This document shows positions 1-64,000 of a DNA stretch of 64,000 nucleotides, in pieces. Source of the DNA: Candidatus Hadarchaeota archaeon (lineage in GTDB: Archaea > CAYQAE01 > CAYVLA01); assembly GCA_964621445.1 (NCBI GenBank), contig CAZUNO010000008.1, forward strand, positions 38,483-102,482, written 5' to 3'. The notes beneath the pieces were generated by a model. That model worked only from the letters and a program-made list of their open reading frames with translations, had not been told where the DNA came from and did no database searches. Position numbers and translations under genes: made by a program. Each line of letters begins with the position of its first letter. The stretch's first letter is position 1.

Positions 1-54
1 GGTGCCAGCCGGTCCTGCACCGGCGATTGCGGCGTCACATGGAGGGCTATCCAT
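1..54 (-). CDS. FAD-dependent oxidoreductase (geranylgeranyl reductase-like), 5' part only; runs off the window
   Basis: Manual translation from ATG at 54 gives MDSPPCDAAIAGAGPAGT, the N-terminal GAGPAG dinucleotide-binding motif. Not in the ORF track. Confidence 0.75.
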   Translation of the reverse strand, partial: MDSPPCDAAIAGAGPAGT

Positions 55-71
55 GTTTAGGCATCGAAACT

Positions 72-81
72 CTTATATAAG
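72..81. promoter_or_regulatory. Palindromic TATA box (CTTATATAAG), possibly bidirectional
   Basis: Perfect palindrome between two divergent genes about 40 bp apart; GAAA upstream on + resembles a BRE. Confidence 0.55.
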
Positions 82-95
82 TATGTGAGCGACTG

Positions 96-461
96 GTGTG
101 TCCAGTGGTTACAAAGAATCCTTTAAGCGAAGGGAGGACGGGGCTGACCCTGCTCCTCTTTCTACCCCTGTTGGTAGTCATATCCTTTCTTATCGTTCCG
201 GATGCGGCCAGGATGGTTCTAGGGCTTGTCCTAGTGTTGTTTATACCTGGTTTCGCCATGGTTTATGCCCTCTTTCAGGATGATGAAATCGACGATATAG
301 AGAGGATAGCCCTGAGTTTTGGGTTGAGCATATGCATCGTTGTTTTCGATGGGCTGGCCCTAAACTACATCTGGAACCTAACCCTCCTACCAATCGTCCT
401 CTCCCTCTCCCTGATCAGCGGCGTTTTCACGCTGATAGGTTACCTTAGAAGAAGGACCTAG
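96..461 (+). CDS. DUF1616-family membrane protein (N-terminal TM half only)
   Basis: Motifs LFIPGFAMVYALF and DDIERIALSFGLSICIV; four hydrophobic segments. Start may be GTG at 105. Confidence 0.75.
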   Translation: MCPVVTKNPLSEGRTGLTLLLFLPLLVVISFLIVPDAARMVLGLVLVLFIPGFAMVYALFQDDEIDDIERIALSFGLSICIVVFDGLALNYIWNLTLLPIVLSLSLISGVFTLIGYLRRRT

Positions 462-491
462 GGACCAGTTTTAGCTTCGGGAAGTGTATAT

Positions 492-848
492 GTGGAATAT
501 AAGCAAGTGATAGTGCTAAGAGCAGACCTGGATATGTCCCGAGGCAAGTTAGCGGCACAGGCCTGTCACGCTTGCCTTGGCGTTTCGGAGAGGGCAAGAA
601 AACGGGACCCCGAGAAATGGGAGGAGTGGCTGGAGGAGGGGGGTCGTAAGATCGTTTTAAAGGTTAGTTCAGAACGGGAGCTATTTGAGATTAAGGAGGA
701 TGGCAAGGCACTGGGCATTGATACCTACCTGGTGAAGGATCGCGGGCTGACTGAGATACCGTCGGGAACGGTAACCGCTCTGGGACTAGGTCCGGGAGAG
801 GAGAGCAGGATGGATCGAGTTACCGGCGATTTGTCCCTCCTGAAGTGA
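492..848 (+). CDS. pth2: Peptidyl-tRNA hydrolase Pth2
   Basis: KQVIVLRADLDMSRGKLAAQACHA and DRGLTEIPSGTVTALGLGP motifs. Confidence 0.96.
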   Translation: MEYKQVIVLRADLDMSRGKLAAQACHACLGVSERARKRDPEKWEEWLEEGGRKIVLKVSSERELFEIKEDGKALGIDTYLVKDRGLTEIPSGTVTALGLGPGEESRMDRVTGDLSLLK

Positions 849-854
849 TATTCC

Positions 855-2168
855 ATGGAGATTCAGATCGCCAGCGAGGAGGCCATTGGACTTCTTTGCT
901 ATTCAACCACCCCCCCCGGCATCGGAGGGCGAATAAAGGATACCATCGAGGACTTCGTGGTGGAAGAGATTCTGGAAGGATGTCAAACCGTGCAGGTGGG
1001 CAGGGGTTTGGTGCCCACACCGCAAAGCGAGGGGGGCAAATACTGTCATTTCTGTCTGGAGAAGAGGGGAATCGATCTCTTTCAGGCAATTGAGCGAGTT
1101 TCAAAAGCCATTGGTGTCCATGGGAGGGATTTTTCATACCAGGGAACGAAGGATGCCAGGGCTATAACCTGCCAGCTGGTTTCCGTGAAGGGAGTCGATC
1201 CGGATCGGATGCCCGATTGGGGTCAGGGAAGGGTTAGGATCCATACCCCCTATTCGGCAACAGAGGAGCTGAGAAGAGGGGGGCACTGGGGAAATTCGTT
1301 TCTGGTGAAGATCAGGGGAGCGGATTGCAGCGGCCACCAGGCTGAGGACAGGGTAAGGGAGGTTGGATCCCAGATAGTTGAGAACGGGGGCGTCCCCAAC
1401 TTCTTTGGACACCAAAGATTCGGAACCACCAGATCAAACACCCATATAGTTGGATGCCACATGCTGGCAGGAGATTTTGAATCCGCGGTTCGAGAGTACC
1501 TTTGCGTACCCTACGAGGGGGAGAGGAAGGACGCGCTTGGGGCCAGGATGAGATTGATGGAGAACTGGGATCCCGAATCCGCATTGAACTACTTTCCCCA
1601 AAGGCTGAACTACGAGAGAATGATGTTGAAGCACCTATCTCTTCATAAAAATGACTATCTGGGGGCCCTGAGGCGTTTGCCCAATAACCTCCTCAGTCTT
1701 TTCCCCCGGGCATATCAATCATATCTCTTCAACCTCACCCTGTCCAGGAGATTAGGGGAGGAGGAATCTTTCTTACCCAGAGACGGCGATGTTATCGAGA
1801 AGGGTGACCTTTACCTTGCGGTTGGTGAGGATATCAGTCCCCATAAGGCAACCAAGGAGATGGAAAGGGGAGTAGCCCGGCTGGTCTATTCTGTGGTCGG
1901 ATACGCCTCGGCGGCACGGGGACCGCTTTCCTCGGATGTGGAGGAGACGATGGTTCGGGAGGGAGTTACTCCTGCCTTTTTCTATTCGAGGCAGCTTCCG
2001 GATCTAAACCCAGGTGGCTCCTATCGCCCTCTGCTTTCCCCGGTCATGGGCCTGAAGGTGGAGACCGCGGATAATGATCGTGTTGACCTCTCCTTCAAAC
2101 TCAGGAAGGGCTGCTATGCCACGGTGGTGCTCAGGGAGTTCATGAAGGCCGGTATCACGGCCTACTAG
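855..2168 (+). CDS. truD: tRNA pseudouridine(13) synthase TruD
   Basis: EDFVVEE, GTKDARAITCQ, PNFFGHQRFG, AYQSYLFN and GCYATVVLRE motifs. Confidence 0.96.
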   Translation: MEIQIASEEAIGLLCYSTTPPGIGGRIKDTIEDFVVEEILEGCQTVQVGRGLVPTPQSEGGKYCHFCLEKRGIDLFQAIERVSKAIGVHGRDFSYQGTKDARAITCQLVSVKGVDPDRMPDWGQGRVRIHTPYSATEELRRGGHWGNSFLVKIRGADCSGHQAEDRVREVGSQIVENGGVPNFFGHQRFGTTRSNTHIVGCHMLAGDFESAVREYLCVPYEGERKDALGARMRLMENWDPESALNYFPQRLNYERMMLKHLSLHKNDYLGALRRLPNNLLSLFPRAYQSYLFNLTLSRRLGEEESFLPRDGDVIEKGDLYLAVGEDISPHKATKEMERGVARLVYSVVGYASAARGPLSSDVEETMVREGVTPAFFYSRQLPDLNPGGSYRPLLSPVMGLKVETADNDRVDLSFKLRKGCYATVVLREFMKAGITAY

Positions 2169-2277
2169 AGCCCTGGAGGTTACCGTCACATATTTAAGCT
2201 AATTCCAAGTCCTGAAAAGGTTGCCGGACCGCTTCGAGTTGTCAAGATCGATGCCAATCAGGTAGAGAGGTATAGGA

Positions 2278-2628
2278 ATGAGTGAAGACGTTGAGATGAT
2301 GGAATTCAACGAGGACCTGATGACCGAGGAATCGTTCACCCGTTATCAGGAAATTCTCGTAAAGCCTGTCAAACTTTCCTCAGGGGACGACCTGGACGTC
2401 GTCTCAAGGGAGCTAAAGGAAGGTAATATCCTTCTCGTGAATCTATCTCCCCTGCAGTCTGAGGATCCCGAGATAGCTAGGGGGATAATAGATCAATTAA
2501 AGGGAGTTTGTACCGGCCTAGAGGGAGATATGGCCGCGGTTTCCGAGGACATAGTGCTTGTGGTGCCCTCCTTCGTCAGGATAGAAAAGGCCACGCCGGC
2601 AGAGGCTCAGGAAGAAGAATTTACCTGA
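2278..2628 (+). CDS. sepF: Cell division protein SepF (archaeal)
   Basis: ELKEGNILLVNL...LKGVCTGLEGDMA...VLVVPSFVRI pattern and typical size. Confidence 0.85.
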   Translation: MSEDVEMMEFNEDLMTEESFTRYQEILVKPVKLSSGDDLDVVSRELKEGNILLVNLSPLQSEDPEIARGIIDQLKGVCTGLEGDMAAVSEDIVLVVPSFVRIEKATPAEAQEEEFT

Positions 2629-4528
2629 AGCGAACCGTCTCTAGATTTTTTGGCGAAAATGCGCTTATTCTGAGCATACGTCCGATGGATCGGGATAGCT
2701 TTTCACCCTTATCGTAGTCCCCGTGCTGTACGAGAATCCTATTTGGCCGGGGTGATGCCTTCTTGATGTACCTGAGAAGCTGTCCCCTGTCTGAGTGACC
2801 GCTGAAGCCGCCTATGGTCTCTGACTTCATCTTCATCTTGATAACATTGAGCTTTCCCCCGTCATCGGTGGCGGCAACTTCCTTTAGACCTTCCTGGATC
2901 CTTCTTCCTAGAGAACCCTCCGCCTGGTAGCAGACGAATACCAGGGTGTTCTTGGGATCCGGTGCCAGGCGCTTGAAATACTCTATTACCGGGCCGCCGA
3001 CCATCATACCAGATGTTGCCAGGATAACACAGGGCTCGCCCTCGACCACGTCACCGAGTTCCCCCGGCTGGACGTTGTTAAATATGTCCGATAGGAAGGG
3101 GTTGTCCTCGTTATGGAGTATCCTGTTCTTGAGTTCGGAGGAGAGGTATTCCGGGTATGCGGTGTGAATGGCCGTTGCCGCCCGAATCATACCATGGAGA
3201 TAAACGGGCACCTGGTCCATTATCTTCTGGCGCATCTTCTCCTCGATGAGGATCATGAGTTCCTGGGCCCTGCCAACGCTGAGAACCGGTATTAGAACCT
3301 TTCCACCGCGCCTGGTGGTCTCGTTGATTATGCTGATCATCTTGCGTTCCGAGTCCTTCCGGGACTGCTGCATGTCCCTCGAGCCACCGTAGGTCGATTC
3401 CATGATCAGGCCTTCGAGACGCGGGAATTTTGACCTGGCCGGGGGCAATAGCCTGGTCTGGGCGAACTTGAAGTCGCTGGTGTATACGATATTGTACAGT
3501 CCCTCTCCTACGTGTAGGTGGGTGATGGCTGAGCCAAGTATGTGGCCCGCATTGTGAAAGGTAAGCCGGATGTCCGGCGAAATATCCCTCACATCACCGT
3601 ACCCCAAGGCGATGCTGTGTTTGATCATTTCCTTGATATCCTTCTTGGAGTATGGGGGGTCCTTGTCCTCCCTCATGGCGATGTCAAGGTAGTCGAGCTG
3701 GAGGAGGGTCATCAGGTCCCGGGTGGGTGGGGTGCAGTATGTGGGCCCCTCGTATCCGTACTTATATAGATAGGGAACGAAGCCACAGTGATCGAGATGA
3801 GCGTGGGAGAGGACCACCGCGTCAAGCTGGTCTATCTGGAACTCTGGCATGTTGAGATAGGGGAAGGCGCGGTCGGTATCCTGGCAGGCGATGTTAACCC
3901 CGCAATCAAGCATCACGCTGCTCTCGGCGGTCCTGATCAATTCACATGACCTTCCCACCTCGCGTGCGCCGCCTAGGAACGAAACTCTGATCCAGTCGGG
4001 CTCGCTCTCCGTCGTCCTGTAGATCCTTCTGCCAATCTTGCGGAGTATTCGCTTTCTTTCCTTGCTTTCGCTCTGGAGAGTGTTCTTTATGTCCTCCACT
4101 ATTTCGCTGGGGAGGGGCGGGGTCCTGTTCACGTTCGGTGTCCATCTGGTCTTTGCCGTGATCTCCCTTAGGGTGGAGCCGGATTTGCCAACCACCAGTC
4201 CCAGTTTCTTGGCGTCTATGATCACCTCTCCCGCTTCGCTATCGAAATCGATCTTGGTGATCCCGGCTTCATCAGGGACAATCTCCCTTATCTTCTGTTC
4301 CGCCTCCCTGGGGTCGGTCAAAACCGATTGATCGGCCCTGACGATAATCCTCTTCCTGACCTTCTTGGCCAGGCGACGGACTAGATTTCCGTTGTTTACC
4401 AGCAACTCCGGAGTGGTGGAGTATAGAACCAGGACGGGTCCCTCAAATTCCACGCTCGAAACCCAGGAGCTATCCGGTAGGAATTCTGCTACTTGTTTTC
4501 TTACTTCCTTGAGTTCATTGTTAGACAC
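2621..4528 (-). CDS. fttA: Beta-CASP ribonuclease aCPSF1 / transcription termination factor FttA
   Basis: N-terminal KH region (VEFEGP), LGGAREVGRSC, HAHLDH, AGHILGS, ESTYG and FSGHSD motifs; 635 aa. Confidence 0.96.
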   Translation of the reverse strand: MSNNELKEVRKQVAEFLPDSSWVSSVEFEGPVLVLYSTTPELLVNNGNLVRRLAKKVRKRIIVRADQSVLTDPREAEQKIREIVPDEAGITKIDFDSEAGEVIIDAKKLGLVVGKSGSTLREITAKTRWTPNVNRTPPLPSEIVEDIKNTLQSESKERKRILRKIGRRIYRTTESEPDWIRVSFLGGAREVGRSCELIRTAESSVMLDCGVNIACQDTDRAFPYLNMPEFQIDQLDAVVLSHAHLDHCGFVPYLYKYGYEGPTYCTPPTRDLMTLLQLDYLDIAMREDKDPPYSKKDIKEMIKHSIALGYGDVRDISPDIRLTFHNAGHILGSAITHLHVGEGLYNIVYTSDFKFAQTRLLPPARSKFPRLEGLIMESTYGGSRDMQQSRKDSERKMISIINETTRRGGKVLIPVLSVGRAQELMILIEEKMRQKIMDQVPVYLHGMIRAATAIHTAYPEYLSSELKNRILHNEDNPFLSDIFNNVQPGELGDVVEGEPCVILATSGMMVGGPVIEYFKRLAPDPKNTLVFVCYQAEGSLGRRIQEGLKEVAATDDGGKLNVIKMKMKSETIGGFSGHSDRGQLLRYIKKASPRPNRILVQHGDYDKGEKLSRSIGRMLRISAFSPKNLETVRFR

Positions 4529-4765
4529 TGGTACACCCCTAGAAGGTGTGGAATCTAATATATGTCCAATTACAAGATCTATTCATATCAATTCAGCAGT
4601 AATTGTGACTGTAGTCACCATGAATCAATAGAAAATACCCTCACATACCACGTATGGCCTGTTTATAACCTTGGACAAAAAACCATGTCTGCCGAGTCGG
4701 TGAAAATATTTCACACATCCCAGGAGACAAAAACCGTAAAAGGTGGACGTTGATCTCCAACGCGC

Positions 4766-4782
4766 TATATAAAGGTTTTCTT
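4766..4782 (-). promoter_or_regulatory. BRE-TATA promoter upstream of aCPSF1
   Basis: Minus strand reads AAGAAAACC-TTTATATA, a close match to the archaeal BRE/TATA consensus. Confidence 0.6.
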
Positions 4783-4812
4783 AACGATGGGGAGTGGGCC
4801 GTTATTTCCACA

Positions 4813-5631
4813 CTAGGATCCAATCACTATTCTGAGGAAGTTCCTCGTTGCGGGGGCGAGCCCTATGACCATTATCACCATCTTAATGAACAGCCTCATC
4901 TCCCTTTCCTCCACGTGCTCATCCAGCAGGTAGAGGACCAAGGGGAGGGCTAGCAGCTTCATGAGATACATTGCCGCTGCAGTCCCGGAAATATCGATCA
5001 GCGTCCTCGGCAAGACGTGTTGTTCAGCGTAATCGTAAAAGTCGATCCCGATGAAGGTCACCGTGGCGTCAACCAGGTGACAACCCAGGGCAGCCACGTT
5101 TTCCCTGTTCCAGAGAACCGGGAGCCGCTCTCCCCATTGAAGGTGAAGAAAGGCCAGAAATCCGCATATCCCAGCGGATAGGGCACCCATAGCCATTCCC
5201 GCAACCGGTCTTTCCACCATTCCAAGAAGGGGAAGTAGCTGGGAGGTGGCAAGCACGATGCCCACGGTTATCACCGTCTGCTTTACCTCAACTCCCGATA
5301 ATCTCCTAACCGCGAGGGCCAGGAGAAGGGATCCAGCGAATATGGCCATGGTGGTGATGTATATACCCGGTGAGATCAGTAGGTAGGTGTAGGGATATTT
5401 CCCCGCGTCCACTAGCACCCTGATACTGGTGGCCAGTACTAGGAAGGGCAGGAACATTAGGAAGAGGTCAAATTTGAACCGGTATCCAGTCTTCTTTATG
5501 GATTTGTAGGTTACTACCGCCGCAATCCCCAGTATCGCTCCGTATACCAGGGTATTTACCCAGTTATACCCGCTTCTTTCCCATATTGGGGAAATGAAAT
5601 ATCTGCGTATGATGTCAAGAAGGGAGTACAT
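4813..5631 (-). CDS. DUF63-family multi-pass membrane protein
   Basis: GYNWVNTLVY, ISPGIY, DATVTFIG, EQHVLP and GLAPATRN motifs. Confidence 0.85.
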   Translation of the reverse strand: MYSLLDIIRRYFISPIWERSGYNWVNTLVYGAILGIAAVVTYKSIKKTGYRFKFDLFLMFLPFLVLATSIRVLVDAGKYPYTYLLISPGIYITTMAIFAGSLLLALAVRRLSGVEVKQTVITVGIVLATSQLLPLLGMVERPVAGMAMGALSAGICGFLAFLHLQWGERLPVLWNRENVAALGCHLVDATVTFIGIDFYDYAEQHVLPRTLIDISGTAAAMYLMKLLALPLVLYLLDEHVEEREMRLFIKMVIMVIGLAPATRNFLRIVIGS

Positions 5632-5683
5632 ATATTTAAGATCAGCTCTAGATGGGGCGATTAAATGCTTCGGTGATTATGAC

Positions 5684-6733
5684 TTGAAAAGACCGAAGCG
5701 GATGGAACTTCCCCGGTACGTTGATATCGGATCGGGAATCCTCCGAGGTATTCCGGAAACACTCAATTCCATGAGGATTGAAGGTGACCTGCTGATAGTC
5801 ACAGGTCCTACAAAAACCAGGAAATACGGGGAGAGGGTCTTCGATTCGGCATCCTCTGAGAGAGACGCTGAACTTCTATCCGTGTCCGGAGGCAAGAAAG
5901 AGGCGGCGGAAAATCTTGAAAAGAGTATGGACTCTGATAACGCCGCCGTAGTTGTCGGTGTGGGCGGCGGTAAGACCATAGATATAGCGAAATATGCTGC
6001 CTATCGTGCTAACTCGGAGTTCGTTAGCATGCCCACGGTTCTATCCCACGACGGCATAGCCTCCTCCCGGGTTTCCATGCCCAGCTCTGGCAAGGTGGCC
6101 TCTATGGATGCGGTGGCTCCCATGGCCATAATAATGGACACCGAAATCATTGCCAGTGCTCCCTACCGCTTCCTGGCCGCGGGATGTGGAGATATCATCG
6201 GGAAGAACACCTCCGTCTTGGATTGGCAGTTGGCCTACAGGCTTGGAAAGGAGGATATAAGCGAGTACGCTTGCGCCCTGACCATGATGAGCGCCAAGAT
6301 AATAAGGGAGTCGGTTGAGGTGATCAGGACCGCAAGCGAAGATGGAGTGAGGATGGTGGCCAAGGCCCTTATGGGAAGCGGGGTGTCCATGAGCATAGCC
6401 GGTTCAAGCAGACCGGCTTCCGGTTCCGAGCACCTTTTCAGCCATGCGCTGGATTGCATTGCCCCGGAAGCGGCACTTCACGGTGAACAGGTTGGGTTGG
6501 GCACCATAATGATGATGTACCTCCACGGAGGGGACTGGGAATCGATAAGGGATTGTCTCATCAGGGTAGGCGCTCCAGTGACAGCAGAGGAAATTGGGAT
6601 CTCTGAAGAGAAGATAATCAAGGCGTTAACGGATTCACATAAGATAAGGCCCTCAAGATATACCATTCTGGGCAAATCGGGCCTGAGCAAGACGGCCGCA
6701 CGAAGACTAGCAAGGAGGACGGAAGTGATTTGA
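5684..6733 (+). CDS. egsA: sn-glycerol-1-phosphate dehydrogenase
   Basis: GVGGGKTIDIAKY, SHDGIAS, SSRPASGSEHLFSHALD and LHGEQVG motifs. Start moved to TTG 5684 (GGTGA RBS upstream); ATG 5702 is an alternative. Confidence 0.95.
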   Translation: MKRPKRMELPRYVDIGSGILRGIPETLNSMRIEGDLLIVTGPTKTRKYGERVFDSASSERDAELLSVSGGKKEAAENLEKSMDSDNAAVVVGVGGGKTIDIAKYAAYRANSEFVSMPTVLSHDGIASSRVSMPSSGKVASMDAVAPMAIIMDTEIIASAPYRFLAAGCGDIIGKNTSVLDWQLAYRLGKEDISEYACALTMMSAKIIRESVEVIRTASEDGVRMVAKALMGSGVSMSIAGSSRPASGSEHLFSHALDCIAPEAALHGEQVGLGTIMMMYLHGGDWESIRDCLIRVGAPVTAEEIGISEEKIIKALTDSHKIRPSRYTILGKSGLSKTAARRLARRTEVI

Positions 6734-7185
6734 TAACCCTAATAGGCAAGAAACTGGCAAAACCAGGACAGGAGTTCATTCACTACGGAGTGGGTGACTG
6801 TAAGGAATGCATGGGATGCAAATTGAGGAAGGTCTGTGACAATCTAAAGGTTGGGAGAAGGTACACCGTCAAGAGTTCAATGAACAAGCCCCATGAGAAA
6901 TGCAAGATACATGAGGAGGGAGTAATGCTGGTTGAGGTTGAGCCGGCGGAGATAGAGGTGTTAATCCCCTCCTCCCAGGCCAAGGAGAAGGAGGTTATCG
7001 CCTTCCTGAGTCCTGACTGTTCCAAATATTTCTGTGAGGATAGGGACCTATGCCACCCGGAAGGGATTGAGGACGGGGACAGGTGCCGTATTCTGAAGGT
7101 TAAGGAGAAGGAGCACAAGTGTGGGGAGGGAAACGAGCTGGCCCTGGTCCGACTGAAATTAGAGGGGGAAGAAGGTAAGGATTAA
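6730..7185 (+). CDS. UPF0179-family Cys-rich protein
   Basis: ITLIGKKLAKPGQEF, CxxCxxRxxC and CKIHEEGV motifs; conserved position after egsA. Confidence 0.88.
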   Translation: MITLIGKKLAKPGQEFIHYGVGDCKECMGCKLRKVCDNLKVGRRYTVKSSMNKPHEKCKIHEEGVMLVEVEPAEIEVLIPSSQAKEKEVIAFLSPDCSKYFCEDRDLCHPEGIEDGDRCRILKVKEKEHKCGEGNELALVRLKLEGEEGKD

Positions 7186-7187
7186 TC

Positions 7188-7922
7188 CTATTCGGCCTGC
7201 CCGACTTCCTCCGCCTCTGAGGAGTCCTGCTCCTGCTGTTCCTCGGATGGCTCGACCGCGAAACTGATCTTCTCTATCTCCGGGACGTGTTCCTCTATAT
7301 CATTTCGAATTAGGGAGCGAATGGCCTCCGTGGCCTGCTCGGACAGCTCTCCCGTATTCAGTTCTATTTCCGCTTCCTTCTCGGAGATATTGATAATATG
7401 GGAATCAGGGTCCATCCTCCTAAGGCGCCTGTCTATCAACCATCTTATCCTGGTCTCCGGATCGGTTGCCTCCCCCAGGACCTCCACTAGGTAATGCATT
7501 TCGCGACCCGCAAGGGGGTGATTGTAGTCCAGCCTTATTCTCCCGCCGCTGATGGACCTGATTATTGCTATGCCCCGGTTTGTCCGTACCGGGAGGCCTC
7601 GCACCGGGTTTATCCCTTTTTGCCTGAGAACGTTCTGGGTAACATGATCCATTAGCTTTGGATTCCTGTTTCCATAGGCGTTCTCCGGGGGCACGCCAAA
7701 CTCCTTCTCCTCCCCCACATCCATGTTTTTCAGGGCCTCATCAACCCCGGGGGTAGGCTTCCCGGACCCTACCACGGTGACAAATGGCCTGTATTTGGAT
7801 GGGTTATCCTCATCAAAAATCCCTGCATCCCGGGCAACCTGTTCGATCGTTGTCTTGGTGATCTTTCCGGTTGTTGCTATCTTCTCAACGTAATTTATTC
7901 TGGTGATGCTCCCCTCGTTCAA
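7188..7922 (-). CDS. slyD: FKBP-type peptidyl-prolyl isomerase (long archaeal SlyD-like)
   Basis: PPENAYG and LDYNHPLAG motifs with a C-terminal archaeal FKBP domain. Confidence 0.9.
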   Translation of the reverse strand: MNEGSITRINYVEKIATTGKITKTTIEQVARDAGIFDEDNPSKYRPFVTVVGSGKPTPGVDEALKNMDVGEEKEFGVPPENAYGNRNPKLMDHVTQNVLRQKGINPVRGLPVRTNRGIAIIRSISGGRIRLDYNHPLAGREMHYLVEVLGEATDPETRIRWLIDRRLRRMDPDSHIINISEKEAEIELNTGELSEQATEAIRSLIRNDIEEHVPEIEKISFAVEPSEEQQEQDSSEAEEVGQAE

Positions 7923-8053
7923 TTGAACACCCTGACCCCCATCGGCCGATCTGAATTAAACTGTTTAGCCCAGGGTCACCAGCCTCCATGCGGCCATTTA
8001 CCAGGGGCAAATATTTATTAGAATATTAAAACCGGTAGGTTGGAGGAAAGGTA

Positions 8054-8365
8054 ATGAAGAGGTATGTCGGCGAGCTTACGTCCATAGAAGAAGTCCCAGA
8101 TGCAAAGGTGAGCAAGGATGAAGATGGACTTGAATGGAAGGACTTCATCCGGCGAATTAAGCTTGTGGGCTACCGAAAAGAGGATAACGAGATTGTCAGG
8201 GAGCTTCCCGAGGAACTGGATGAAAAGGTAATCGATCAGCCAAGGAAGCTCTGCATAAGCGAGGGTTACGACTGGCACTTCAAGACCAAGATCATTGACA
8301 GGCCGGTACTCATCACCTTCAGCGAGGAAGAAAGCGAGGCAATAGAAAAGGGCAACTATCCCTGA
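8054..8365 (+). CDS. Hypothetical protein (103 aa, acidic)
   Basis: ATG start with GGAGG upstream and protein-like composition; no family recognised. Confidence 0.6.
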   Translation: MKRYVGELTSIEEVPDAKVSKDEDGLEWKDFIRRIKLVGYRKEDNEIVRELPEELDEKVIDQPRKLCISEGYDWHFKTKIIDRPVLITFSEEESEAIEKGNYP

Positions 8366-10563
8366 TCATCGACCTCTTCTTCTAGTTCTTCCCTAGTGGA
8401 TTCTCGTTCACCCTGTACTTCATCTTCTCTTTCAGGCTCCGGTTCCTCCCGGGCTCGATCCATCCCCGGCTCCCATATCAGGAGAACGTAGGAGGTGACC
8501 AGAACGAATGCCCCTATAACCAGGATCGAGATCATCCGGTAGGGATCTTCCGAGGAGTCAAATTCGGTGCGATCCTCGAGAACCGATAACAGTACGGAAA
8601 CCTGCTCAGGATTCATGTACTCGGATAGGTTGGCCGAGATGTATTCCAATGCCTGCTGCCTGAGGGTCTGGTTGTCCTCGATCATGGACTCGGAAACCAC
8701 GTAAACCGCCGCGGTAAGGGGCGTATCTCCCCCGATACATCCGGCTGAGAGTGAGCGGTACAACATGGCCTTCTGGAAGTCCTCCCCCGCGCAGGCGTGA
8801 TAGGCAGCATTCCCGAAGGCCTGGAACGCCTGGTTACCCTGGGTCCCGTTGATCTGCCCCATGTACACCAATCGCCAGGCAATGGAGTTGTAGATATTGG
8901 ATATTTCAAGGTGCTGGGTTACATTTCGACGCATGGATGAACGTATGCTCTGCAGGATCTCATTTGCCTCGATATAGCGAGTATCAATGCTCTCACCGTA
9001 GGAGGAGGCCTGCATGAGAGTTTCGAGCAATTCTCCGTATACACGTCGACACCGGGGAGCGAATCCATCCTTGGGCAGAACCTCCTGCAACGCCCGACAG
9101 AAATCGTCAAAGAAAATTTCCCCGGCCGCCATTTCCGAAATTTCCAAGTCATTTCCTTCCCCCTCTGATCTAGAGGTTTGAAGATCGATAATCCCATTGA
9201 GTAGACCGTGTAGAGCCTTGTTTGGGGGATCCACGATGAGGATTTCCTCTGGGAATTGATCTAGAATGCCTTTCGCTTCTAGGGGTCGATTATTCATCAC
9301 AAGGGCCGAGGCAAGTAGTAGGTTCTGGGATACCAGGGCCCTGTAATACAATCCCCTCTTGGATTTCCCCAGCACCTCCGGGGCGGCATCCAACATGATA
9401 TCGTACCCTCCAAAACTTGGGGCACCGTGATAGCTCAGGTTCCCAAGATCTATTCCCATAAGGCTTCGTGCGGAATCGCGAGCCCAGTTGATCTGCCTGC
9501 CATGACCGAGTATCTCGAACAGGTCAAGATAGTTGTAGCGTCTAAAAATCGGAACATTACGAAGCGAATTCATTGAGTTTGCGTATATCTCCTGCGCCCT
9601 CGTGTGGAAACCGGCCTTGTCATATGCCTTGGCTGCCTTCAGGTAGCTGAGATACTTGGTGAATTGCTGTTGGGAAGCTAGTTGCAGTGAGATGTTGGCA
9701 GATCGCTGGTAGCTTCTCTTAGAGGAGTTGAGGTCGCCCAATCTCCGATAAATCTCACCGGCCGAACTGAACATCTCCCTCGATTTTTCCTGAGATTGGC
9801 TCCCGGCATCCTGTAGGGCCTCAGCTGCCTGGAAGTAATAATCGGCAGCTTGTTTTAGCTTCGGGTTTTGGTTGGACCCGTTGAAGGCTGCTGTTATCCC
9901 TGCCAGCTCCAAACAACGGGCTTTGGTGGAAAGCTCGCCCAATATGGAGCCCAATTCCTCGGCTTGCCTGGAAAAGGACTCCGAGGCTAGTCCAAAGATA
10001 TTGGAGGCCGTTGGTTCCTCAAGGGTGTACAGGATCATGGACGCATTGAGATACTTCTCTCCTGCCTCCTTCCATTCCCCCTCCAGCCGTAGACCATCGG
10101 CTTCCTGAACCAAACTTTTTGCCTGGTCAAGACACCGCTGTCGATATATTTGGGTCATCTGCAGGGATGCTTCCGAGAGGTTGCTGAAGTGAAGCAGATA
10201 GGTTGCTCTTCTAAGGTATTTACCTGCCTGGGTGAATCCGCTTTCCCTTGCACCTTCCAGGTACCAATAGGCCGATGTATTGGTGTATTTAATGAAGAGA
10301 GCTTCATCATCCAGCCTGCCCTCCTGATAGCATCGAGCGAGGTCGGAGTAGATCTCCGCCCTCCTGATCACCTCCCCTGCTTCCCGAGCAAGCTCCGCGG
10401 CCAGGAGATATTTCTCGGCCGCTTTCCCGAAAGTACGGTTTGAGAACAGTCCTTGTGCCTCGGAAAGCACGCTTTGCCAGTCCTGGCCCGAAATACATGG
10501 AATGAGGATTATGATGGCCAGGAGGCAAAGAGAGGATTTGAGAGTGGGTTTTTGGTAATTCAT
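8356..10563 (-). CDS. Secreted, membrane-anchored helical-repeat (TPR/SNAP-like) protein
   Basis: Signal peptide; repeated A-x-x-Y-x-x-A-A helices (KAAEKYLLAA, QAADYYFQAA, KAAKAYDKAG); C-terminal TM and acidic tail. Confidence 0.7.
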   Translation of the reverse strand: MNYQKPTLKSSLCLLAIIILIPCISGQDWQSVLSEAQGLFSNRTFGKAAEKYLLAAELAREAGEVIRRAEIYSDLARCYQEGRLDDEALFIKYTNTSAYWYLEGARESGFTQAGKYLRRATYLLHFSNLSEASLQMTQIYRQRCLDQAKSLVQEADGLRLEGEWKEAGEKYLNASMILYTLEEPTASNIFGLASESFSRQAEELGSILGELSTKARCLELAGITAAFNGSNQNPKLKQAADYYFQAAEALQDAGSQSQEKSREMFSSAGEIYRRLGDLNSSKRSYQRSANISLQLASQQQFTKYLSYLKAAKAYDKAGFHTRAQEIYANSMNSLRNVPIFRRYNYLDLFEILGHGRQINWARDSARSLMGIDLGNLSYHGAPSFGGYDIMLDAAPEVLGKSKRGLYYRALVSQNLLLASALVMNNRPLEAKGILDQFPEEILIVDPPNKALHGLLNGIIDLQTSRSEGEGNDLEISEMAAGEIFFDDFCRALQEVLPKDGFAPRCRRVYGELLETLMQASSYGESIDTRYIEANEILQSIRSSMRRNVTQHLEISNIYNSIAWRLVYMGQINGTQGNQAFQAFGNAAYHACAGEDFQKAMLYRSLSAGCIGGDTPLTAAVYVVSESMIEDNQTLRQQALEYISANLSEYMNPEQVSVLLSVLEDRTEFDSSEDPYRMISILVIGAFVLVTSYVLLIWEPGMDRAREEPEPEREDEVQGERESTREELEEEVDDQG

Positions 10564-10581
10564 GGCCCTATCTCCTGAGGT

Positions 10582-11592
10582 TTACTGTGAGGAACTTCCA
10601 AGCCAGAAGAAGACTTCCTCGCCGGTGTCCAGTTGGGTGGCGATTTTGGTCCTATTTCCCTGGTCAAGAATCCGTTTTTCCTCGTCCGTAAGCTGAAATG
10701 AGACCAGGCAGGTTTTTTGCTGTTCCGGGTGGACGAAGATTTTTGTCTTGACCTTGGTTACATTCCCCTGTTCGTTCTGGAGGACCACCCTGGCGTCATA
10801 TGTCTTGTTCCTGCCCAGGTTGTTCTCGATTACGAAGGAGTATCTAACAAGGTTTTTATATGGGTCATGCTTTCCCTCGATCCAGAAATATGCCTCTTTT
10901 CTCAGAGTTGATAGAAGGAAGATGGATATATTTTGGGCTCGCTCGATCTTCAAACCGTTTTCAGATACGAACCATGGCTTGAAATCTCCATTTGCATGGC
11001 TTTTAAATAGATATAGGGTGCGGTTGAATATCTCTTCCTTCAGGATTTTTCCATCAGCCCCTTCTAGGTTGATAACGCTTTGAGGTATGTCCTGTAAATC
11101 CGGCTCTTCGAGATCGATTTTCTCTATCCTGGGGCTCAGGGTCCTGGGATACTCCCAGAAAAGAATTTGCCCCTCATTTTCATCTATGGCGTCAACGTAT
11201 AACGCCACGGAATCCATGTAAAGGGTCTCTCCCTTCTTCGCCCAGAAGGGAATCCCCTTATCCGGCACATATAGGACCGTGGAAATCTCGGGAACTACAT
11301 AGAAGGGCCGGCCCAGGACCGTGCCGTTGAGGATTTTCGAATCCCCCACATCAAGAGTGTTCAGCAACTCTTCCAGATGCGGATTCTCCTCGGTAGCGTT
11401 GGTTAGGTTCAGCTTCCAGGGCTTAAGCCAGAGCTGGGTAAATTGCTCTTTCTCCCTTGGAGTGACCACTATCAGGGCGGCAACTATTATGATCCCTATC
11501 ACGCAGGCAACTATTACTGCGTTGGTGACCAGCTGCTCCCGCGAATCATCTTCCTCATCCGAATTCAAGAGACCGGTCAAATCTCGAAGCAT
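10582..11592 (-). CDS. Single-TM surface protein resembling the C-terminal half of DUF1616
   Basis: TM followed by TPREKEQFTQLWL, later YP and VIENNLGRNKTY; several N-x-S/T sequons. Confidence 0.6.
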   Translation of the reverse strand: MLRDLTGLLNSDEEDDSREQLVTNAVIVACVIGIIIVAALIVVTPREKEQFTQLWLKPWKLNLTNATEENPHLEELLNTLDVGDSKILNGTVLGRPFYVVPEISTVLYVPDKGIPFWAKKGETLYMDSVALYVDAIDENEGQILFWEYPRTLSPRIEKIDLEEPDLQDIPQSVINLEGADGKILKEEIFNRTLYLFKSHANGDFKPWFVSENGLKIERAQNISIFLLSTLRKEAYFWIEGKHDPYKNLVRYSFVIENNLGRNKTYDARVVLQNEQGNVTKVKTKIFVHPEQQKTCLVSFQLTDEEKRILDQGNRTKIATQLDTGEEVFFWLGSSSQ

Positions 11593-11626
11593 TGTCTTAT
11601 ATCTGTTCTTTGCATTTAACCGGTAA

Positions 11627-12082
11627 TCAGGGTATTCGCACCTCGCTCCATTGGACTTTTCCCTGTTTTACCAGATCCCGGATTTGCCTCTGCCTTTTAT
11701 TAAGGCGGCTCTCCCCCGATTTCACCTCCACCAGGATCACTCTCTTTACCGGGCTCCCCTCTCTTCGCCCTTTGGACAGACCGTCGAAGACCAGGTAATC
11801 AATTGGGCTACCGATCCAAACGGCATCATGGGGGTCGAAAGGGAAGCTGTCCATCAGGGGGGAGAACCTCTCCAGAACTCTGGCCGATAGGGTTCGTCCG
11901 CTCCTCTCGGCCGCATCCTTTCTCAGAAACTCCTCCCTTTCGCGGACCTTGCTCTCCACCTCCCTGTCGAACCTCTCCCTCCATAGACGGTTGAGGTTCT
12001 CGACCCTCGCGGATGAGATCCTGTTGGCCAGGACGAATCCAATTAAAAGTCCGATTACGATTAATAGCGGATAGACAAACAT
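11627..12082 (-). CDS. Holliday-junction-resolvase-like PD-(D/E)xK endonuclease with N-terminal TM (Endonuc_Holl family)
   Basis: GSPIDYLVFDGL...VEVKSGESRLNKRQ motif; start moved to ATG 12082. Confidence 0.85.
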   Translation of the reverse strand: MFVYPLLIVIGLLIGFVLANRISSARVENLNRLWRERFDREVESKVREREEFLRKDAAERSGRTLSARVLERFSPLMDSFPFDPHDAVWIGSPIDYLVFDGLSKGRREGSPVKRVILVEVKSGESRLNKRQRQIRDLVKQGKVQWSEVRIP

Positions 12083-12104
12083 CTGAAAATCGACGATCAA
12101 GGTG

Positions 12105-13391
12105 CTACTTCCTCTCGATGGTTTCCATTTCCGGAAGGTACTCATGAAGGGCATCCGGAATTACAATTCTACCGTCCGATATCTGATAGTTCTCCATAAT
12201 CGCGATTAGCGTTCTGGTGCTGGCCAGAGCGGTGCTATTTAGGGTGTGGACGAACCGTGTGGGTTCTCCTGGGGCCTCGCGGCATCTTATGCCAAGGCGC
12301 CTGGCCTGGTAGTCTGTACAGTTGCTGCAGGATACGGATTCCCTGTATTTTTCCTGGCCGGGAAGCCAGATCTCGATATCGTATTTTTTTGCCGCCACTA
12401 GCCCTAGTTCCCCTGAACAGACATTCACCACCCGGTATGGCAGCTTGAGCTTCTTTACCATACATTCGGCGAGGGAAATCATCTCCTCATGTAGCTCCCA
12501 TGAATCCTCGGGTTTCGAGAAAAGGAACATCTCCACCTTTTCAAACTGATGTACGCGAAAGATACCCTTGGTATCCCTCCCGTGACTCCCGACCTCGGTC
12601 CGGAAACATGGCGATATACCGGTGTATTTCTTGGGGAGATCCTTCTCCTCGAGTATTTCCTGGAAATGGAGGGCCGAAAGCGCTTGTTCGGATGTCCCCA
12701 CTGCAAATAGGTTCTCGTCCTCTATCTTGTAGATATCCTCGCGTCCCTCGGGAAGGTATCCGGCACCCTGCATTATCTCCTCCCTTATCATTGCCGGCGG
12801 GTATATGGGGACGAACCCCGCATCCACCATGTGGTCGATGGCGAAGCGCATGAGGGCCATCTGAACAAGGACAGCTTCATTCTTGAGGTAATACCACCTG
12901 GCACCCGAGGCCGAGGCCGCCTTCTCCAGGTCGAATAGATCTAGATCGGATCCCAGGTCTATGTGGTCCTTGACCGGGAAGGCGAAATCGGGTATTTGGC
13001 CACATTTCCTGAACACTTCATTCTCCTCTTCCGAGTTTCCCCTGGGGACCGTTTCATGGGCGATATTCGGGAGCAGGAGCATTTGCTTATCTATCGTCTC
13101 TCTGTATGACTTTACCTTCTCCTCGAGCTGGCCTATGCTCTGGCTTAGGTCACGGCTTTTCTGGATCTCCTCTTTGGCGTCCTTTCCTCCGGTTTTCAGT
13201 TCCCTTATACTGTTATCGAGAAGGTTCTTCTCGTGCCTCAGCCGGTTAAGACGATCAAGATCCTTTCTCCATTTCTCATCAGTTTTTTTAACGGATTCCA
13301 AGATGCGAATTTTTTCTTCTTCTTGAAATCTTTTTTTAATATTATTTCTTATTACATCGGTTTTATCCCTTATGAGTTTTATATCTATCAT
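12105..13391 (-). CDS. serS: Serine--tRNA ligase (bacterial/eukaryal type)
   Basis: MIDIKLIR, GTSEQ, FRTEVGSHGRDTKGIFRVHQFEKVE, SCSNCTDYQARR and HTLNST motifs. Confidence 0.97.
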   Translation of the reverse strand: MIDIKLIRDKTDVIRNNIKKRFQEEEKIRILESVKKTDEKWRKDLDRLNRLRHEKNLLDNSIRELKTGGKDAKEEIQKSRDLSQSIGQLEEKVKSYRETIDKQMLLLPNIAHETVPRGNSEEENEVFRKCGQIPDFAFPVKDHIDLGSDLDLFDLEKAASASGARWYYLKNEAVLVQMALMRFAIDHMVDAGFVPIYPPAMIREEIMQGAGYLPEGREDIYKIEDENLFAVGTSEQALSALHFQEILEEKDLPKKYTGISPCFRTEVGSHGRDTKGIFRVHQFEKVEMFLFSKPEDSWELHEEMISLAECMVKKLKLPYRVVNVCSGELGLVAAKKYDIEIWLPGQEKYRESVSCSNCTDYQARRLGIRCREAPGEPTRFVHTLNSTALASTRTLIAIMENYQISDGRIVIPDALHEYLPEMETIERK

Positions 13392-13513
13392 GAAGTTATT
13401 TCTCCCTTACCAGCTATTATGTGTTACCGCGGCCCTGACACCAGTAAAGATTGGACCCGCCGAAAATAGGGTTTTTAAGGTGTCGGTTTCTTCTATCTGA
13501 GCGGAGGATATTC

Positions 13514-13894
13514 TTGGTCCAGATAGTAATAGAGTGCGAGGATTTCGGCAGTATCGAAGGTGAGATACTAACCGACAGGAACCCGAAAACGGCCCAGAAG
13601 ATACTTGACGCTTTGCCAATAGAGAGCGGGGGAAGCCGCTGGGGGCAGGAGATATACTTCTCAATACCCGTGAAACAGGGAGAGGAAGATTCACAGGAAG
13701 TTGTAGAGAAGGGTGACCTTGCCTATTGGCCACCCGGCAATGCGTTTTGCATCTTCTGGGGAAGGACGCCTGCCTCGACCGGGGATGAGATCAGACCGGC
13801 CAGTGCGGTGAACGTTTTCGGACGTTTAACGGGCGATCTATCCAAGCTCGATGATTTTTCCTCGGGATCAAATGTTACCGTGGACAAGGCCTGA
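13514..13894 (+). CDS. Cyclophilin-like fold protein (TM1367/DUF369-like)
   Basis: WGQEIYF, GDLAYWPPGNAFCIFWGRTP and PASAVNVFG motifs; start moved to TTG 13514 after GGAGG. Confidence 0.85.
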   Translation: MVQIVIECEDFGSIEGEILTDRNPKTAQKILDALPIESGGSRWGQEIYFSIPVKQGEEDSQEVVEKGDLAYWPPGNAFCIFWGRTPASTGDEIRPASAVNVFGRLTGDLSKLDDFSSGSNVTVDKA

Positions 13895-13908
13895 CCCAAG
13901 ACCTGGGA

Positions 13909-14442
13909 TCAGTCCTCAAGCTTGGCCTGCTTGCCCCTTCTACCCCTCTCGAGCACGTCTTCCCCGAGATAGAGTCCCGAGTAGGCGGATTGACCACCGG
14001 TTACCGGTAGAAATACCATCTGGCCTATTCGAGCATTTTCGTAAATCCGGGTTCTCCTGGTAACCACCACGTGCATGAAGGACCTACCCTGGTATCCAGG
14101 ATCCCACAGCGCGGTGTGAACTTCCATTCCACAGGCCAAGGCGCTACTCCTAGGCAGGAGGAGCCCGCATAAATCCAGGGGGATGTTAATCCTCTCGTTC
14201 ATGGCAAAGTGATAGGTGTCGGGCTCCAGTTCCCAGGATTCCTCGTCGGAAGGGATGTCCTGGTACTGGCAAAGTTCTCTCTTGCTGTTATCGAAGTCAA
14301 GGGCACCCTGGCCTGAGAGGCGGTAGACCTTGCCCACGGTGAGGTCCACTCCTGCCTGCTGTATCTGCTTCCTGGATACTAAATTCTCAACCAGGCCCTC
14401 TTCCTGGATACGTCTGATTATCTCTCTTCTTCCGATCATCAT
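13909..14442 (-). CDS. dUTPase / dCTP deaminase family protein
   Basis: GVDLT, PRSS, WDPGYQG and RIGQMVF motifs. Confidence 0.88.
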   Translation of the reverse strand: MMIGRREIIRRIQEEGLVENLVSRKQIQQAGVDLTVGKVYRLSGQGALDFDNSKRELCQYQDIPSDEESWELEPDTYHFAMNERINIPLDLCGLLLPRSSALACGMEVHTALWDPGYQGRSFMHVVVTRRTRIYENARIGQMVFLPVTGGQSAYSGLYLGEDVLERGRRGKQAKLED

Positions 14443-14522
14443 GTCCTCCAATTAACGGTTGATTGGTTGAGATATCTTTGGTCGGAAATGAAATGTGACA
14501 ATAAAGGCCTATATAATTCTCT

Positions 14523-14539
14523 GAGAAAACGTTTTTAAA
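14523..14539 (+). promoter_or_regulatory. BRE-TATA promoter of the ribosomal protein superoperon
   Basis: GAGAAAAC-G-TTTTTAAA about 95 bp upstream of the uL3 ATG. Confidence 0.65.
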
Positions 14540-14632
14540 CTCTGTGGGATACCTCTTGAATGAAAACCGGGTAGTAGGTATGCTCGGCTTTCCTTCTTCG
14601 ATTCATTCGCACTTTAATCGGAGGATCATCTA

Positions 14633-15640
14633 ATGCCCGATAAGAGAAGACCCAGAAAGGGATCACTGGCCTATCACCCTCATTCAAGGGCTAGTAGTCA
14701 CTGTGGCAGAGTTAGATCTTGGCCCATGAGGGACGAGGTTGGTCCTCTTGGGTTCCCTGGATACAAGGCAGGTATGACCCATATTCACATGATAGAGGAT
14801 CGTCCCAACGCCCCGGAAAAGGGAAGAGAGGTATCCAGAGCTGCAACGGTAATAGATTGTCCGGATCTTATTGTTTTCGGTCTGAGGCTCTATTCCGAGA
14901 ATGAATATGGCAAATATGCAGAGACCGAGGTCTGGGCCGGTGACCTTGATAAGTCCCTCTCCAGGCGTATAAGACGGTTGCCGAAGGAGAACGACCCCCA
15001 GAAGGCTCTTGCAGAGATGGAGGAGATGGTAGATAGTGATGAGGCCTCTGACCTGACTCTACTGATTCACACCGCGCCCCGTCAAACGGGAATAAAGAAG
15101 AAACCCGATATAGCCGAAATTGGCCTTGGCGGGGAGACGGTTCGTCAGAAATTCGATTACGCGAAAGAGAAGCCTGGTGAGACAATCCCGGTTCCCGATG
15201 TGTTCAGGGCCGGCGAACTGGTTGACGTTACCGCGGTTACCAAGGGAAAGGGATTCACGGGGCCGGTTAAGCGTTGGGGTATTAAGCTAAGAGATAGAAA
15301 GACAAATGATGCTCGTAGAAATCCCGGGTCTCTGGGCCCCTGGCACCCCCACCAGATAATGTGGACCGTTCCCCTGGCAGGCAGCGGTGGATATAATCAG
15401 AGGACCGAGTTCAACAAGAGAATCGTCAAGATAGGGGGCCCCGATGACCCTTGTACGCCGAACAGTGGTTTCCTCAGGTATGGAGAGGTATCCAATAACT
15501 ACATCATACTGCTGGGATCAGTTCCTGGTCCCTCCAAGAGGCTTATCAATTTGAGAAAATCCATGAGGCCCAAAGGTGAGATGCCAAAGGAGCCTCCAAC
15601 TCTGACCGCCGTATCAACGGCCTCCGCGCAGGGGAAGTGA
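14633..15640 (+). CDS. rpl3: 50S ribosomal protein uL3
   Basis: RPRKGSLA, GYKAGMTH and TKGKGFTGPVKRWG motifs. Confidence 0.98.
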   Translation: MPDKRRPRKGSLAYHPHSRASSHCGRVRSWPMRDEVGPLGFPGYKAGMTHIHMIEDRPNAPEKGREVSRAATVIDCPDLIVFGLRLYSENEYGKYAETEVWAGDLDKSLSRRIRRLPKENDPQKALAEMEEMVDSDEASDLTLLIHTAPRQTGIKKKPDIAEIGLGGETVRQKFDYAKEKPGETIPVPDVFRAGELVDVTAVTKGKGFTGPVKRWGIKLRDRKTNDARRNPGSLGPWHPHQIMWTVPLAGSGGYNQRTEFNKRIVKIGGPDDPCTPNSGFLRYGEVSNNYIILLGSVPGPSKRLINLRKSMRPKGEMPKEPPTLTAVSTASAQGK

Positions 15641-15644
15641 GATC

Positions 15645-16409
15645 ATGAAAGTCAGCATTATCTCCACGGATGGGTCCAAGGAGGGAGATTACGAGCTGCC
15701 CTCCGTATTTGAATCTGTTGTCAGGGACGACGTGATAAAGCGGGCCGTGGTGGCTTCCCAGTCAGCCAGATATCAACCCAAGAGCCCCTACAAACTTGCG
15801 GGAGAACAGACCAGCGCCGAATCCATAGGAAAGGGTAGAGGACGCGCCCGATTTAGAAGAACCAAAAGCGGGCGAAGCGTGGGGGCCTTCGTGACCCAGG
15901 CAGTGGGCGGTCACAAGGTCCATGCTCCAAAGAGCGAGAAAAAGATGGCCAAGAAGATAAACAGGAAGGAACGAAAACTGGCCATCAGATCTGCAATTGC
16001 GGCCACTACCTCACCGGACCTGGTTAGCGGAAGGGGCCATAGAATCGATGGAATTGATCTCCCAATAGTGGTCCCGGATAAATTTCAGGATGTATCGACC
16101 GCTGCAGAGGCCAAAGAAACACTGGGTAAGATTGGATTGCAATTGGAAATGGAGAGGCTGGAGGGGTCGAGGAAACAGAGGGCCGGTAAGGGCAAGCTCA
16201 GGGGGAGGAGGATCAGGACCCCCAAGGGACCGCTATTCGTGGTGGATTCCTTCACTCCCGTGGAAAATGCATTGTCCAATTTCCCTGGAGTTGATGTCAC
16301 TAGGGCTAATCAGATCAATGTGGAGGCCCTGGCCCCAGGAGGGGTCCCGGGCCGCCTGTCTGTATGGACCGTGACCGCGCTTGAGGAAGTAAAGAGGATC
16401 TACGGGTGA
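15645..16409 (+). CDS. rpl4: 50S ribosomal protein uL4
   Basis: KKINRKERKLAIRSAIAAT and LAPGGVPGRL motifs; operon order. Confidence 0.97.
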   Translation: MKVSIISTDGSKEGDYELPSVFESVVRDDVIKRAVVASQSARYQPKSPYKLAGEQTSAESIGKGRGRARFRRTKSGRSVGAFVTQAVGGHKVHAPKSEKKMAKKINRKERKLAIRSAIAATTSPDLVSGRGHRIDGIDLPIVVPDKFQDVSTAAEAKETLGKIGLQLEMERLEGSRKQRAGKGKLRGRRIRTPKGPLFVVDSFTPVENALSNFPGVDVTRANQINVEALAPGGVPGRLSVWTVTALEEVKRIYG

Positions 16410-16413
16410 TTAA

Positions 16414-16674
16414 ATGGAGCCCAGAAATATCATTCTAAATCCAGTTTCAGGGGACAAGGCGTTCAGACGAATGGAGCTTGAGAATAAGCTCGTATTCATA
16501 GTCGATCAATTCGCCAATAAGAGAACCATTGCCAAGTGCATAGAGGAACTGTACGATGTTAAGGTAGCCAAGGTAAACGTCATGAATACGATACATGGAA
16601 CCAAGAAGGCCTACGTTCAGCTGGCTCCGGAGTACAGTGCCGAGGAGATCGCGACAAGATTGGGTGTGTTATAA
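16414..16674 (+). CDS. rpl23: 50S ribosomal protein uL23
   Basis: ENKLVFIVD, KVN and KKAYVQL motifs. Confidence 0.96.
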   Translation: MEPRNIILNPVSGDKAFRRMELENKLVFIVDQFANKRTIAKCIEELYDVKVAKVNVMNTIHGTKKAYVQLAPEYSAEEIATRLGVL

Positions 16675-17411
16675 TGGGCAAAAGGCTAATATCTCAAAGA
16701 AGAGGTCGAGGTTCTCCCACCTACAGGTCACTCACTTTCAAGTCGAAGGGTGAAGTTAGCTATCCCGAATTTGGGTCCGAAAACGAGGCTCGGGTCATGG
16801 AGTTGCTTCACGATCCAGCAAGATCCGGATTGGTGGCCAGGGTGAGGTTCGGGGACGGTTCAGAGCGCCTTATTTTGGCCCCCGAGGGAATAAAGGTGGG
16901 TCAGACCCTGAATCTTGGTACATCTGCTCCCGTCAAGCCCGGAAATACACTTTGTCTGGCCGAGATTCCGGAAGGGACCCTCATATCGGGGATAGAGACC
17001 AAGCCCGGGTCGGGACCCAAGCTGGTACGAGCTGGCGGTTGTTACGCTTCCTTGATATCTCACGACGTGGGAAGCACGACGGTTCAGATGCCGTCGGGTG
17101 AATTCAAGATACTGAATCCCAAATGTAGAGGCACCGTGGGAGTTGTGGCCGGCGGGGGGAGGAAGGAAAAACCGTTTCTGAAAGCCGGGAAGAAGTACAA
17201 GCACCGGAAGGCATCAAATAAGCTATATCCGAGAGTTAGGGGCGTTGCCATGAACGCGGTGGATCACCCGCACGGCGGAGGGGGCCACCAGCACCTGGGA
17301 AGGCCTTCTTCAGTAGGAAGGAACACACCTCCCGGGAGGAAAGTTGGTCATATTGCAGCCAGACGGACGGGCTTGTCTAAGAGGAGAATAACGAAGAAGG
17401 AGCGGAAGTGA
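16674..17411 (+). CDS. rpl2: 50S ribosomal protein uL2
   Basis: MGKRLISQRRGRG and RGVAMNAVDHPHGGG motifs. Confidence 0.98.
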   Translation: MGKRLISQRRGRGSPTYRSLTFKSKGEVSYPEFGSENEARVMELLHDPARSGLVARVRFGDGSERLILAPEGIKVGQTLNLGTSAPVKPGNTLCLAEIPEGTLISGIETKPGSGPKLVRAGGCYASLISHDVGSTTVQMPSGEFKILNPKCRGTVGVVAGGGRKEKPFLKAGKKYKHRKASNKLYPRVRGVAMNAVDHPHGGGGHQHLGRPSSVGRNTPPGRKVGHIAARRTGLSKRRITKKERK

Positions 17412-17818
17412 TCAATTTGCCAAGGAAGGATTTCACGTTCAGAGGAAAGAGCCTGGAAGAGCTGACCTCAATGTCATTTGAGGACTTCCTTAAGCTGCTT
17501 CCGGCTAGACAGCGGAGGTCTATTAACAGAGGTTTTTCGGAACAGCACCGGAACCTCATCCGAAAGATAAGAAGTCTTGACGAGTCGGAGAAGGAGAAGG
17601 TAGTGATTAGAACCCATTGCAGGGATTTCGTTGTGCTGCCCGAGATGGTGGGCATTACGCTTGAGTTATATAACGGTCAGGAGTTCAAAAGACTGGATAT
17701 AAAGGAGGAGATGATTGGTCATTTCCTAGGGGAGTTCGTGCTAACCAGACAGAGGGTTGAGCACAGCGCACCCGGCGTTGGAGCAACGCGAAGCTCAAAG
17801 TATGTTCCATTGAAGTAG
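17408..17818 (+). CDS. rps19: 30S ribosomal protein uS19
   Basis: IRTHCRD, MIGHFLGEF and GATRSSKYVPLK motifs. Confidence 0.97.
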   Translation: MINLPRKDFTFRGKSLEELTSMSFEDFLKLLPARQRRSINRGFSEQHRNLIRKIRSLDESEKEKVVIRTHCRDFVVLPEMVGITLELYNGQEFKRLDIKEEMIGHFLGEFVLTRQRVEHSAPGVGATRSSKYVPLK

Positions 17819-17826
17819 GCGATATC

Positions 17827-18291
17827 ATGGCAAAACTGGGATATTCATATAACAAGGTTCATGATCCCTCTAGCACCAGCAAGGCCATGGGAAGGGAACT
17901 GAGGATCTCCCCGAAGGACGCAGTGGAGATATGTAGGGAGATTCGTGGAAAGGACCTCGACGATGCATACTTCTACCTGGAGAGGGTTATTGAAGGGGAA
18001 CAGGTTGTACCCTACAAGAAACACAAAGGTAAGCTATCCCACAAGAAATCCCTGAACAAATGGCACACGGGAAAGCGGCCCGTCAAGGCCTGCGAGGCCA
18101 TAATGGAGGTTTTGGAAAACGCTCATAATAACGCGACCTACAAAGGTCTGGATGAAGATTCTCTCTTTGTCCGGCACGCAAGTTCAAGAAAGGGCTTCGT
18201 GATTAGAGGGTTCAAACATAGGGCGAGAGGACGTGTAGTGTCCTCGGACAAGCCCACTACAAACATTGAGATTTGGCTCGGTGAGAAGTGA
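17827..18291 (+). CDS. rpl22: 50S ribosomal protein uL22
   Basis: LRISPKDAVEICREIRG and NAHNNA motifs. Confidence 0.96.
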   Translation: MAKLGYSYNKVHDPSSTSKAMGRELRISPKDAVEICREIRGKDLDDAYFYLERVIEGEQVVPYKKHKGKLSHKKSLNKWHTGKRPVKACEAIMEVLENAHNNATYKGLDEDSLFVRHASSRKGFVIRGFKHRARGRVVSSDKPTTNIEIWLGEK

Positions 18292-18292
18292 T

Positions 18293-19132
18293 TTGGCTAG
18301 AGAAAGGTTATTTGTTGAGGAAGGCATAAGGAAGGCGGACATAAAGGAGTTTCTGCGGCGAAAGCTGCAGAGAGCCAAATTTGGTGGCCTAGATATAAAG
18401 AGGACAGCCCTCAGGACCCGAATGGTCCTATACGCGGAACGTCCCGGTCTGGTTATCGGACGTAGAGGGAGGAATATTAAGAATCTGACCAAGGTTCTCC
18501 AGGAGAGATACGGTTTTGATAACCTCCAGATAGAGGTGGAGGAGATACCCGTTCCGGAGCTAAGTCCGGAAGTGATGGGGAATCGTCTGGCGGCAATGCT
18601 AAAGGCAGGGAGACGGTTCAGAAGATCCGCCTACGGCACCCTGAATAGGATAATGGATGCCGGCGCCCAGGGTTGTGAAATCACGGTTTCGGGCAAGATC
18701 CGTGGTAATCGTTCCCGAACGGTCAGGTTTGTTGATGGTGCCATAACCAAGTGCGGTGAGCCATCGAACCAAGTACTGGAGGGACTTGCCGTCGCCGACC
18801 TCAAGCAGGGAATGATGGGGATAAGGGTCAAGATAATGCCCCCCGATATACATATGCCGGATGATCTGGATATGGAAAGCCTGAAGGAGAAGGCTGCTCC
18901 GGAAGAGCCCTCTGAAGAGGGTCCAGAGGTGGCCCCCGAAGTTGAGCTTGTGGAGGAAGTCGAGGAGGAATCCGAGGAAATTCCGCCCGAGGAAACAGGG
19001 GAAGCCACGGAGGAGGAATCTCAGGATCTTGAGATAGAAGTAAGGGATGTTCCAAGTGAGGAGGAATCCGAGGTCCCTGAAGAGGATAGTTCTGACTCCG
19101 AAGAGGAGGATGAGGCCGAGGTTGAGGCCTAG
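18293..19132 (+). CDS. rps3: 30S ribosomal protein uS3 with long acidic C-terminal tail
   Basis: RPGLVIGRRG and GAQGCEITVSGK motifs; start moved to TTG 18293. Confidence 0.96.
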   Translation: MARERLFVEEGIRKADIKEFLRRKLQRAKFGGLDIKRTALRTRMVLYAERPGLVIGRRGRNIKNLTKVLQERYGFDNLQIEVEEIPVPELSPEVMGNRLAAMLKAGRRFRRSAYGTLNRIMDAGAQGCEITVSGKIRGNRSRTVRFVDGAITKCGEPSNQVLEGLAVADLKQGMMGIRVKIMPPDIHMPDDLDMESLKEKAAPEEPSEEGPEVAPEVELVEEVEEESEEIPPEETGEATEEESQDLEIEVRDVPSEEESEVPEEDSSDSEEEDEAEVEA

Positions 19133-19146
19133 AGGGGTGAGAAAAA

Positions 19147-19368
19147 ATGGCCATCTTACGTTCAGACGAGATCCGAAACATGCCTGAGGCTGAAATCGAG
19201 GATGAGCTCTCCCGACTTAAGGAGGAGTTGGCGGGAGAAAAGGCGACTATGGCTCTCGGATCGCCCCCGGAGAACCCGGGGAGAATAAGGGAGCTAAGGA
19301 GAACAATTGCTAGAATTCTCACCATTCTCGGTGAGATTTCAGAGGAGAAGGGTGCAAGGAATGAGTGA
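19147..19368 (+). CDS. rpl29: 50S ribosomal protein uL29
   Basis: [18 protein letters not shown] motif. Confidence 0.96.
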
Positions 19369-19669
19369 AGTCTGTCCAACATGTGGGCTTCCGAAGGATT
19401 TGTGTGTTTGCGAAGAGATTGCAAGGGAAAAGCAGAGAATTCGTATCTACGCTACGAGGCGAAGATACGGGAAGTGGATGACAATTATCGAGGGAATAGA
19501 TGACAGAGATGTGGACACGAAGCAACTTACCAAACAGCTGAAGAGCAAACTTGCCTGCGGAGGTACCGTAAAGGAAGGTAGAATAGAGTTTCAGGGTGAT
19601 CATAGGGATCGCGTGAAGGATTATCTCGTTGAGAAGGGATTTGAGGAAGATACCATAGACGTTTCCTAG
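19361..19669 (+). CDS. sui1: Translation initiation factor aIF1 (SUI1/YciH)
   Basis: [21 protein letters not shown] and QGDHR motifs; start moved to ATG 19361. Confidence 0.95.
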
Positions 19670-19683
19670 AGAGGAGATAACAG

Positions 19684-19959
19684 ATGGACGATTTGGCGAA
19701 TGCAGTGAGAGGTGAGTTCATCGGAGAAGAGATGAAGGTAGTGTCACCTGGGCTTGCTTCGCCGGTCAGAGGAAGAGTTATTGACGAAACTAGGAACACG
19801 TTCCGCCTCCGGAGAGGGGAGGCGCAGACCTTGGTATGCAAGAAGGGATCCAGAATATTTCTTCGAAGAAAGGAGTCAACTCTCGAGATCCCTGGAGATG
19901 TGCTGATCGGAAATCCCGAGGATCGTATCAAGAAGAAGATTAGGAGTAGAATGAGATGA
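19684..19959 (+). CDS. rnp1: Ribonuclease P protein Rpp29
   Basis: EFIG, GRVIDETRNT and GNPEDRIKK motifs; canonical position. Confidence 0.9.
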   Translation: MDDLANAVRGEFIGEEMKVVSPGLASPVRGRVIDETRNTFRLRRGEAQTLVCKKGSRIFLRRKESTLEIPGDVLIGNPEDRIKKKIRSRMR

Positions 19960-20282
19960 GTGCCAGAGGGCTAGTTACCAAGATTCCAGAATCGGAATGT
20001 CAGGATGATAAGTGTCCATTCCACGGCGCCCTAAAGGTTAGAGGAAAGACCATCGACGGAGTGGTGGTTAGGGACAGGATGGAGAACAGCGTTGTTGTGG
20101 CTACGGAATACCTCCTGTATCAGAGCAAGTTCCGGCGGTATGAGAAGAGGACCGGGAAATATCACGCACACAACCCGGAATGCATAGATGCAACCGTGGG
20201 AGACCGGGTAAGGATAGCGGAATGCAGGCCATTAAGCAAGACCATATCTTTCGTTGTGATCGAGAAGATGGAGGGAGAATAA
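19956..20282 (+). CDS. rps17: 30S ribosomal protein uS17
   Basis: CPFHG and ECRPLSKT motifs. Confidence 0.97.
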   Translation: MSARGLVTKIPESECQDDKCPFHGALKVRGKTIDGVVVRDRMENSVVVATEYLLYQSKFRRYEKRTGKYHAHNPECIDATVGDRVRIAECRPLSKTISFVVIEKMEGE

Positions 20283-20708
20283 TTGCCCAAGAAAGGAATG
20301 GGTGGCTCAAGAGGACAGGTTCATTATACCCCTATAAAGGCCCTGCCCCTCGGTTCACGCCTATTATGCATCGATAACACGGGGGCCAAGGAACTGGAGG
20401 TCGTCTCCGTCATCGGTGAGAAGACGACTAGGAGAAGATACCCCGCCTGCGGGGTGGGAGATATGATCATGGTATCTGTAAAGAAGGGTACCCCTGATAT
20501 GCGCCGTCAGATTCTCCGTGCAGTTGTCGTAAGGCAGAGGAAGGAGTATCGGAGGGACAGCGGTATGAGGGTGAAGTTTGAGGACAACTCCGCCGTTCTG
20601 GTAACCGAGGAAGGAATACCGAGGGGTTCAGAAATCAGGGGCGTTATCGCCCGGGAAGCAGTTGAGAGATGGCCTAGGCTGGGAGGCATAGCCAGCGCAG
20701 TGGCCTAG
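20283..20708 (+). CDS. rpl14: 50S ribosomal protein uL14
   Basis: [14 protein letters not shown] and FEDN motifs. Confidence 0.97.
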
Positions 20709-20720
20709 GAGGAAAGTTAA

Positions 20721-21092
20721 TTGAGCAATTCAGTAACTTCAAAGCCGTCAAAGGTCAGAAAGAGGCAATTCGCGAGTGATAAGCATAGGAAACGCCGTAA
20801 TCTAAACGCTCACATGTCCCAGGATCTGATCTCCCAATATGGGACCAGAAGCATGCCCCTTAGGGAGGGAGATAAGGTCCGGGTGATGAGGGGAGATTTC
20901 GTTGGCCACGAGGAAGAGGTCAGCGATGTTGATTTGGACAGGGGGATCGTGTATGTAAAGGAGTTGACCAGAGAGAAGGCTGACGGTACCAAGGCCTTCA
21001 TTCCCATACATCCCTCAAACTTGGAAATTACGGATGTTGATCTAGATGATGAAAGAAGACAGAAGATACTACAGAGGAGGGGGCTGCCGTGA
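20721..21092 (+). CDS. rpl24: 50S ribosomal protein uL24
   Basis: GDKVRVMRG and PIHPSNL motifs. Confidence 0.96.
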   Translation: MSNSVTSKPSKVRKRQFASDKHRKRRNLNAHMSQDLISQYGTRSMPLREGDKVRVMRGDFVGHEEEVSDVDLDRGIVYVKELTREKADGTKAFIPIHPSNLEITDVDLDDERRQKILQRRGLP

Positions 21093-21799
21093 AGAGGCAC
21101 ATGAAGCGCTTTTCAGCTCCTAAGCACTGGAAGCTGGAGTCCAAGACCCACACCTTTGCCGTTAAACCCGTACCCGGTCCCCATCCCACCGAGCAAGGAA
21201 TACCTCTTCTGGGTATTGTAAGGGACTTTCTTGGTTACGCCCAGAATGGGAAGGAGGCCAGGCGGGTAATCGAGAATGGAGAGGTTCTGGTCGACCACCA
21301 GACACGGAAGGAACCGAAGTACGCGGCCGGGGTAATGGACGTGATATCAATACCCAAGACCGAAGAGGATTTCCGGCTGGTGCCCGGTGAGAAGGGCCTG
21401 AGGATGCAGCCTATACCAAAATCCAAGTCGGATTTCAAGCTGGTGAGGATAATGGGCAAGACCATGATCCGGGGAGGCAAACTCCAGGTTAATCTGCATG
21501 ATGGCAGTAATATCGAGGTAGACCCCTCCGAGTCCGGGGAATATTCGGTCGGAGACGTGCTGGAGATGACCATCCGGGCCAGAAAAATCAAGGACAAGAT
21601 GAGCATCAAACCGGGAAACATGGCCTACGTATACAAGGGTAGGAACACCGGCAAACTGGGAAGGATAGAGAAGACCATCAAAGGAAAGGCAATGCAGCCC
21701 AATACGGTGATAATGACCGTAAATGATTCGGAACTTCACACCCTGGAGGATTATGTCCTGGTGGTCGGCAGGGAAAGCCCGAAGATAAAGGTGAATTGA
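21089..21799 (+). CDS. rps4e: 30S ribosomal protein eS4
   Basis: HMKRFSAP, PGPH, GVMDVI and NLHDG motifs. Confidence 0.96.
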   Translation: MKRHMKRFSAPKHWKLESKTHTFAVKPVPGPHPTEQGIPLLGIVRDFLGYAQNGKEARRVIENGEVLVDHQTRKEPKYAAGVMDVISIPKTEEDFRLVPGEKGLRMQPIPKSKSDFKLVRIMGKTMIRGGKLQVNLHDGSNIEVDPSESGEYSVGDVLEMTIRARKIKDKMSIKPGNMAYVYKGRNTGKLGRIEKTIKGKAMQPNTVIMTVNDSELHTLEDYVLVVGRESPKIKVN

Positions 21800-21800
21800 G

Positions 21801-22439
21801 ATGGCTACCGAGGAGAACAGCAAAGATGAGGCGGTAGAGGAAGAGGAATCCGCTGAAGATGTAGAGCCGGAGGAGGAGTCTCAGGATCGAGAATCCAAAC
21901 CCGACATAGAAGCTGACGCCTCCTCAGAGACAAAGAACGTTATGCAGGAGCCAGTGCTGAACAAGGTAGTTGTCAACATAGGTGTCGGTGAGGCGGGGGA
22001 AAAGGTTGCCAGAGCGTCCTCCCTCCTAGAATCGCTCACCGGCCAGAGGCCGGTGAGGATTGCGGCCAAGAGAACTAACCGTGATTTTGGCATACGGAAA
22101 GGGGCGACCATAGGATGTAAGGTTACTCTGAGAAACGACAAGGCGAGGAACTTCCTGGAGAAGGCGTTCTCGGCCGTGGGGGATGAACTGAAGAGCAAGT
22201 CCTTCGATGACGAGGGGAATTTTGCCTTTGGCATCGATGAGCACATCAACATATCGGGCGTTAAGTACGATCCATCCATCGGGATATATGGAATGGATGT
22301 CTGTGTCAATGTCGAGAAGAGGGGTTATCGCGTTAAGAGAAGGAAGATCAGGAAGAAGAAAATACCCAGTCACCACAGGGTCACCAGGAAGGAGACCATA
22401 GATTTCATTCAAAGAGAATTCGATGTGAGGGTTGAATAG
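21801..22439 (+). CDS. rpl5: 50S ribosomal protein uL5 with acidic N-terminal extension
   Basis: KVVVNIGVGE, FGIRKG and YDPSIGIYGMD motifs. Confidence 0.97.
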   Translation: MATEENSKDEAVEEEESAEDVEPEEESQDRESKPDIEADASSETKNVMQEPVLNKVVVNIGVGEAGEKVARASSLLESLTGQRPVRIAAKRTNRDFGIRKGATIGCKVTLRNDKARNFLEKAFSAVGDELKSKSFDDEGNFAFGIDEHINISGVKYDPSIGIYGMDVCVNVEKRGYRVKRRKIRKKKIPSHHRVTRKETIDFIQREFDVRVE

Positions 22440-22601
22440 ATGCGTCTGAAAAAGACAGGTAAGAAGAAGTACGGCAATGATGCTTATCACTGTAGGCGTT
22501 GTGGATCAGCTGATGCGGTAATCAGGCAGTACGGCCTGCAGATCTGCCGTCGTTGTTTCAGGGAAATTTCGGAGGATATCGGTTTCAAGAAGCTTGATTA
22601 G
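22440..22601 (+). CDS. rps14: 30S ribosomal protein uS14 (Zn-binding type)
   Basis: Manual translation (53 aa, below the ORF cutoff): MRLKKTGKKKYGNDAYHCRRCGSADAVIRQYGLQICRRCFREISEDIGFKKLD. Confidence 0.95.
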   Translation: MRLKKTGKKKYGNDAYHCRRCGSADAVIRQYGLQICRRCFREISEDIGFKKLD

Positions 22602-22609
22602 GTGATGGC

Positions 22610-23002
22610 ATGGCGTTAAATGATACGTTGGCAAATGCTCTCTCGGCTATAAAGAACAGTCAGATGATGGGGAAGAGGACCTGCGTCATACATCCTGCCT
22701 CTAAGCTTATCGAATCGGTGTTACTACTCGCCCAGAAAGAGGGATATATCGGCGAGTTTGAGCTCTACGATGATGGCAAGGCCGGCGTTTTCAAGGTCGA
22801 ACTCTACGGGGCGATAAATAATTGCGGGGTTATCAAGCCTCGTCATCCAATAAAGAACGGTGAGTTTGAGAAATGGGAGAGGAGATTCCTACCCGCTTCG
22901 AATTTCGGTCACCTTATAGTGAGCACGAATAGGGGAGTTCTTTCCCACAGAACTGCTAGGGAGGAAGGATTGGGCGGAATCCTTCTTGCATACTTCTATT
23001 GA
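22610..23002 (+). CDS. rps8: 30S ribosomal protein uS8
   Basis: DTLANAL, GYIGEFE, INNCGVIKPR and GGILLAY motifs. Confidence 0.97.
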   Translation: MALNDTLANALSAIKNSQMMGKRTCVIHPASKLIESVLLLAQKEGYIGEFELYDDGKAGVFKVELYGAINNCGVIKPRHPIKNGEFEKWERRFLPASNFGHLIVSTNRGVLSHRTAREEGLGGILLAYFY

Positions 23003-23012
23003 GGTCAGTGAT

Positions 23013-23564
23013 ATGGTAACTCCAGAGGCCAGCAAAGATTTTGAGATTCCAGAAGAAGTCGAGGTTTCAAGGGAGGGAAGAACCCTCACGGTTAGTGGAC
23101 CTAAGGGCAGTCTAACCAGAGAATTCCCGGATAGGGATATCCTATTGGAGGTTGAAAATGACCTTCTGACCGTGAAGACCCACTTTCCATCAAAGAAGAA
23201 GGTTGCACTCTTCGGAATGTATTCGGGTAGAGTTAGAAACATGATGCAGGGCGTAACCAAGGGATTTACGTCCAGATTGAAGATAATTAGCTCCCACTTC
23301 CCAATAAGCGTTGAGGTAAGGGACGAAGGGGTCCTGGTGAAAAACTTCCTAGGCGAGAGACACCCGAGGCATGCCCGTATTCACCGGGGATCGCAGGTGT
23401 CGGTTGATGGGGAGTTCATCAGCGTCACCGGGAATGACAAGGATGCAGTTGCTCAGACGGCTGCAAATATCGAACAGGCAACGATCATTCGTGGTAGAGA
23501 TAGACGAATTTTCCAAGACGGCATATATCTCGTGGAGAAGACTCATCTTACGGAGGAATCCTAA
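23013..23564 (+). CDS. rpl6: 50S ribosomal protein uL6
   Basis: GPKG, SHFPI, NFLGE and DRRIFQDGIY motifs; start moved to ATG 23013. Confidence 0.96.
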   Translation: MVTPEASKDFEIPEEVEVSREGRTLTVSGPKGSLTREFPDRDILLEVENDLLTVKTHFPSKKKVALFGMYSGRVRNMMQGVTKGFTSRLKIISSHFPISVEVRDEGVLVKNFLGERHPRHARIHRGSQVSVDGEFISVTGNDKDAVAQTAANIEQATIIRGRDRRIFQDGIYLVEKTHLTEES

Positions 23565-23923
23565 TGTCAAAGGCTAATCAGAGCAATAAGGGTAAAAAGA
23601 AACCCAAATTTGTCAGGTGTAAAGGTCAGCATATGAATAGACTGGGTGATAAGTGGAGAAAGCCCAGGGGGATCGATAGCAAGATGCGTGGATCGGTCTT
23701 CGGAAAACAGAAGATGCCCAAGGTGGGGTATGGTGGAGATAGCAGTTATAGAGGTCTCCACCCCTCGGGCTACGAGGAGGTAACCGTCCATAGGCCGAAG
23801 GATCTCAATGACATGGACCCATCGGTCCAGGCCGCTCGGGTGTCGGGCAAGGTAGGTCTCCAGAAGAAGGAGAGAATTCTTGCCAAGGCCGATGAGCTGG
23901 GAATAAAGATACTGAATAGGTAA
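23564..23923 (+). CDS. rpl32e: 50S ribosomal protein eL32
   Basis: WRKPRGIDSKMR and RGLHPSGY motifs. Confidence 0.96.
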   Translation: MSKANQSNKGKKKPKFVRCKGQHMNRLGDKWRKPRGIDSKMRGSVFGKQKMPKVGYGGDSSYRGLHPSGYEEVTVHRPKDLNDMDPSVQAARVSGKVGLQKKERILAKADELGIKILNR

Positions 23924-23932
23924 GGGTCAAAG

Positions 23933-24382
23933 TTGAATTTACGTTTCGTAAGAAGAATGGCAGCGGATATCCTAGAGGTAGGAGAGAATGCCGTGTGGCT
24001 AGACCCAGAGAGAGGTGGAGAGATATCGACTGCCATCACCAGGGACGACGTCAGGCGGCTTATCAGAGAGGGGAAGATCCGGTCCAGGCCCGAGAATAGT
24101 AAGAGCAAGGGCAGGATGAGGCATAGATCCAGTCAAAAGGCAAAGGGCAGAAGGAAGGGGGCAGGTAAGAGAAAGGGATCCAAGAATGCCCGAAAGCCAA
24201 AGAAGGATGCCTGGGCCAGCAAGATCAGAGCTCTGAGATCCAGGCTTGCCGAGATGCGTGACGAGAGAAGGATAGATCGAAAATCCTATAGGAAGCTTTA
24301 CCGCATGGCCAAGTCCGGGTATTTCAGAAGCGTTTCCCATCTCGAGACCTATGTCAAGGAAAATAACCTAGAGATGAGTTAA
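23933..24382 (+). CDS. rpl19e: 50S ribosomal protein eL19
   Basis: VWLDP, ITRDDVR, KGRRKGAGKRKG and YRKLYRMAK motifs. Confidence 0.96.
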   Translation: MNLRFVRRMAADILEVGENAVWLDPERGGEISTAITRDDVRRLIREGKIRSRPENSKSKGRMRHRSSQKAKGRRKGAGKRKGSKNARKPKKDAWASKIRALRSRLAEMRDERRIDRKSYRKLYRMAKSGYFRSVSHLETYVKENNLEMS

Positions 24383-24383
24383 G

Positions 24384-24953
24384 ATGGCTAAGGGAAGAAC
24401 CTACAGGGTTTCATTGAAAAGACGGAGGGAGGGAAAGACCGACTATAGACGTAGAACCCGTTATCTAGTGTCAGGCCTACCGAGACTTGTAGTTAGGAGG
24501 TCCAATGCCCATTACTTCGTTCACGTGGTCGTTCCTTCCGAGGACGGAGATATAACCATGAGTTCCGCCCATTCGAAGGAGTTGGGTAGTCGCTTCGGTT
24601 GGAAGGGACACGGGTCCAACATCTCAGCAGGATATCTCACGGGATATCTATGCGGCAAGCGTTCCCTGCAGGCGGGCATAACCGAGGCAATCCTCGACAC
24701 CGGACTAGTCATACCTGAAGCCGGCTCCAACGTTTTCGCTGTGCTCAAGGGGGCCATCGATTCCGGCCTTGAGGTTCCCTGTGACCAGGGCTGCTTCCCT
24801 GATATGGATAGGATTGAGGGTAAGTCCGTGGCCGAGGCAGCCGAGGAGGACGATGAGGTCAAGGAATACAGGGGAGAGGGTGTTGAGCCCGGGTCCCTGC
24901 CCGATCACTTCAGAGACGTCTTAGATGAGATTGATGAACAGATGGAGGAATGA
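24384..24953 (+). CDS. rpl18: 50S ribosomal protein uL18
   Basis: RRREGKTDY, RLVVRRSN and YLTGYL motifs. Confidence 0.96.
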   Translation: MAKGRTYRVSLKRRREGKTDYRRRTRYLVSGLPRLVVRRSNAHYFVHVVVPSEDGDITMSSAHSKELGSRFGWKGHGSNISAGYLTGYLCGKRSLQAGITEAILDTGLVIPEAGSNVFAVLKGAIDSGLEVPCDQGCFPDMDRIEGKSVAEAAEEDDEVKEYRGEGVEPGSLPDHFRDVLDEIDEQMEE

Positions 24954-24957
24954 CTAG

Positions 24958-25839
24958 ATGCAAAACGAAGCTTGGGTTCCCAAAACGGAACTCGGAAAGA
25001 AGGTCTTTGATGGTTCAATAACTTCAATGAAGGAGATAATGGAGCAGGGCTCCTCCATACTGGAGACCAATATCGTAGACCACCTGCTTCCCAACATCGA
25101 TAGTGAGATACTCGATATCAACAGGGTTCAGAGGAGAGACCGTTCGGGAAGGAAACTGAGATACCGGGTGGTAATTGTCGTTGGTAACAGGGACGGCTAT
25201 GTTGGTCTGGGTCAGGGGAAGGCGAATGAGGTATATGGATCCATACAGAAGGCAGTCAAGGATGGCAAGAAGAACCTGATCTATGTTAAACGAGGTTGCG
25301 GTAGCTGGGAGTGCGGCTGTGGAAAACCGCACACGGTTCCCTTCATGGTAAGGGGAAAATCCGGTAGCGTCAGCGTCGAATTGGTGCCAGCTCCCAGAGG
25401 AATAGACCTGGCCGCTGGAGGTGTCGCAAGGACCATACTCGAGTTGGCAGGCATAGAGGACGTTTGGTCCAGGGTTCAGGGCAAGAGCCAGACTACATTG
25501 AACTATGCCATTGCCACCTTCGAAGCCCTGAGAAATACAAACTCGGTTCAGGCAAAGGAAAGGGATTTGGAGGTTCTGGGAGTATCCCTGGGCGACATGC
25601 CTAGTGAAGCACCAAAGGCTCCCAAGGTGAAGAAAAAGCAGGTTCAGAAGATCAAAAAAGAACTGAAGAAGCAAGGTGCAGATGTGGAAGAGATAGAGGA
25701 AATTTCCGTAGAGATCGCCGAGGAGCCTGATGAGGAGGATCTTGAGTTGGAGTCCGAGCTTGATGAGGAGGATCTTGAGTTGGAGTCCGAGCTTGATGAG
25801 GAGGAAGAGACCTCCGAAGAGGAATCCGAGGAAGAATGA
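24958..25839 (+). CDS. rps5: 30S ribosomal protein uS5 with long acidic C-terminal tail
   Basis: WVPKTELG, RGCGSWECGC and PAPRG motifs. Confidence 0.97.
   Translation: MQNEAWVPKTELGKKVFDGSITSMKEIMEQGSSILETNIVDHLLPNIDSEILDINRVQRRDRSGRKLRYRVVIVVGNRDGYVGLGQGKANEVYGSIQKAVKDGKKNLIYVKRGCGSWECGCGKPHTVPFMVRGKSGSVSVELVPAPRGIDLAAGGVARTILELAGIEDVWSRVQGKSQTTLNYAIATFEALRNTNSVQAKERDLEVLGVSLGDMPSEAPKAPKVKKKQVQKIKKELKKQGADVEEIEEISVEIAEEPDEEDLELESELDEEDLELESELDEEEETSEEESEEE
25729..25805 (+). repeat. Perfect 33-bp tandem repeat (2.3 copies) encoding DEEDLELESEL in the uS5 tail
   Basis: gatgaggaggatcttgagttggagtccgagctt at 25729 and 25762, with a partial third copy at 25795. Confidence 0.9.
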
Positions 25840-25864
25840 GAGTTAAGATCATTGGTGTTAAGAA

Positions 25865-26329
25865 ATGAAGTTAATCGTCGTGAGAATAAGGGGATCGGTG
25901 AACGTACCCGAGAGGGTTCGTAGGCTGATGACCGATTTGGGTCTGGAAAGGCCAAATAACGTGGTAATCATTCAGGGTAAGGATAGTTACAGGGGCCTGC
26001 TTGTTAAAGCAAGGCACATGATTACCTATGGATCACCCTCAAAGGAAACGATAGCCGCCTTGCTCACTAAGAGGGGCGAGGTCAAGGGGTATGGACGACT
26101 TGATGACCAGTATGTTGCCGATCACACGACCCACTCCTCGATCGATGATTTTGCAGAAGCTCTTCACCAGGACGAGGCTAGCTTGAAGGATCTTCCACTG
26201 CTAAAACGGACATTTAGGTGTAGTCCCCCTTCCAAGGGTTACAGGGACCTGAAGAGGCCCTATGAGTCGGGAGGAGCCTACGGAAACCGCGGGGAAGAGA
26301 TAGACCAACTACTGAAAAGGATGATATAG
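25865..26329 (+). CDS. rpl30: 50S ribosomal protein uL30
   Basis: VVRIRG, PPSKG and GNRGEEIDQLLKRMI motifs. Confidence 0.96.
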   Translation: MKLIVVRIRGSVNVPERVRRLMTDLGLERPNNVVIIQGKDSYRGLLVKARHMITYGSPSKETIAALLTKRGEVKGYGRLDDQYVADHTTHSSIDDFAEALHQDEASLKDLPLLKRTFRCSPPSKGYRDLKRPYESGGAYGNRGEEIDQLLKRMI

Positions 26330-26339
26330 GCTGATCACA

Positions 26340-26792
26340 TTGGCTTTAAAGGACAGAAAGACGAGGAAGAAGAGAGGAAGCAGAACCTGCGGAGGTGGAG
26401 GTGCCAAGAAACGTCGTGGCGCCGGACACCGAGGAGGTAGGGGAAAGGCCGGTACCAAGAAACATATGAAGAGCAAGTACCTGACCAAGGATCCCTCCTA
26501 TCTAGTGGACAAGGGACCGGGAAGGCCTCCGGCCACTATTGAGGAAAAAAAGGCAATTAATATTCGCGCTTTGGAAGAGAGGCGTGAGGGTCTACTGGAT
26601 TCAGGAGTGGCCAAGGAGGGAGATGATGGTATTGAGGTTGACCTTTCTGCCATGGGCTACGATAAGCTCCTTGGCGGTGGAATAGTCAGAAATAAGTGGA
26701 TCGTAAGGACCGAAGCCGCCAGTGGGACCGCAAAAAAGAAGATAGATGAGGCGGGCGGCAATCTGGTGATCGATAAATCGGAGGAGTCCTAG
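26340..26792 (+). CDS. rpl15: 50S ribosomal protein uL15
   Basis: RGSRTCGGG, RGAGHRGGRGKAG and KLLGGG motifs. Confidence 0.96.
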   Translation: MALKDRKTRKKRGSRTCGGGGAKKRRGAGHRGGRGKAGTKKHMKSKYLTKDPSYLVDKGPGRPPATIEEKKAINIRALEERREGLLDSGVAKEGDDGIEVDLSAMGYDKLLGGGIVRNKWIVRTEAASGTAKKKIDEAGGNLVIDKSEES

Positions 26793-26805
26793 GAGGTGTT
26801 TAGGC

Positions 26806-28176
26806 TTGTCAAGATTGGAAGTAATAGACCCCATTCTAAGGTTCCTCCCCGAAGTTGACAAGCCAAAGAGACACGTATCCTTCAAGGAGAAATTCCTCTG
26901 GACGGCCGGGGTGCTGGTTCTTTACTTCGGGCTTCTAACCATACCCGTTTACGGCGTCTCCCCCGGTAGCCTCGATATTTTTGGCACCTTGAGAGCCGTT
27001 TTGGCAGGAAGTCAGGGATCAATACTGGCATTGGGTATCGGTCCCATCGTGACCTCAAGCATCGTTCTACAGCTGCTGGTCGGGGGCAAGATATTAGATC
27101 TGGACATGAGTAATCCCTCAGACAAGGCACTTTTTCAGGGCACGCAAAAACTACTTACCATAATTCTCTGCTTCTTCGAAGGCGTGGTCTATGCGATTTC
27201 CGGCGTTTATACCCTTGCAACTCCCGGTATTGCGTGGCTCGTCGCTCTTCAACTGGCCCTTGGTGGAATACTCGTCATGTTCCTTGACGAGGTTGTTTCC
27301 AAGTGGGGTATAGGCAGCGGAGTGGGGCTATTTATCGCTGCCGGGGTATCACAGACCATCGTCCAGGGAGCGATAAATCCCCTGACTGATCCCAGCGGAC
27401 AGATCATGGGCGCCATACCCGCTTTCATATCCTCAATTCTGAGGGGTTCACCGGAGCTGTTGAGGGGCGCCAGGCTGCCAAGCATTATATCGGTGTTCTT
27501 CACCGTCGTTGTGTTCCTGATAGTCGTATACTCCGAGAGCCTAAAGGTGGAGATACCGCTCTCATACAGCAGGGTTGGCATGAGGGGGAAGTATCCAATA
27601 AGGTTCACCTACGCATCAGTCATCCCCCTCATTCTGACCATGGCCCTATTTGCGAATTTCCGCCTGTGGGCCAACGTGCTTAGCCAGCGGGGAATCTACA
27701 TACTTGGCAAGGTGGTCGACGGCCAAGTTGTGTCCGGAGTAACCAAATATCTTCAGCATCCCGGGGACCTCTTTAACTACGGCAATGCGCCTGGTTATGC
27801 TCTGCACGCCTTTGTATACGTGCTTTTGGTGGTGATTTGTTGTGTGGTATTCGCCATGCTCTGGGTAGAATTGACCAATATAGGCCCACGAGAAGTTGCC
27901 AAACAGATTCATCAATCCGGGATGCATATCCCTGGCTTCCGTAAGGATCGAAGGATAATTGAGAGAATACTCTCACGATACATACCCGCAGTGACCGTGC
28001 TTGGAGGGATATTCGTGGGGTTACTTGCTAGCTTCGCGGATCTGACTAACGCCCTTGGTTCGGGCACCGGGGTGCTTCTTACGGTGGGCATCATATACCA
28101 AATCTATCAGGAGATTCAGAAGGAACAGGCCGCGGAGATGTTCCCCGTGGTCAGGGACTTCCTGGGGAGGGGTTGA
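26806..28176 (+). CDS. secY: Preprotein translocase subunit SecY
   Basis: LGIGPIVT, KWGIGSGVGLFI, IPGFR and GTGVLLTV motifs; about 10 TMs. Confidence 0.98.
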   Translation: MSRLEVIDPILRFLPEVDKPKRHVSFKEKFLWTAGVLVLYFGLLTIPVYGVSPGSLDIFGTLRAVLAGSQGSILALGIGPIVTSSIVLQLLVGGKILDLDMSNPSDKALFQGTQKLLTIILCFFEGVVYAISGVYTLATPGIAWLVALQLALGGILVMFLDEVVSKWGIGSGVGLFIAAGVSQTIVQGAINPLTDPSGQIMGAIPAFISSILRGSPELLRGARLPSIISVFFTVVVFLIVVYSESLKVEIPLSYSRVGMRGKYPIRFTYASVIPLILTMALFANFRLWANVLSQRGIYILGKVVDGQVVSGVTKYLQHPGDLFNYGNAPGYALHAFVYVLLVVICCVVFAMLWVELTNIGPREVAKQIHQSGMHIPGFRKDRRIIERILSRYIPAVTVLGGIFVGLLASFADLTNALGSGTGVLLTVGIIYQIYQEIQKEQAAEMFPVVRDFLGRG

Positions 28177-29130
28177 ATGGGAACCAAGTGCTTGGTTTTG
28201 TTGGCGGCCGCTCTCCTCCTGGTAAATTTGGGGTTCTGTCAGACCTTCGAGCTGGAGCTATTTACCGACTCGGTCCAGGAAGGAGAGAGGATAAGCTACA
28301 ATCTAAGCATAAATGACCCTCAACTCAGCAATGTAACCGTGGAACAGCGTTTCAGGGGACCCAATGGTAAGACCGCCGATTTCAGGCTCCCTTCCTCCGA
28401 CCGGGATAGATGGCCCTCTCCCTCGATTTCCCCGGCGACTGGAACTGTGAATGGAAGCGAGAAACTGGAGTTGAGAAGGGTTAGGGGAGAGACCAGCTTT
28501 GAGTGGAGAACGCCGCTGAATGGCAGGATCGATAAGGAGGTATATGATGAGGAGGAACTCGGGAACTGGACCCTGTTGGTCACCGTAAGTGCAGTGGACT
28601 TTGATCAGGGCAAGATAGTTGAAAAGACGCTCCAGGCGGATTTTAACGTTACCAAGATGCATGCCAAGAAAAATCCCAAGTTCGTTGTTCTGACCCTTTC
28701 CGTTCTTACCTCCCTCTTCACCACCCTTGCCAGTTACTTCATGGTCGACCAGAAGCGAGCGAGGGCGCTGAAGAAGAAGGTGAGCGCCATGCAGAAGGAG
28801 ATCATGGATGCACAGAAGAGCGGGGATAAGAAGAAGATCGCCAAGTCCAAACAGAAGCAGAGTCAGATGATGAGCCTGCAGGGCGAGATGATGCGGAACC
28901 AGTTCAAGCCCATGATAATATACATGATTCCCCTTTTTGCCGTATTCTACTTTCTGAGGGCCCAATATGATCTTATACCGGTTGTGGAGTTGCCTTTCAG
29001 GCTAGGATTTTTGCAGTTCTTCCATCAGAATAATCCCATAAGCCCGGATCAATTTGGCTTCCTTGCCTGGTATTTCTCCTGCGCTACCCTGTTTGGTTCC
29101 ATATTCCGTAAGATAATAGGAGTTGTTTAG
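28177..29130 (+). CDS. EMC3/TMCO1/DUF106 (Oxa1 superfamily) insertase with an extra N-terminal secreted domain
   Basis: C-terminal half has TM1, a Q/K/M-rich coiled coil, QFKPMIIYMIP and WYF; the N-terminus has a signal peptide and a ~140-aa beta-rich segment. Confidence 0.85.
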   Translation: MGTKCLVLLAAALLLVNLGFCQTFELELFTDSVQEGERISYNLSINDPQLSNVTVEQRFRGPNGKTADFRLPSSDRDRWPSPSISPATGTVNGSEKLELRRVRGETSFEWRTPLNGRIDKEVYDEEELGNWTLLVTVSAVDFDQGKIVEKTLQADFNVTKMHAKKNPKFVVLTLSVLTSLFTTLASYFMVDQKRARALKKKVSAMQKEIMDAQKSGDKKKIAKSKQKQSQMMSLQGEMMRNQFKPMIIYMIPLFAVFYFLRAQYDLIPVVELPFRLGFLQFFHQNNPISPDQFGFLAWYFSCATLFGSIFRKIIGVV

Positions 29131-29132
29131 AC

Positions 29133-29393
29133 ATGCCGAGAAGAGGTTATAGATCAAGTTCGTATAAGGAGAAAAAGAAGAAAACCGAGAAGGGAACCCG
29201 AGTCCAGAGGAGCCGTAAGGAGGGAGGAAAACCCAGATGCGTTTGCGGCCGAGAATTGAGTGGGGTTTCCAAGGAAAACAATAACGGGCCTAGGTCCAGC
29301 CGGAGGTCCAACCGACCTTACGGCGGTATGTTGTGCCCGATATGCGCCCAGAGAAGGATAAGGGAGGAAGCTAGAGAGCAGTTGAAGGGCTGA
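29133..29393 (+). CDS. rpl34e: 50S ribosomal protein eL34
   Basis: RPYGGMLCPIC motif; canonical position. Confidence 0.9.
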   Translation: MPRRGYRSSSYKEKKKKTEKGTRVQRSRKEGGKPRCVCGRELSGVSKENNNGPRSSRRSNRPYGGMLCPICAQRRIREEAREQLKG

Positions 29394-29399
29394 GATTTA

Positions 29400-29942
29400 T
29401 TGCCAACGATCACGGTAGGGGGGCTTCCGGGCAGCGGCAAGAGTACGCTGGCCAGGCTACTCGCGGATGAGATTGGAATGGACTACATCAGTGCGGGCAA
29501 GATATTCCGGAAGATGGCCGCGGATTCGGGGCTGGGGCTCGAGGAATTCTCGAGGAAGGCGGAAAACGATCATGAAATTGACAGAAAAGTGGATGCCTAT
29601 CAGGTAGAGCAGGCGAGGGGTAAGAACGTGGTGGTGGATTCAAGACTGAGCGCCTGGTTGCTGGGTAAGGCTGACCTTCGAGTCTCCCTCATCGCCGACA
29701 GGAGAACCCGGGCGCAGAGGGTGGCAAGAAGGGACGAAATCAGCGAGGAAGAAGCTATTAATCGGGTGGGAGAAAGGGAGCAGAGCGAAAAGCGTAGGTA
29801 TCTTGAGGTTTACGACATCGATATCAGCGACATGTCGGTCTATGACCTTGTGATTAACAGTGGCACCTACTTGCCCCGGGAAATAGTCGATATAGTATGT
29901 CATGCTCTGGAGATAAGTATGTCAGGAAAGGAGAAGGATTAG
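29400..29942 (+). CDS. cmk: Cytidylate kinase (archaeal)
   Basis: GLPGSGKST, SAGKIFR, SRLSAW and YDLVINS motifs. Confidence 0.93.
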   Translation: MPTITVGGLPGSGKSTLARLLADEIGMDYISAGKIFRKMAADSGLGLEEFSRKAENDHEIDRKVDAYQVEQARGKNVVVDSRLSAWLLGKADLRVSLIADRRTRAQRVARRDEISEEEAINRVGEREQSEKRRYLEVYDIDISDMSVYDLVINSGTYLPREIVDIVCHALEISMSGKEKD

Positions 29943-29943
29943 A

Positions 29944-30201
29944 ATGATAGAAGTCGGAAGAGTTTGCGTAAAAACAAGAGGAAGAGAAGCTGGGAAGAAA
30001 TGCGTAGTAGTGGATCTGATAGAGAAAAACTTCGTCCTGGTAATTGGTCCCGAGAAGATATCAGGGATCAAGCGGAGAAGATGCAATATTTCCCACCTGG
30101 AGCCCCTAGAGGAGAAGCTGGATATCAACAAGAGGGCCGAGGACGAGGAAGTGATCAAGGAGCTAGAGAGCTCCGGCCTACTCGAAGATTTCATCTCCTA
30201 G
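29944..30201 (+). CDS. rpl14e: 50S ribosomal protein eL14
   Basis: IEVGRVCVKTRGREAGKKCVVVD and NISHLEP motifs. Confidence 0.96.
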   Translation: MIEVGRVCVKTRGREAGKKCVVVDLIEKNFVLVIGPEKISGIKRRRCNISHLEPLEEKLDINKRAEDEEVIKELESSGLLEDFIS

Positions 30202-30232
30202 ATCTCTATAGTTATGGGCGAGCAGTGATGCC

Positions 30233-31198
30233 ATGGATACGGAGATCTATCTAAGATCCAAGGATACAACGGATCCTAGATACGGGCATGTTCCCGAGGA
30301 GAGGCCGATACCGGAGTTGATCGAAAGTGGCATGGTTAACCTGGATAAACCTAGAGGACCGACCTCTCACCAGGCAGTTGCCTGGCTAAGGGACATACTG
30401 GATGTCAAGAAGGCCGGTCACGGCGGTACCTTGGATCCCAAGGTGTCGGGGGTGCTCCCCGTGGCCATTGAGCGGGCCACGCGGGTTATGAAATTCCTGC
30501 AGAAGAGGGACAAGACCTACGTGACGGTTATGACCCTTCATGGGGATGTATCTGATGAGGACCTGGATCGCGTGCTCTCTGACTTCAGGGGAACCATAGT
30601 TCAGGTACCGCCCGTGAGATCCGCAGTGAAGAGAGAGCCCAGAAACCGGGAGATCAAGGACCTGGAGATGCTGGAGAGGGATGGTCGGGACGTCCTATTC
30701 CGGGTTACCTGCGAGGCCGGCACTTACATAAGGAAACTTTGCCGGGATATGGGTGAGGCCCTTTTAGTAGGGGCAAACATGTCGGAACTCAGAAGGACGA
30801 GATCCGGCTTTTTTGATGAGGGGGACGCCTGCAGGCTCCAGGATCTGGTTGATGCGATGCATTATTATCGCGAAGAAGGGGATGAGGAAGCTATCAGGGG
30901 CCTTATCTCGCCTGTTGAGAGGTATATGAGGGATCTTCCCAAGGTATGGGCAAGGGATACCGCAGTGGAGGCACTGTGCAATGGGGCCTCGCTTGCCCTG
31001 CCTGGAGTCGTGAAATGCGAAAACACGGTGAGCGTTGGATCCACTGTGGCGGTTTTAACCTTGAAGGATGAACTTATCGGGGTTGGGAAAAGCGAGATGT
31101 CCGCCAAACAGATCTTCGAGGGCGATTCGGGAATCGCGGTGGACCTTTCCAGGGTCGTGCTTCCGAGGGGGACCTACCCCAGGTACTGGAAGTCCTGA
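30233..31198 (+). CDS. cbf5: H/ACA RNA-guided pseudouridine synthase Cbf5
   Basis: DKPRGPTSH, GHGGTLDPKVSG and GTYIRKLC motifs with a PUA domain. Confidence 0.96.
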   Translation: MDTEIYLRSKDTTDPRYGHVPEERPIPELIESGMVNLDKPRGPTSHQAVAWLRDILDVKKAGHGGTLDPKVSGVLPVAIERATRVMKFLQKRDKTYVTVMTLHGDVSDEDLDRVLSDFRGTIVQVPPVRSAVKREPRNREIKDLEMLERDGRDVLFRVTCEAGTYIRKLCRDMGEALLVGANMSELRRTRSGFFDEGDACRLQDLVDAMHYYREEGDEEAIRGLISPVERYMRDLPKVWARDTAVEALCNGASLALPGVVKCENTVSVGSTVAVLTLKDELIGVGKSEMSAKQIFEGDSGIAVDLSRVVLPRGTYPRYWKS

Positions 31199-31313
31199 AT
31201 TGATGTTATTTCACCCATTTAGGTTGGTTTTGGACAATAAATGGATTATTTTTGCCCTAAAAATGCGCATATTTCATGAATAGTGGGTTAATGCCAAGGA
31301 AGAAAGGTCTGTA

Positions 31314-31922
31314 ATGAACAACGAACATTATTTCTCACACGATATAGAAGAGCCCGACGAGATAGGAGAAGTAACTCTGTGGTTCGGGGATTGGAAGCTG
31401 GATCTGCTAACCTCTCCTAGGGTATTCTCTTACAGGAGTGTCGATAAAGGCACCATGCTCCTAATTGATAACATGAAGGTGTCAAAGGGCGAGTGGGTCC
31501 TGGACATCGGATGCGGCTACGGTCCCATCAGCGTCTGTGCCGCGGTTCAAGGGGCCAATGTTGTGGGAATCGATGTGAATCCCAGGGCCGCCTGGCTGGC
31601 AAGCAGGAACCTTGGATCCCATTCGCCGGGGACCTGGTTAGTGGTGGTCGGAAATCTATATGATCCCCTGGATACCAGGTTCAATCACATCCTATGCAAC
31701 CCTCCTATAAGGGCGGGAAGAGAGACCGTTGCAGGGATAATTGAGAGGGCTCCCAAATATTTAAGAAAAGATGGGAGTCTGCTAATCGTCGCCAAGACCA
31801 ATCTTGGTGCCAAGCCTTTATCTTCCCTGATGGAAAGTAAATTTGGCAACGTGAGAGAAGTTGACAAGAAATCTGGATATAGAGTTTTTCTGAGCAGGTG
31901 CCGGGGTGGCAGAGTGGACTAA
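31314..31922 (+). CDS. RsmC-like class I SAM methyltransferase
   Basis: EHYFS, VFS...DKGT, LDIGCGYG and NPPIRAG motifs. Confidence 0.92.
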   Translation: MNNEHYFSHDIEEPDEIGEVTLWFGDWKLDLLTSPRVFSYRSVDKGTMLLIDNMKVSKGEWVLDIGCGYGPISVCAAVQGANVVGIDVNPRAAWLASRNLGSHSPGTWLVVVGNLYDPLDTRFNHILCNPPIRAGRETVAGIIERAPKYLRKDGSLLIVAKTNLGAKPLSSLMESKFGNVREVDKKSGYRVFLSRCRGGRVD

Positions 31923-32018
31923 GGGTTTCCCGTCCAAACGCGCCAGCCTGGAGCGATTTCGTTCCCCGATAGCTGGTGTCCCATCTGGGGCGCAAGGGTT
32001 CAAATCCCTTCCCCGGCG
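31900..32018 (+). tRNA. tRNA-Ser(GGA) with two introns (D-loop 31922-31937; canonical 37/38 31954-31970)
   Basis: Acceptor stem GCCGGGG/CCCCGGC with discriminator G, anticodon stem CCAGC/GCTGG with CT-GGA-G, long variable arm TGTCCC-ATCT-GGGGCG, and T arm AAGGG-TTCAAAT-CCCTT. Confidence 0.9.
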
Positions 32019-32052
32019 CTCAATAATCAAATAATACCGCTGAATTCCCTGT

Positions 32053-33453
32053 TCAAGCACCGTTCTTGGTGGAAATACTTGAAACATCCTTGCCCGGTCG
32101 CCCAACCGGTGGTTTCCAGGTTGACGGGTGGAAAAGAATGCCCTTGGACTCCGAGGAGTATGGGACCCCTCTGATATATTTGGTCAGGTTGTTTAGCAGT
32201 TTTCTGTTGAAGACCTCTCTGTCCTCCGAGGGGTGGAGTGGAATTGCGGTTACCTCCAGGTCGTCCTCTTCTACATCCTGAATTTCCACAAATTTTGGAA
32301 ACAGGCCTATGTTTACCTCCACCCTCCTCTTTTCCCCGGGGGATATCTCAACATCAGAGTATCCTCTTATGTGCAGTGCCCTGTTTTCCCTCTTTTGTCC
32401 CAGTTGCCTGGGATAGAAGGTGTCAAGAAACCGCATTCTCTGGTAGCTTCTGGACCATATACGATCCGCCACCTGGTCCACAGGCAGGTAGTAGATCTCA
32501 ATCTCGATTCTCTCCCCGCCCTCACCCCTATGATCGGGATTAGACAGGGTGCCGGTGAACATCGGACCGGAGCCAGGGTTCGAATAGTAATTAAACATCT
32601 TGACCTGTTCTTCCATGACGTCCGTTACCTCGAACAGGGACCAAAGCTCGTAGATCTTCGAGGAATACTCCAAGCCCTTCCCGGGTATGTCCCTGAGTAT
32701 CCTCGTCGATTCCCTGTCTATATTCATCCTTCCCGTCAGTTCCTTTCTCCAGTCCAGGACCTTCTCATATCCGGGATTCCGAATTAGATTTAGCTCCAGG
32801 CGGCGTTCGAATTCCTCCTCAACCTCCCGGATTCTGTCCGGGTCCTCGAGTATTTCCTCGGCTTCCTCCTCTATCTTCCTGAAGTAGGGAACCCTGGTCC
32901 TCCTGTAACCCTCCTGTGAGAGGGCGTCGAGAACCCTCTCCTCAACCACGTTGTCTGTCCAGTGGCTGGTCTCAACCGATTTCTTGAAGACCCTCTTGAA
33001 GTAGGAGGTATTTTTGGTTATCTCCAGAAGACAGAGCATTGAAAGCAGGTTTTCCGGGGTGTCCCACTCCTGTCTGGGATTGACGACCACGAACTCCTTC
33101 CCGAAGATCTGGCCCTGGGAGAGGTTTCGCTTGAAAGTGCGGGGCCAGTCGATGGTCCCCCTTATCTCCTTCTCGACCACGGTTCTCTCCCTGGTGGAGA
33201 AGAAACTTGGCTTCTTCTCTATCATGGGCATGATGTCGTTTAGGAGAACGTGGGATATCGATTCCAGTGTATTCAGTTTGAAGGCATCCTCGAACTTCTC
33301 CCTGGAAAGGTCAAGCTTGGTGTCCTCGGCCAGGTTAACCTTGATCCGCTTCAGATCCAGGTCCTCCAGAAAGTTGGTAAGGAGCAGGCCGAATACCCGT
33401 TTTCGCATGTACTGGTTCATTGAATCCTGGAGCATTTCCTCCATTTGGTTCAT
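32053..33453 (-). CDS. McrC/DUF2357-like protein with an apparently degenerate PD-(D/E)xK site
   Basis: IRGTIDWPRT, WDTPENLL and KIYELW motifs typical of McrC-like proteins; in an operon with McrB. Start moved to ATG 33453. Confidence 0.72.
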   Translation of the reverse strand: MNQMEEMLQDSMNQYMRKRVFGLLLTNFLEDLDLKRIKVNLAEDTKLDLSREKFEDAFKLNTLESISHVLLNDIMPMIEKKPSFFSTRERTVVEKEIRGTIDWPRTFKRNLSQGQIFGKEFVVVNPRQEWDTPENLLSMLCLLEITKNTSYFKRVFKKSVETSHWTDNVVEERVLDALSQEGYRRTRVPYFRKIEEEAEEILEDPDRIREVEEEFERRLELNLIRNPGYEKVLDWRKELTGRMNIDRESTRILRDIPGKGLEYSSKIYELWSLFEVTDVMEEQVKMFNYYSNPGSGPMFTGTLSNPDHRGEGGERIEIEIYYLPVDQVADRIWSRSYQRMRFLDTFYPRQLGQKRENRALHIRGYSDVEISPGEKRRVEVNIGLFPKFVEIQDVEEDDLEVTAIPLHPSEDREVFNRKLLNNLTKYIRGVPYSSESKGILFHPSTWKPPVGRPGKDVSSISTKNGA

Positions 33454-33457
33454 GCCT

Positions 33458-36400
33458 CTAGCTTCCAGACTTCTCGGCCAGCCTTCTCCTGCTGTCCAGG
33501 ACATAACCTGCCACGACGAAGAGGATTATCACCGAGAGGGCCAGTAGTATCCTGGGGCCGCTCTTGCTGGCCACTGCGCTTACCGTGTTTGTATTCAATT
33601 CCTCATTCCCGGCCAGGTCCTCGGATCTAACCCAGTAGTAGTACTCCTTGCCGTTCTCCAGATCGGAGTCGATGTAACTGGTTTCATTGGTGGTGGTTAC
33701 CAGCGAGAGATTTTCGGTGGTATTGGAACTCGATCTGTACACCTTGAACCTGACATCCCTTTCCGGAGGCGATCTCCACCTAAGTTCTATTTCACCGCCC
33801 GGTAGCGACTTGGCCGAAAGGTTGGTTGGTGGTGAGGGAGGAAGCGTGTCCAGGGACATCACGGATTTCCAGTTATCGTTGTCCTCCTCGTTATCGTGGC
33901 GGTCAACCGCCCTTACCAGGTAGTAGTAATTATCACCGCTTGTCACGTTGCTATCCTCAAAGACGGTGAGGTTGGTCTCGGCAATCATTTCTGCTCCTGC
34001 AATGCCGGCACCGGATGAGGACTTGTATACCCTGTACACCGATACATCACTGCTCTGGGGATGGCTCCAGTGCAGACGAATGTTCCCATTGGCCAGCTGA
34101 TCGGTCTCCAGGTCCTGTGGTGGGAGGGGTGGTATCTTTTCCATGGATACCGCTGATACCTCTATCATGTTGCTCTCCTCCTGGCCGTTTGGGCCCACGG
34201 ATCTAACCACGTAGATGTACTCCTGGGAGTGGTTGAGTTCCGAATCCTGGAAGGAGTTGGTGGGATAGGGGATCTGGGCCAGCGGAAGCGAGAAATCGGA
34301 ATCCTCGGTCCTCCGGTAAACCCTGAAACTATCGGCAGGGGCCGAGGAGACATTCCAAGTGAGGAGGATATCTCCATTATCCTTTGGGGTGGCCTCAAGG
34401 CCCGTGGGATGGGGTGGGGGGGTCGTGGCCTGAACCCTGTTGTCGTTATCATCCTCGTTCCCGACGGAGTCCGCGGAATGGACTATGTAATAATAGGTTT
34501 GCGAGGGACCCAGGCCGCGGTCCGTGAACTGGGTTTCGTATGTCTGGTTTAGGTAGTTCTGATTACCAGGTGTGAAATAGGGGGAGTTGGAACGGTAGAC
34601 GAAGTATTTTGCCGGGTTTTCACCGCTTGGAGCCCTCCATTCCAGCCTGATGCTGCCGGTTCCAGAGCCCTCGGCACTCAGTGCCACCGGTGCTCCCGGA
34701 GGTTCGGTGTCCACCGATCTTATGGATGTCTCGATTTCGTTTTCCTCCTCATTTCCGGTTGAATCGACCGCCCTGACCACGTAGTAGTAGGTCTCGTCAT
34801 GTTCCACGAAGTTGTCGTTGAAAATGGCTATGGCCGACTGTGCGTATGGCTGGTTATAGTTCTGGGAAAGGGGGCTTCGGGACCTGTATATGTTGTAATG
34901 GGATATTGGTTCCCCCTGGGGAGGAGTCCAGGTCAGCACGATGGAGCCGTTTGGACGGAGCTGGGCCTTGAGGTTCCTGGGGGCCGAGGGGGGCTTGTCC
35001 AGAGCGGTCACATAGATTTCATCCCTGTTCTCCTCCTCGTTCCCGGCCTCGTCGACCGACCTCACCACGTAGTAATAACGGGTCCCCGACTCCAGATTCT
35101 CATCATAGTAGATTATCCTCGAGGTCTCGGCGATGGGGCTGTAGAAGTTGTAGCTTCCGGAACTCGTGGATCTGTATATCCTGTAGACCTCGACCTGCTC
35201 GCCGATGGGGGTTGCCCACCGAAGCTCGATATCCCCTGTAGGCTGGGGCAGGGCATCGAGCTTCCGGGGCTTGCTAGGCGGTTCGCTGTCGGATACTGCG
35301 GAGACCTCCTCCGATTTGATTCCCTCATTCCCGTAAAGGTCCACCGCCCGGACGTAGTAGTAGTAACGTTTGCCGTTGATCATCTCGTGGGCGACTCCGC
35401 CAATTACCCGTTTGGCGTCGATGAACTGGGTGGATATGGTCGTGGTCCAGGGCTCCGTCTGTTTGAGTCCCGGTCGGGTGGCACGGTAGACGTGGTACTT
35501 CTGGACTGAGCCGGAGCCATCCTGGGGTGGGTCCCAACTGACCTCGATCACCCCATCCTCTCCGGGGTCTGCCTGGAGGTTCCGTGGGGGTCCTAGGAGC
35601 ACAGGGGCGACTATCTCGTTTGTGTTTTGTCCCTCGTTGTCGGCCTTGTCAACGGAGCGGATCACGTAACGGTACTTGATCGCCTCGGATACGTCGTTGT
35701 CCACAAATGCATTTTTCCTGGTGACTATCAAGGGTTCGGAGAAGTCCTGCTTTTCATCTCCCCTGAACTTGTAAAGCCTGTATTCATGCACCCTCTCACC
35801 CGCTGGGTCATCCCAGGTGAGTATTACCTCCCCGGTGGTACTCCTTCTCGCCTTCAGATCTAGGGGCGGAGATGGCGGTTGGGCGTCGGCGGTTCCGTTG
35901 GCCTCAAACTGGTTGTGATCCTCGTTCCCCGCGGAGTCCACGGAGCGTACGACGTAGTGGTAGGTTATCCCGTTCCTTAGCCCCTTATCCACGAAATATG
36001 GGTTTGGTGTCTCCGCGATGGGCCTGTCGAAGTCCTGAGCGCCGCTGGAGGTGGCGCTGTATATCCTGTATAGAACCGCCTTGTCCGCGGGTCGGCCCCG
36101 TGTGCTTCCAGTTTCAACCGGCGGTACCGTCCAGTTCAGCATGAGATCGCCCTTGGAGAGCTTGGTGACAATTAGACCCCTGGGCGCGGCGGGGGGCGTG
36201 AGGTCCTCGGAAATATTGGAAACCTCGAGGGTATTGGTGTCCTCGTTAAGCAGGAAATCCGCGGACCTGACCACGTAGTAATACTGTTGACCATCAGTTA
36301 CATTATCGTCGACCCATTCCGTATTGGAGACCATGGCAAAGGGGAAGTCGAATTCCTGGGCGTCGGGCACGCTCGATCGGTATATGTTGTATCTATAGGG

Positions 36401-38425
36401 GGCCTCCCCGGAGGGGGCTCTCCAATCTAACTTGATCCTGCCATCTCTCAAACGAATGGTCCTCAAGTCTAGCGGGCTACCCGGCGGCGAGGTATCGGCC
36501 ACGGCGCTGGCAGACGTCTTTTCGTCCTCCATGTTCTCGTTACCCACCGCGTCAACCGATCTTACCACATAGTAGTAGGCCTGCCCGTCTATGAGGTCCG
36601 TGTGTTGGGCGAAGGTTTCGGTGGTGGTAATCATACGCGCGGGATCCGGCTTGAATCCCTCATAGGTATTCCAGTAAACGTGATAGTGGTCCACATCTTC
36701 CCGCATCTGCTTGGCGATATCAGGGTCCTCAACATTCGATCCCGGTGGCATCCAGCTGATCCCGATCTTACCACCTTTCCTGGGAACGGCGATGACCATG
36801 GTTACGTGGGGCGGGGGAGTTTCGTCCCGGGACACCACGCGAATTTCCTCGGTGTTTTCCTCGACATTGCCAGCTGAATCCACTGACCTCACAACGTAAT
36901 AGTACGGAACTCCGTCCTCTACCTCCCGGTCCGTGAAGGAGGTGCCAGAGACCACTGCCAGGGGTCGAGAGAAGTTATGCCCCTCGGAGATATTTGACTT
37001 GAATATCCTGTACTCGGCCGGGGTCTCGCCGCCCGGGGGGAGCCAGGTCAGCTTTATTCTACCTCCCATGTCCGTGTCCTCGGCCTTTAATGCACGGGGT
37101 GGGCTTGGTGGGGTAGTGTCCTGCGACATGGCGGAAACCTCTATGGTATTGTTCTCCTGGTTCCCGGCCGCGTCCGATGCCCGGACGACGTAGTAATAGG
37201 TCACTCCTTTCTCCACATTCTTGTCGATAAAGGGAGGTTCCCGTACCGTCTTGTAGGGGTTCCAGAACTCCTGGGCTCCGCTTTCGGTTGACCTGTATAT
37301 GGTGTACCTGAAGACCTCCTCACCACTGGGTATGAGCCAGGTCAAGTTGAGGTAGCCGGTCTCGTCCGTGGTTACCGAGGGGAATACAGGTGCCAAAGGA
37401 GGAATGGTGTCATCCGGGGTGGCGTTGAACACCGGGGAGGGTTCGCTTGGATTCTCATTCTCGTCGAATGCCACGACCAGATAGAAATGAAGGTAATTGG
37501 CGGATATATCCTGGTGGAGGAAGACGGGGTCACGTACGAATCCTATAAGGTTTTCATCGGCGGCCCCGAATTCGGGTTCTCTCGAGTGGTAGATATTGTA
37601 GCCAACCACGTCGGGCTCGGGATTTCTTTGCCAGGTCAGATTTATGGAGTTTCCCTCCTCCGGGGCCCAGCCGGTAAGGCCAGCTACCGGTGAGGGAGCT
37701 ATGGTGTCATTCACGGGAACCGCGAAGTTCTCGGCCTTCCTGACCAGAGAGGGGTTACCGGCATGATCGATGACCTTGACCCCGTACCAGTATTTTACGC
37801 CGTCAATGAGGTTGCTCTCCGGGTCGTACCACTGGATCAGGTCCTGATTGGAGATATTGGCCACATCAAGAACATCTGAGAAGTTGGCTGTGTTGGCCCG
37901 GACGACGGTGTACCGCCTAAAGTCCTTCCCATCATACCGGGTCCAGTTCACTCTTACGGCCCCTCTCTCGGTTGCATTTACCTCGCATCTCCTGGGTCTA
38001 TTGGGTTCCTGGTCGTCGATGGTGATGTTAAGAACATCGGTTGTGCCCTCTATTCCATCGCCATCGATGTCGGAGCGAAGCTCGACCAATGCACCGTTAC
38101 GGGTCCTGATCATATCCCGCTGGTCGTCGGTCTGAAAGCGATCGGTGAGGAAGCTACCCCTGTAGATCCCGGACCCCGGGATGACCTCCTCCATGATAAC
38201 CTGTATCTGGACCCCACCAACGCGCACATACATCAAGGGCTCCGTGGCCCCTCCCGTTCCTAGGGACCGGAAGTATACGGTCGAACCGGGTCGGAAAAAC
38301 AGGTTCTGCCTGGTTCGGTTGACGTCCTCGTAGGTCATTATCTGGGTATCCGCGGCAGCGCTTGCGCTTTGGATAAGCAGACAGGAGGAAAGCATGATCA
38401 ACAGTATGGCGAATTCTCTGCGCAT
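33458..38425 (-). CDS. Large cell-surface protein with 15 fibronectin type III repeats and a C-terminal TM anchor
   Basis: Signal peptide; 15 repeats of PPxxPxxL...LxW...YxIYR...YYYVVRxVDxxGNE; TM ILLALSVIILFVVAGYVL followed by RRR. Confidence 0.9.
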   Translation of the reverse strand: MRREFAILLIMLSSCLLIQSASAAADTQIMTYEDVNRTRQNLFFRPGSTVYFRSLGTGGATEPLMYVRVGGVQIQVIMEEVIPGSGIYRGSFLTDRFQTDDQRDMIRTRNGALVELRSDIDGDGIEGTTDVLNITIDDQEPNRPRRCEVNATERGAVRVNWTRYDGKDFRRYTVVRANTANFSDVLDVANISNQDLIQWYDPESNLIDGVKYWYGVKVIDHAGNPSLVRKAENFAVPVNDTIAPSPVAGLTGWAPEEGNSINLTWQRNPEPDVVGYNIYHSREPEFGAADENLIGFVRDPVFLHQDISANYLHFYLVVAFDENENPSEPSPVFNATPDDTIPPLAPVFPSVTTDETGYLNLTWLIPSGEEVFRYTIYRSTESGAQEFWNPYKTVREPPFIDKNVEKGVTYYYVVRASDAAGNQENNTIEVSAMSQDTTPPSPPRALKAEDTDMGGRIKLTWLPPGGETPAEYRIFKSNISEGHNFSRPLAVVSGTSFTDREVEDGVPYYYVVRSVDSAGNVEENTEEIRVVSRDETPPPHVTMVIAVPRKGGKIGISWMPPGSNVEDPDIAKQMREDVDHYHVYWNTYEGFKPDPARMITTTETFAQHTDLIDGQAYYYVVRSVDAVGNENMEDEKTSASAVADTSPPGSPLDLRTIRLRDGRIKLDWRAPSGEAPYRYNIYRSSVPDAQEFDFPFAMVSNTEWVDDNVTDGQQYYYVVRSADFLLNEDTNTLEVSNISEDLTPPAAPRGLIVTKLSKGDLMLNWTVPPVETGSTRGRPADKAVLYRIYSATSSGAQDFDRPIAETPNPYFVDKGLRNGITYHYVVRSVDSAGNEDHNQFEANGTADAQPPSPPLDLKARRSTTGEVILTWDDPAGERVHEYRLYKFRGDEKQDFSEPLIVTRKNAFVDNDVSEAIKYRYVIRSVDKADNEGQNTNEIVAPVLLGPPRNLQADPGEDGVIEVSWDPPQDGSGSVQKYHVYRATRPGLKQTEPWTTTISTQFIDAKRVIGGVAHEMINGKRYYYYVRAVDLYGNEGIKSEEVSAVSDSEPPSKPRKLDALPQPTGDIELRWATPIGEQVEVYRIYRSTSSGSYNFYSPIAETSRIIYYDENLESGTRYYYVVRSVDEAGNEEENRDEIYVTALDKPPSAPRNLKAQLRPNGSIVLTWTPPQGEPISHYNIYRSRSPLSQNYNQPYAQSAIAIFNDNFVEHDETYYYVVRAVDSTGNEEENEIETSIRSVDTEPPGAPVALSAEGSGTGSIRLEWRAPSGENPAKYFVYRSNSPYFTPGNQNYLNQTYETQFTDRGLGPSQTYYYIVHSADSVGNEDDNDNRVQATTPPPHPTGLEATPKDNGDILLTWNVSSAPADSFRVYRRTEDSDFSLPLAQIPYPTNSFQDSELNHSQEYIYVVRSVGPNGQEESNMIEVSAVSMEKIPPLPPQDLETDQLANGNIRLHWSHPQSSDVSVYRVYKSSSGAGIAGAEMIAETNLTVFEDSNVTSGDNYYYLVRAVDRHDNEEDNDNWKSVMSLDTLPPSPPTNLSAKSLPGGEIELRWRSPPERDVRFKVYRSSSNTTENLSLVTTTNETSYIDSDLENGKEYYYWVRSEDLAGNEELNTNTVSAVASKSGPRILLALSVIILFVVAGYVLDSRRRLAEKSGS

Positions 38426-38436
38426 CTTAAGACACC

Positions 38437-40920
38437 TCAGGTGGCGATTTGATCGAGTATGTCGAGGCCCATGGTCATTGCTCTAAGCTCGGTGGCCACT
38501 CTGGAGTCCTTGCCGAGAACCTTTTCCACGTTCTGTACCAGATCCTCGTCTATCTCCCTGTTCATTCCGTCAAGCTGGGGCAAGACGTTGGACTCTATTG
38601 CTCTGTCCAGCAGGTCCAGGTGCTGGGCATCGTCGTCCATTAGGAGCCCCATGAGAACGAATCTCAGGGTGTCGATCATCTGAGCGGTTCCGATACCCCG
38701 TAGTTTCCTTATCCCAGTCTCCGCGTTCATGACGTCGTATAGCTTGTCTACAAGGCTCCTGTATGGGGTGCTGGACAGCACCCTGTCGACCCTGCCCATT
38801 CCCAGGCTATTCTTGACGTCTTCAAAGGCCCCTCCCCGTTCACCGGTTAGTATGGCCCTCTCCTGGTCATGGGGCGGAATGGGCATCCCGATAAAGGCAA
38901 AACGACGCATGAGGGCGTAGGAAATGTTGAACAGAAAATGCCTATCATAGGTGTTTAGGGTGCCTATTATCCTGTAGTCATCGGGTATTCGCACGGTTTG
39001 GGTCTCGTTTTCCAGGGTCGGTATGTTGAGCTGGCGGGATTCGATGGCGGTGAACATCCCCCCGAAAGCCTTGTCTATGTCGGCCCTGTTGAATTCATCT
39101 ATGATTAGCCACCTCCCGGACAGTGCAGTTTGGGTGACGCATCCGAGCTTGATGCTCATCTTCTTTCCATCGTACATGAGACCCCCGATGACATCATAGG
39201 TGGTCCAGTCCGAGGTTGCGGTCTCCACGGTGTACGGCTTGTCGAATATCATGGAAGGGATCATCTTGGCTAGTTCCGTCTTCCCCGTCCCCGGGGAGCC
39301 GATGAGTATAACGTCCTTACCCATGAGCAGGTTGGTGACCACCTCGCGGATTATCTCCTCGTTTATTGCCAGTCGGCTCTTTATCTGGGCTATCTTGTCC
39401 TCCATATCAGTGGGCAGGGAAAGCCCCCGTCCGGCCTCTCCACTGAGGACGGTGTCCTGAACCTCGGTCTCCTCCTCTTCCTCGCCCTCTGAACTCCAGA
39501 CGGCGGCCATTCTCTCCGTGTACCTGCCTATGAAGGAATCGATGGTACGGCTCACGAAGTCGGTCCCCAGAAGGACCAGCCAGGCGAGAATTGAAAGAAG
39601 AACCGCTGCCCCCAGGAATATGGCCGGCCCGTTCTCGATCTCCGGTCCAACAAGCCTGGAGCCGAATAGAATGATGAAGGGGCCGAAGACTGCGGCAACG
39701 GCCCGAGAGCTGAATATGGAGGACAGTCCGATAAGGATTAGGAATGCCAGGCCCGCCGACCCGTAGAACCAGGTCTGGGCATCGGCGATTGGGGAGTATC
39801 CCATCTGCTGGGATTCGGTCATGAATGAACCGACGGCCAGGGATACCACCAGCAACACTGCCACGTTTTTAAACTGCAGCTTTCCCTCCCTGATGTGGGT
39901 CGGTATTTCCAGCTTGCTGGATCTCCACTGCATTAATGCCACAAAACCCGCGATCGCTATAAGAGCAACCGCGATATCCGATCCCCGGAAGATGCCGGCT
40001 ATTCGTAGATTCCCAAGGAGTCCGTCAAGACCCCAGTAGAGTCCCAGAAACCACACCGGGATGGTCATTACCACCACGGTGCTGGGGTGGAATAGGTAAT
40101 AGGCCCCCGAGGCCAGGGCCAGGAAGCTCACGTTTGTAATGAGGAACCACTCCACGTTTGATCCAACGGTCTCGAAGACCGGTGGAATCTCTCCCCAGAG
40201 AAAGACCGAAAGTGAAAGGGACCCGATAAGGATGACTAGCAGATGAACCAATTTTGCCTCGCTTTTCACCAACCTGTAGAGTGACAGATATAGTGTGATC
40301 GCGGCTAGGATGATCAACCCGGCATTCCCTATCCCGAAGATCAGACGGTAGACCCCTAGGGCAATGAGAGGGGCGAACACCATCCTGGGCAGGTCATCGG
40401 TCCCGTATCTCTCTATTATGGTGGTCTCCACCAGAAAGCATAGAAGCGCACCCAGCGAGAGAGCGGTACCCGATCCCATGTATGGAATATAGATCATGGC
40501 CTTAGGGGTGGATATGAAGGCCCCTACCGATAAGCTTGATGCCAATAGAATTGCCAGGTCCTCGATCTTCATGGTGCGGATATCAATCCTAAGAGCCATG
40601 AAGGCGCTAAGAACCAGCAGGGAGACGATGACCAGGAGATTGATTGATATCTCCCCGAAGGGGACGGCTAGCCAGATTAGGTTGAGGGGGGCAAGAGTCC
40701 TGACCGAACCCCTAGGGTCGTATCTCTGTGCCAAGGATATCTCCGCTAGTGCGCTTAGAGCGAGGACGAAGATTCCTGTGAGCAGTCTATAATTTCCAGC
40801 CGGAGTAAGCCGGGCGGTTAGTGCCGCCAGGGCAAGCGAGGAGGACAAAATCATCGCTAGTTCCAGAGGTCTAAGGTTCATTCCGCCAATAGATAAGGGA
40901 GAACGTAATCTCTCCATCAT
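38437..40920 (-). CDS. McrB-family AAA+ GTPase fused to an N-terminal polytopic membrane domain
   Basis: Walker A GSPGTGKT, Walker B LIIDEFNRAD, McrB signature GTLNTYD (NxxD) and ALMRRF; about 16 hydrophobic helices in aa 21-457 of the ORF. Start moved to ATG 40920 after GGAGG. Confidence 0.85.
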   Translation of the reverse strand: MMERLRSPLSIGGMNLRPLELAMILSSSLALAALTARLTPAGNYRLLTGIFVLALSALAEISLAQRYDPRGSVRTLAPLNLIWLAVPFGEISINLLVIVSLLVLSAFMALRIDIRTMKIEDLAILLASSLSVGAFISTPKAMIYIPYMGSGTALSLGALLCFLVETTIIERYGTDDLPRMVFAPLIALGVYRLIFGIGNAGLIILAAITLYLSLYRLVKSEAKLVHLLVILIGSLSLSVFLWGEIPPVFETVGSNVEWFLITNVSFLALASGAYYLFHPSTVVVMTIPVWFLGLYWGLDGLLGNLRIAGIFRGSDIAVALIAIAGFVALMQWRSSKLEIPTHIREGKLQFKNVAVLLVVSLAVGSFMTESQQMGYSPIADAQTWFYGSAGLAFLILIGLSSIFSSRAVAAVFGPFIILFGSRLVGPEIENGPAIFLGAAVLLSILAWLVLLGTDFVSRTIDSFIGRYTERMAAVWSSEGEEEEETEVQDTVLSGEAGRGLSLPTDMEDKIAQIKSRLAINEEIIREVVTNLLMGKDVILIGSPGTGKTELAKMIPSMIFDKPYTVETATSDWTTYDVIGGLMYDGKKMSIKLGCVTQTALSGRWLIIDEFNRADIDKAFGGMFTAIESRQLNIPTLENETQTVRIPDDYRIIGTLNTYDRHFLFNISYALMRRFAFIGMPIPPHDQERAILTGERGGAFEDVKNSLGMGRVDRVLSSTPYRSLVDKLYDVMNAETGIRKLRGIGTAQMIDTLRFVLMGLLMDDDAQHLDLLDRAIESNVLPQLDGMNREIDEDLVQNVEKVLGKDSRVATELRAMTMGLDILDQIAT

Positions 40921-41060
40921 ATGTCCTCCTGGCAAAAAACGTCCAGGTCTATAGAGCTGGATAAAGGAATCTCGAGATCATAAAAATGTCTTTGTGGATC
41001 ATGATCAACCCCTTTCAACCTATCCCTATACATTTGAGGAGAAATCGCGGAGTGATGGAC

Positions 41061-41795
41061 TCAGACTTCGTTCCAACCCTTTCGTTCTATTCCTCCTCCC
41101 GTCAGCTGGTAGTAGCTCTCCCTTGCGCAGGGTATGCAGCATGTCTTGCCCCTTTTCTTGACCGAGCGGGTGGTCATGAACATCTCTCCGCAATTTTCGC
41201 ATATCACGCTTTCATGTATCCTTGCGTATCCCGGGAGCTTCGGTTGGGCTTCATGAAAGGAAAATAGCCTATCTACGTCGGCGGTTATTACCATATAGGA
41301 TTTTTTGGCGGATTGGTTGGGGAAACTGTCCGGTAACGGTTCCTCCCCCTCGCTCTGTTTGCTTTCGGCATCCCAGACCTCGGAAGCCTGAGGGTTGATG
41401 CATGCTCTGACCCCCTGCCCACTTCTGTTTGCCAGTGTTGCTGCCGTCTTTCCGTAATCACTGAATACGAGGGCATTGTTGCCAAAGGTACATCCAGTGG
41501 TGAACTGTATTCCATCCGAGAAGCAGTTGTTGGTCTCCACGATAGCTATTACGTCCTCCATCCCTCGATGTCTGGCATTAAGCCTCCTGACCATCTCCGT
41601 GCCCGCCCTGATCCCCAGAGCAAGGCCCGGGCAGAAGTGTCCGTGCAGTGTCCCGGCTCGCTTGAGGAGCTCGACCAAATTGTTTTTGCCGATTAGGTCC
41701 CATACTTCCTTTCTTGGTTCGCTCAGCATTTCCCATATCGCCGTAGCACCAATTGTGAATTCGTGACATAATAACTCTTTGCCCTCTTCGCTCAT
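41061..41795 (-). CDS. FmdE-family protein with C-terminal zinc finger
   Basis: HGHFCPGLALG, CFSDGIQFTTGCTFGN, CENCGE and CIPC motifs. Confidence 0.9.
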   Translation of the reverse strand: MSEEGKELLCHEFTIGATAIWEMLSEPRKEVWDLIGKNNLVELLKRAGTLHGHFCPGLALGIRAGTEMVRRLNARHRGMEDVIAIVETNNCFSDGIQFTTGCTFGNNALVFSDYGKTAATLANRSGQGVRACINPQASEVWDAESKQSEGEEPLPDSFPNQSAKKSYMVITADVDRLFSFHEAQPKLPGYARIHESVICENCGEMFMTTRSVKKRGKTCCIPCARESYYQLTGGGIERKGWNEV

Positions 41796-41842
41796 TCCGA
41801 AAGCAATAAGTAAGCGTGGTCCAGCAGAATTACGGTTTTACG

Positions 41843-42247
41843 ATGAAGAACATGGTGAGGTTTGGGGTATCCATCCCAGAGGATCTCCTGATGGATTTTG
41901 ACGAAAAGATACGGGAGAAGAGTTATCCCAATCGATCAGAGGCCATAAGGGATATGATAAGGGATTTCCTGGCCAGGGAAAAATGGAGGACCTCAAGGGA
42001 GAAGGTTTACGGATCCCTTACTCTGGTCTACGATCATAAGAAGAGGGGCATATCCGATAAACTAACCGATCTCCAGCACGAGGAACATACGCATGTACTT
42101 TCTACCATGCACATACACCTGGACAAGCATCACTGCATGGAGATGATCGCAATGTCCGGTTCAGCCGATGATATAAGGTCGATCTCCGATAGGCTTATTT
42201 CAACCAAGGGCGTCAAACAGGGTAAGCTTCTGATGACCGCCATCTAG
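41843..42247 (+). CDS. nikR: Nickel-responsive regulator NikR
   Basis: [17 protein letters not shown] and [11 protein letters not shown] motifs; start moved to ATG 41843. Confidence 0.95.
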
Positions 42248-42265
42248 CCTGGAAGAAGCTAGTCC

Positions 42266-44254
42266 CTATATACCAGGGAAAAGCGGTATGAATGTCAGTG
42301 CAACTATTGACATCAACTTGATGAGGATATTCAGCGAGGGACCGCTGGTATCCTTGAAGGGGTCCCCAACCGTGTCCCCGGTCACCGCGGCCTTATGAGC
42401 ATCGGACCCCTTACCTCCAAGATTTCCTCGCTCGATGAATTTCTTGGCATTGTCCCATGCCCCGCCGGCATTGGCCATCATCAGTGCCAACAGGAATCCA
42501 GTGGAGGTTGCTCCCGCCAGAAGCCCGCCCAGGGATTCAGGTCCAAGGGTCAGTCCCACGGCCACCGGTGCTATGACTGCCAGGAGTCCTGGTATTATCA
42601 TCTCTCTCAACGCGGCCTCCGTGGATATGGATATGCACTTTCTGTATTCCGGCTGCGCATTTCCTTCCATGATGCCCGTGATCTCCCTGAACTGGCGCCG
42701 AACCTCCTTGACGATTTCCGCCGCGGCCTTTCCCACGGCGTTCATTGTGAATGCGGAAAAGATGAAGGGGAGAAGGGCACCTAGGAACAGGCCCGAGATC
42801 ACCAGGGGCTCGTTTAGCCTTATGGCCTCCAGTCCTATGGTTCTATTGTAGGCCGAGAAGAGTGCGAGTGCTGTGAGGGCTGCGGACCCGATGGCAAACC
42901 CCTTTCCAATTGCGGCGGTGGTGTTTCCCACCGCGTCAAGGGCCTCCGCCCTCTCCCTCACATCCTGGCCAAGCTCGGCCATCTCTGCAATCCCAGCCGC
43001 GTTGTCCGCCACCGGTCCGTAGGTATCGGTAGCCAGGGTGATGCCCAGGGTGGAGAGCATGCCCACCGCCGCCATGGATATGCCGAAGAGCTGGCCGTAA
43101 TGGTAGGATATCACTATGGCTGCCACCACGGTTATGATGGGAATTGCCGTGGATCTCATCCCCAGGGCCAACCCAGCTATGATGTTTGTAGCGGCACCGG
43201 TCTGGGAGGCGTCGGCAATCGATTGAGCTGGTTTGCTGGACTCCGAGGTGTAGTATTGGGTGGAAAGCCCGATTATAATCCCTGCCAGCAATCCGGAGGC
43301 GGTTGCTATCCATATGCCCCAGTGGTTGGATTCCAGGATCCAGTCGATGAGAAAGTAAGAGGTGACAAGTACCAAACCTGCTGCTGCAAAGATTCCCCGG
43401 TTCAGTGCCCCGTGTATGTTCTCACCAGAGGCGCTGACGAAAAAGCTCCCAATGACCGAGCACAGTATTCCAAGGCCCGCCAGGGCCAGGGGGAGTATTA
43501 CCCTGTTGGAACCGAAGGTCACGGAAAGCAGGCCGATGGCCATGGCCGCGATGATCGAGTCCACATAGCTCTCAAAAAGATCAGCCCCCATGCCGGCCAC
43601 GTCCCCAACGTTATCTCCCACATTATCCGCGATCACCGCCGGGTTTCTGGGATCGTCCTCCGGGATCCCGGCCTCAACTTTTCCAACGAGGTCGGCGCCA
43701 ACGTCGGCCGCCTTGGTGTATATGCCACCTCCAACCCTGGCGAAAAGGGCTATGGAGGAGGCGCCAAAGCCGAATGAATACAGTATCTCCGGATCGCCGA
43801 AAATGGCGTAGAGAAGGGAGACCCCCAGCAGACCCATTCCAACCACCACCAGTCCCATCACGCTTCCCGAGGAGAAAGCTATCCTCAGTCCCGAGTTAAC
43901 GTCCTTCCTGCAGGCCTCGGCCGTTTTGGAGTTGGCAGTGGTGGCTATCCTCATCCCTATGTTTCCTGCCAGAGCTGAGAACAGTGCACCAAGGAGAAAG
44001 CAGGTCATGGATTGCCACCCTAGGAGAAGAAACAGGACCACGGAGACTGCAACTATGAACACCCCCAGGACTTTGTATTGCTTATTGAGGTAGGTCATGG
44101 CCCCGCTCTTGATGAGGTCTCCGAGTTCCCTGACCTTCTCGCTGCCCTCAGGTTTTCCCCGAAGTCTGATTGCCAGATAGGCGGCAAATAAAATGGCCAC
44201 CAGGCTTGAAAGCCAGGGTATGAAGTTGAAATCAAGTTGCATGATCGATACCAT
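42266..44254 (-). CDS. hppA: Membrane pyrophosphatase, K+-dependent (probably Na+-translocating)
   Basis: DVGADLVGKVE, DNVGDNVGD and GDTVGDPFKDTSGP motifs; GNTTAAIG carries the K+-dependence Ala/Gly signature. Confidence 0.95.
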   Translation of the reverse strand: MVSIMQLDFNFIPWLSSLVAILFAAYLAIRLRGKPEGSEKVRELGDLIKSGAMTYLNKQYKVLGVFIVAVSVVLFLLLGWQSMTCFLLGALFSALAGNIGMRIATTANSKTAEACRKDVNSGLRIAFSSGSVMGLVVVGMGLLGVSLLYAIFGDPEILYSFGFGASSIALFARVGGGIYTKAADVGADLVGKVEAGIPEDDPRNPAVIADNVGDNVGDVAGMGADLFESYVDSIIAAMAIGLLSVTFGSNRVILPLALAGLGILCSVIGSFFVSASGENIHGALNRGIFAAAGLVLVTSYFLIDWILESNHWGIWIATASGLLAGIIIGLSTQYYTSESSKPAQSIADASQTGAATNIIAGLALGMRSTAIPIITVVAAIVISYHYGQLFGISMAAVGMLSTLGITLATDTYGPVADNAAGIAEMAELGQDVRERAEALDAVGNTTAAIGKGFAIGSAALTALALFSAYNRTIGLEAIRLNEPLVISGLFLGALLPFIFSAFTMNAVGKAAAEIVKEVRRQFREITGIMEGNAQPEYRKCISISTEAALREMIIPGLLAVIAPVAVGLTLGPESLGGLLAGATSTGFLLALMMANAGGAWDNAKKFIERGNLGGKGSDAHKAAVTGDTVGDPFKDTSGPSLNILIKLMSIVALTFIPLFPGI

Positions 44255-44281
44255 GGATTTGGTGTATTTAAGTTCTAACTC

Positions 44282-45985
44282 CTACCCCAGGCCCAGCACA
44301 TCCTCAATATCCATACAGTTCGCTACCTGTTCACGGGTTAGCCAGGCCCGGCGTGCAACGCCTACTCCGAACCTCATGTTGTTCAGTTGATTGACGTGGT
44401 GGCTGTCAGTTCCAATGGCAATTTTGACTCCGGCCTCCGCGGCCGCTCTGGACATTCGGTCGTCCAGGTCGAGCCTATTGGGAAAGGCATTGATCTCCAT
44501 GCAGGTGTTGGTGTCGACGGCCCTCCGGAAGACCTCATCCGCCTCGAAGTTGTAGGCTTCCCTTTGCTGAAGCAGACGACCGGTGGGATGCCCCAGTATG
44601 TCAACCAGGCCCGTGTCCAGGGCCCGGGTTATGCGATCGGTCATCTCCTCTGAGTCGGAGCTGAATTTGGAATGTATGCTGGCGATGACGATATCCAGCT
44701 GCTCGAGAAGCTCCGCCTCCATGTCCAGGGAGCCATCGGGAAGGATGTCCACCTCAAGACCCGACAGCATCTTGAAACCATCACTACCCTGGTTAATGGA
44801 GTCTATCTCCTCCCTTTGCTCCTCCACTCTCTGCTCATCAAGACCACCCGCGATCTTTAGCGATTTCGAGTGGTCGGTTATGCATAGGAATGCATATCCC
44901 TTTCCCTTCCCGGCCTTGGCAATCTCCCTGAGAGAATTGCTCCCATCACTCCAGGAAGAGTGGATGTGAAAATCGCCCCGGATCTGATCCAGGGTCAGAA
45001 GATCGGGAAGCTCATGTTCCACGGAGGCTTCGATCTCTCCCCGATTTTCCCGGAGTTCCGGTTCTACGTAATCCATGTTCAGATAACGGTAGACGCTCTC
45101 CTCCGTTTCCCCGGCTACCCTTTCCCCCTGTTCCTCGAAAAGCCCGTACTCACTCAGCTTCAGGTTCCTTCTTTGAGCGATCTCGCGCATCCTTATGTTG
45201 TGGTCCTTGGAACCTGTGAAGTACTGGAGAGCGGAACCGAAACAGCGGTCGGGGACTATGCGCAGATCGACCTGAAGTTGGTTGTCAAGAATCACGGTGG
45301 ATTTCGTCTCACCCTTGGCCACCACGTTTTGTACCATGGTCATGGAGGAAAATTTCTCCATCACTTCCAAAGCGGAATCGGTCGTCACCAGGATATCGAC
45401 ATCGCCGACCGTCTCCTTCATTCTCCTTATGGAACCGGCAAGACTGATCCTGGCAACCTCGGGGGCGGACTCAAGTTCATCCCTGATGTTCATGGCTATG
45501 GGCAGGGCCTTGCCCAACAGCATCCTTTCCGACCGGCTACGAAGTAGCTTTATTCCACGTAGTATATTTTCCTCGGTCTTGCTCCCAAGTCCCTTTAGGG
45601 ATCTCAATTTTTCATCCTTTATCGCCTCCTCCAGGTCGTCAACCGATGAAACTCCCAGTTCTTGGTGAAGCATCAGGGCCGTCTTTGGACCGACCTCCGG
45701 GATCTGAAGAAGCTCTGCAACACCCGAGGGTATCTCCTCTCTGAGATTCTGGAGATAACCGATCTCTCCCGTATGGAAGTATTCCTCGATCTTGGAGGCG
45801 ATGCTCTCCCCGACACCAGAGATGGAGGTCAGTTCCCCCTTCTCAACCGCCTCGACCAAATCCATCCTGTAATTCTCTATGCCACGAGCCGCTCTCCTAT
45901 AGGCCCTTGGCCTGTACTTGTCATCCTGGATATCCAGGATATCGGCGATTTCATTAAGCAGGGAAACGACTTCGGATTGGAACAA
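44282..45985 (-). CDS. polX: DNA polymerase X with PHP domain
   Basis: GSIRR, GDVDIL, VDLR and YFTGSKDHN motifs; PHP motifs HIHSSWSDG, TDHS, HPTGR and DSH. Confidence 0.95.
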   Translation of the reverse strand: MFQSEVVSLLNEIADILDIQDDKYRPRAYRRAARGIENYRMDLVEAVEKGELTSISGVGESIASKIEEYFHTGEIGYLQNLREEIPSGVAELLQIPEVGPKTALMLHQELGVSSVDDLEEAIKDEKLRSLKGLGSKTEENILRGIKLLRSRSERMLLGKALPIAMNIRDELESAPEVARISLAGSIRRMKETVGDVDILVTTDSALEVMEKFSSMTMVQNVVAKGETKSTVILDNQLQVDLRIVPDRCFGSALQYFTGSKDHNIRMREIAQRRNLKLSEYGLFEEQGERVAGETEESVYRYLNMDYVEPELRENRGEIEASVEHELPDLLTLDQIRGDFHIHSSWSDGSNSLREIAKAGKGKGYAFLCITDHSKSLKIAGGLDEQRVEEQREEIDSINQGSDGFKMLSGLEVDILPDGSLDMEAELLEQLDIVIASIHSKFSSDSEEMTDRITRALDTGLVDILGHPTGRLLQQREAYNFEADEVFRRAVDTNTCMEINAFPNRLDLDDRMSRAAAEAGVKIAIGTDSHHVNQLNNMRFGVGVARRAWLTREQVANCMDIEDVLGLG

Positions 45986-46066
45986 GGTAGGGATTTCAAT
46001 ATCGGTACTGGCCCATTAATCTTACGAGTAAGGATCAAATCATGGAGTTAATACAAGTATTGAGGA

Positions 46067-46732
46067 TCAATCTCCGGAAGAAGCGGGATTGATATCGACG
46101 GTTCCACGGACATCTACCTCGTATGACCACTCGCTTCGGCAATCAGGGCAAACGATCTCCTTGGATTCAATCCCCCCGCTACGCCAGACTGCATAGTCGT
46201 TATACATGCCCAGAATCTTTCCACATTTGGGACAGTTAACCGGAATCTCCCCTCGTCCCTTGATCTCGTCCGCGATCTGGTTATGCGATTTCACGGCCCT
46301 TGCCATATCCTCCCGGTGAAGCCAAAGCCAGTACCTGTTATACTCCAGACCCTTATGTGCAAAATAGGCGATTGCATCGCTGCGAGAATTCTGGAAACCC
46401 AGATCCACTAGCAGATCGATTATCTGGTTATCCTGGGCCAGCATCCTCACCGAGGTGGTCTCGGTTCCCTCATTAGGTTCAATTTCCAGTGCCTGGAAAA
46501 ATTGCTGTCGCCAGCGAGAGGTCTGTTCCCTTACCTGTTCCGTTTTCTGTCTGAACCGGGTGCACAGCCGATCTGACTCATCCTGGGAAAACCCGTTCTG
46601 GCCCAGGACGTTTGAGATCTCGTCCTCCCATTTTCCCAGACGTAGGTAGGACTCCCGACCAGATAGGTATTGTGAAGCAAAAAGCACTCCCATCATGTCG
46701 GCATATTCTTCACCGCTAAGGGTAACCGGCAA
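46067..46732 (-). CDS. Hypothetical regulator: ribbon-helix-helix-like segment plus C-terminal zinc ribbon
   Basis: TTSVRM...IIDLLVDLGFQNSRSDAIAYF (CopG/RHH-like) and CPKCG...CPDC. Confidence 0.6.
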   Translation of the reverse strand: MPVTLSGEEYADMMGVLFASQYLSGRESYLRLGKWEDEISNVLGQNGFSQDESDRLCTRFRQKTEQVREQTSRWRQQFFQALEIEPNEGTETTSVRMLAQDNQIIDLLVDLGFQNSRSDAIAYFAHKGLEYNRYWLWLHREDMARAVKSHNQIADEIKGRGEIPVNCPKCGKILGMYNDYAVWRSGGIESKEIVCPDCRSEWSYEVDVRGTVDINPASSGD

Positions 46733-47525
46733 ACCATCGCCTCTGATACAAGTGTTAAGGCTAAGATTAAATATCTTTATTCTTGGTTTTAGGCCTGGTT
46801 AGGAGCATCGGGATAAACCATCGTTTTTTCCGAAGGCGATGGATGATTTGGTCCCGATATTCTCCATTTCATTTCGTGATCCGGTTAACGGATCTGGCCA
46901 GGTTCCCACTCGATTAATTGGTCACTTAGTCGCCTCTCCTTTCATTTTCTCCACTTCGGGCTGCCTTTCAATCATCAAGCGGGCTGGCCACCTTTCCTAT
47001 CTAAATCCATTACTTACTCCCTGTAATTGGGGTCCCTATGTTGAGCACCTGAATGCTTGCTGATAACGATTTCTTCGGGAATATCAAGCTCATAAGCTAG
47101 GGAAAGATGTCTGAAATCATGGTTCCCAAAGTAATCCTCCTGGTTAATCATCCAAAAGCAGAACTATCCATCCTCTCTCCCTACTATTCTACTCAAGCTG
47201 CATATACTTCCATGTTCCATCCATTACCCGTTTGGTGTGCAGTTCACCTTGATTGGATGGAGATTACCAGAGGGGTAATTCAGATGGATTACCATTAACT
47301 CTGTTCCGATATCTCCCGGGTTGAGTTTTGTTTCCAGAAGCCATTTCGGGGTGGAATCAGGTACCCGATTAACGGTAATCAGTTAGGTCCCAGATTGCCT
47401 TGGATCCCCCTGAGGTAGTAGTAAAACCCTCACATCTCCCTGGATCGAAAACCCTAATCCCGTGCCTCGGGGGGGCAATGATCTTGAGCCCGGCTGGATC
47501 CAAGTCGGGACAGTTTATTCGTATC

Positions 47526-47651
47526 ATAGCAATCTTTGGTTTTCCTATCTCATTCCCCCGGTTGGGTTTAACATTCCTGTATTTTGGCGGTAGCCGCTTC
47601 GGTTGGTCCGGTATCATTCCTTTGTTTTTGGAGCACCTTACTTGGGAATAT
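47526..47651. repeat. 126-bp direct repeat, copy 1
   Basis: Matches 48091-48216 with 5 mismatches by manual alignment. Confidence 0.9.
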
Positions 47652-48090
47652 CATAGTGGTATACTCTCCAAGTGATCTCCTCTCCTTCACTATCCTGCCC
47701 AATCATTCAACCGTTCCTATTCCTGTCCCTTCAATCCCTCAACCTTGAATGTTAAGCTTCCTGGCATATGGTGGTGTCCTATCTGGATATCCCTCTTTGG
47801 GATGAAGAGAAAAGGTGTTCCTGGGAGGTCAGGATTCCAGGATGGATGTGGTTTTCTGCGACCTGTTTTGAAGGCCACTGACCTCGGCTATATCGCCTGT
47901 TGGCTTATCTCCACTTGGATAATCCAAAGGGGTTCCTGATGAAGTATTCCGCATTGAAAGCGACTCCGCGCCCAGCCGGAGAACGGCCACCCAAACACCT
48001 TCTTAATTTGATTTTTTCAGAGATGAAGTGCGCCTGGGTCGTGAAGAGTATCAGGTTCCACCAGCCCGGGCCGGGATATCGCCTATTGAT

Positions 48091-48216
48091 ATAGCATTCT
48101 TTGTTTTGTCTATCTCATTCCCCTGGTTGGGTTTAACATTCCTGTATTTTGGCGGTAGCCGCTTCGGTTGGTCCGGTATCATTCCTTTGTTTTTGGAGCA
48201 CCTTACTTGGGAATAT
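48091..48216. repeat. 126-bp direct repeat, copy 2
   Basis: Matches 47526-47651; the copies are offset by 565 bp. Confidence 0.9.
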
Positions 48217-48629
48217 ATGCTGTTAATCCGCGCATCCAAAGGCATAATCTAGTTTTGCCGTAAATGGGTCGGGAGAAATAATTCCCAGGTGGTTTAGAAG
48301 GCTCCCTTCTATTAATCACCCGGGAAGTAAATCTGGGAGGGCCATTTGGGGGGTATGGATTTAAATTAACCGTCAAATGGGGGTCCATGATTCAGGTTCT
48401 AAGCAGTTGGTATCAACTTACCAAGGTGTATACAATTCAGGGATCCCGGGCATGCTTTTGCCCCATTTCGGGGAAAGATCGAGCGTCTTCTCATAGGCTA
48501 ATATCTACAAACTTTCTTGCGAGATAACCTCTTCCACACTTTGTAGCTGTCTTTTTTCATGTGCCCCTCCTCTATAGGACCTTAACACATGTAGTAATTT
48601 GAAATATCCCATTCCGATTTTCAGATTAT

Positions 48630-48645
48630 TTTGAACCGGTTCAAA
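48630..48645. promoter_or_regulatory. Perfect 16-bp palindrome TTTGAACCGGTTCAAA, candidate operator
   Basis: Exact self-complement in a non-coding AT-rich stretch. Confidence 0.45.
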
Positions 48646-49122
48646 TTAGCCCCAGGATTAAAACCATGGATTCCAGGCCCCGTGTAGAATCGATTTTTCG
48701 GTGCCAAGCAGGCAATATATTTCCACATTTCATCGCCCTTTCTCAAGAATCTCCGCGGGCCAAATAATCGAGATACCGGCTTAATCCTTGGGTGTAGCCG
48801 GCGCGGTTTTGATGGGAGTTGAATATTCAGGAACCCCATGGGAGGTTGTGGAGTGCTCCCTCTGCACGGACCTGTTTGTCCTTTCGTCAAAGTGGAAAAA
48901 CGGTGAGATTGAGGGCCAAAAATTGGGATTCTCAAAGGGAGCTGCTGCCTAAGGCCGGTTGGAACACGATTAAGTCACTTAACATTTGTCTTTTTCGCAG
49001 GGAGAGTGCTCATACAGGGGTATATTGTTTTTGGTTCAAGAAAGGAATGTTATCGAAGCCGGGGAGATGGCTAAAAAATGAAACAAGGAATGTTATGAAA
49101 AAGTGGAAAAGGGGTCAGAGAA

Positions 49123-49578
49123 TCATTTCTTTTTCTTCACTTCGATCTTGTTCGGTGATACCTTCTTTACATTTAGTCTTTGACCCTTCTTCCAACCCAG
49201 AGACTCCACTACATCCTTGGGTACGGTGATGGTGTACTGAACTGTTCTACCTCCCTTGGGGAGTCCGTGGGCTTTGGCCTGTAGCTTAACGGATGTCTTT
49301 GGCGTTGTGACTTCGAAGGTTTCCAAGAGCCAGGTGCCCTTGTCGTCCCATATGTCGGCCAGGATTTTTCCTCCCTGTTTTCTTATGCAGCCGCGAGGTG
49401 TGGATCCAGAAAAAAGCGAGGCCTGTTCCTCCCCCTCCGGTCCTGCGAGTCCGGAGGGAACCCTGAAATCTCCGTATGCTGTATGCAACTTCTTTCCCTT
49501 CAGTACAGCTTTCCTCAATATGAAACTCTCCGAGATATATTCAACTGTAATTGGCACAATATAAAGAATTTGCAGCAA
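49123..49578 (-). CDS. AbrB/MazE/SpoVT-domain protein with an unknown N-terminal region
   Basis: C-terminal QYTITVPKDVVESLGWKKGQRL; start uncertain. Confidence 0.7.
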   Translation of the reverse strand: MLQILYIVPITVEYISESFILRKAVLKGKKLHTAYGDFRVPSGLAGPEGEEQASLFSGSTPRGCIRKQGGKILADIWDDKGTWLLETFEVTTPKTSVKLQAKAHGLPKGGRTVQYTITVPKDVVESLGWKKGQRLNVKKVSPNKIEVKKKK

Positions 49579-49799
49579 ATGTGGTTTCTATTTATCCAAT
49601 TCGCAAAGGCATCTCTATATCTTTGATGGTCTTGGAAATTTAGGAAATATTTGTGGCCGGTTGGCCCAGAATAAACACATGTATCGATTAGGATTGTCCT
49701 GTTGATTACCCGCCTATATTTCCAGAGATCCGTATTAACTCCTTTATTCCTCTCAAGATTAATAGGCAACATGCCCGGATTAATCCGCGGTGACTTTCC

Positions 49800-51005
49800 A
49801 TGTTTTCATTTCGGAATACCTCGCTGGTGTTGATTCTGCTGATGATTTTGCTATGCACCCTTTTTGCTTGGCAGGCGGGATATGGAATTTTTCTGTCCGA
49901 AGGAAACGGTACGGGTTTGTGGAAAACCAGGTATCGGTTACTATATGAGGAAAACGCGGATCTGGTATCAAGGGTTGACACAGCGCAATCGTCCCTTGAG
50001 GAGTGCGCTCAACAAGCTCGAGAAAGGGAAAAAACCATTGCCAATACGGAATCTGAAATTACGGTTCTGTCTCGTATAAATCAGGATCTAGAAGCGTCGA
50101 TTTCAGAACTTAGGTCATGGTGCAAATCACGAAATGATTCCCTCTCGGAGAAGGAGGATGAGATCCGGGATCTAACCCGAGAGTTGAATCTAACTCTGGT
50201 TCGTATTCATGAACTGGAGACCCAAAAACAGGACCTCCAGATACAGTGCGCTAAGATGGCAAGCGAAAACGAGATTGTGAATTCGAGGCTGGAGACCTGT
50301 CTTGCAAACTGCAGTGGGCTATCAGAGGAGGTGAGGACCCTCCAGGATAAGGCCGATGCCCTTACCACCATCAAGGATTCTCTCTCCATCCCGGGGGAGA
50401 TCTATCACCAATACGAGTGGTATTACCTGCATCCTAGATCATGGAGCAAGGGAGTGAGTGGAAAGAAAGGGACGGGATTTAACCGGACCGAATACATGTA
50501 TCTGGCAGCGGGTAGGCATGGCAAGGATTCGGATATGGATTCCTTTTTGCGTACCATGAACATAGACTCCGATGATATTCAGGAGCTTGCAGACCACCTA
50601 TATTCACAGGCGGCCACCGATAGCCAAAGGGCAAATAACATCTTGAAGTTCGTTCAATTCCTGCCCTACATCCACGATTCCCCAGAAGGTGGATACCCAA
50701 GACACCCCCTGGAGACGTTGGTTGAAGGCGGGGGTGACTGCGAGGATAAGTCCCTGCTTGCTGCCTACCTACTTAACAAATCAGGACCGGAGGGTTATCC
50801 CGTATGCTTGTTTAGGGTCGATACCAACGGCGATGATCGACCTGATCACATGATGACCGGTGTATCGATATCGAGCTCCACGGGAGAAAGGTATGTGGTG
50901 GATGGGGTCGAATACCTGCCCTGCGAAACCACGGGAACCGGTTATCGAGTGGGCCAGATGCCGAGTGGATATACCATATATGATTCCATCGTTATAGGTG
51001 GCTAG
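49800..51005 (+). CDS. Membrane-anchored coiled-coil protein with a transglutaminase-like domain
   Basis: N-terminal TM, heptad-rich aa ~45-195, and YPRHPLETL...GDCEDKS...DHMM...CETT. Confidence 0.8.
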   Translation: MFSFRNTSLVLILLMILLCTLFAWQAGYGIFLSEGNGTGLWKTRYRLLYEENADLVSRVDTAQSSLEECAQQAREREKTIANTESEITVLSRINQDLEASISELRSWCKSRNDSLSEKEDEIRDLTRELNLTLVRIHELETQKQDLQIQCAKMASENEIVNSRLETCLANCSGLSEEVRTLQDKADALTTIKDSLSIPGEIYHQYEWYYLHPRSWSKGVSGKKGTGFNRTEYMYLAAGRHGKDSDMDSFLRTMNIDSDDIQELADHLYSQAATDSQRANNILKFVQFLPYIHDSPEGGYPRHPLETLVEGGGDCEDKSLLAAYLLNKSGPEGYPVCLFRVDTNGDDRPDHMMTGVSISSSTGERYVVDGVEYLPCETTGTGYRVGQMPSGYTIYDSIVIGG

Positions 51006-51204
51006 GTCCTTTATCCCACTCCGTGAAAGTCCGATTACTCCTTATCCCGATGTGGATTAAGCACATACGGATGCCATGAAGATACATTTTCCAATTAACC
51101 CTCTACATCTCCTTATCCTTTTCTCCTAGCTGGGCTTCGACTGGAGTGTCCAAAGCTCGAGCTGGCGATGAGAAATTGCAAACGAAAAGGGCGTGCGAAT
51201 CTAA

Positions 51205-52167
51205 ATGGACCCCATCGCAATTCCGGTATTGATCGTATCCATACTAATGGTCTCCAAAGGTGCGAGTTGGCTGACCGACTCCGTATGGGACATATCGGTA
51301 AGGAGGGGGATCTCGGCCTGTGTGTTGGGAATGATAGTCGCGGGCCTCATGACCACCCTTCCGGAGTTCAGCGTGAGCACCATGGCTAGTGCCCTGAAAA
51401 GCGAAGGTATATCATTGGGCAACGCTATCGGTTCCACAATCTTTAACATCGTGGGCATAGTCGGCATCATCGGTCTCATCAGGCCTCTGGACTTCGACAA
51501 GGCCTTCCTCCGTGATTTCGGTAGAAACGCGCTCCTTGCCTACCTGGTCTTCTATGTCCTAGTCCTAATCGGAGGTGCCCTGGAATGGTACGATTCCCTG
51601 CTCCTGCTTGCAGTGCTTGCCCTGTCCTTGTTATACAGTTACAGGCAAAGGTATGTTGATGCCCCGAGCGCCGAGCCACCATCGGGGGATTCCTTCAGGG
51701 ACCTAATGATGCTCGTGCTGGGAGGAGTGATCCTAGGTGCCGGTTCCTATCTCCTGATATACAGTGCAACCTCCATTGCCTCGGCTCTTGGAATTCCCGA
51801 GTTCGTCATAGGCCTGTCCCTGGTGGCGGTGGGAACCAGCATACCGGAGCTAGCCACGGGGATAGCTTCCATGAAGAAGGGGGTGGAGGAGGTGTCAGTT
51901 GGAAACGTGTTAGGGGCGAACATATACAACGTGACCCTGGTCCTGGGCTGTAGCGCTCTGATAAGCACCGCTTTACACGGCCAACCCCTGGTAGCGGAAG
52001 CCCGTACACTGTTCATAGATATTCCCATGATGATCGGGGCCACGGTTCTGTTCATGGTCGTTGGGCATGATGGCCATATATCGAGAAGAACCTCGGCCGC
52101 CTTTTTGGTAATCTACGCTTCGTATCTGATAATTACATTCTCCGGGATCTCCCTGAACATTGCCTGA
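51205..52167 (+). CDS. Ca2+/Na+ (CaCA, YrbG-like) antiporter
   Basis: Alpha repeats TTLPE...GNAIGS and GTSIPE...GNVLGAN. Confidence 0.92.
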   Translation: MDPIAIPVLIVSILMVSKGASWLTDSVWDISVRRGISACVLGMIVAGLMTTLPEFSVSTMASALKSEGISLGNAIGSTIFNIVGIVGIIGLIRPLDFDKAFLRDFGRNALLAYLVFYVLVLIGGALEWYDSLLLLAVLALSLLYSYRQRYVDAPSAEPPSGDSFRDLMMLVLGGVILGAGSYLLIYSATSIASALGIPEFVIGLSLVAVGTSIPELATGIASMKKGVEEVSVGNVLGANIYNVTLVLGCSALISTALHGQPLVAEARTLFIDIPMMIGATVLFMVVGHDGHISRRTSAAFLVIYASYLIITFSGISLNIA

Positions 52168-52202
52168 TTGCGAAAGCCAGGCGAGGTTCGGACACATATA
52201 TT

Positions 52203-53498
52203 ATGACAATCAATCAGCCAACACCAGATATGAATTTGCGAACCATGCTTGAAATCTCCATGGTGCTTGTCCTGTTCGCAACCCTGTTGCCGGCGGTGAT
52301 GGGGGAGCAGTTCCACATCGTGGCTATTGGCACGGTTCTTCCCCAGGACACACCGGTCTATCACTGGTGTCAACAGGACCCCATGAACACGGTGTCAATT
52401 ATCCCCACCAGGCTCGGCGGGTCAAGCGTTCAACCGAGGGAAGCCAAGCGTCTGATACGCCTCTACTTCCCTAGACAGCTTGGTCCGGATACGGTTGATG
52501 CCATAATGTTCTCCGCCGGGGATGTCTACCACTTCACCACCTCCCAGATCAATTCCATGACCGAGGGGGTGGAGAACGGAATCGGGGCACTGGCCGATTG
52601 CGGGGGAACCAGTGCTATAAGCTCCTTTGTGGACACCTGGGTGGCCTCGGGTATAGGACGCATATTTCCAAACGACATCTCATCCGTGATCTCCGGAAGC
52701 TACTCATATCGAACCGGAAGCTTTCCCGGTTACTTCCTGGAGGGGGTGCCCTATACCATCAACGTTAACGATGACGTAGATGACAATCCATTCCTGCCCT
52801 TCGTGAGGGTTGGGATCGAGGACGTGCACGGATACGCGGGTCGCAAAATGGTGAGGAAATCAGGCTCAACGGTGATGGCGACCATGAATGGAAATTATGG
52901 ATTCCTCAGGGAAGACCCACCCTTTTGTCTGGAATGGGAATATGACCAGGGAAGGACAATTACCGTTTCCGAGTGGTTTGGACATCCCTTCTGGGGGGAC
53001 TACGGAACCGATATCCACATGTCCGACAATCCCTACGGGAGGGACATCTTTCTCAACATTCTCCTGAGGCTCACCGATAGGCCCATTTTCAGGGACGTGG
53101 CCCGGATGCACGAGCTCCACGAGAAATACGAGGAATATAGGGTTATGAGAAGCACCCTGATCTCGGCCATAGAGTTCGTGTCAAACTTTGGCGCCAACCT
53201 AGAGGCCGTGGACGAAAAGCTGGTATCCATAGACGAGGGTAAGTATGATGCCGATGATTACTACCTGGAAGGGGATTACCCGAAGTCCCTCGCTGCCATT
53301 GAGGGGTCGGTCGACGAACTATCGGAGACCATCGATCTGACACTCAACCTCAAGGATAGGGCACTTCTCAATGTCTACATAATAGAATGGTCGGTGGTCA
53401 CCGGAGCTCTGAGCATAACCGGGATCTTCCTGAATTTTCTAATGGTCAAGAGAAAGGCCTATCGAGAAGTCATCACCACCTCAACATCGCGGAAATAG
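52203..53498 (+). CDS. Secreted hypothetical protein with C-terminal TM anchor
   Basis: Signal-like segment, alpha/beta domain, helical stalk, then TM and KRK. Start may be 52230. Confidence 0.7.
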   Translation: MTINQPTPDMNLRTMLEISMVLVLFATLLPAVMGEQFHIVAIGTVLPQDTPVYHWCQQDPMNTVSIIPTRLGGSSVQPREAKRLIRLYFPRQLGPDTVDAIMFSAGDVYHFTTSQINSMTEGVENGIGALADCGGTSAISSFVDTWVASGIGRIFPNDISSVISGSYSYRTGSFPGYFLEGVPYTINVNDDVDDNPFLPFVRVGIEDVHGYAGRKMVRKSGSTVMATMNGNYGFLREDPPFCLEWEYDQGRTITVSEWFGHPFWGDYGTDIHMSDNPYGRDIFLNILLRLTDRPIFRDVARMHELHEKYEEYRVMRSTLISAIEFVSNFGANLEAVDEKLVSIDEGKYDADDYYLEGDYPKSLAAIEGSVDELSETIDLTLNLKDRALLNVYIIEWSVVTGALSITGIFLNFLMVKRKAYREVITTSTSRK

Positions 53499-53702
53499 TG
53501 TAAAAATTACAATGCGATGGAATATTAAAATTAAATACCAAATTTTGGATCCATAAATGACCGAATTTGTACCAATTACCCCACCTATTTAGCTCAAATA
53601 GGGCATAAAATGCAGTTAAGAATTGTCGGAGGGGACGAGGTACGACTAAAATGTCATCTGCGAGGTAAATGGAACAGCTTTTTCTAAGGTCAGGTTTCTA
53701 GG

Positions 53703-54071
53703 ATGATCGATAGCATGCCCAATATGGAAGAAGTCCTCGATGTGCTCAGAAAGGTCAATGATCCTGAACATCCAGTATCGGTCCTTGACCTGGATATCGT
53801 TACCGAGAACGACATAGAGATCGCCGATGATACGGTTAAGGTACAGTTCGCACCCACGGTTCCATTCTGCCCGATGGGAGGAGCGATCGGAATCATCATA
53901 AAACATGCCCTGGAAAAGGAGCTGGATATCGAGGCCGAGGTAAGTGTGAAGCCAGGGAGCCATGTCCAGGAGGAATTACTCAACCAGACCTTGAATAACC
54001 CGGATAGATATCAGGAAGCGCTGGGGAAACTCCGGAACTCCGGTCTTATCGATCAGTGCATCCAGTCGTGA
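53703..54071 (+). CDS. DUF59/MIP18-family Fe-S cluster assembly protein
   Basis: LRKVNDPEHPVSVLDLDIV and PTVPFCPMG motifs. Confidence 0.88.
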   Translation: MIDSMPNMEEVLDVLRKVNDPEHPVSVLDLDIVTENDIEIADDTVKVQFAPTVPFCPMGGAIGIIIKHALEKELDIEAEVSVKPGSHVQEELLNQTLNNPDRYQEALGKLRNSGLIDQCIQS

Positions 54072-54370
54072 GCAAGAGTGAATGGGGCTTCCTGTCTTTC
54101 CCACGTATCTTGCTAAAACGGTATTAACTGGGTTAATACGTATTGGTATTACCTAATCCATTCGGGGGAAGGAAAAAGCGGTTGCCCGGTCGCTAAATTT
54201 ACCCATCAGTTTGTTTTAATTGTCCTATTCTAGCTTTCAGACGTTCAGTAAACCTTATGAAAGCTAGTCCCAGGGCTATATTGGCGTTGGAAAGGGATGG
54301 GGATATCTTCCTTAAATACCCTGATGTCCAAAACAGAATTCAGACATGGCTTTGAGAGTATGAAAGCTGG

Positions 54371-55351
54371 TTGGAAAGAGATCAGGGGTTCGAGATGATC
54401 GTAGAAGAAAGTCGATTGCAGGCCTTGAGTTCATTGTATGCAACGACTAAGGATCTATTCCTTCAGACTAATTCCCACAGGCTTTGGTGTATGGCATTGC
54501 TAGTAGGGTCCCTGATTCTTCTCGGAGTTTTCTTCTTCCAGACCGAGGGACTGGTACGTCTTATGATTGGTCTGGCGGTTGCTCTGGTTTCATTTACCCT
54601 TCTGGTGAGCGAGTTATTCCTGAGCAGGAGATTGTATCTGACCCGCTCGGTTTTGGTGAGGATCGAAAGGGAACTTTCCGGACATATCACCGAGTACCTA
54701 GGGCGGAAGGCTGCTCGGAACAACCATTCCAAGAAGATAATTTCCACCGAGGGTGAAAACCCACGCTCGTCCGGAAACGAAGATGGAAATGAGATGCTTT
54801 GGCCGGTCAGCTTGATGTCGACCGGGTCAAAGTCATCATCCCTGGTCGCCGCCGATTCGAGTAACTGGATAATATTCATCCACGGCCTGGCCGGTTTCGG
54901 CATTATGGTGACCCTGGGCGTGGAGATCATTCACTCTGTGGAGGTCGGTCTTTTCAGTTCCATCTTGACCCTCAGCTACCTGGTGGGCGTTCTTGCCTTC
55001 TCCGCCTTTTTCGTTTACGTGGTTGCCTCTGAAAGGCATCTGCAGGAAATAGTTCTTGGAAAGAGCGAGAACGAGGCCAGGGACCAAAGCAAAAGAATGG
55101 TCTGGCAGGCCCTGGGCGCTGTCCTTGTGGTGATGGGTCCATTCCTGTGCTACGCCGGCATGAACTCAAAAACCGGAAACATGATTGAGGAGGTATGGCA
55201 GGCCCTGGGGTCAGTGGGAACGGAGACCACTTTCTGGGCTCCAGTGCTCCTTGCGGCCGGGCTGTTTATGATATTCATATCCCTTATCTGGCGGAGCGTG
55301 GAATCCGGTACCCTGGAGGCCAAGACCGAGTCCCAGCCAGAGCCTGAATAG
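54371..55351 (+). CDS. Hypothetical multi-pass membrane protein
   Basis: About six hydrophobic segments; no family recognised. Confidence 0.65.
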   Translation: MERDQGFEMIVEESRLQALSSLYATTKDLFLQTNSHRLWCMALLVGSLILLGVFFFQTEGLVRLMIGLAVALVSFTLLVSELFLSRRLYLTRSVLVRIERELSGHITEYLGRKAARNNHSKKIISTEGENPRSSGNEDGNEMLWPVSLMSTGSKSSSLVAADSSNWIIFIHGLAGFGIMVTLGVEIIHSVEVGLFSSILTLSYLVGVLAFSAFFVYVVASERHLQEIVLGKSENEARDQSKRMVWQALGAVLVVMGPFLCYAGMNSKTGNMIEEVWQALGSVGTETTFWAPVLLAAGLFMIFISLIWRSVESGTLEAKTESQPEPE

Positions 55352-55376
55352 TAATCCGAAAAATTCTCACCGAATT

Positions 55377-56348
55377 CTAAACTGCCTCGATAGTTGATGG
55401 TGGCTTGCTGGCTATGTTATAGGTAACGCTTACCACGCCGTCCACCTCGCTGGTTATTCTATCGGCGATCCTTGTCAGCGTCTCGTAGTCCAGATGGGTG
55501 GGCTTTCCCACCCGGGCGTCCTTGCTTTCCCAACAACGAACCTCTACCTGGAGGCCGAAATCGCGTTTCCCGTTCCTAACTCCGGTAACCCGGTCCTGGT
55601 GTAGAATGGCCATGTATTGAAATGCCCCGGTTTGGCTAAGCTCCTTCTCCACTATGTCCGTGGCCTCTCTAACCGTTTGGACCCTGGGCCGTGTAACCTC
55701 CCCGATCACTCTTGCGGCCAGCGCGGGTCCCGGGAAGGGAGGTCTTTGGTAGGTTTCCTTTGGCAGGCCTAGAGCCCTTCCAACCGCCCTCACCCCGGAT
55801 TTTCGAAGCCGAAGTAGGGGCTCAATTACCTTGTAGCCGTATTCCTTTTCGGTGTCTATACCCAGCTGTTCCAATATGTTGTGCTGTCTCTTTATTCCGG
55901 CCACCGTCTCCTCCACGTCGGTGTAGTTGGTTCCCTGGAGAAGGTGGTTGGCCTCGCTCTCCCTCACTATTCTCCCGAAGACATCCCGGTAGAAGGTCTC
56001 GGTTATCGCATTCCGCTTTTCCTCGGGATCGGTGATTCCCTTCAGCGCGTTGAAGAACTGATCCTTGGCATCCACCAGTTCCACCTCAACCCCCAGGTTA
56101 TTGAAGAGGTCAACCACCTCCCCCGGCTCGTTCTTGCGCATCAGCCCGTTGTCGATAAAATATGTCTTCAGTCTATCTCCAAGAGCCCTGTGGCCTAGAA
56201 GGGTCACCACCGAGGAGTCAACTCCGCCGGAAAGGGCGTTGATCGCCAGTTGGTCTCCGATCTCGGATCTTAGCTCTTTGACCTGCTGTGATATGAATTC
56301 CTCTGGATCAAGGTCTTCCAGCCGGATCTCTTCCACGTCCATCATCAT
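55377..56348 (-). CDS. guaAB: GMP synthase ATP-pyrophosphatase subunit B
   Basis: ALSGGVDSSV, LLQGT, IKRQHN, PFPGPALAAR and KPPSTIE motifs. Confidence 0.9.
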   Translation of the reverse strand: MMMDVEEIRLEDLDPEEFISQQVKELRSEIGDQLAINALSGGVDSSVVTLLGHRALGDRLKTYFIDNGLMRKNEPGEVVDLFNNLGVEVELVDAKDQFFNALKGITDPEEKRNAITETFYRDVFGRIVRESEANHLLQGTNYTDVEETVAGIKRQHNILEQLGIDTEKEYGYKVIEPLLRLRKSGVRAVGRALGLPKETYQRPPFPGPALAARVIGEVTRPRVQTVREATDIVEKELSQTGAFQYMAILHQDRVTGVRNGKRDFGLQVEVRCWESKDARVGKPTHLDYETLTRIADRITSEVDGVVSVTYNIASKPPSTIEAV

Positions 56349-56391
56349 CCTCCCCTTGAGTCAGGGGGTGATATATTTTTTTGCCACTATT

Positions 56392-57459
56392 TTAACCCAG
56401 AAGCTCCTGCCAATCTACCTGGCTGCCGAAAACCTCGCGGGCCTTGTCGATCCTTCTTGTATCACTGGGCTTGATCTTACCTATGGTTTTCTGTACGAGG
56501 TTAAGGGTTGCATAGGTGTCCTGGGGAACCATGATTATGGGTATTCGTTTGTCATCCGCCCTTGGCAGGATCTTTATCGTGGGGTAGAGGTTGCCGGTCA
56601 GAATGAGCGCCGAGGCCCCGGCCTCCATGGCTGCTAGTATTATGTCGGTCCTATCCCCGCCGGTCACCACCAGTTTGTCGGTTGTCCTCCTGAAGTACTT
56701 CATGGCACTCTCCATGGTCATGGCACCAACCAGATAGTTCCGGATGGTTCTATCCAGACCTTCCTCCCCGGCGAGAACCTTTCCCCCCAGTGCATCGCAG
56801 ATCTCCCTCACGCTCAACGCGCTGACGTCTCTGTCCTCGGGAACCACTCCCAATACGTCCAATCCATGCCTTTCCAGGCAAGCCCTCATGCTGGTTTTGG
56901 ATCTCTCCATCCTATCGCTGGGAACCCGGTTGAGAATGACACCCGAAGTAGATATTTCGTGATGTGTACAGTACTCGTCAGCGTGTATTAGGTCATCAAC
57001 CGCTGAGTCGTCCTCCCCCGCCGCTACAATCACCATCTTGGAGGAGAGTTCGCGGGCGATATTCGGAGAGCTCAGGCCCAGAAAGGAACCCGTCCACAGG
57101 GTGTCGGTACCCTCAATTAGGACCAGGTCCTTGCCCTCCGATAGCTGTTGGTAGGAGTCGATAATCCTCTGGTGAATATCCTCCTTCCGCTTTCCGGTGC
57201 AGTCCTGCAGTGATTCGGGCCTGGAGATCTTAACCGGACAGAGGGTTTCCATGTCCTCCTCGAGTTCCAGGATTTCCCTCATGGTCTCCACGTCCTCGTC
57301 TATTACCTGACCCTGGTCGTTTATCTTGGAGCCCTGGCCGATGGGCTTGAAATAGCCCACTTTAAGACCCTGAGATTTAGCTTCAAGACCCAGTGAAAGT
57401 GTCAACAGGGTCTTGCCGGAAAGCTCCTTCGTTGATGCTACGTATATGCTGCTTGCCAT
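56392..57459 (-). CDS. Phosphotransacetylase N-terminal-like (BioD-like/DRTGG) protein
   Basis: SGKT, GYFKPIG, LIEG, VGAM and VTGGDRTDI motifs; no Pta catalytic domain. Confidence 0.88.
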   Translation of the reverse strand: MASSIYVASTKELSGKTLLTLSLGLEAKSQGLKVGYFKPIGQGSKINDQGQVIDEDVETMREILELEEDMETLCPVKISRPESLQDCTGKRKEDIHQRIIDSYQQLSEGKDLVLIEGTDTLWTGSFLGLSSPNIARELSSKMVIVAAGEDDSAVDDLIHADEYCTHHEISTSGVILNRVPSDRMERSKTSMRACLERHGLDVLGVVPEDRDVSALSVREICDALGGKVLAGEEGLDRTIRNYLVGAMTMESAMKYFRRTTDKLVVTGGDRTDIILAAMEAGASALILTGNLYPTIKILPRADDKRIPIIMVPQDTYATLNLVQKTIGKIKPSDTRRIDKAREVFGSQVDWQELLG

Positions 57460-57463
57460 TTAC

Positions 57464-59575
57464 TCACCCCGATTCATCGCCCTCGGAAATTGTAACCCTC
57501 ACGTCGACGGCGACCGCATCCTCTTGGTAGGCAAAAAGAGGGTTGATCTCCATCTCCATGATGTCCTCAAAATCCACTGTAAGTTGGGACAGCCTCAGCA
57601 TGGCATCTATAACTGCGTCGATGTCAGAGCTGGGTTCTCCCCTGACCCCGCGAAGCAAGGCATAAGCCTTGGTCTGTTCTATCATTTCTCTCGCGTCCCT
57701 CTCGGACAAGGGGGATAATCCATATGAAACATCCTTCAAGAAGTTAACGTAAATCCCGCCCAGGCCAAACATCATCAGGGGACCGAACTGGGGATCCCTC
57801 ACCGAACCCACGATTACCTCCCTTCCAGAGGGATACATCTTCTGAATCAGCATTCCCTCGATTCTGGCCTCGGGCATCGCCACCCGGATTCTCTGCATTA
57901 CCTGCTGGTAGTTCCGCTCGACATCATCCCGATTTCGAACGTCAATGACAACTCCCCCTATGTCGGTCTTGTGTATGATCTCCGGGGAGACTATCTTCAT
58001 AACCACCGGGTAACCTACCTTGTCGGCCAGTTCACCGGCCTCTCTGGTATTACGGGCTATGGCCGCCTCGGGGACGGGAATACCATAGGCCTTTGCAAGT
58101 CGGAGGGATTCGATTATGGTCAGATTTATCCTGCCCTCAGCACGGGCCCCCTTGATGACCTTACGGGCCCTTGACTTGTCGAGGCCCGATATCCTGGTAA
58201 CCTCCTTCTCGCTGGCTTCAAGCGCCGATCTATAGCTACACATGCAATTCAGGACCTGGGCCGCGTGCTCGGGATAGTAGTAGTTGGGGATGTCGTTCTT
58301 TTTCAATTGATGCAGGCCATCATTTGAATCGTCAACACCCATGAAAACTGAGATTACGGGCTTTTCCTTAGTACCCCGTGATACCTCCACCACGGCTTCC
58401 GCCACCTTATCTACAGGGGTCATGGCCTGGGGAGTAAGGACCACTATGATGGAGTCCACGTTATTGCTCTTGATCGCCGCCCTCAATGCCAGTCTGTACC
58501 TGTCCTCATCCGCATCTCCAAGCACGTCCAGAGGATTGTGAACGCTGGCCTGGGGGGGAAGCTTCTTCCTCAGATTCTCGATGAAAGAATTCTCAAGCAG
58601 GGGAAGTTCCAGATCCACCTTCTCGCATGCATCGGCGGCCAGTATGCCCGGGCCCCCTCCGTTGGTCACGATCAGCACGTTTCGCCCCCTCGGTATGGGT
58701 TGTCCTTCAAAAGCCATTATCAGGTTGAAAAGCTCCTCGAGGGTCTCAACCCTGATTATTCCCGCCCGCCTAAAGGCTGCCGTGTAGGCGGTGTCCGAAC
58801 CGGCCAGGGAACCGGTGTGGGATGATACGGCCTTCATTCCCACGTCGGTGGTCCCCGCTTTAAGTGCGATTATGGGTTTCTTCCTGGTGACCCGGCTGGC
58901 CACCTCCACGAATCTCTTACCGTCCTTGGTTCCCTCGATGTAGAGGGCGATCACCCTGGTGTTCTCATCCTCGGCCAGGGCCTCTATGAAATCAGCGGAG
59001 GTCAGGTCGGCCTCGTTGCCCAGACTCACGAAGTTGGTGAATCCAACGTCCTTGTCGAGGGCCCAGTTCAGTATGGTGCTTCCTAAAGCTCCGCTCTGGG
59101 ACACGAATGCCACGCTTCCCATTGGTGGTTTGGTGGAGGCGAAGGAGGCGTTTACATTGCAGCCCACGTTGATTATGCCAAGGCAGTTGGGCCCCTGCAT
59201 GCGCATGTCGTACCTCCTGCAGATCTCTACCAGCTCCCTCTCGAGGGCGGTTCCCTTCCTTCCCACCTCGCTGAATCCTGCCGAAATGACAACCAGGTAT
59301 TTCACCCCTTTTTTCCCGCACTCCTCGGCCACGCTGGGGACAACCCTTGCCGGAACACATATCACGGCAAGATCAATTTCTCCGGGGACCTCGAGAACGC
59401 TGGGGTAGCATTTGAAACCCAGGATTTCATCGGCGCTGGGGTTTATGGGGTATAGATCGCCATCAAAGCCGGAGTCGATTATGTTCCTGAAGATCTTATG
59501 GCCGACCTTCTCCGAGTTGCGGCTGGCCCCCACCAGGGCAATTGATTTCGGCCTGAGCAGACTCTCGAGCTTCAT
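57464..59575 (-). CDS. ADP-forming acetate/acyl-CoA ligase (fused alpha-beta)
   Basis: GPNCLG, SQSGA, SHTGSLAG (phospho-His), NPLD, HKTDIGGV and EINPL motifs. Confidence 0.93.
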   Translation of the reverse strand: MKLESLLRPKSIALVGASRNSEKVGHKIFRNIIDSGFDGDLYPINPSADEILGFKCYPSVLEVPGEIDLAVICVPARVVPSVAEECGKKGVKYLVVISAGFSEVGRKGTALERELVEICRRYDMRMQGPNCLGIINVGCNVNASFASTKPPMGSVAFVSQSGALGSTILNWALDKDVGFTNFVSLGNEADLTSADFIEALAEDENTRVIALYIEGTKDGKRFVEVASRVTRKKPIIALKAGTTDVGMKAVSSHTGSLAGSDTAYTAAFRRAGIIRVETLEELFNLIMAFEGQPIPRGRNVLIVTNGGGPGILAADACEKVDLELPLLENSFIENLRKKLPPQASVHNPLDVLGDADEDRYRLALRAAIKSNNVDSIIVVLTPQAMTPVDKVAEAVVEVSRGTKEKPVISVFMGVDDSNDGLHQLKKNDIPNYYYPEHAAQVLNCMCSYRSALEASEKEVTRISGLDKSRARKVIKGARAEGRINLTIIESLRLAKAYGIPVPEAAIARNTREAGELADKVGYPVVMKIVSPEIIHKTDIGGVVIDVRNRDDVERNYQQVMQRIRVAMPEARIEGMLIQKMYPSGREVIVGSVRDPQFGPLMMFGLGGIYVNFLKDVSYGLSPLSERDAREMIEQTKAYALLRGVRGEPSSDIDAVIDAMLRLSQLTVDFEDIMEMEINPLFAYQEDAVAVDVRVTISEGDESG

Positions 59576-59782
59576 TGTTAAGCCTCTAGCAAATTTTCAT
59601 GAATATTTCGGGTCGTATTATTGGGCGGTTGTTCGAGGCCCTTGCCTCACCAGGTGTCCTGGAAGTGCGAATAAAATGCTTTCCACCCTGTTGAACCTGC
59701 ACGAATTACCCCGTTATCCGGGCTCCTAAACCCGGGGAGGAAGAAGTAATATGTGAATAGTACACTATTTAGGTAGATTATC

Positions 59783-61642
59783 ATGGTGACCGCTGAGCGA
59801 GAAAACGAGGAGGAAGGCTACGATGAAAAGAAGGTTAGCTTGGAGGAAGCCATTTCTCGGGTGGAGACCGGGGACCATATATTCATCGGGTCGGCGTGCG
59901 GTGAACCCCAGTACCTCTTGAAGGGGCTGGTCGAGCTCGGTGACCACCTCGCTGACAACGAGATACTGCACGTACATACCCTGGGGGTGGCACCCTACGC
60001 GAAGCCTCGCTATTCGAGCAGGTTTCGATTAAACGCCTACTTCGTGGGCATCAACACTCGGGAAGCGGTGGCCGAGGGAAGAGCGGACTACACCCCGGTG
60101 TTCCTGTCCGAGCTTCCGCTACTTGTGAAAAGAGGAAAGGTGCCCATGGACGTTGCCCTGATCCAGGTAACGCCGCCGGACGAGCATGGGTTCTGTAGTC
60201 TCGGGGTGTCAGTTGAGATGACAAAGACGGCCGCCGAGACCTGCGACTTCGTTATCGCCCAGGTAAATAATGAAATGCCCAGGGTACTGGGTGACAGCTT
60301 CATACACGTGGACGACATCGATCTCCTGGTAGAACACGACGAGCAGATTCTGGAATCTCCCCCCTCCCAGCAGGACATCGTGTCCGAGCGGATAGCCAAT
60401 CACGTGTCGGAGTTGGTTGACGATGAATCAACTCTGCAGATAGGGATCGGGAGGGTACCTGATGCGGTTCTGAACGCCCTGGATGATAAAAATGATCTGG
60501 GAATTCACACCGAGCTTCTTACCGAAGGGGTGGTGGATCTGGTGGAGAAGGGGGTCATCACCTGCGAGAAAAAAACCGTTAACAGGGGAAAGATAATCGC
60601 CTCCTTTGCCATGGGTACCAAAAGGCTGTACGACTTCATCGATAACAATCCCATGGTTGAATTCTACGAGTCCGATTACGTCAATGATCCCCATGTGATA
60701 TCCCGGCATGATAACATGGTGGCCATCAACCAGGCGCTAGAGGTGGACCTCACCGGCCAGGTCTGCTCCGACTCGCTGGGCTACAAATTCTACAGCGGCC
60801 TGGGAGGACAGGCGGATTTCATGAGGGGGGCAAAGCTTTCCAGGAATGGAAAGGCGATAACGGTGATACCCTCCACGGCAAAGGAGGGTACAATATCGAG
60901 GATACGTTCCCTTCTAAGTGAGGGTGCCGGCGTGGTCCTTACCAGGGGTGACGCGGATTACGTGGTCACCGAGTATGGAACTGCACGGCTGGGTGGCCGT
61001 ACCATCCGGGAAAGAGCACTGGGCCTGATCAACATTTCCCATCCCAAATTTAGAAACGAGCTCCTCCAGTGGGCCAAGGAGCACCATTACGTTCCTCTCG
61101 AGGTTCTGCCATTTCCCGAGGTGGAGTATCCCAAGGAACTGGAGAAGAAGGTGCAGCTCAAGGGCGGTATACAGATACAGCTACGGCCAATTAAGCCCTC
61201 GGACGCCACCATGAAACACCATCTTTTCTACTCCCTTTCCAAACAGGCGGTGGTGCATCGCTATCTGGGCCACATGAAGACCATGCCCATGAAGCGGATA
61301 TGGCCTTACGTGACCGTGGATTACGAGAACGAGATGAACATAGTGGCCACGGTTGAGGAGGAGGGTAACGAGGATCTGATAGCAATAGGTAGTTACGTTA
61401 GCATTCCTAACACCGAAAAGGCGGAGGTGGCGCTTGTGGTCAGGGATGACTGGCAGAACAAGGGGCTGGGCACGAAGATGCTGGAGTACCTTGTCGAGGT
61501 CGCCAAGGATAAGGGATTTGAGGGATTCACCGCCTGGGTCCTGAGCGATAATGACCGCATGATGCACGTGTTTAAGAAGCTGGGCTATGATGTTCAATAC
61601 AGGCTCGAGGGCAACGTATACCATGTTGAGATCGAGTTCTAG
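59783..61642 (+). CDS. Acetyl-CoA hydrolase/CoA-transferase (4-hydroxybutyrate CoA-transferase-like) fused to a C-terminal GNAT domain
   Basis: LQIGIG, GIHTE, GGQADF and VVTEYG motifs; GNAT AEVALVVRDDWQNKGLG. Confidence 0.92.
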   Translation: MVTAERENEEEGYDEKKVSLEEAISRVETGDHIFIGSACGEPQYLLKGLVELGDHLADNEILHVHTLGVAPYAKPRYSSRFRLNAYFVGINTREAVAEGRADYTPVFLSELPLLVKRGKVPMDVALIQVTPPDEHGFCSLGVSVEMTKTAAETCDFVIAQVNNEMPRVLGDSFIHVDDIDLLVEHDEQILESPPSQQDIVSERIANHVSELVDDESTLQIGIGRVPDAVLNALDDKNDLGIHTELLTEGVVDLVEKGVITCEKKTVNRGKIIASFAMGTKRLYDFIDNNPMVEFYESDYVNDPHVISRHDNMVAINQALEVDLTGQVCSDSLGYKFYSGLGGQADFMRGAKLSRNGKAITVIPSTAKEGTISRIRSLLSEGAGVVLTRGDADYVVTEYGTARLGGRTIRERALGLINISHPKFRNELLQWAKEHHYVPLEVLPFPEVEYPKELEKKVQLKGGIQIQLRPIKPSDATMKHHLFYSLSKQAVVHRYLGHMKTMPMKRIWPYVTVDYENEMNIVATVEEEGNEDLIAIGSYVSIPNTEKAEVALVVRDDWQNKGLGTKMLEYLVEVAKDKGFEGFTAWVLSDNDRMMHVFKKLGYDVQYRLEGNVYHVEIEF

Positions 61643-61643
61643 T

Positions 61644-62483
61644 TCAGAACCCGTTGGGTCTCTCGAACTCTCTTCGTACGTTTTCGATCTTCTCCCCCAC
61701 TATCTCGATATCACTAAGGTGAGAGGTCCCAAGACCCCGCTGTTCGGCGAGACGTAGGTACTTGACCTCCCCCGGATCAATGCCCATTACCGAGGCTGCG
61801 ACGGAGTCTACTGCCACCATATCACGGCCGCCGATTATCAAGTTCATCTTTATGGGCCTGCCGTGGACCTCCTCGACCTCAGCCCCGACGAGGCCGTCCA
61901 CGATATTGAGGGCTATCTTCTCGTTAAATATGGAGGCCAGGTCAACTATCTTCTCGTTGATACGGGAATGCATAACGCTCTTCGGAAGCATCATCCCCAT
62001 GAGATTCTTCATGCACAGGGTAACCAGGCTCAGGTGATGGACCTTCATCTTGGGTATATTTACGATGACATCGCTTTTCAAAGCCGTCTTGGCAATTCCT
62101 GCCTCCTTAAGGGCGGTACCTTTGGTTATCTCTACACTTACCCTCTTGTCCTGGTTGAGATCTACCAGCTCAACCTGCTTCTCCTCGGCGACGGCGTCTA
62201 TGCCTATCAACTGGAATGCACGGCTTGTGTTACCGGCACCACCCTCCCCGATAATTATCTCTGCTCCCGAATCCCCAAGCTGGTCTATAACCGCCGAGAC
62301 TATCCGGGGGTCGGTGGTCACCCCCGAATCCGGGGTCTTGGAGCTTATGCAATTGGGCTTTAAAAGCACCCTCTGCCCGGAACCGGCTATCCGTTCGCAA
62401 TTCAGGATCTGGAATATCTCCCTTATCATGTCGTCTGGATCTTGACCCTCCACTATGGCCACGCGTGATTTGGTTAAGGTCAT
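61644..62483 (-). CDS. DUF362-family protein
   Basis: VLLKPN, TTDP, PKMKVH, MKNLMG, IVDG and DMVAVD motifs. Confidence 0.88.
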   Translation of the reverse strand: MTLTKSRVAIVEGQDPDDMIREIFQILNCERIAGSGQRVLLKPNCISSKTPDSGVTTDPRIVSAVIDQLGDSGAEIIIGEGGAGNTSRAFQLIGIDAVAEEKQVELVDLNQDKRVSVEITKGTALKEAGIAKTALKSDVIVNIPKMKVHHLSLVTLCMKNLMGMMLPKSVMHSRINEKIVDLASIFNEKIALNIVDGLVGAEVEEVHGRPIKMNLIIGGRDMVAVDSVAASVMGIDPGEVKYLRLAEQRGLGTSHLSDIEIVGEKIENVRREFERPNGF

Positions 62484-62917
62484 CCTTGTTCCCTTCCAGG
62501 TTTTTCAAGAAGACTATATATGGGGATAAGAAAAAGGTGTCCATTTGTAGGGGATTTCGAACTTTCGGGACGCGAGGGGGGCCTAGCAGTTTAGATGAAA
62601 TATGGCCAATACCTCTCCATCCTTTCCATCCATGCTCGTATAGGTATCTATTGCCTCTCCCATTTTCTGGCAAACCCGCTCTATTCCCCTTTCCTCGGGA
62701 ACTGGGAGGGCTCCGTACTTGTCGGGTCCTGTTCCAGGAAGGGTGGACGATACATCCTCAGCGTGGTTGATACCGAGGCCCATGATCGGGTGCCGGTAAG
62801 GATTGTATTTCAGGGAGTCAAATCACCGGAGCTTGGGGATGGCGCGTTTTGTGCTCGCGAGATATCCACGACCACAATACCTTTGAAAAGCCGGACTTGG
62901 TAAAGCCGAGCCCCCCT

Positions 62918-63661
62918 TCATCTCTTTGATATCTCGAGCCCCTGGTCATCGATTACCGCGTTCAGACTATTCTGAAAGTTGCGGGGTGACCGGACGAAGG
63001 CCAAATACTCGGAAAGGGCCTCCGAGGAATTAACTGAGTTGTGTGCCAAAACTAGGCCTCCCTCTTTGAGGGAATTAAGGGAGGACTGCAATATATCTAA
63101 ATAAATGGATTTACCCTTGGCCCCCTTTCCATTGGCATCAAGATATAGTAGATCGATCTCTCCCTGAAAATTCTTCAACCATTTCACGCCATCCGCGTGA
63201 ACGATCTCAAATTGGTCCGGGGGAGCGATTCTTGCAACGTTGTTCCTTGCTCGTTTGGCTTCGCTTTTTCTTATCTCTATGCCTATGGATCTGCATGCTT
63301 GGTAGCATGAACCGGGCCCGATGGCTGCTCCGGCATTGCTTATGAACGTGAATCCGCAAAAGATGCCTACCGCCACCATGATCTTGGGCTGGGATATGGC
63401 GTTTACGGCGTACAGCAGGCGCTGCATACGCGGGGTTATGGCCGTCCATGGGATATCGAATTGGTCCTGAACCGACTTGCGCATGGCCATCATTTTGCCA
63501 CTGTCATACATTGTATGGGGTATGATGCTGGCTGAGGCCAGGGCCTCCAGGCAATCATGGACTATTGATTCCTCTCTGCTCAGCGGCTCCAGCTTTTGGT
63601 GGGGATTCCTCCAATCCATATGGTATTCGTTCCAGTCTGGGGCTCTATGGGTCAATGCCAT
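62918..63661 (-). CDS. Putative O-methyltransferase-like (class I SAM) protein
   Basis: AVGIFCGFT, GIEI, HADG, IDLLYLDA and LKEGGLVLAHN motifs. Confidence 0.8.
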   Translation of the reverse strand: MALTHRAPDWNEYHMDWRNPHQKLEPLSREESIVHDCLEALASASIIPHTMYDSGKMMAMRKSVQDQFDIPWTAITPRMQRLLYAVNAISQPKIMVAVGIFCGFTFISNAGAAIGPGSCYQACRSIGIEIRKSEAKRARNNVARIAPPDQFEIVHADGVKWLKNFQGEIDLLYLDANGKGAKGKSIYLDILQSSLNSLKEGGLVLAHNSVNSSEALSEYLAFVRSPRNFQNSLNAVIDDQGLEISKR

Positions 63662-63893
63662 GATTCACACCCTTCGGGAGTCCAATAAGGCGAGCCAATA
63701 AAAATAGAAATCTATTCACCGTGGATCGAATGGGGTTTACTGTACGAGGAAGGTCACCCAAAGGATGATGAGATCATGCATCTATTGATGCAATGTGCCT
63801 CAGTTATCTCTTACCCACCCGACGGTGCGTCCGGGAAACACCATTTCCCCCAGCTCCCTGTGGAGGGATTAGGCCCCATGATCGATCCTGTGC

Positions 63894-63924
63894 AAAAATG
63901 AAAAAAAAAGGAAAAAAATGAAAA
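63894..63924 (-). terminator. Long U-rich terminator
   Basis: Minus strand has successive T tracts starting about 20 nt after the stop of the truncated gene at 63947. Confidence 0.65.
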
Positions 63925-63946
63925 TTGGGGTTTTGTGTGTCTGTGT

Positions 63947-64000
63947 CTAGTTCCTTCTTTTGAGAAGGCCGATACAGAACAGTGCAGCTATGCTAGGTAG
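63947..64000 (-). CDS. 3' end of a gene encoding a C-terminally anchored surface protein (partial)
   Basis: Manual translation ...LPSIAALFCIGLLKRRN* is a TM segment plus basic tail. Confidence 0.6.
   Translation of the reverse strand, partial: LPSIAALFCIGLLKRRN

What the first reader, a model, noticed from the sequence alone, without database searches (positions are those of the whole stretch)
32053..40920. Membrane-embedded McrBC-like system with a 15xFN3 surface protein between the GTPase and its McrC-like partner
Seen: three co-oriented genes separated by only 11 bp (TGA-GGTGTCTTAAG-ATG) and 4 bp (TAG-AGGC-ATG), with RBS-like motifs overlapping the stops. Gene 1 has every McrB motif (GSPGTGKT, IIDEFNR, NTYD, ALMRRF) but a polytopic membrane N-terminus. 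Gene 2 is a secreted, TM-anchored 1655-aa FN3 array. Gene 3 has McrC/DUF2357-type motifs (RGTIDW, DTPEN, YELW). Established: McrB is a hexameric AAA+ GTPase whose N-terminal domain normally binds modified DNA, and McrC stimulates the GTPase and cleaves; the pair is normally cytoplasmic and adjacent. Inference: the motor is tethered to the membrane and coupled to an extracellular receptor or adhesin. It could sense virion or cell contact, police or translocate incoming DNA, or act as a repurposed envelope-remodelling motor. I know of no described system with this architecture.
Basis: partly seen in the sequence, partly recalled or inferred. Interest (0 to 1): 0.92.

Follow-up and report, generated by a model that had tools for sequence, protein, structure and literature searches.

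The report
Membrane-bound McrBC relative with surface fibre
In a small group of uncultured archaea, the motor of a DNA-restriction enzyme has lost its DNA reader and its cutting site, gained a large membrane domain, and sits in one conserved operon with a very long cell-surface protein, so it has probably been re-used for a job at the cell envelope.

Summary
Three minus-strand genes lie 11 bp and 4 bp apart.

- **Gene 1** has 12-15 predicted membrane helices followed by a McrB-type GTPase module. Its only solved-structure matches are McrB. It carries the canonical NxxD signature, as do all 108 nearest non-family relatives.
- **Gene 2** is a secreted protein with 15 FN3 repeats and a C-terminal membrane anchor.
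- **Gene 3** matches no Pfam, NCBIfam or PADLOC model. A profile search links it to McrC-like proteins. Its AlphaFold model (pLDDT 84.7) matches McrC best in two independent fold searches. It keeps the finger that plugs the McrB ring but has lost the PD-(D/E)xK catalytic residues.

The order g1-g2-g3 is kept in all 9 related loci examined. These loci lie in a housekeeping neighbourhood and diverge at housekeeping rates. The system occurs in 4 of 4 genomes of one archaeal family and was not found in the sister family.

The nearest relatives of genes 1 and 3 are ordinary cytoplasmic McrBC pairs in Nitrosopumilus.

Best reading: a McrBC motor re-used at the cell envelope, not a restriction enzyme. 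The closest named analogue is the uncharacterised bacterial CoCoPALM class, but the CoCoPALM features that could be tested are not met. What the system does remains inferred.

The parts
38437..40920 (-). Gene 1: polytopic-membrane McrB-family GTPase (826-832 aa, depending on start codon)
   Evidence: ORF, translation, Pfam AAA_5 1.1e-19, McrB-only matches among solved structures. The 12 family members are 818-836 aa.
39565..40920 (-). Gene 1 membrane domain: 12 hydrophobic segments here, 12-15 across the family, with ~100-residue internal repeats. No relative found outside the family.
   Evidence: Hydropathy scan. hhalign self-comparison: residues 115-209 vs 346-440, prob 96%, E 2.7e-9. Homology search found only a family member. 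Atlas search blank.
39463..39489 (-). Acidic linker (EGEEEEETE) between the membrane domain and the GTPase module
   Evidence: Translation; a Glu-rich stretch is kept in all 12 family members.
38440..39510 (-). Gene 1 McrB-type AAA+ GTPase module: Walker A 39277-39300, Walker B 39085-39105, NxxD signature loop 38938-38958, ALMRRF 38899-38916
   Evidence: Alignment to E. coli McrB 6hz4_A, E 1.4e-12, with LNTYDRH on MNTADRS. Motifs invariant in the family. NxxD in 109 of 109. Coordinates.
33458..38425 (-). Gene 2: 1655-aa surface protein. Signal-like segment (38354-38425), unassigned ~120-aa N-terminal domain (37994-38353), 15 FN3 repeats (33575-37993), TM anchor (33494-33556), basic tail (33461-33493).
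   Evidence: Pfam fn3 7e-55. TM scan. 15 repeats and 27 N-x-S/T sequons. Orthologues 1663-1684 aa and collinear.
32053..33453 (-). Gene 3: McrC-like protein with an inactivated nuclease domain (463-466 aa from the ATGs at 33444 or 33453)
   Evidence: No Pfam, PADLOC or NCBIfam match. Profile link to McrC-like proteins. AF2 pLDDT 84.7. McrC ranks top in Foldseek and VIA-align.
32731..33291 (-). Gene 3 finger region: beta-stalk with a loop-helix-loop tip carrying RGTIDW (33145-33162), DTPEN (33049-33063), and a helical bundle with invariant R215/R222 (32779-32811)
   Evidence: VIA-align: model 52-238 on T. gammatolerans McrC 138-280, Z 9.3, rmsd 4.4 A over 143 residues. Secondary structure. Columns invariant or near-invariant across 56 sequences. 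Finger description from Niu et al. 2020.
32125..32673 (-). Gene 3 C-terminal domain: PD-(D/E)xK-like fold elements without the catalytic D...(D/E)xK; family-specific invariant IPLHPSEDRE (32215-32244) and NRKLLxNLTKYIR helix (32167-32208)
   Evidence: Family alignment has no invariant D or K between residues 282 and 400. Relatives carry PDF...DAKNY where this family has IRGxSxxEISPG. The E. coli McrC match spans model 52-425.
40921..41060 (-). Upstream intergenic region with AT-rich, TATA-like stretches and GGAGGA before the start codon; presumed operon promoter
   Evidence: Sequence only. Not tested; no RNA run was listed.

Best explanation
This is a McrBC restriction motor re-used at the cell envelope. 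Gene 1 is a McrB-family GTPase of the canonical NxxD branch. Its usual N-terminal DNA-reading domain is replaced by a ~455-residue, 12-15-helix membrane domain. By analogy with McrB it should form a hexameric ring hanging under the membrane on an acidic linker. Gene 3 is a McrC homologue. It keeps the finger (beta-stalk, loop-helix-loop tip, helical bundle) that in McrBC plugs the ring and triggers GTP hydrolysis, but its nuclease domain has lost the catalytic residues. Gene 2 is a 15-FN3, probably glycosylated, C-terminally anchored surface fibre. It is co-inherited between the other two genes and presumably co-transcribed. The proposed mechanism is that gene 3 gates GTP hydrolysis in the gene 1 ring, and the resulting conformational cycle passes through the membrane domain to gene 2, to insert, hold, tension or release it. 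Shown here: the family assignments, the loss of reader and nuclease, the predicted membrane and secretion features, the conserved operon, and the core-genome setting. Inferred: hexamer formation, gene 1-gene 3 binding, GTPase stimulation, any contact with gene 2, and the envelope role itself.
For: - Gene 1 is McrB-type. Solved-structure matches at E<=0.01 are 5 sequences, all McrB (6hz4_A 1.4e-12). NxxD occurs in 109 of 109 aligned sequences. The nearest non-family relatives are 33-41% identical over ~80-90% of the GTPase region and carry EVE, SRA, HARE-HTH or Mrr_N domains.
- The membrane domain is specific to this family. The 12 family members have 12-15 hydrophobic segments; the other 108 listed relatives have at most 2 (91 have none).
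- Gene 3 is McrC-like. An exhaustive profile search gave 58 remote relatives (best E 1.7e-12), matching profile positions ~57-285. A profile of 8 family members plus 48 relatives hits only McrC among solved structures (6hz4_M 6.8e-6, 6ut5_G 1.6e-3). The AF2 model has pLDDT 84.7. In Foldseek, ranks 1, 2, 3 and 5 are McrC (best E 5.7e-4, prob 0.98). In VIA-align, the only 2 of 48,161 chains with Z>=8 are McrC (9.6 and 9.3).
- The nuclease is lost. Relatives have PDF...DAKNY; the family has no invariant D or K there.
- The operon is conserved. The order g1-g2-g3 is found in 9 of 9 loci (7 complete, 2 cut by contig ends). Gene 2 length is fixed at 1663-1684 aa. Repeats within gene 2 are only 19-47% identical to each other, against 56-67% between orthologues.
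- The setting is core genome. Flanks are SecY, EMC3-like, Cmk, Cbf5 and a methyltransferase on one side, and H+-PPase and PolX on the other. The flanks are syntenic in relatives, and identities (g1 65-72%, g2 56-67%, g3 65-76%) are similar to Cmk 59-64%, PolX 59-60% and Cbf5 68-71%.
- The system is present in 4 of 4 genomes of the family.
- There is a precedent for McrBC re-use at the membrane: CoCoPALM.
Against: - No experiment or expression data exist, and no RNA run was listed.
- Gene 3 matches no curated McrC or DUF2357 model directly. The link is transitive and structural, and the structural TM-scores are low (0.18-0.25), because the protein is elongated and only domains superpose.
- The loss of catalytic residues is read from an alignment at 15-22% identity. 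A non-canonical active site cannot be excluded, and the invariant IPLHPSEDRE motif is unexplained.
- The membrane domain has no known relatives, so nothing says what it does.
- Tight operon linkage does not prove that gene 2 is the motor's substrate.
- All loci come from one narrow lineage, so the 9 loci are not independent.
Confidence: 0.55

Rival explanations
1. The FN3 gene is a passenger. It is an ordinary surface or S-layer-like protein that happens to be transcribed with a membrane-anchored, nuclease-less McrBC pair, and that pair acts on something else, such as another envelope component, membrane remodelling or nucleic acid at the membrane.
For: Nothing measured links gene 2 to genes 1 and 3. 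The membrane domain has no recognisable function. The nearest McrBC relatives have no gene between B and C.
Against: Gene 2 sits between the two partners, with 11-bp and 4-bp gaps in this window. It keeps the same position and length in all 9 related loci, at 33-44% protein divergence. No locus with genes 1 and 3 but without gene 2 was seen.
Confidence: 0.2
2. It is a surface-sensing defence or abortive-infection system. The FN3 array detects a virion or a foreign cell, the signal crosses the membrane domain, and the GTPase with gene 3 triggers a response through the remodelled C-terminal domain of gene 3.
For: It descends from McrBC defence systems. The closest relatives sit beside an MmeI/Eco57I-type methylase and a YprA/MZB-type helicase in Nitrosopumilus. 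Gene 3 has an invariant, unexplained C-terminal motif.
Against: No effector domain is recognisable, and there are no PADLOC hits for genes 2 or 3. The nuclease motif is lost. The locus is in a syntenic housekeeping region, was found in 4 of 4 genomes of the family, and evolves at housekeeping rates, unlike the usual patchy, island-borne defence genes. The FN3 repeats are conserved one-to-one rather than diversifying.
Confidence: 0.13
3. It is a working Type IV restriction enzyme that cuts incoming DNA at the membrane.
For: It has a McrB-type motor and a McrC-type partner.
Against: It has no DNA-reading domain. No conserved D...(D/E)xK is present in gene 3, while its nearest relatives keep it. 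No other nuclease lies in the operon.
Confidence: 0.03
4. It is a MoxR- or GvpN-type AAA+ chaperone rather than a McrB derivative.
For: JGI labels some family members 'MoxR-like ATPase'. There are weaker hits to Pfam AAA_3 (35.6 bits) and NCBIfam GvpN (3.9e-9).
Against: No MoxR, RavA or CbbQ structure matched at E<=0.01, while 5 McrB sequences did. The McrB-specific NxxD loop and a McrC-fold partner are present. No VWA or gas-vesicle genes are among the neighbours.
Confidence: 0.02

Closest known systems
Canonical McrBC Type IV restriction systems (E. coli McrBC; Thermococcus gammatolerans McrBC; structures 6HZ4, 6UT3-6UT8)
   Same: Gene 1 has the McrB-type GTPase module with Walker A, Walker B and the NxxD signature loop. 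Gene 3 has the McrC-type finger fold with its conserved tip motifs. The two are encoded in one operon. The nearest relatives are ordinary cytoplasmic McrB/McrC pairs in Nitrosopumilus.
   Different: A 12-15-helix membrane domain replaces the DNA-reading domain. The nuclease catalytic residues are lost. A 1655-aa secreted FN3 protein is encoded between B and C. The locus is core-genome and syntenic, not in a defence island.
[quoted passage not shown]
   Same: Both have a membrane-associated McrB-like GTPase and an operon link to exported surface proteins. Both suggest McrBC re-used for a surface structure rather than restriction. Nuclease-less McrC partners in CoCoPALM-type operons are reported by this scan's earlier notes (unchecked here); the paper's own statement about missing or inactive nucleases concerns the coiled-coil CoCoNuT clade.
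   Different: CoCoPALM GTPases belong to the NxD branch and carry an FtsB-like single TM helix plus coiled coil. [quoted passage not shown] Here the motif is NxxD, the anchor is a polytopic repeat domain, no signal peptidase is among the 10 neighbours scanned, and the host is an archaeon. This looks like an independent origin.
CoCoNuT Type II / III-B / III-C CnuC proteins with an inactivated PD-(D/E)xK fold (Bell et al. 2024)
   Same: A McrC homologue keeps the DUF2357-type N-terminal domain and the nuclease fold but lacks the catalytic motif (passages; here).
   Different: [quoted passage not shown] They belong to the NxD branch, are cytoplasmic, and are described as nearly absent in archaea. 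No substitute nuclease is seen here.
MoxR/RavA-VWA and GvpN AAA_5 chaperone systems
   Same: The same broad Pfam family (AAA_5), and non-nucleic-acid, assembly-type roles.
   Different: There is no VWA or Gvp partner. The signature loop, the partner and the best structural relatives are all of McrB/McrC type.

Membership tests
McrB-family AAA+ GTPase | AAA+ core with Walker A and Walker B (DExx) | tested here: met
   GSPGTGKT and IIDEFNR are present, invariant in 12 of 12 family members, and aligned to the same motifs in 108 relatives.
McrB-family AAA+ GTPase | McrB signature/consensus loop MNxxDR (NxxD) in place of sensor I | tested here: met
   LNTYDRH aligns to E. coli MNTADRS. N-x-x-D occurs in 109 of 109 aligned sequences. 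The feature is defined in Niu et al. 2020 and Bell et al. 2024.
McrB-family AAA+ GTPase | Closer to McrB than to MoxR, GvpN or other AAA_5 proteins | tested here: met
   The 5 solved-structure sequences matched at E<=0.01 are all McrB. The best NCBIfam hit is McrB at 3.7e-11, though far below its equivalog cut-off (42 vs 637 bits).
McrB-family AAA+ GTPase | N-terminal nucleic-acid-reading domain (variable between members) | tested here: not met
   The first ~455 residues are a polytopic membrane domain with no Pfam domain.
McrB-family AAA+ GTPase | GTP-specific hydrolysis stimulated by McrC; hexamer formation | not testable with these tools
McrC (DUF2357 N-terminal/finger domain plus PD-(D/E)xK nuclease) | Match to the curated McrC (PF10117) or DUF2357 (PF09823) models | tested here: not met
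   Pfam gave no such hit for gene 3 at E<=0.1. Genome-wide searches with PF09823 and PF10117 at E<=10 did not hit the locus. Among the 56 sequences of the wider alignment, 3 match PF10117 and 6 match PDDEXK_7, none of them from this family.
McrC (DUF2357 N-terminal/finger domain plus PD-(D/E)xK nuclease) | McrC finger fold (helical bundle, beta-stalk, loop-helix-loop tip) | tested here: met
   The AF2 model has pLDDT 84.7. VIA-align gives Z 9.6 (E. coli McrC, 244 residues) and Z 9.3 (T. gammatolerans McrC finger, 143 residues, rmsd 4.4 A); the next hit is 7.2. Foldseek rank 1 is McrC with prob 0.98. Caveat: the alignment used for the model included the McrC-like relatives.
McrC (DUF2357 N-terminal/finger domain plus PD-(D/E)xK nuclease) | Catalytic D...(D/E)xK in the C-terminal domain | tested here: not met
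   No invariant D or K lies between residues 282 and 400 in 14 family members. Relatives have PDF...DAKNY or DPKN.
McrC (DUF2357 N-terminal/finger domain plus PD-(D/E)xK nuclease) | Basic residue in the helical bundle that stimulates McrB (Arg263 in T. gammatolerans, Lys157 in E. coli) | tested here: inconclusive
   Invariant R215 and R222 lie in the bundle region. No residue-level superposition was available to show which, if either, is equivalent.
CoCoPALM | NxD variant of the GTPase signature | tested here: not met
   The motif here is NxxD. Bell et al. place CoCoPALM among NxD systems.
CoCoPALM | FtsB-like TM plus coiled-coil N-terminus on the GTPase | tested here: not met
   The N-terminus has 12-15 TM segments and no Pfam match. 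No coiled-coil predictor was run.
CoCoPALM | Association with signal-peptidase-family (pilus-assembly) genes | tested here: not met
   None of the 10 neighbouring genes scanned is a signal peptidase. Related loci show the same housekeeping flanks.
Known anti-phage defence systems (PADLOC models) | Significant match to a defence-system protein model | tested here: not met
   Gene 1 has only weak P-loop-level hits (best IetA, 3.1e-5, over the Walker A region). Genes 2 and 3 have none.

The most novel reading that the evidence does not exclude
An archaeal lineage independently turned a McrBC restriction motor into a GTP-driven membrane machine. A hexameric ring of about 70-90 membrane helices is gated from the cytoplasm by a nuclease-dead McrC 'rotor' or plug, and it mechanically operates a fixed-length 15-FN3 surface fibre (docking, tensioning, extending or shedding it) through that fibre's conserved KxGPR-TM-RRR C-terminal signal. 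This would be a new class of prokaryotic envelope motor, convergent with bacterial CoCoPALM.
Probability: 0.2. Interest if true: 0.85.

Novelty: new variant of a known kind. Interest (0 to 1): 0.62.

Why it matters
McrBC is the textbook GTP-driven restriction motor. Its re-use for non-defence work at the membrane has so far only been hinted at, in one named but uncharacterised bacterial class (CoCoPALM).

This locus is a second and apparently independent case. It comes from the canonical NxxD branch and occurs in archaea. Its anatomy is unusually clean: three genes, no accessory enzymes, a polytopic membrane domain with no known relatives, and a single giant surface protein as the obvious candidate client.

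If the coupling is real, it gives a minimal system for asking how an AAA+ ring with a central plug, which Niu et al. compare to F/V-type ATPases, can do work across a membrane. It would also show how defence machinery is domesticated into core cell biology.

The significance is limited by the narrow host range: one family of uncultured archaea.

Tried and rejected
- **First gene 3 model.** The AF2 model built from only 14 close homologues was poor (pLDDT 53.7). Its Foldseek search gave nothing meaningful (best E 0.069). It was replaced by the 56-sequence model.
- **Direct searches with gene 3.** Pfam, PADLOC and NCBIfam gave nothing. A profile of the 14 family members alone against solved structures gave only one chance-level hit (BepE, E 0.69).
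- **Membrane domain.** The ESM Atlas gave no usable hit. The word-indexed homology search, restricted to proteins of 258-823 aa, found only one family member. Proteins outside that length range were not searched.
- **Gene 2 N-terminal domain.** Atlas scores were at most 0.79, which is chance level.
- **Complex prediction.** Gene 1 membrane domain (residues 1-470) was folded with the gene 2 C-terminus (residues 1540-1655). The tool's verdict was 'weak support': score 0.33 against a best control of 0.00, runs agreeing in at least 89% of contacts, partner pLDDT at least 65. At this score the mark was reached by 7 of 80 solved complexes and by both of the 2 mismatched pairs (of 110) that passed. 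The controls may not have been membrane proteins, so a lone TM helix packing against a TM bundle may be generic. I give it little weight.
- **RNA evidence.** No RNA holder was listed, and read laying was not used.
- **Genome scan with a 24-sequence alignment of remote relatives.** It failed for lack of a conserved stretch and was repeated with 6 sequences.
- **Rejected readings.** A MoxR/GvpN reading and a canonical restriction reading were considered and rejected; see the rival explanations.
- **Earlier notes of this scan.** Nothing was found at this place or for this sequence.
- **Literature.** 'CoCoPALM' occurs as a system name only in Bell et al. and its preprint. 'McrB' with 'fibronectin type III' and 'archaea' returned nothing relevant. 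'McrB, McrC, transmembrane, GTPase' returned no description of this architecture among the 8 papers listed. The supplementary files of Bell et al. could not be read. Their census of about 34,000 systems from NCBI nr may include the three family members that are in NCBI.

Full report
**Observation**

The window carries three co-oriented minus-strand ORFs at 38437-40935, 33458-38425 and 32053-33504. The gene 1 stop and the gene 2 start are 11 bp apart (TGA-GGTGTCTTAAG-ATG). The gene 2 stop and the first plausible gene 3 start are 4 bp apart (TAG-AGGC-ATG). Purine-rich, Shine-Dalgarno-like runs overlap both stops. Two start codons are uncertain:

- Gene 1 may start at TTG 40935 or at the ATGs at 40920 or 40917. 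The public protein database holds an 826-aa form.
- Gene 3 may start at 33453 or 33444. The database holds a 463-aa form.

**Gene 1**

Pfam finds only AAA_5 (1.1e-19, residues 541-679) and nothing in the first ~500 residues. A hydropathy scan gives 12 membrane-length segments in residues 51-451. The 12 family members in the database have 12-15 segments each.

The C-terminal 357 residues match 5 distinct sequences among solved structures at E<=0.01. All 5 are McrB, from E. coli and Thermococcus gammatolerans (best 1.4e-12). LNTYDRH aligns on the McrB signature MNTADRS.

A database search with residues 480-832 returned 1924 proteins at E<=1e-5, of which 120 are listed. Twelve are the membrane-form family (818-836 aa, at least 81% identical). 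The next best is 40% identical. Many of the rest carry EVE (PF01878), SRA, HARE-HTH or Mrr_N domains, which are the reader domains of McrB-type restriction GTPases.

In an alignment of gene 1 with the 108 listed non-family relatives, 109 of 109 have the four-residue N-x-x-D form of the signature. Of those 108 relatives, 91 have no hydrophobic segment and 17 have one or two. The polytopic domain is therefore specific to this family.

The membrane domain has no detectable relatives. It contains internal repeats of about 100 residues:

- Residues 115-209 against 346-440: hhalign probability 96%, E 2.7e-9.
- Residues 220-288 against 346-414: probability 53%.

Composition bias in membrane segments may inflate these scores.

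The GTPase module is the best conserved part of the operon (81-88% identity), and the membrane domain is the least conserved part of gene 1 (51-61%).

**Gene 3**

Gene 3 has no match in Pfam, PADLOC or NCBIfam. Searching the whole genome with PF09823 (DUF2357) and PF10117 (McrBC) at E<=10 does not hit the locus. The word-indexed search finds only 14 proteins, all at least 63% identical.

An exhaustive hmmsearch with their alignment against 1.84 billion representatives finds 59 proteins at E<=1e-3. These are the family's own representative plus 58 remote relatives (best E 1.7e-12), which match profile positions ~57-285.

I aligned 8 of the 14 family members with 48 of the 58 relatives; ten short or fragmentary matches were left out.

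The relatives continue into PDF...DAKNY...KMLxYL, a PD-(D/E)xK nuclease signature. The gene 3 family has IRGxSxxEISPG at that place, and no invariant Asp or Lys anywhere between residues 282 and 400.

Evidence that the relatives are McrC-type:

- Six of the 56 sequences weakly match PDDEXK_7 and three match the McrBC model. None of these is from the gene 3 family.
- A profile of the 56 sequences hits only two solved-structure sequences at E<=10, both McrC (6hz4_M 6.8e-6, 6ut5_G 1.6e-3). The signal comes mainly from the relatives' nuclease region.

With this alignment AlphaFold2 gives a confident model (pLDDT 84.7, pTM 0.76). Two fold searches agree:

- Foldseek ranks McrC chains 1, 2, 3 and 5 (best E 5.7e-4, probability 0.98; TM-scores are only 0.18-0.25).
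- VIA-align, which does not depend on Foldseek, finds two of 48,161 chains with Z>=8. Both are McrC: E. coli at Z 9.6 over 244 residues (model 52-425), and T. gammatolerans at Z 9.3, rmsd 4.4 A over 143 residues (model 52-238 on chain 138-280). The next row scores 7.2.

Niu et al. 2020 (PMC7680126, passages read) describe the T. gammatolerans McrC finger (residues 99-288). It is a helical bundle plus a beta-sheet stalk ending in a loop-helix-loop tip that plugs the McrB pore. Arg263 (Lys157 in E. coli) triggers hydrolysis at one active site.

The gene 3 model has strands 82-90 and 118-126 flanking a loop-helix-loop (helix 100-109) that carries RGTIDW. The most conserved motif therefore sits where the pore-plugging tip should be. 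Invariant R215 and R222 in the bundle are candidates for the stimulating residue, but I could not superpose at residue level.

The C-terminal domain keeps the order of secondary-structure elements of the relatives' nuclease domain. I read it as an inactivated PD-(D/E)xK fold. It has a family-specific invariant motif, IPLHPSEDRE, of unknown role.

**Gene 2**

Gene 2 has these parts:

- a signal-like N-terminus;
- a ~120-residue domain with no assignment;
- 15 FN3-type repeats (Pfam fn3 7e-55; 15 by each of two motif patterns);
- 27 N-x-S/T sequons;
- an invariant KxGPR segment, a TM helix and an Arg-rich tail.

Repeats within the protein are 19-47% identical to each other (mean 34.5%). Orthologues are 56-67% identical, collinear over ~1467 residues, and 1663-1684 aa long. 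The array is therefore old and of fixed length. It is neither expanding nor diversifying.

**Conservation and setting**

The neighbours are archaeal housekeeping genes. On one side lie SecY, an EMC3/TMCO1-like insertase, cytidylate kinase, Cbf5 and a small methyltransferase. On the other lie an FmdE-like protein, H+-pyrophosphatase and PolX.

Among the held species genomes, the phylum has only five. Gene 3 is found in 4 of 5, namely all four of one family. It was not found in the single genome of the sister family, which is 98% complete. Gene 1 gives the same result there. Gene 3 was found in none of 36 further archaeal genomes sampled.

Two genome loci and seven metagenome loci were examined. 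All nine show g1-g2-g3 in the same order. Seven are complete and two are cut by contig ends. L019 appears to duplicate L006, and L017 and L018 are near-identical to each other, so only about six loci are distinct.

The flanks are syntenic in most loci. The three genes diverge about as much as their neighbours: g1 65-72%, g2 56-67% and g3 65-76%, against Cmk 59-64%, the methyltransferase 55-62%, PolX 59-60%, Cbf5 68-71% and SecY 77-89%. The genome holds no second McrB-type gene; the only other hit is a 27%-identical AAA protein. This is the profile of a vertically inherited core function, not of a mobile defence island.

**Origin**

A scan of 185,579 species genomes with six of the closest remote relatives of gene 3 returned four loci, all in Nitrosopumilus MAGs. 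In two of them I checked the genes.

- A cytoplasmic AAA_5 protein (966 or 852 aa; Walker A and B, NxxD; no TM segment) is directly followed by the McrC-like protein (504 or 490 aa) with PD...DxK intact.
- In L021 the pair lies between a YprA-type helicase with an MZB/DUF1998 domain and an MmeI/Eco57I-type methylase. This is the kind of DISARM-like association that Bell et al. describe for one NxxD branch.

The archaeal membrane system thus appears to derive from ordinary NxxD McrBC through three changes: replacement of the reader domain, decay of the nuclease site, and insertion of the FN3 gene.

**Mechanism (inferred)**

By homology, gene 1 should form a GTP-dependent hexamer, held under the membrane by six polytopic domains through an acidic linker. 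Gene 3 should insert its finger into the ring and stimulate hydrolysis at one site at a time, as in McrBC.

There is no DNA reader and no nuclease, so the output is unlikely to be DNA cleavage. The only conserved candidate client is gene 2. I propose that the GTPase cycle is transmitted through the membrane domain to the gene 2 anchor.

Two conserved loops are predicted to face outward, from the positive-inside pattern of the flanking loops: FLWGEIPPxLQTVGSDAEWF and SFLTEPxQMxYSPIxDESTWF. They are candidate contact sites. The one complex prediction run is described under Tried and rejected and carries little weight.

**Comparison and novelty**

The system works like McrBC at the level of motor and plug, but it fails the restriction-enzyme features (reader and nuclease).

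The nearest named concept is CoCoPALM (Bell et al. 2024). Earlier notes of this scan describe seven bacterial CoCoPALM-type loci, one of them with giant surface proteins (I did not check those). This locus does not meet CoCoPALM's stated features:

- It has NxxD, not NxD.
- Its anchor is a polytopic repeat domain, not an FtsB-like TM plus coiled coil.
- No signal peptidases were found among the neighbours.
- The host is an archaeon.

I therefore file it as a new variant of a known kind: membrane-associated, nuclease-less McrBC derivatives, probably arisen independently. I found no publication describing it. The supplementary tables of Bell et al., which I could not read, may list family members.

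Noticed in passing
window 39565-40920 (gene 1 membrane domain): The membrane domain seems to be built from three tandem repeats of about 100 residues. Each has a conserved acidic/aromatic loop (PKxMxYIP; GEIPPxLQTVGSDAEWF; TEPxQMxYSPIxDESTWF). hhalign gives 96% probability for repeats 1 vs 3 and 53% for 2 vs 3. No relative was found outside the family.
   Followed up: partly
window 33461-33575 (gene 2 C-terminus): The gene 2 C-terminus has an invariant KxGPR motif, then a TM helix, then an Arg-rich tail. This has the three-part shape of sortase/archaeosortase-type sorting signals, but it matched no known CTERM model in NCBIfam. Whether it is processed is unknown.
   Followed up: no
window 32215-32244 (gene 3): The invariant IPLHPSEDRE motif lies in the inactivated nuclease domain and is absent from the nuclease-active relatives. 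It is a possible new binding or catalytic site.
   Followed up: no
L021:2152-12856 and L020:2849-9464 (Nitrosopumilus MAG loci): The closest McrC-like relatives lie in canonical McrBC pairs. In L021 the pair sits between a YprA/MZB-type helicase and an MmeI/Eco57I-type methylase. In L020 a divergently transcribed 535-aa protein with a signal-like segment, an He_PIG Ig domain and a C-terminal TM segment lies just upstream.
   Followed up: partly
G002:C22:8791-11071 (L026, L027): In the fragmented family genome G002 the gene 1 homologue is matched in two pieces (profile positions 5-94 and 193-827). This may be a frameshift, an assembly error or a disrupted gene. Its gene 3 is also split over two contigs, with one in-frame TAA.
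   Followed up: no
window 41061-41795: An FmdE-domain protein with a DksA/TraR-type zinc finger lies directly upstream of the operon. It was found only in the window and in L013 among the related loci, so it is not part of the conserved unit.
   Followed up: partly
window 49123-49578: This 151-aa ORF carries a MazE/AbrB-type antitoxin-like domain at its C-terminus (Pfam 3.4e-7). It lies in a lower-GC stretch (0.45-0.48 at 46-50 kb).
   Followed up: no
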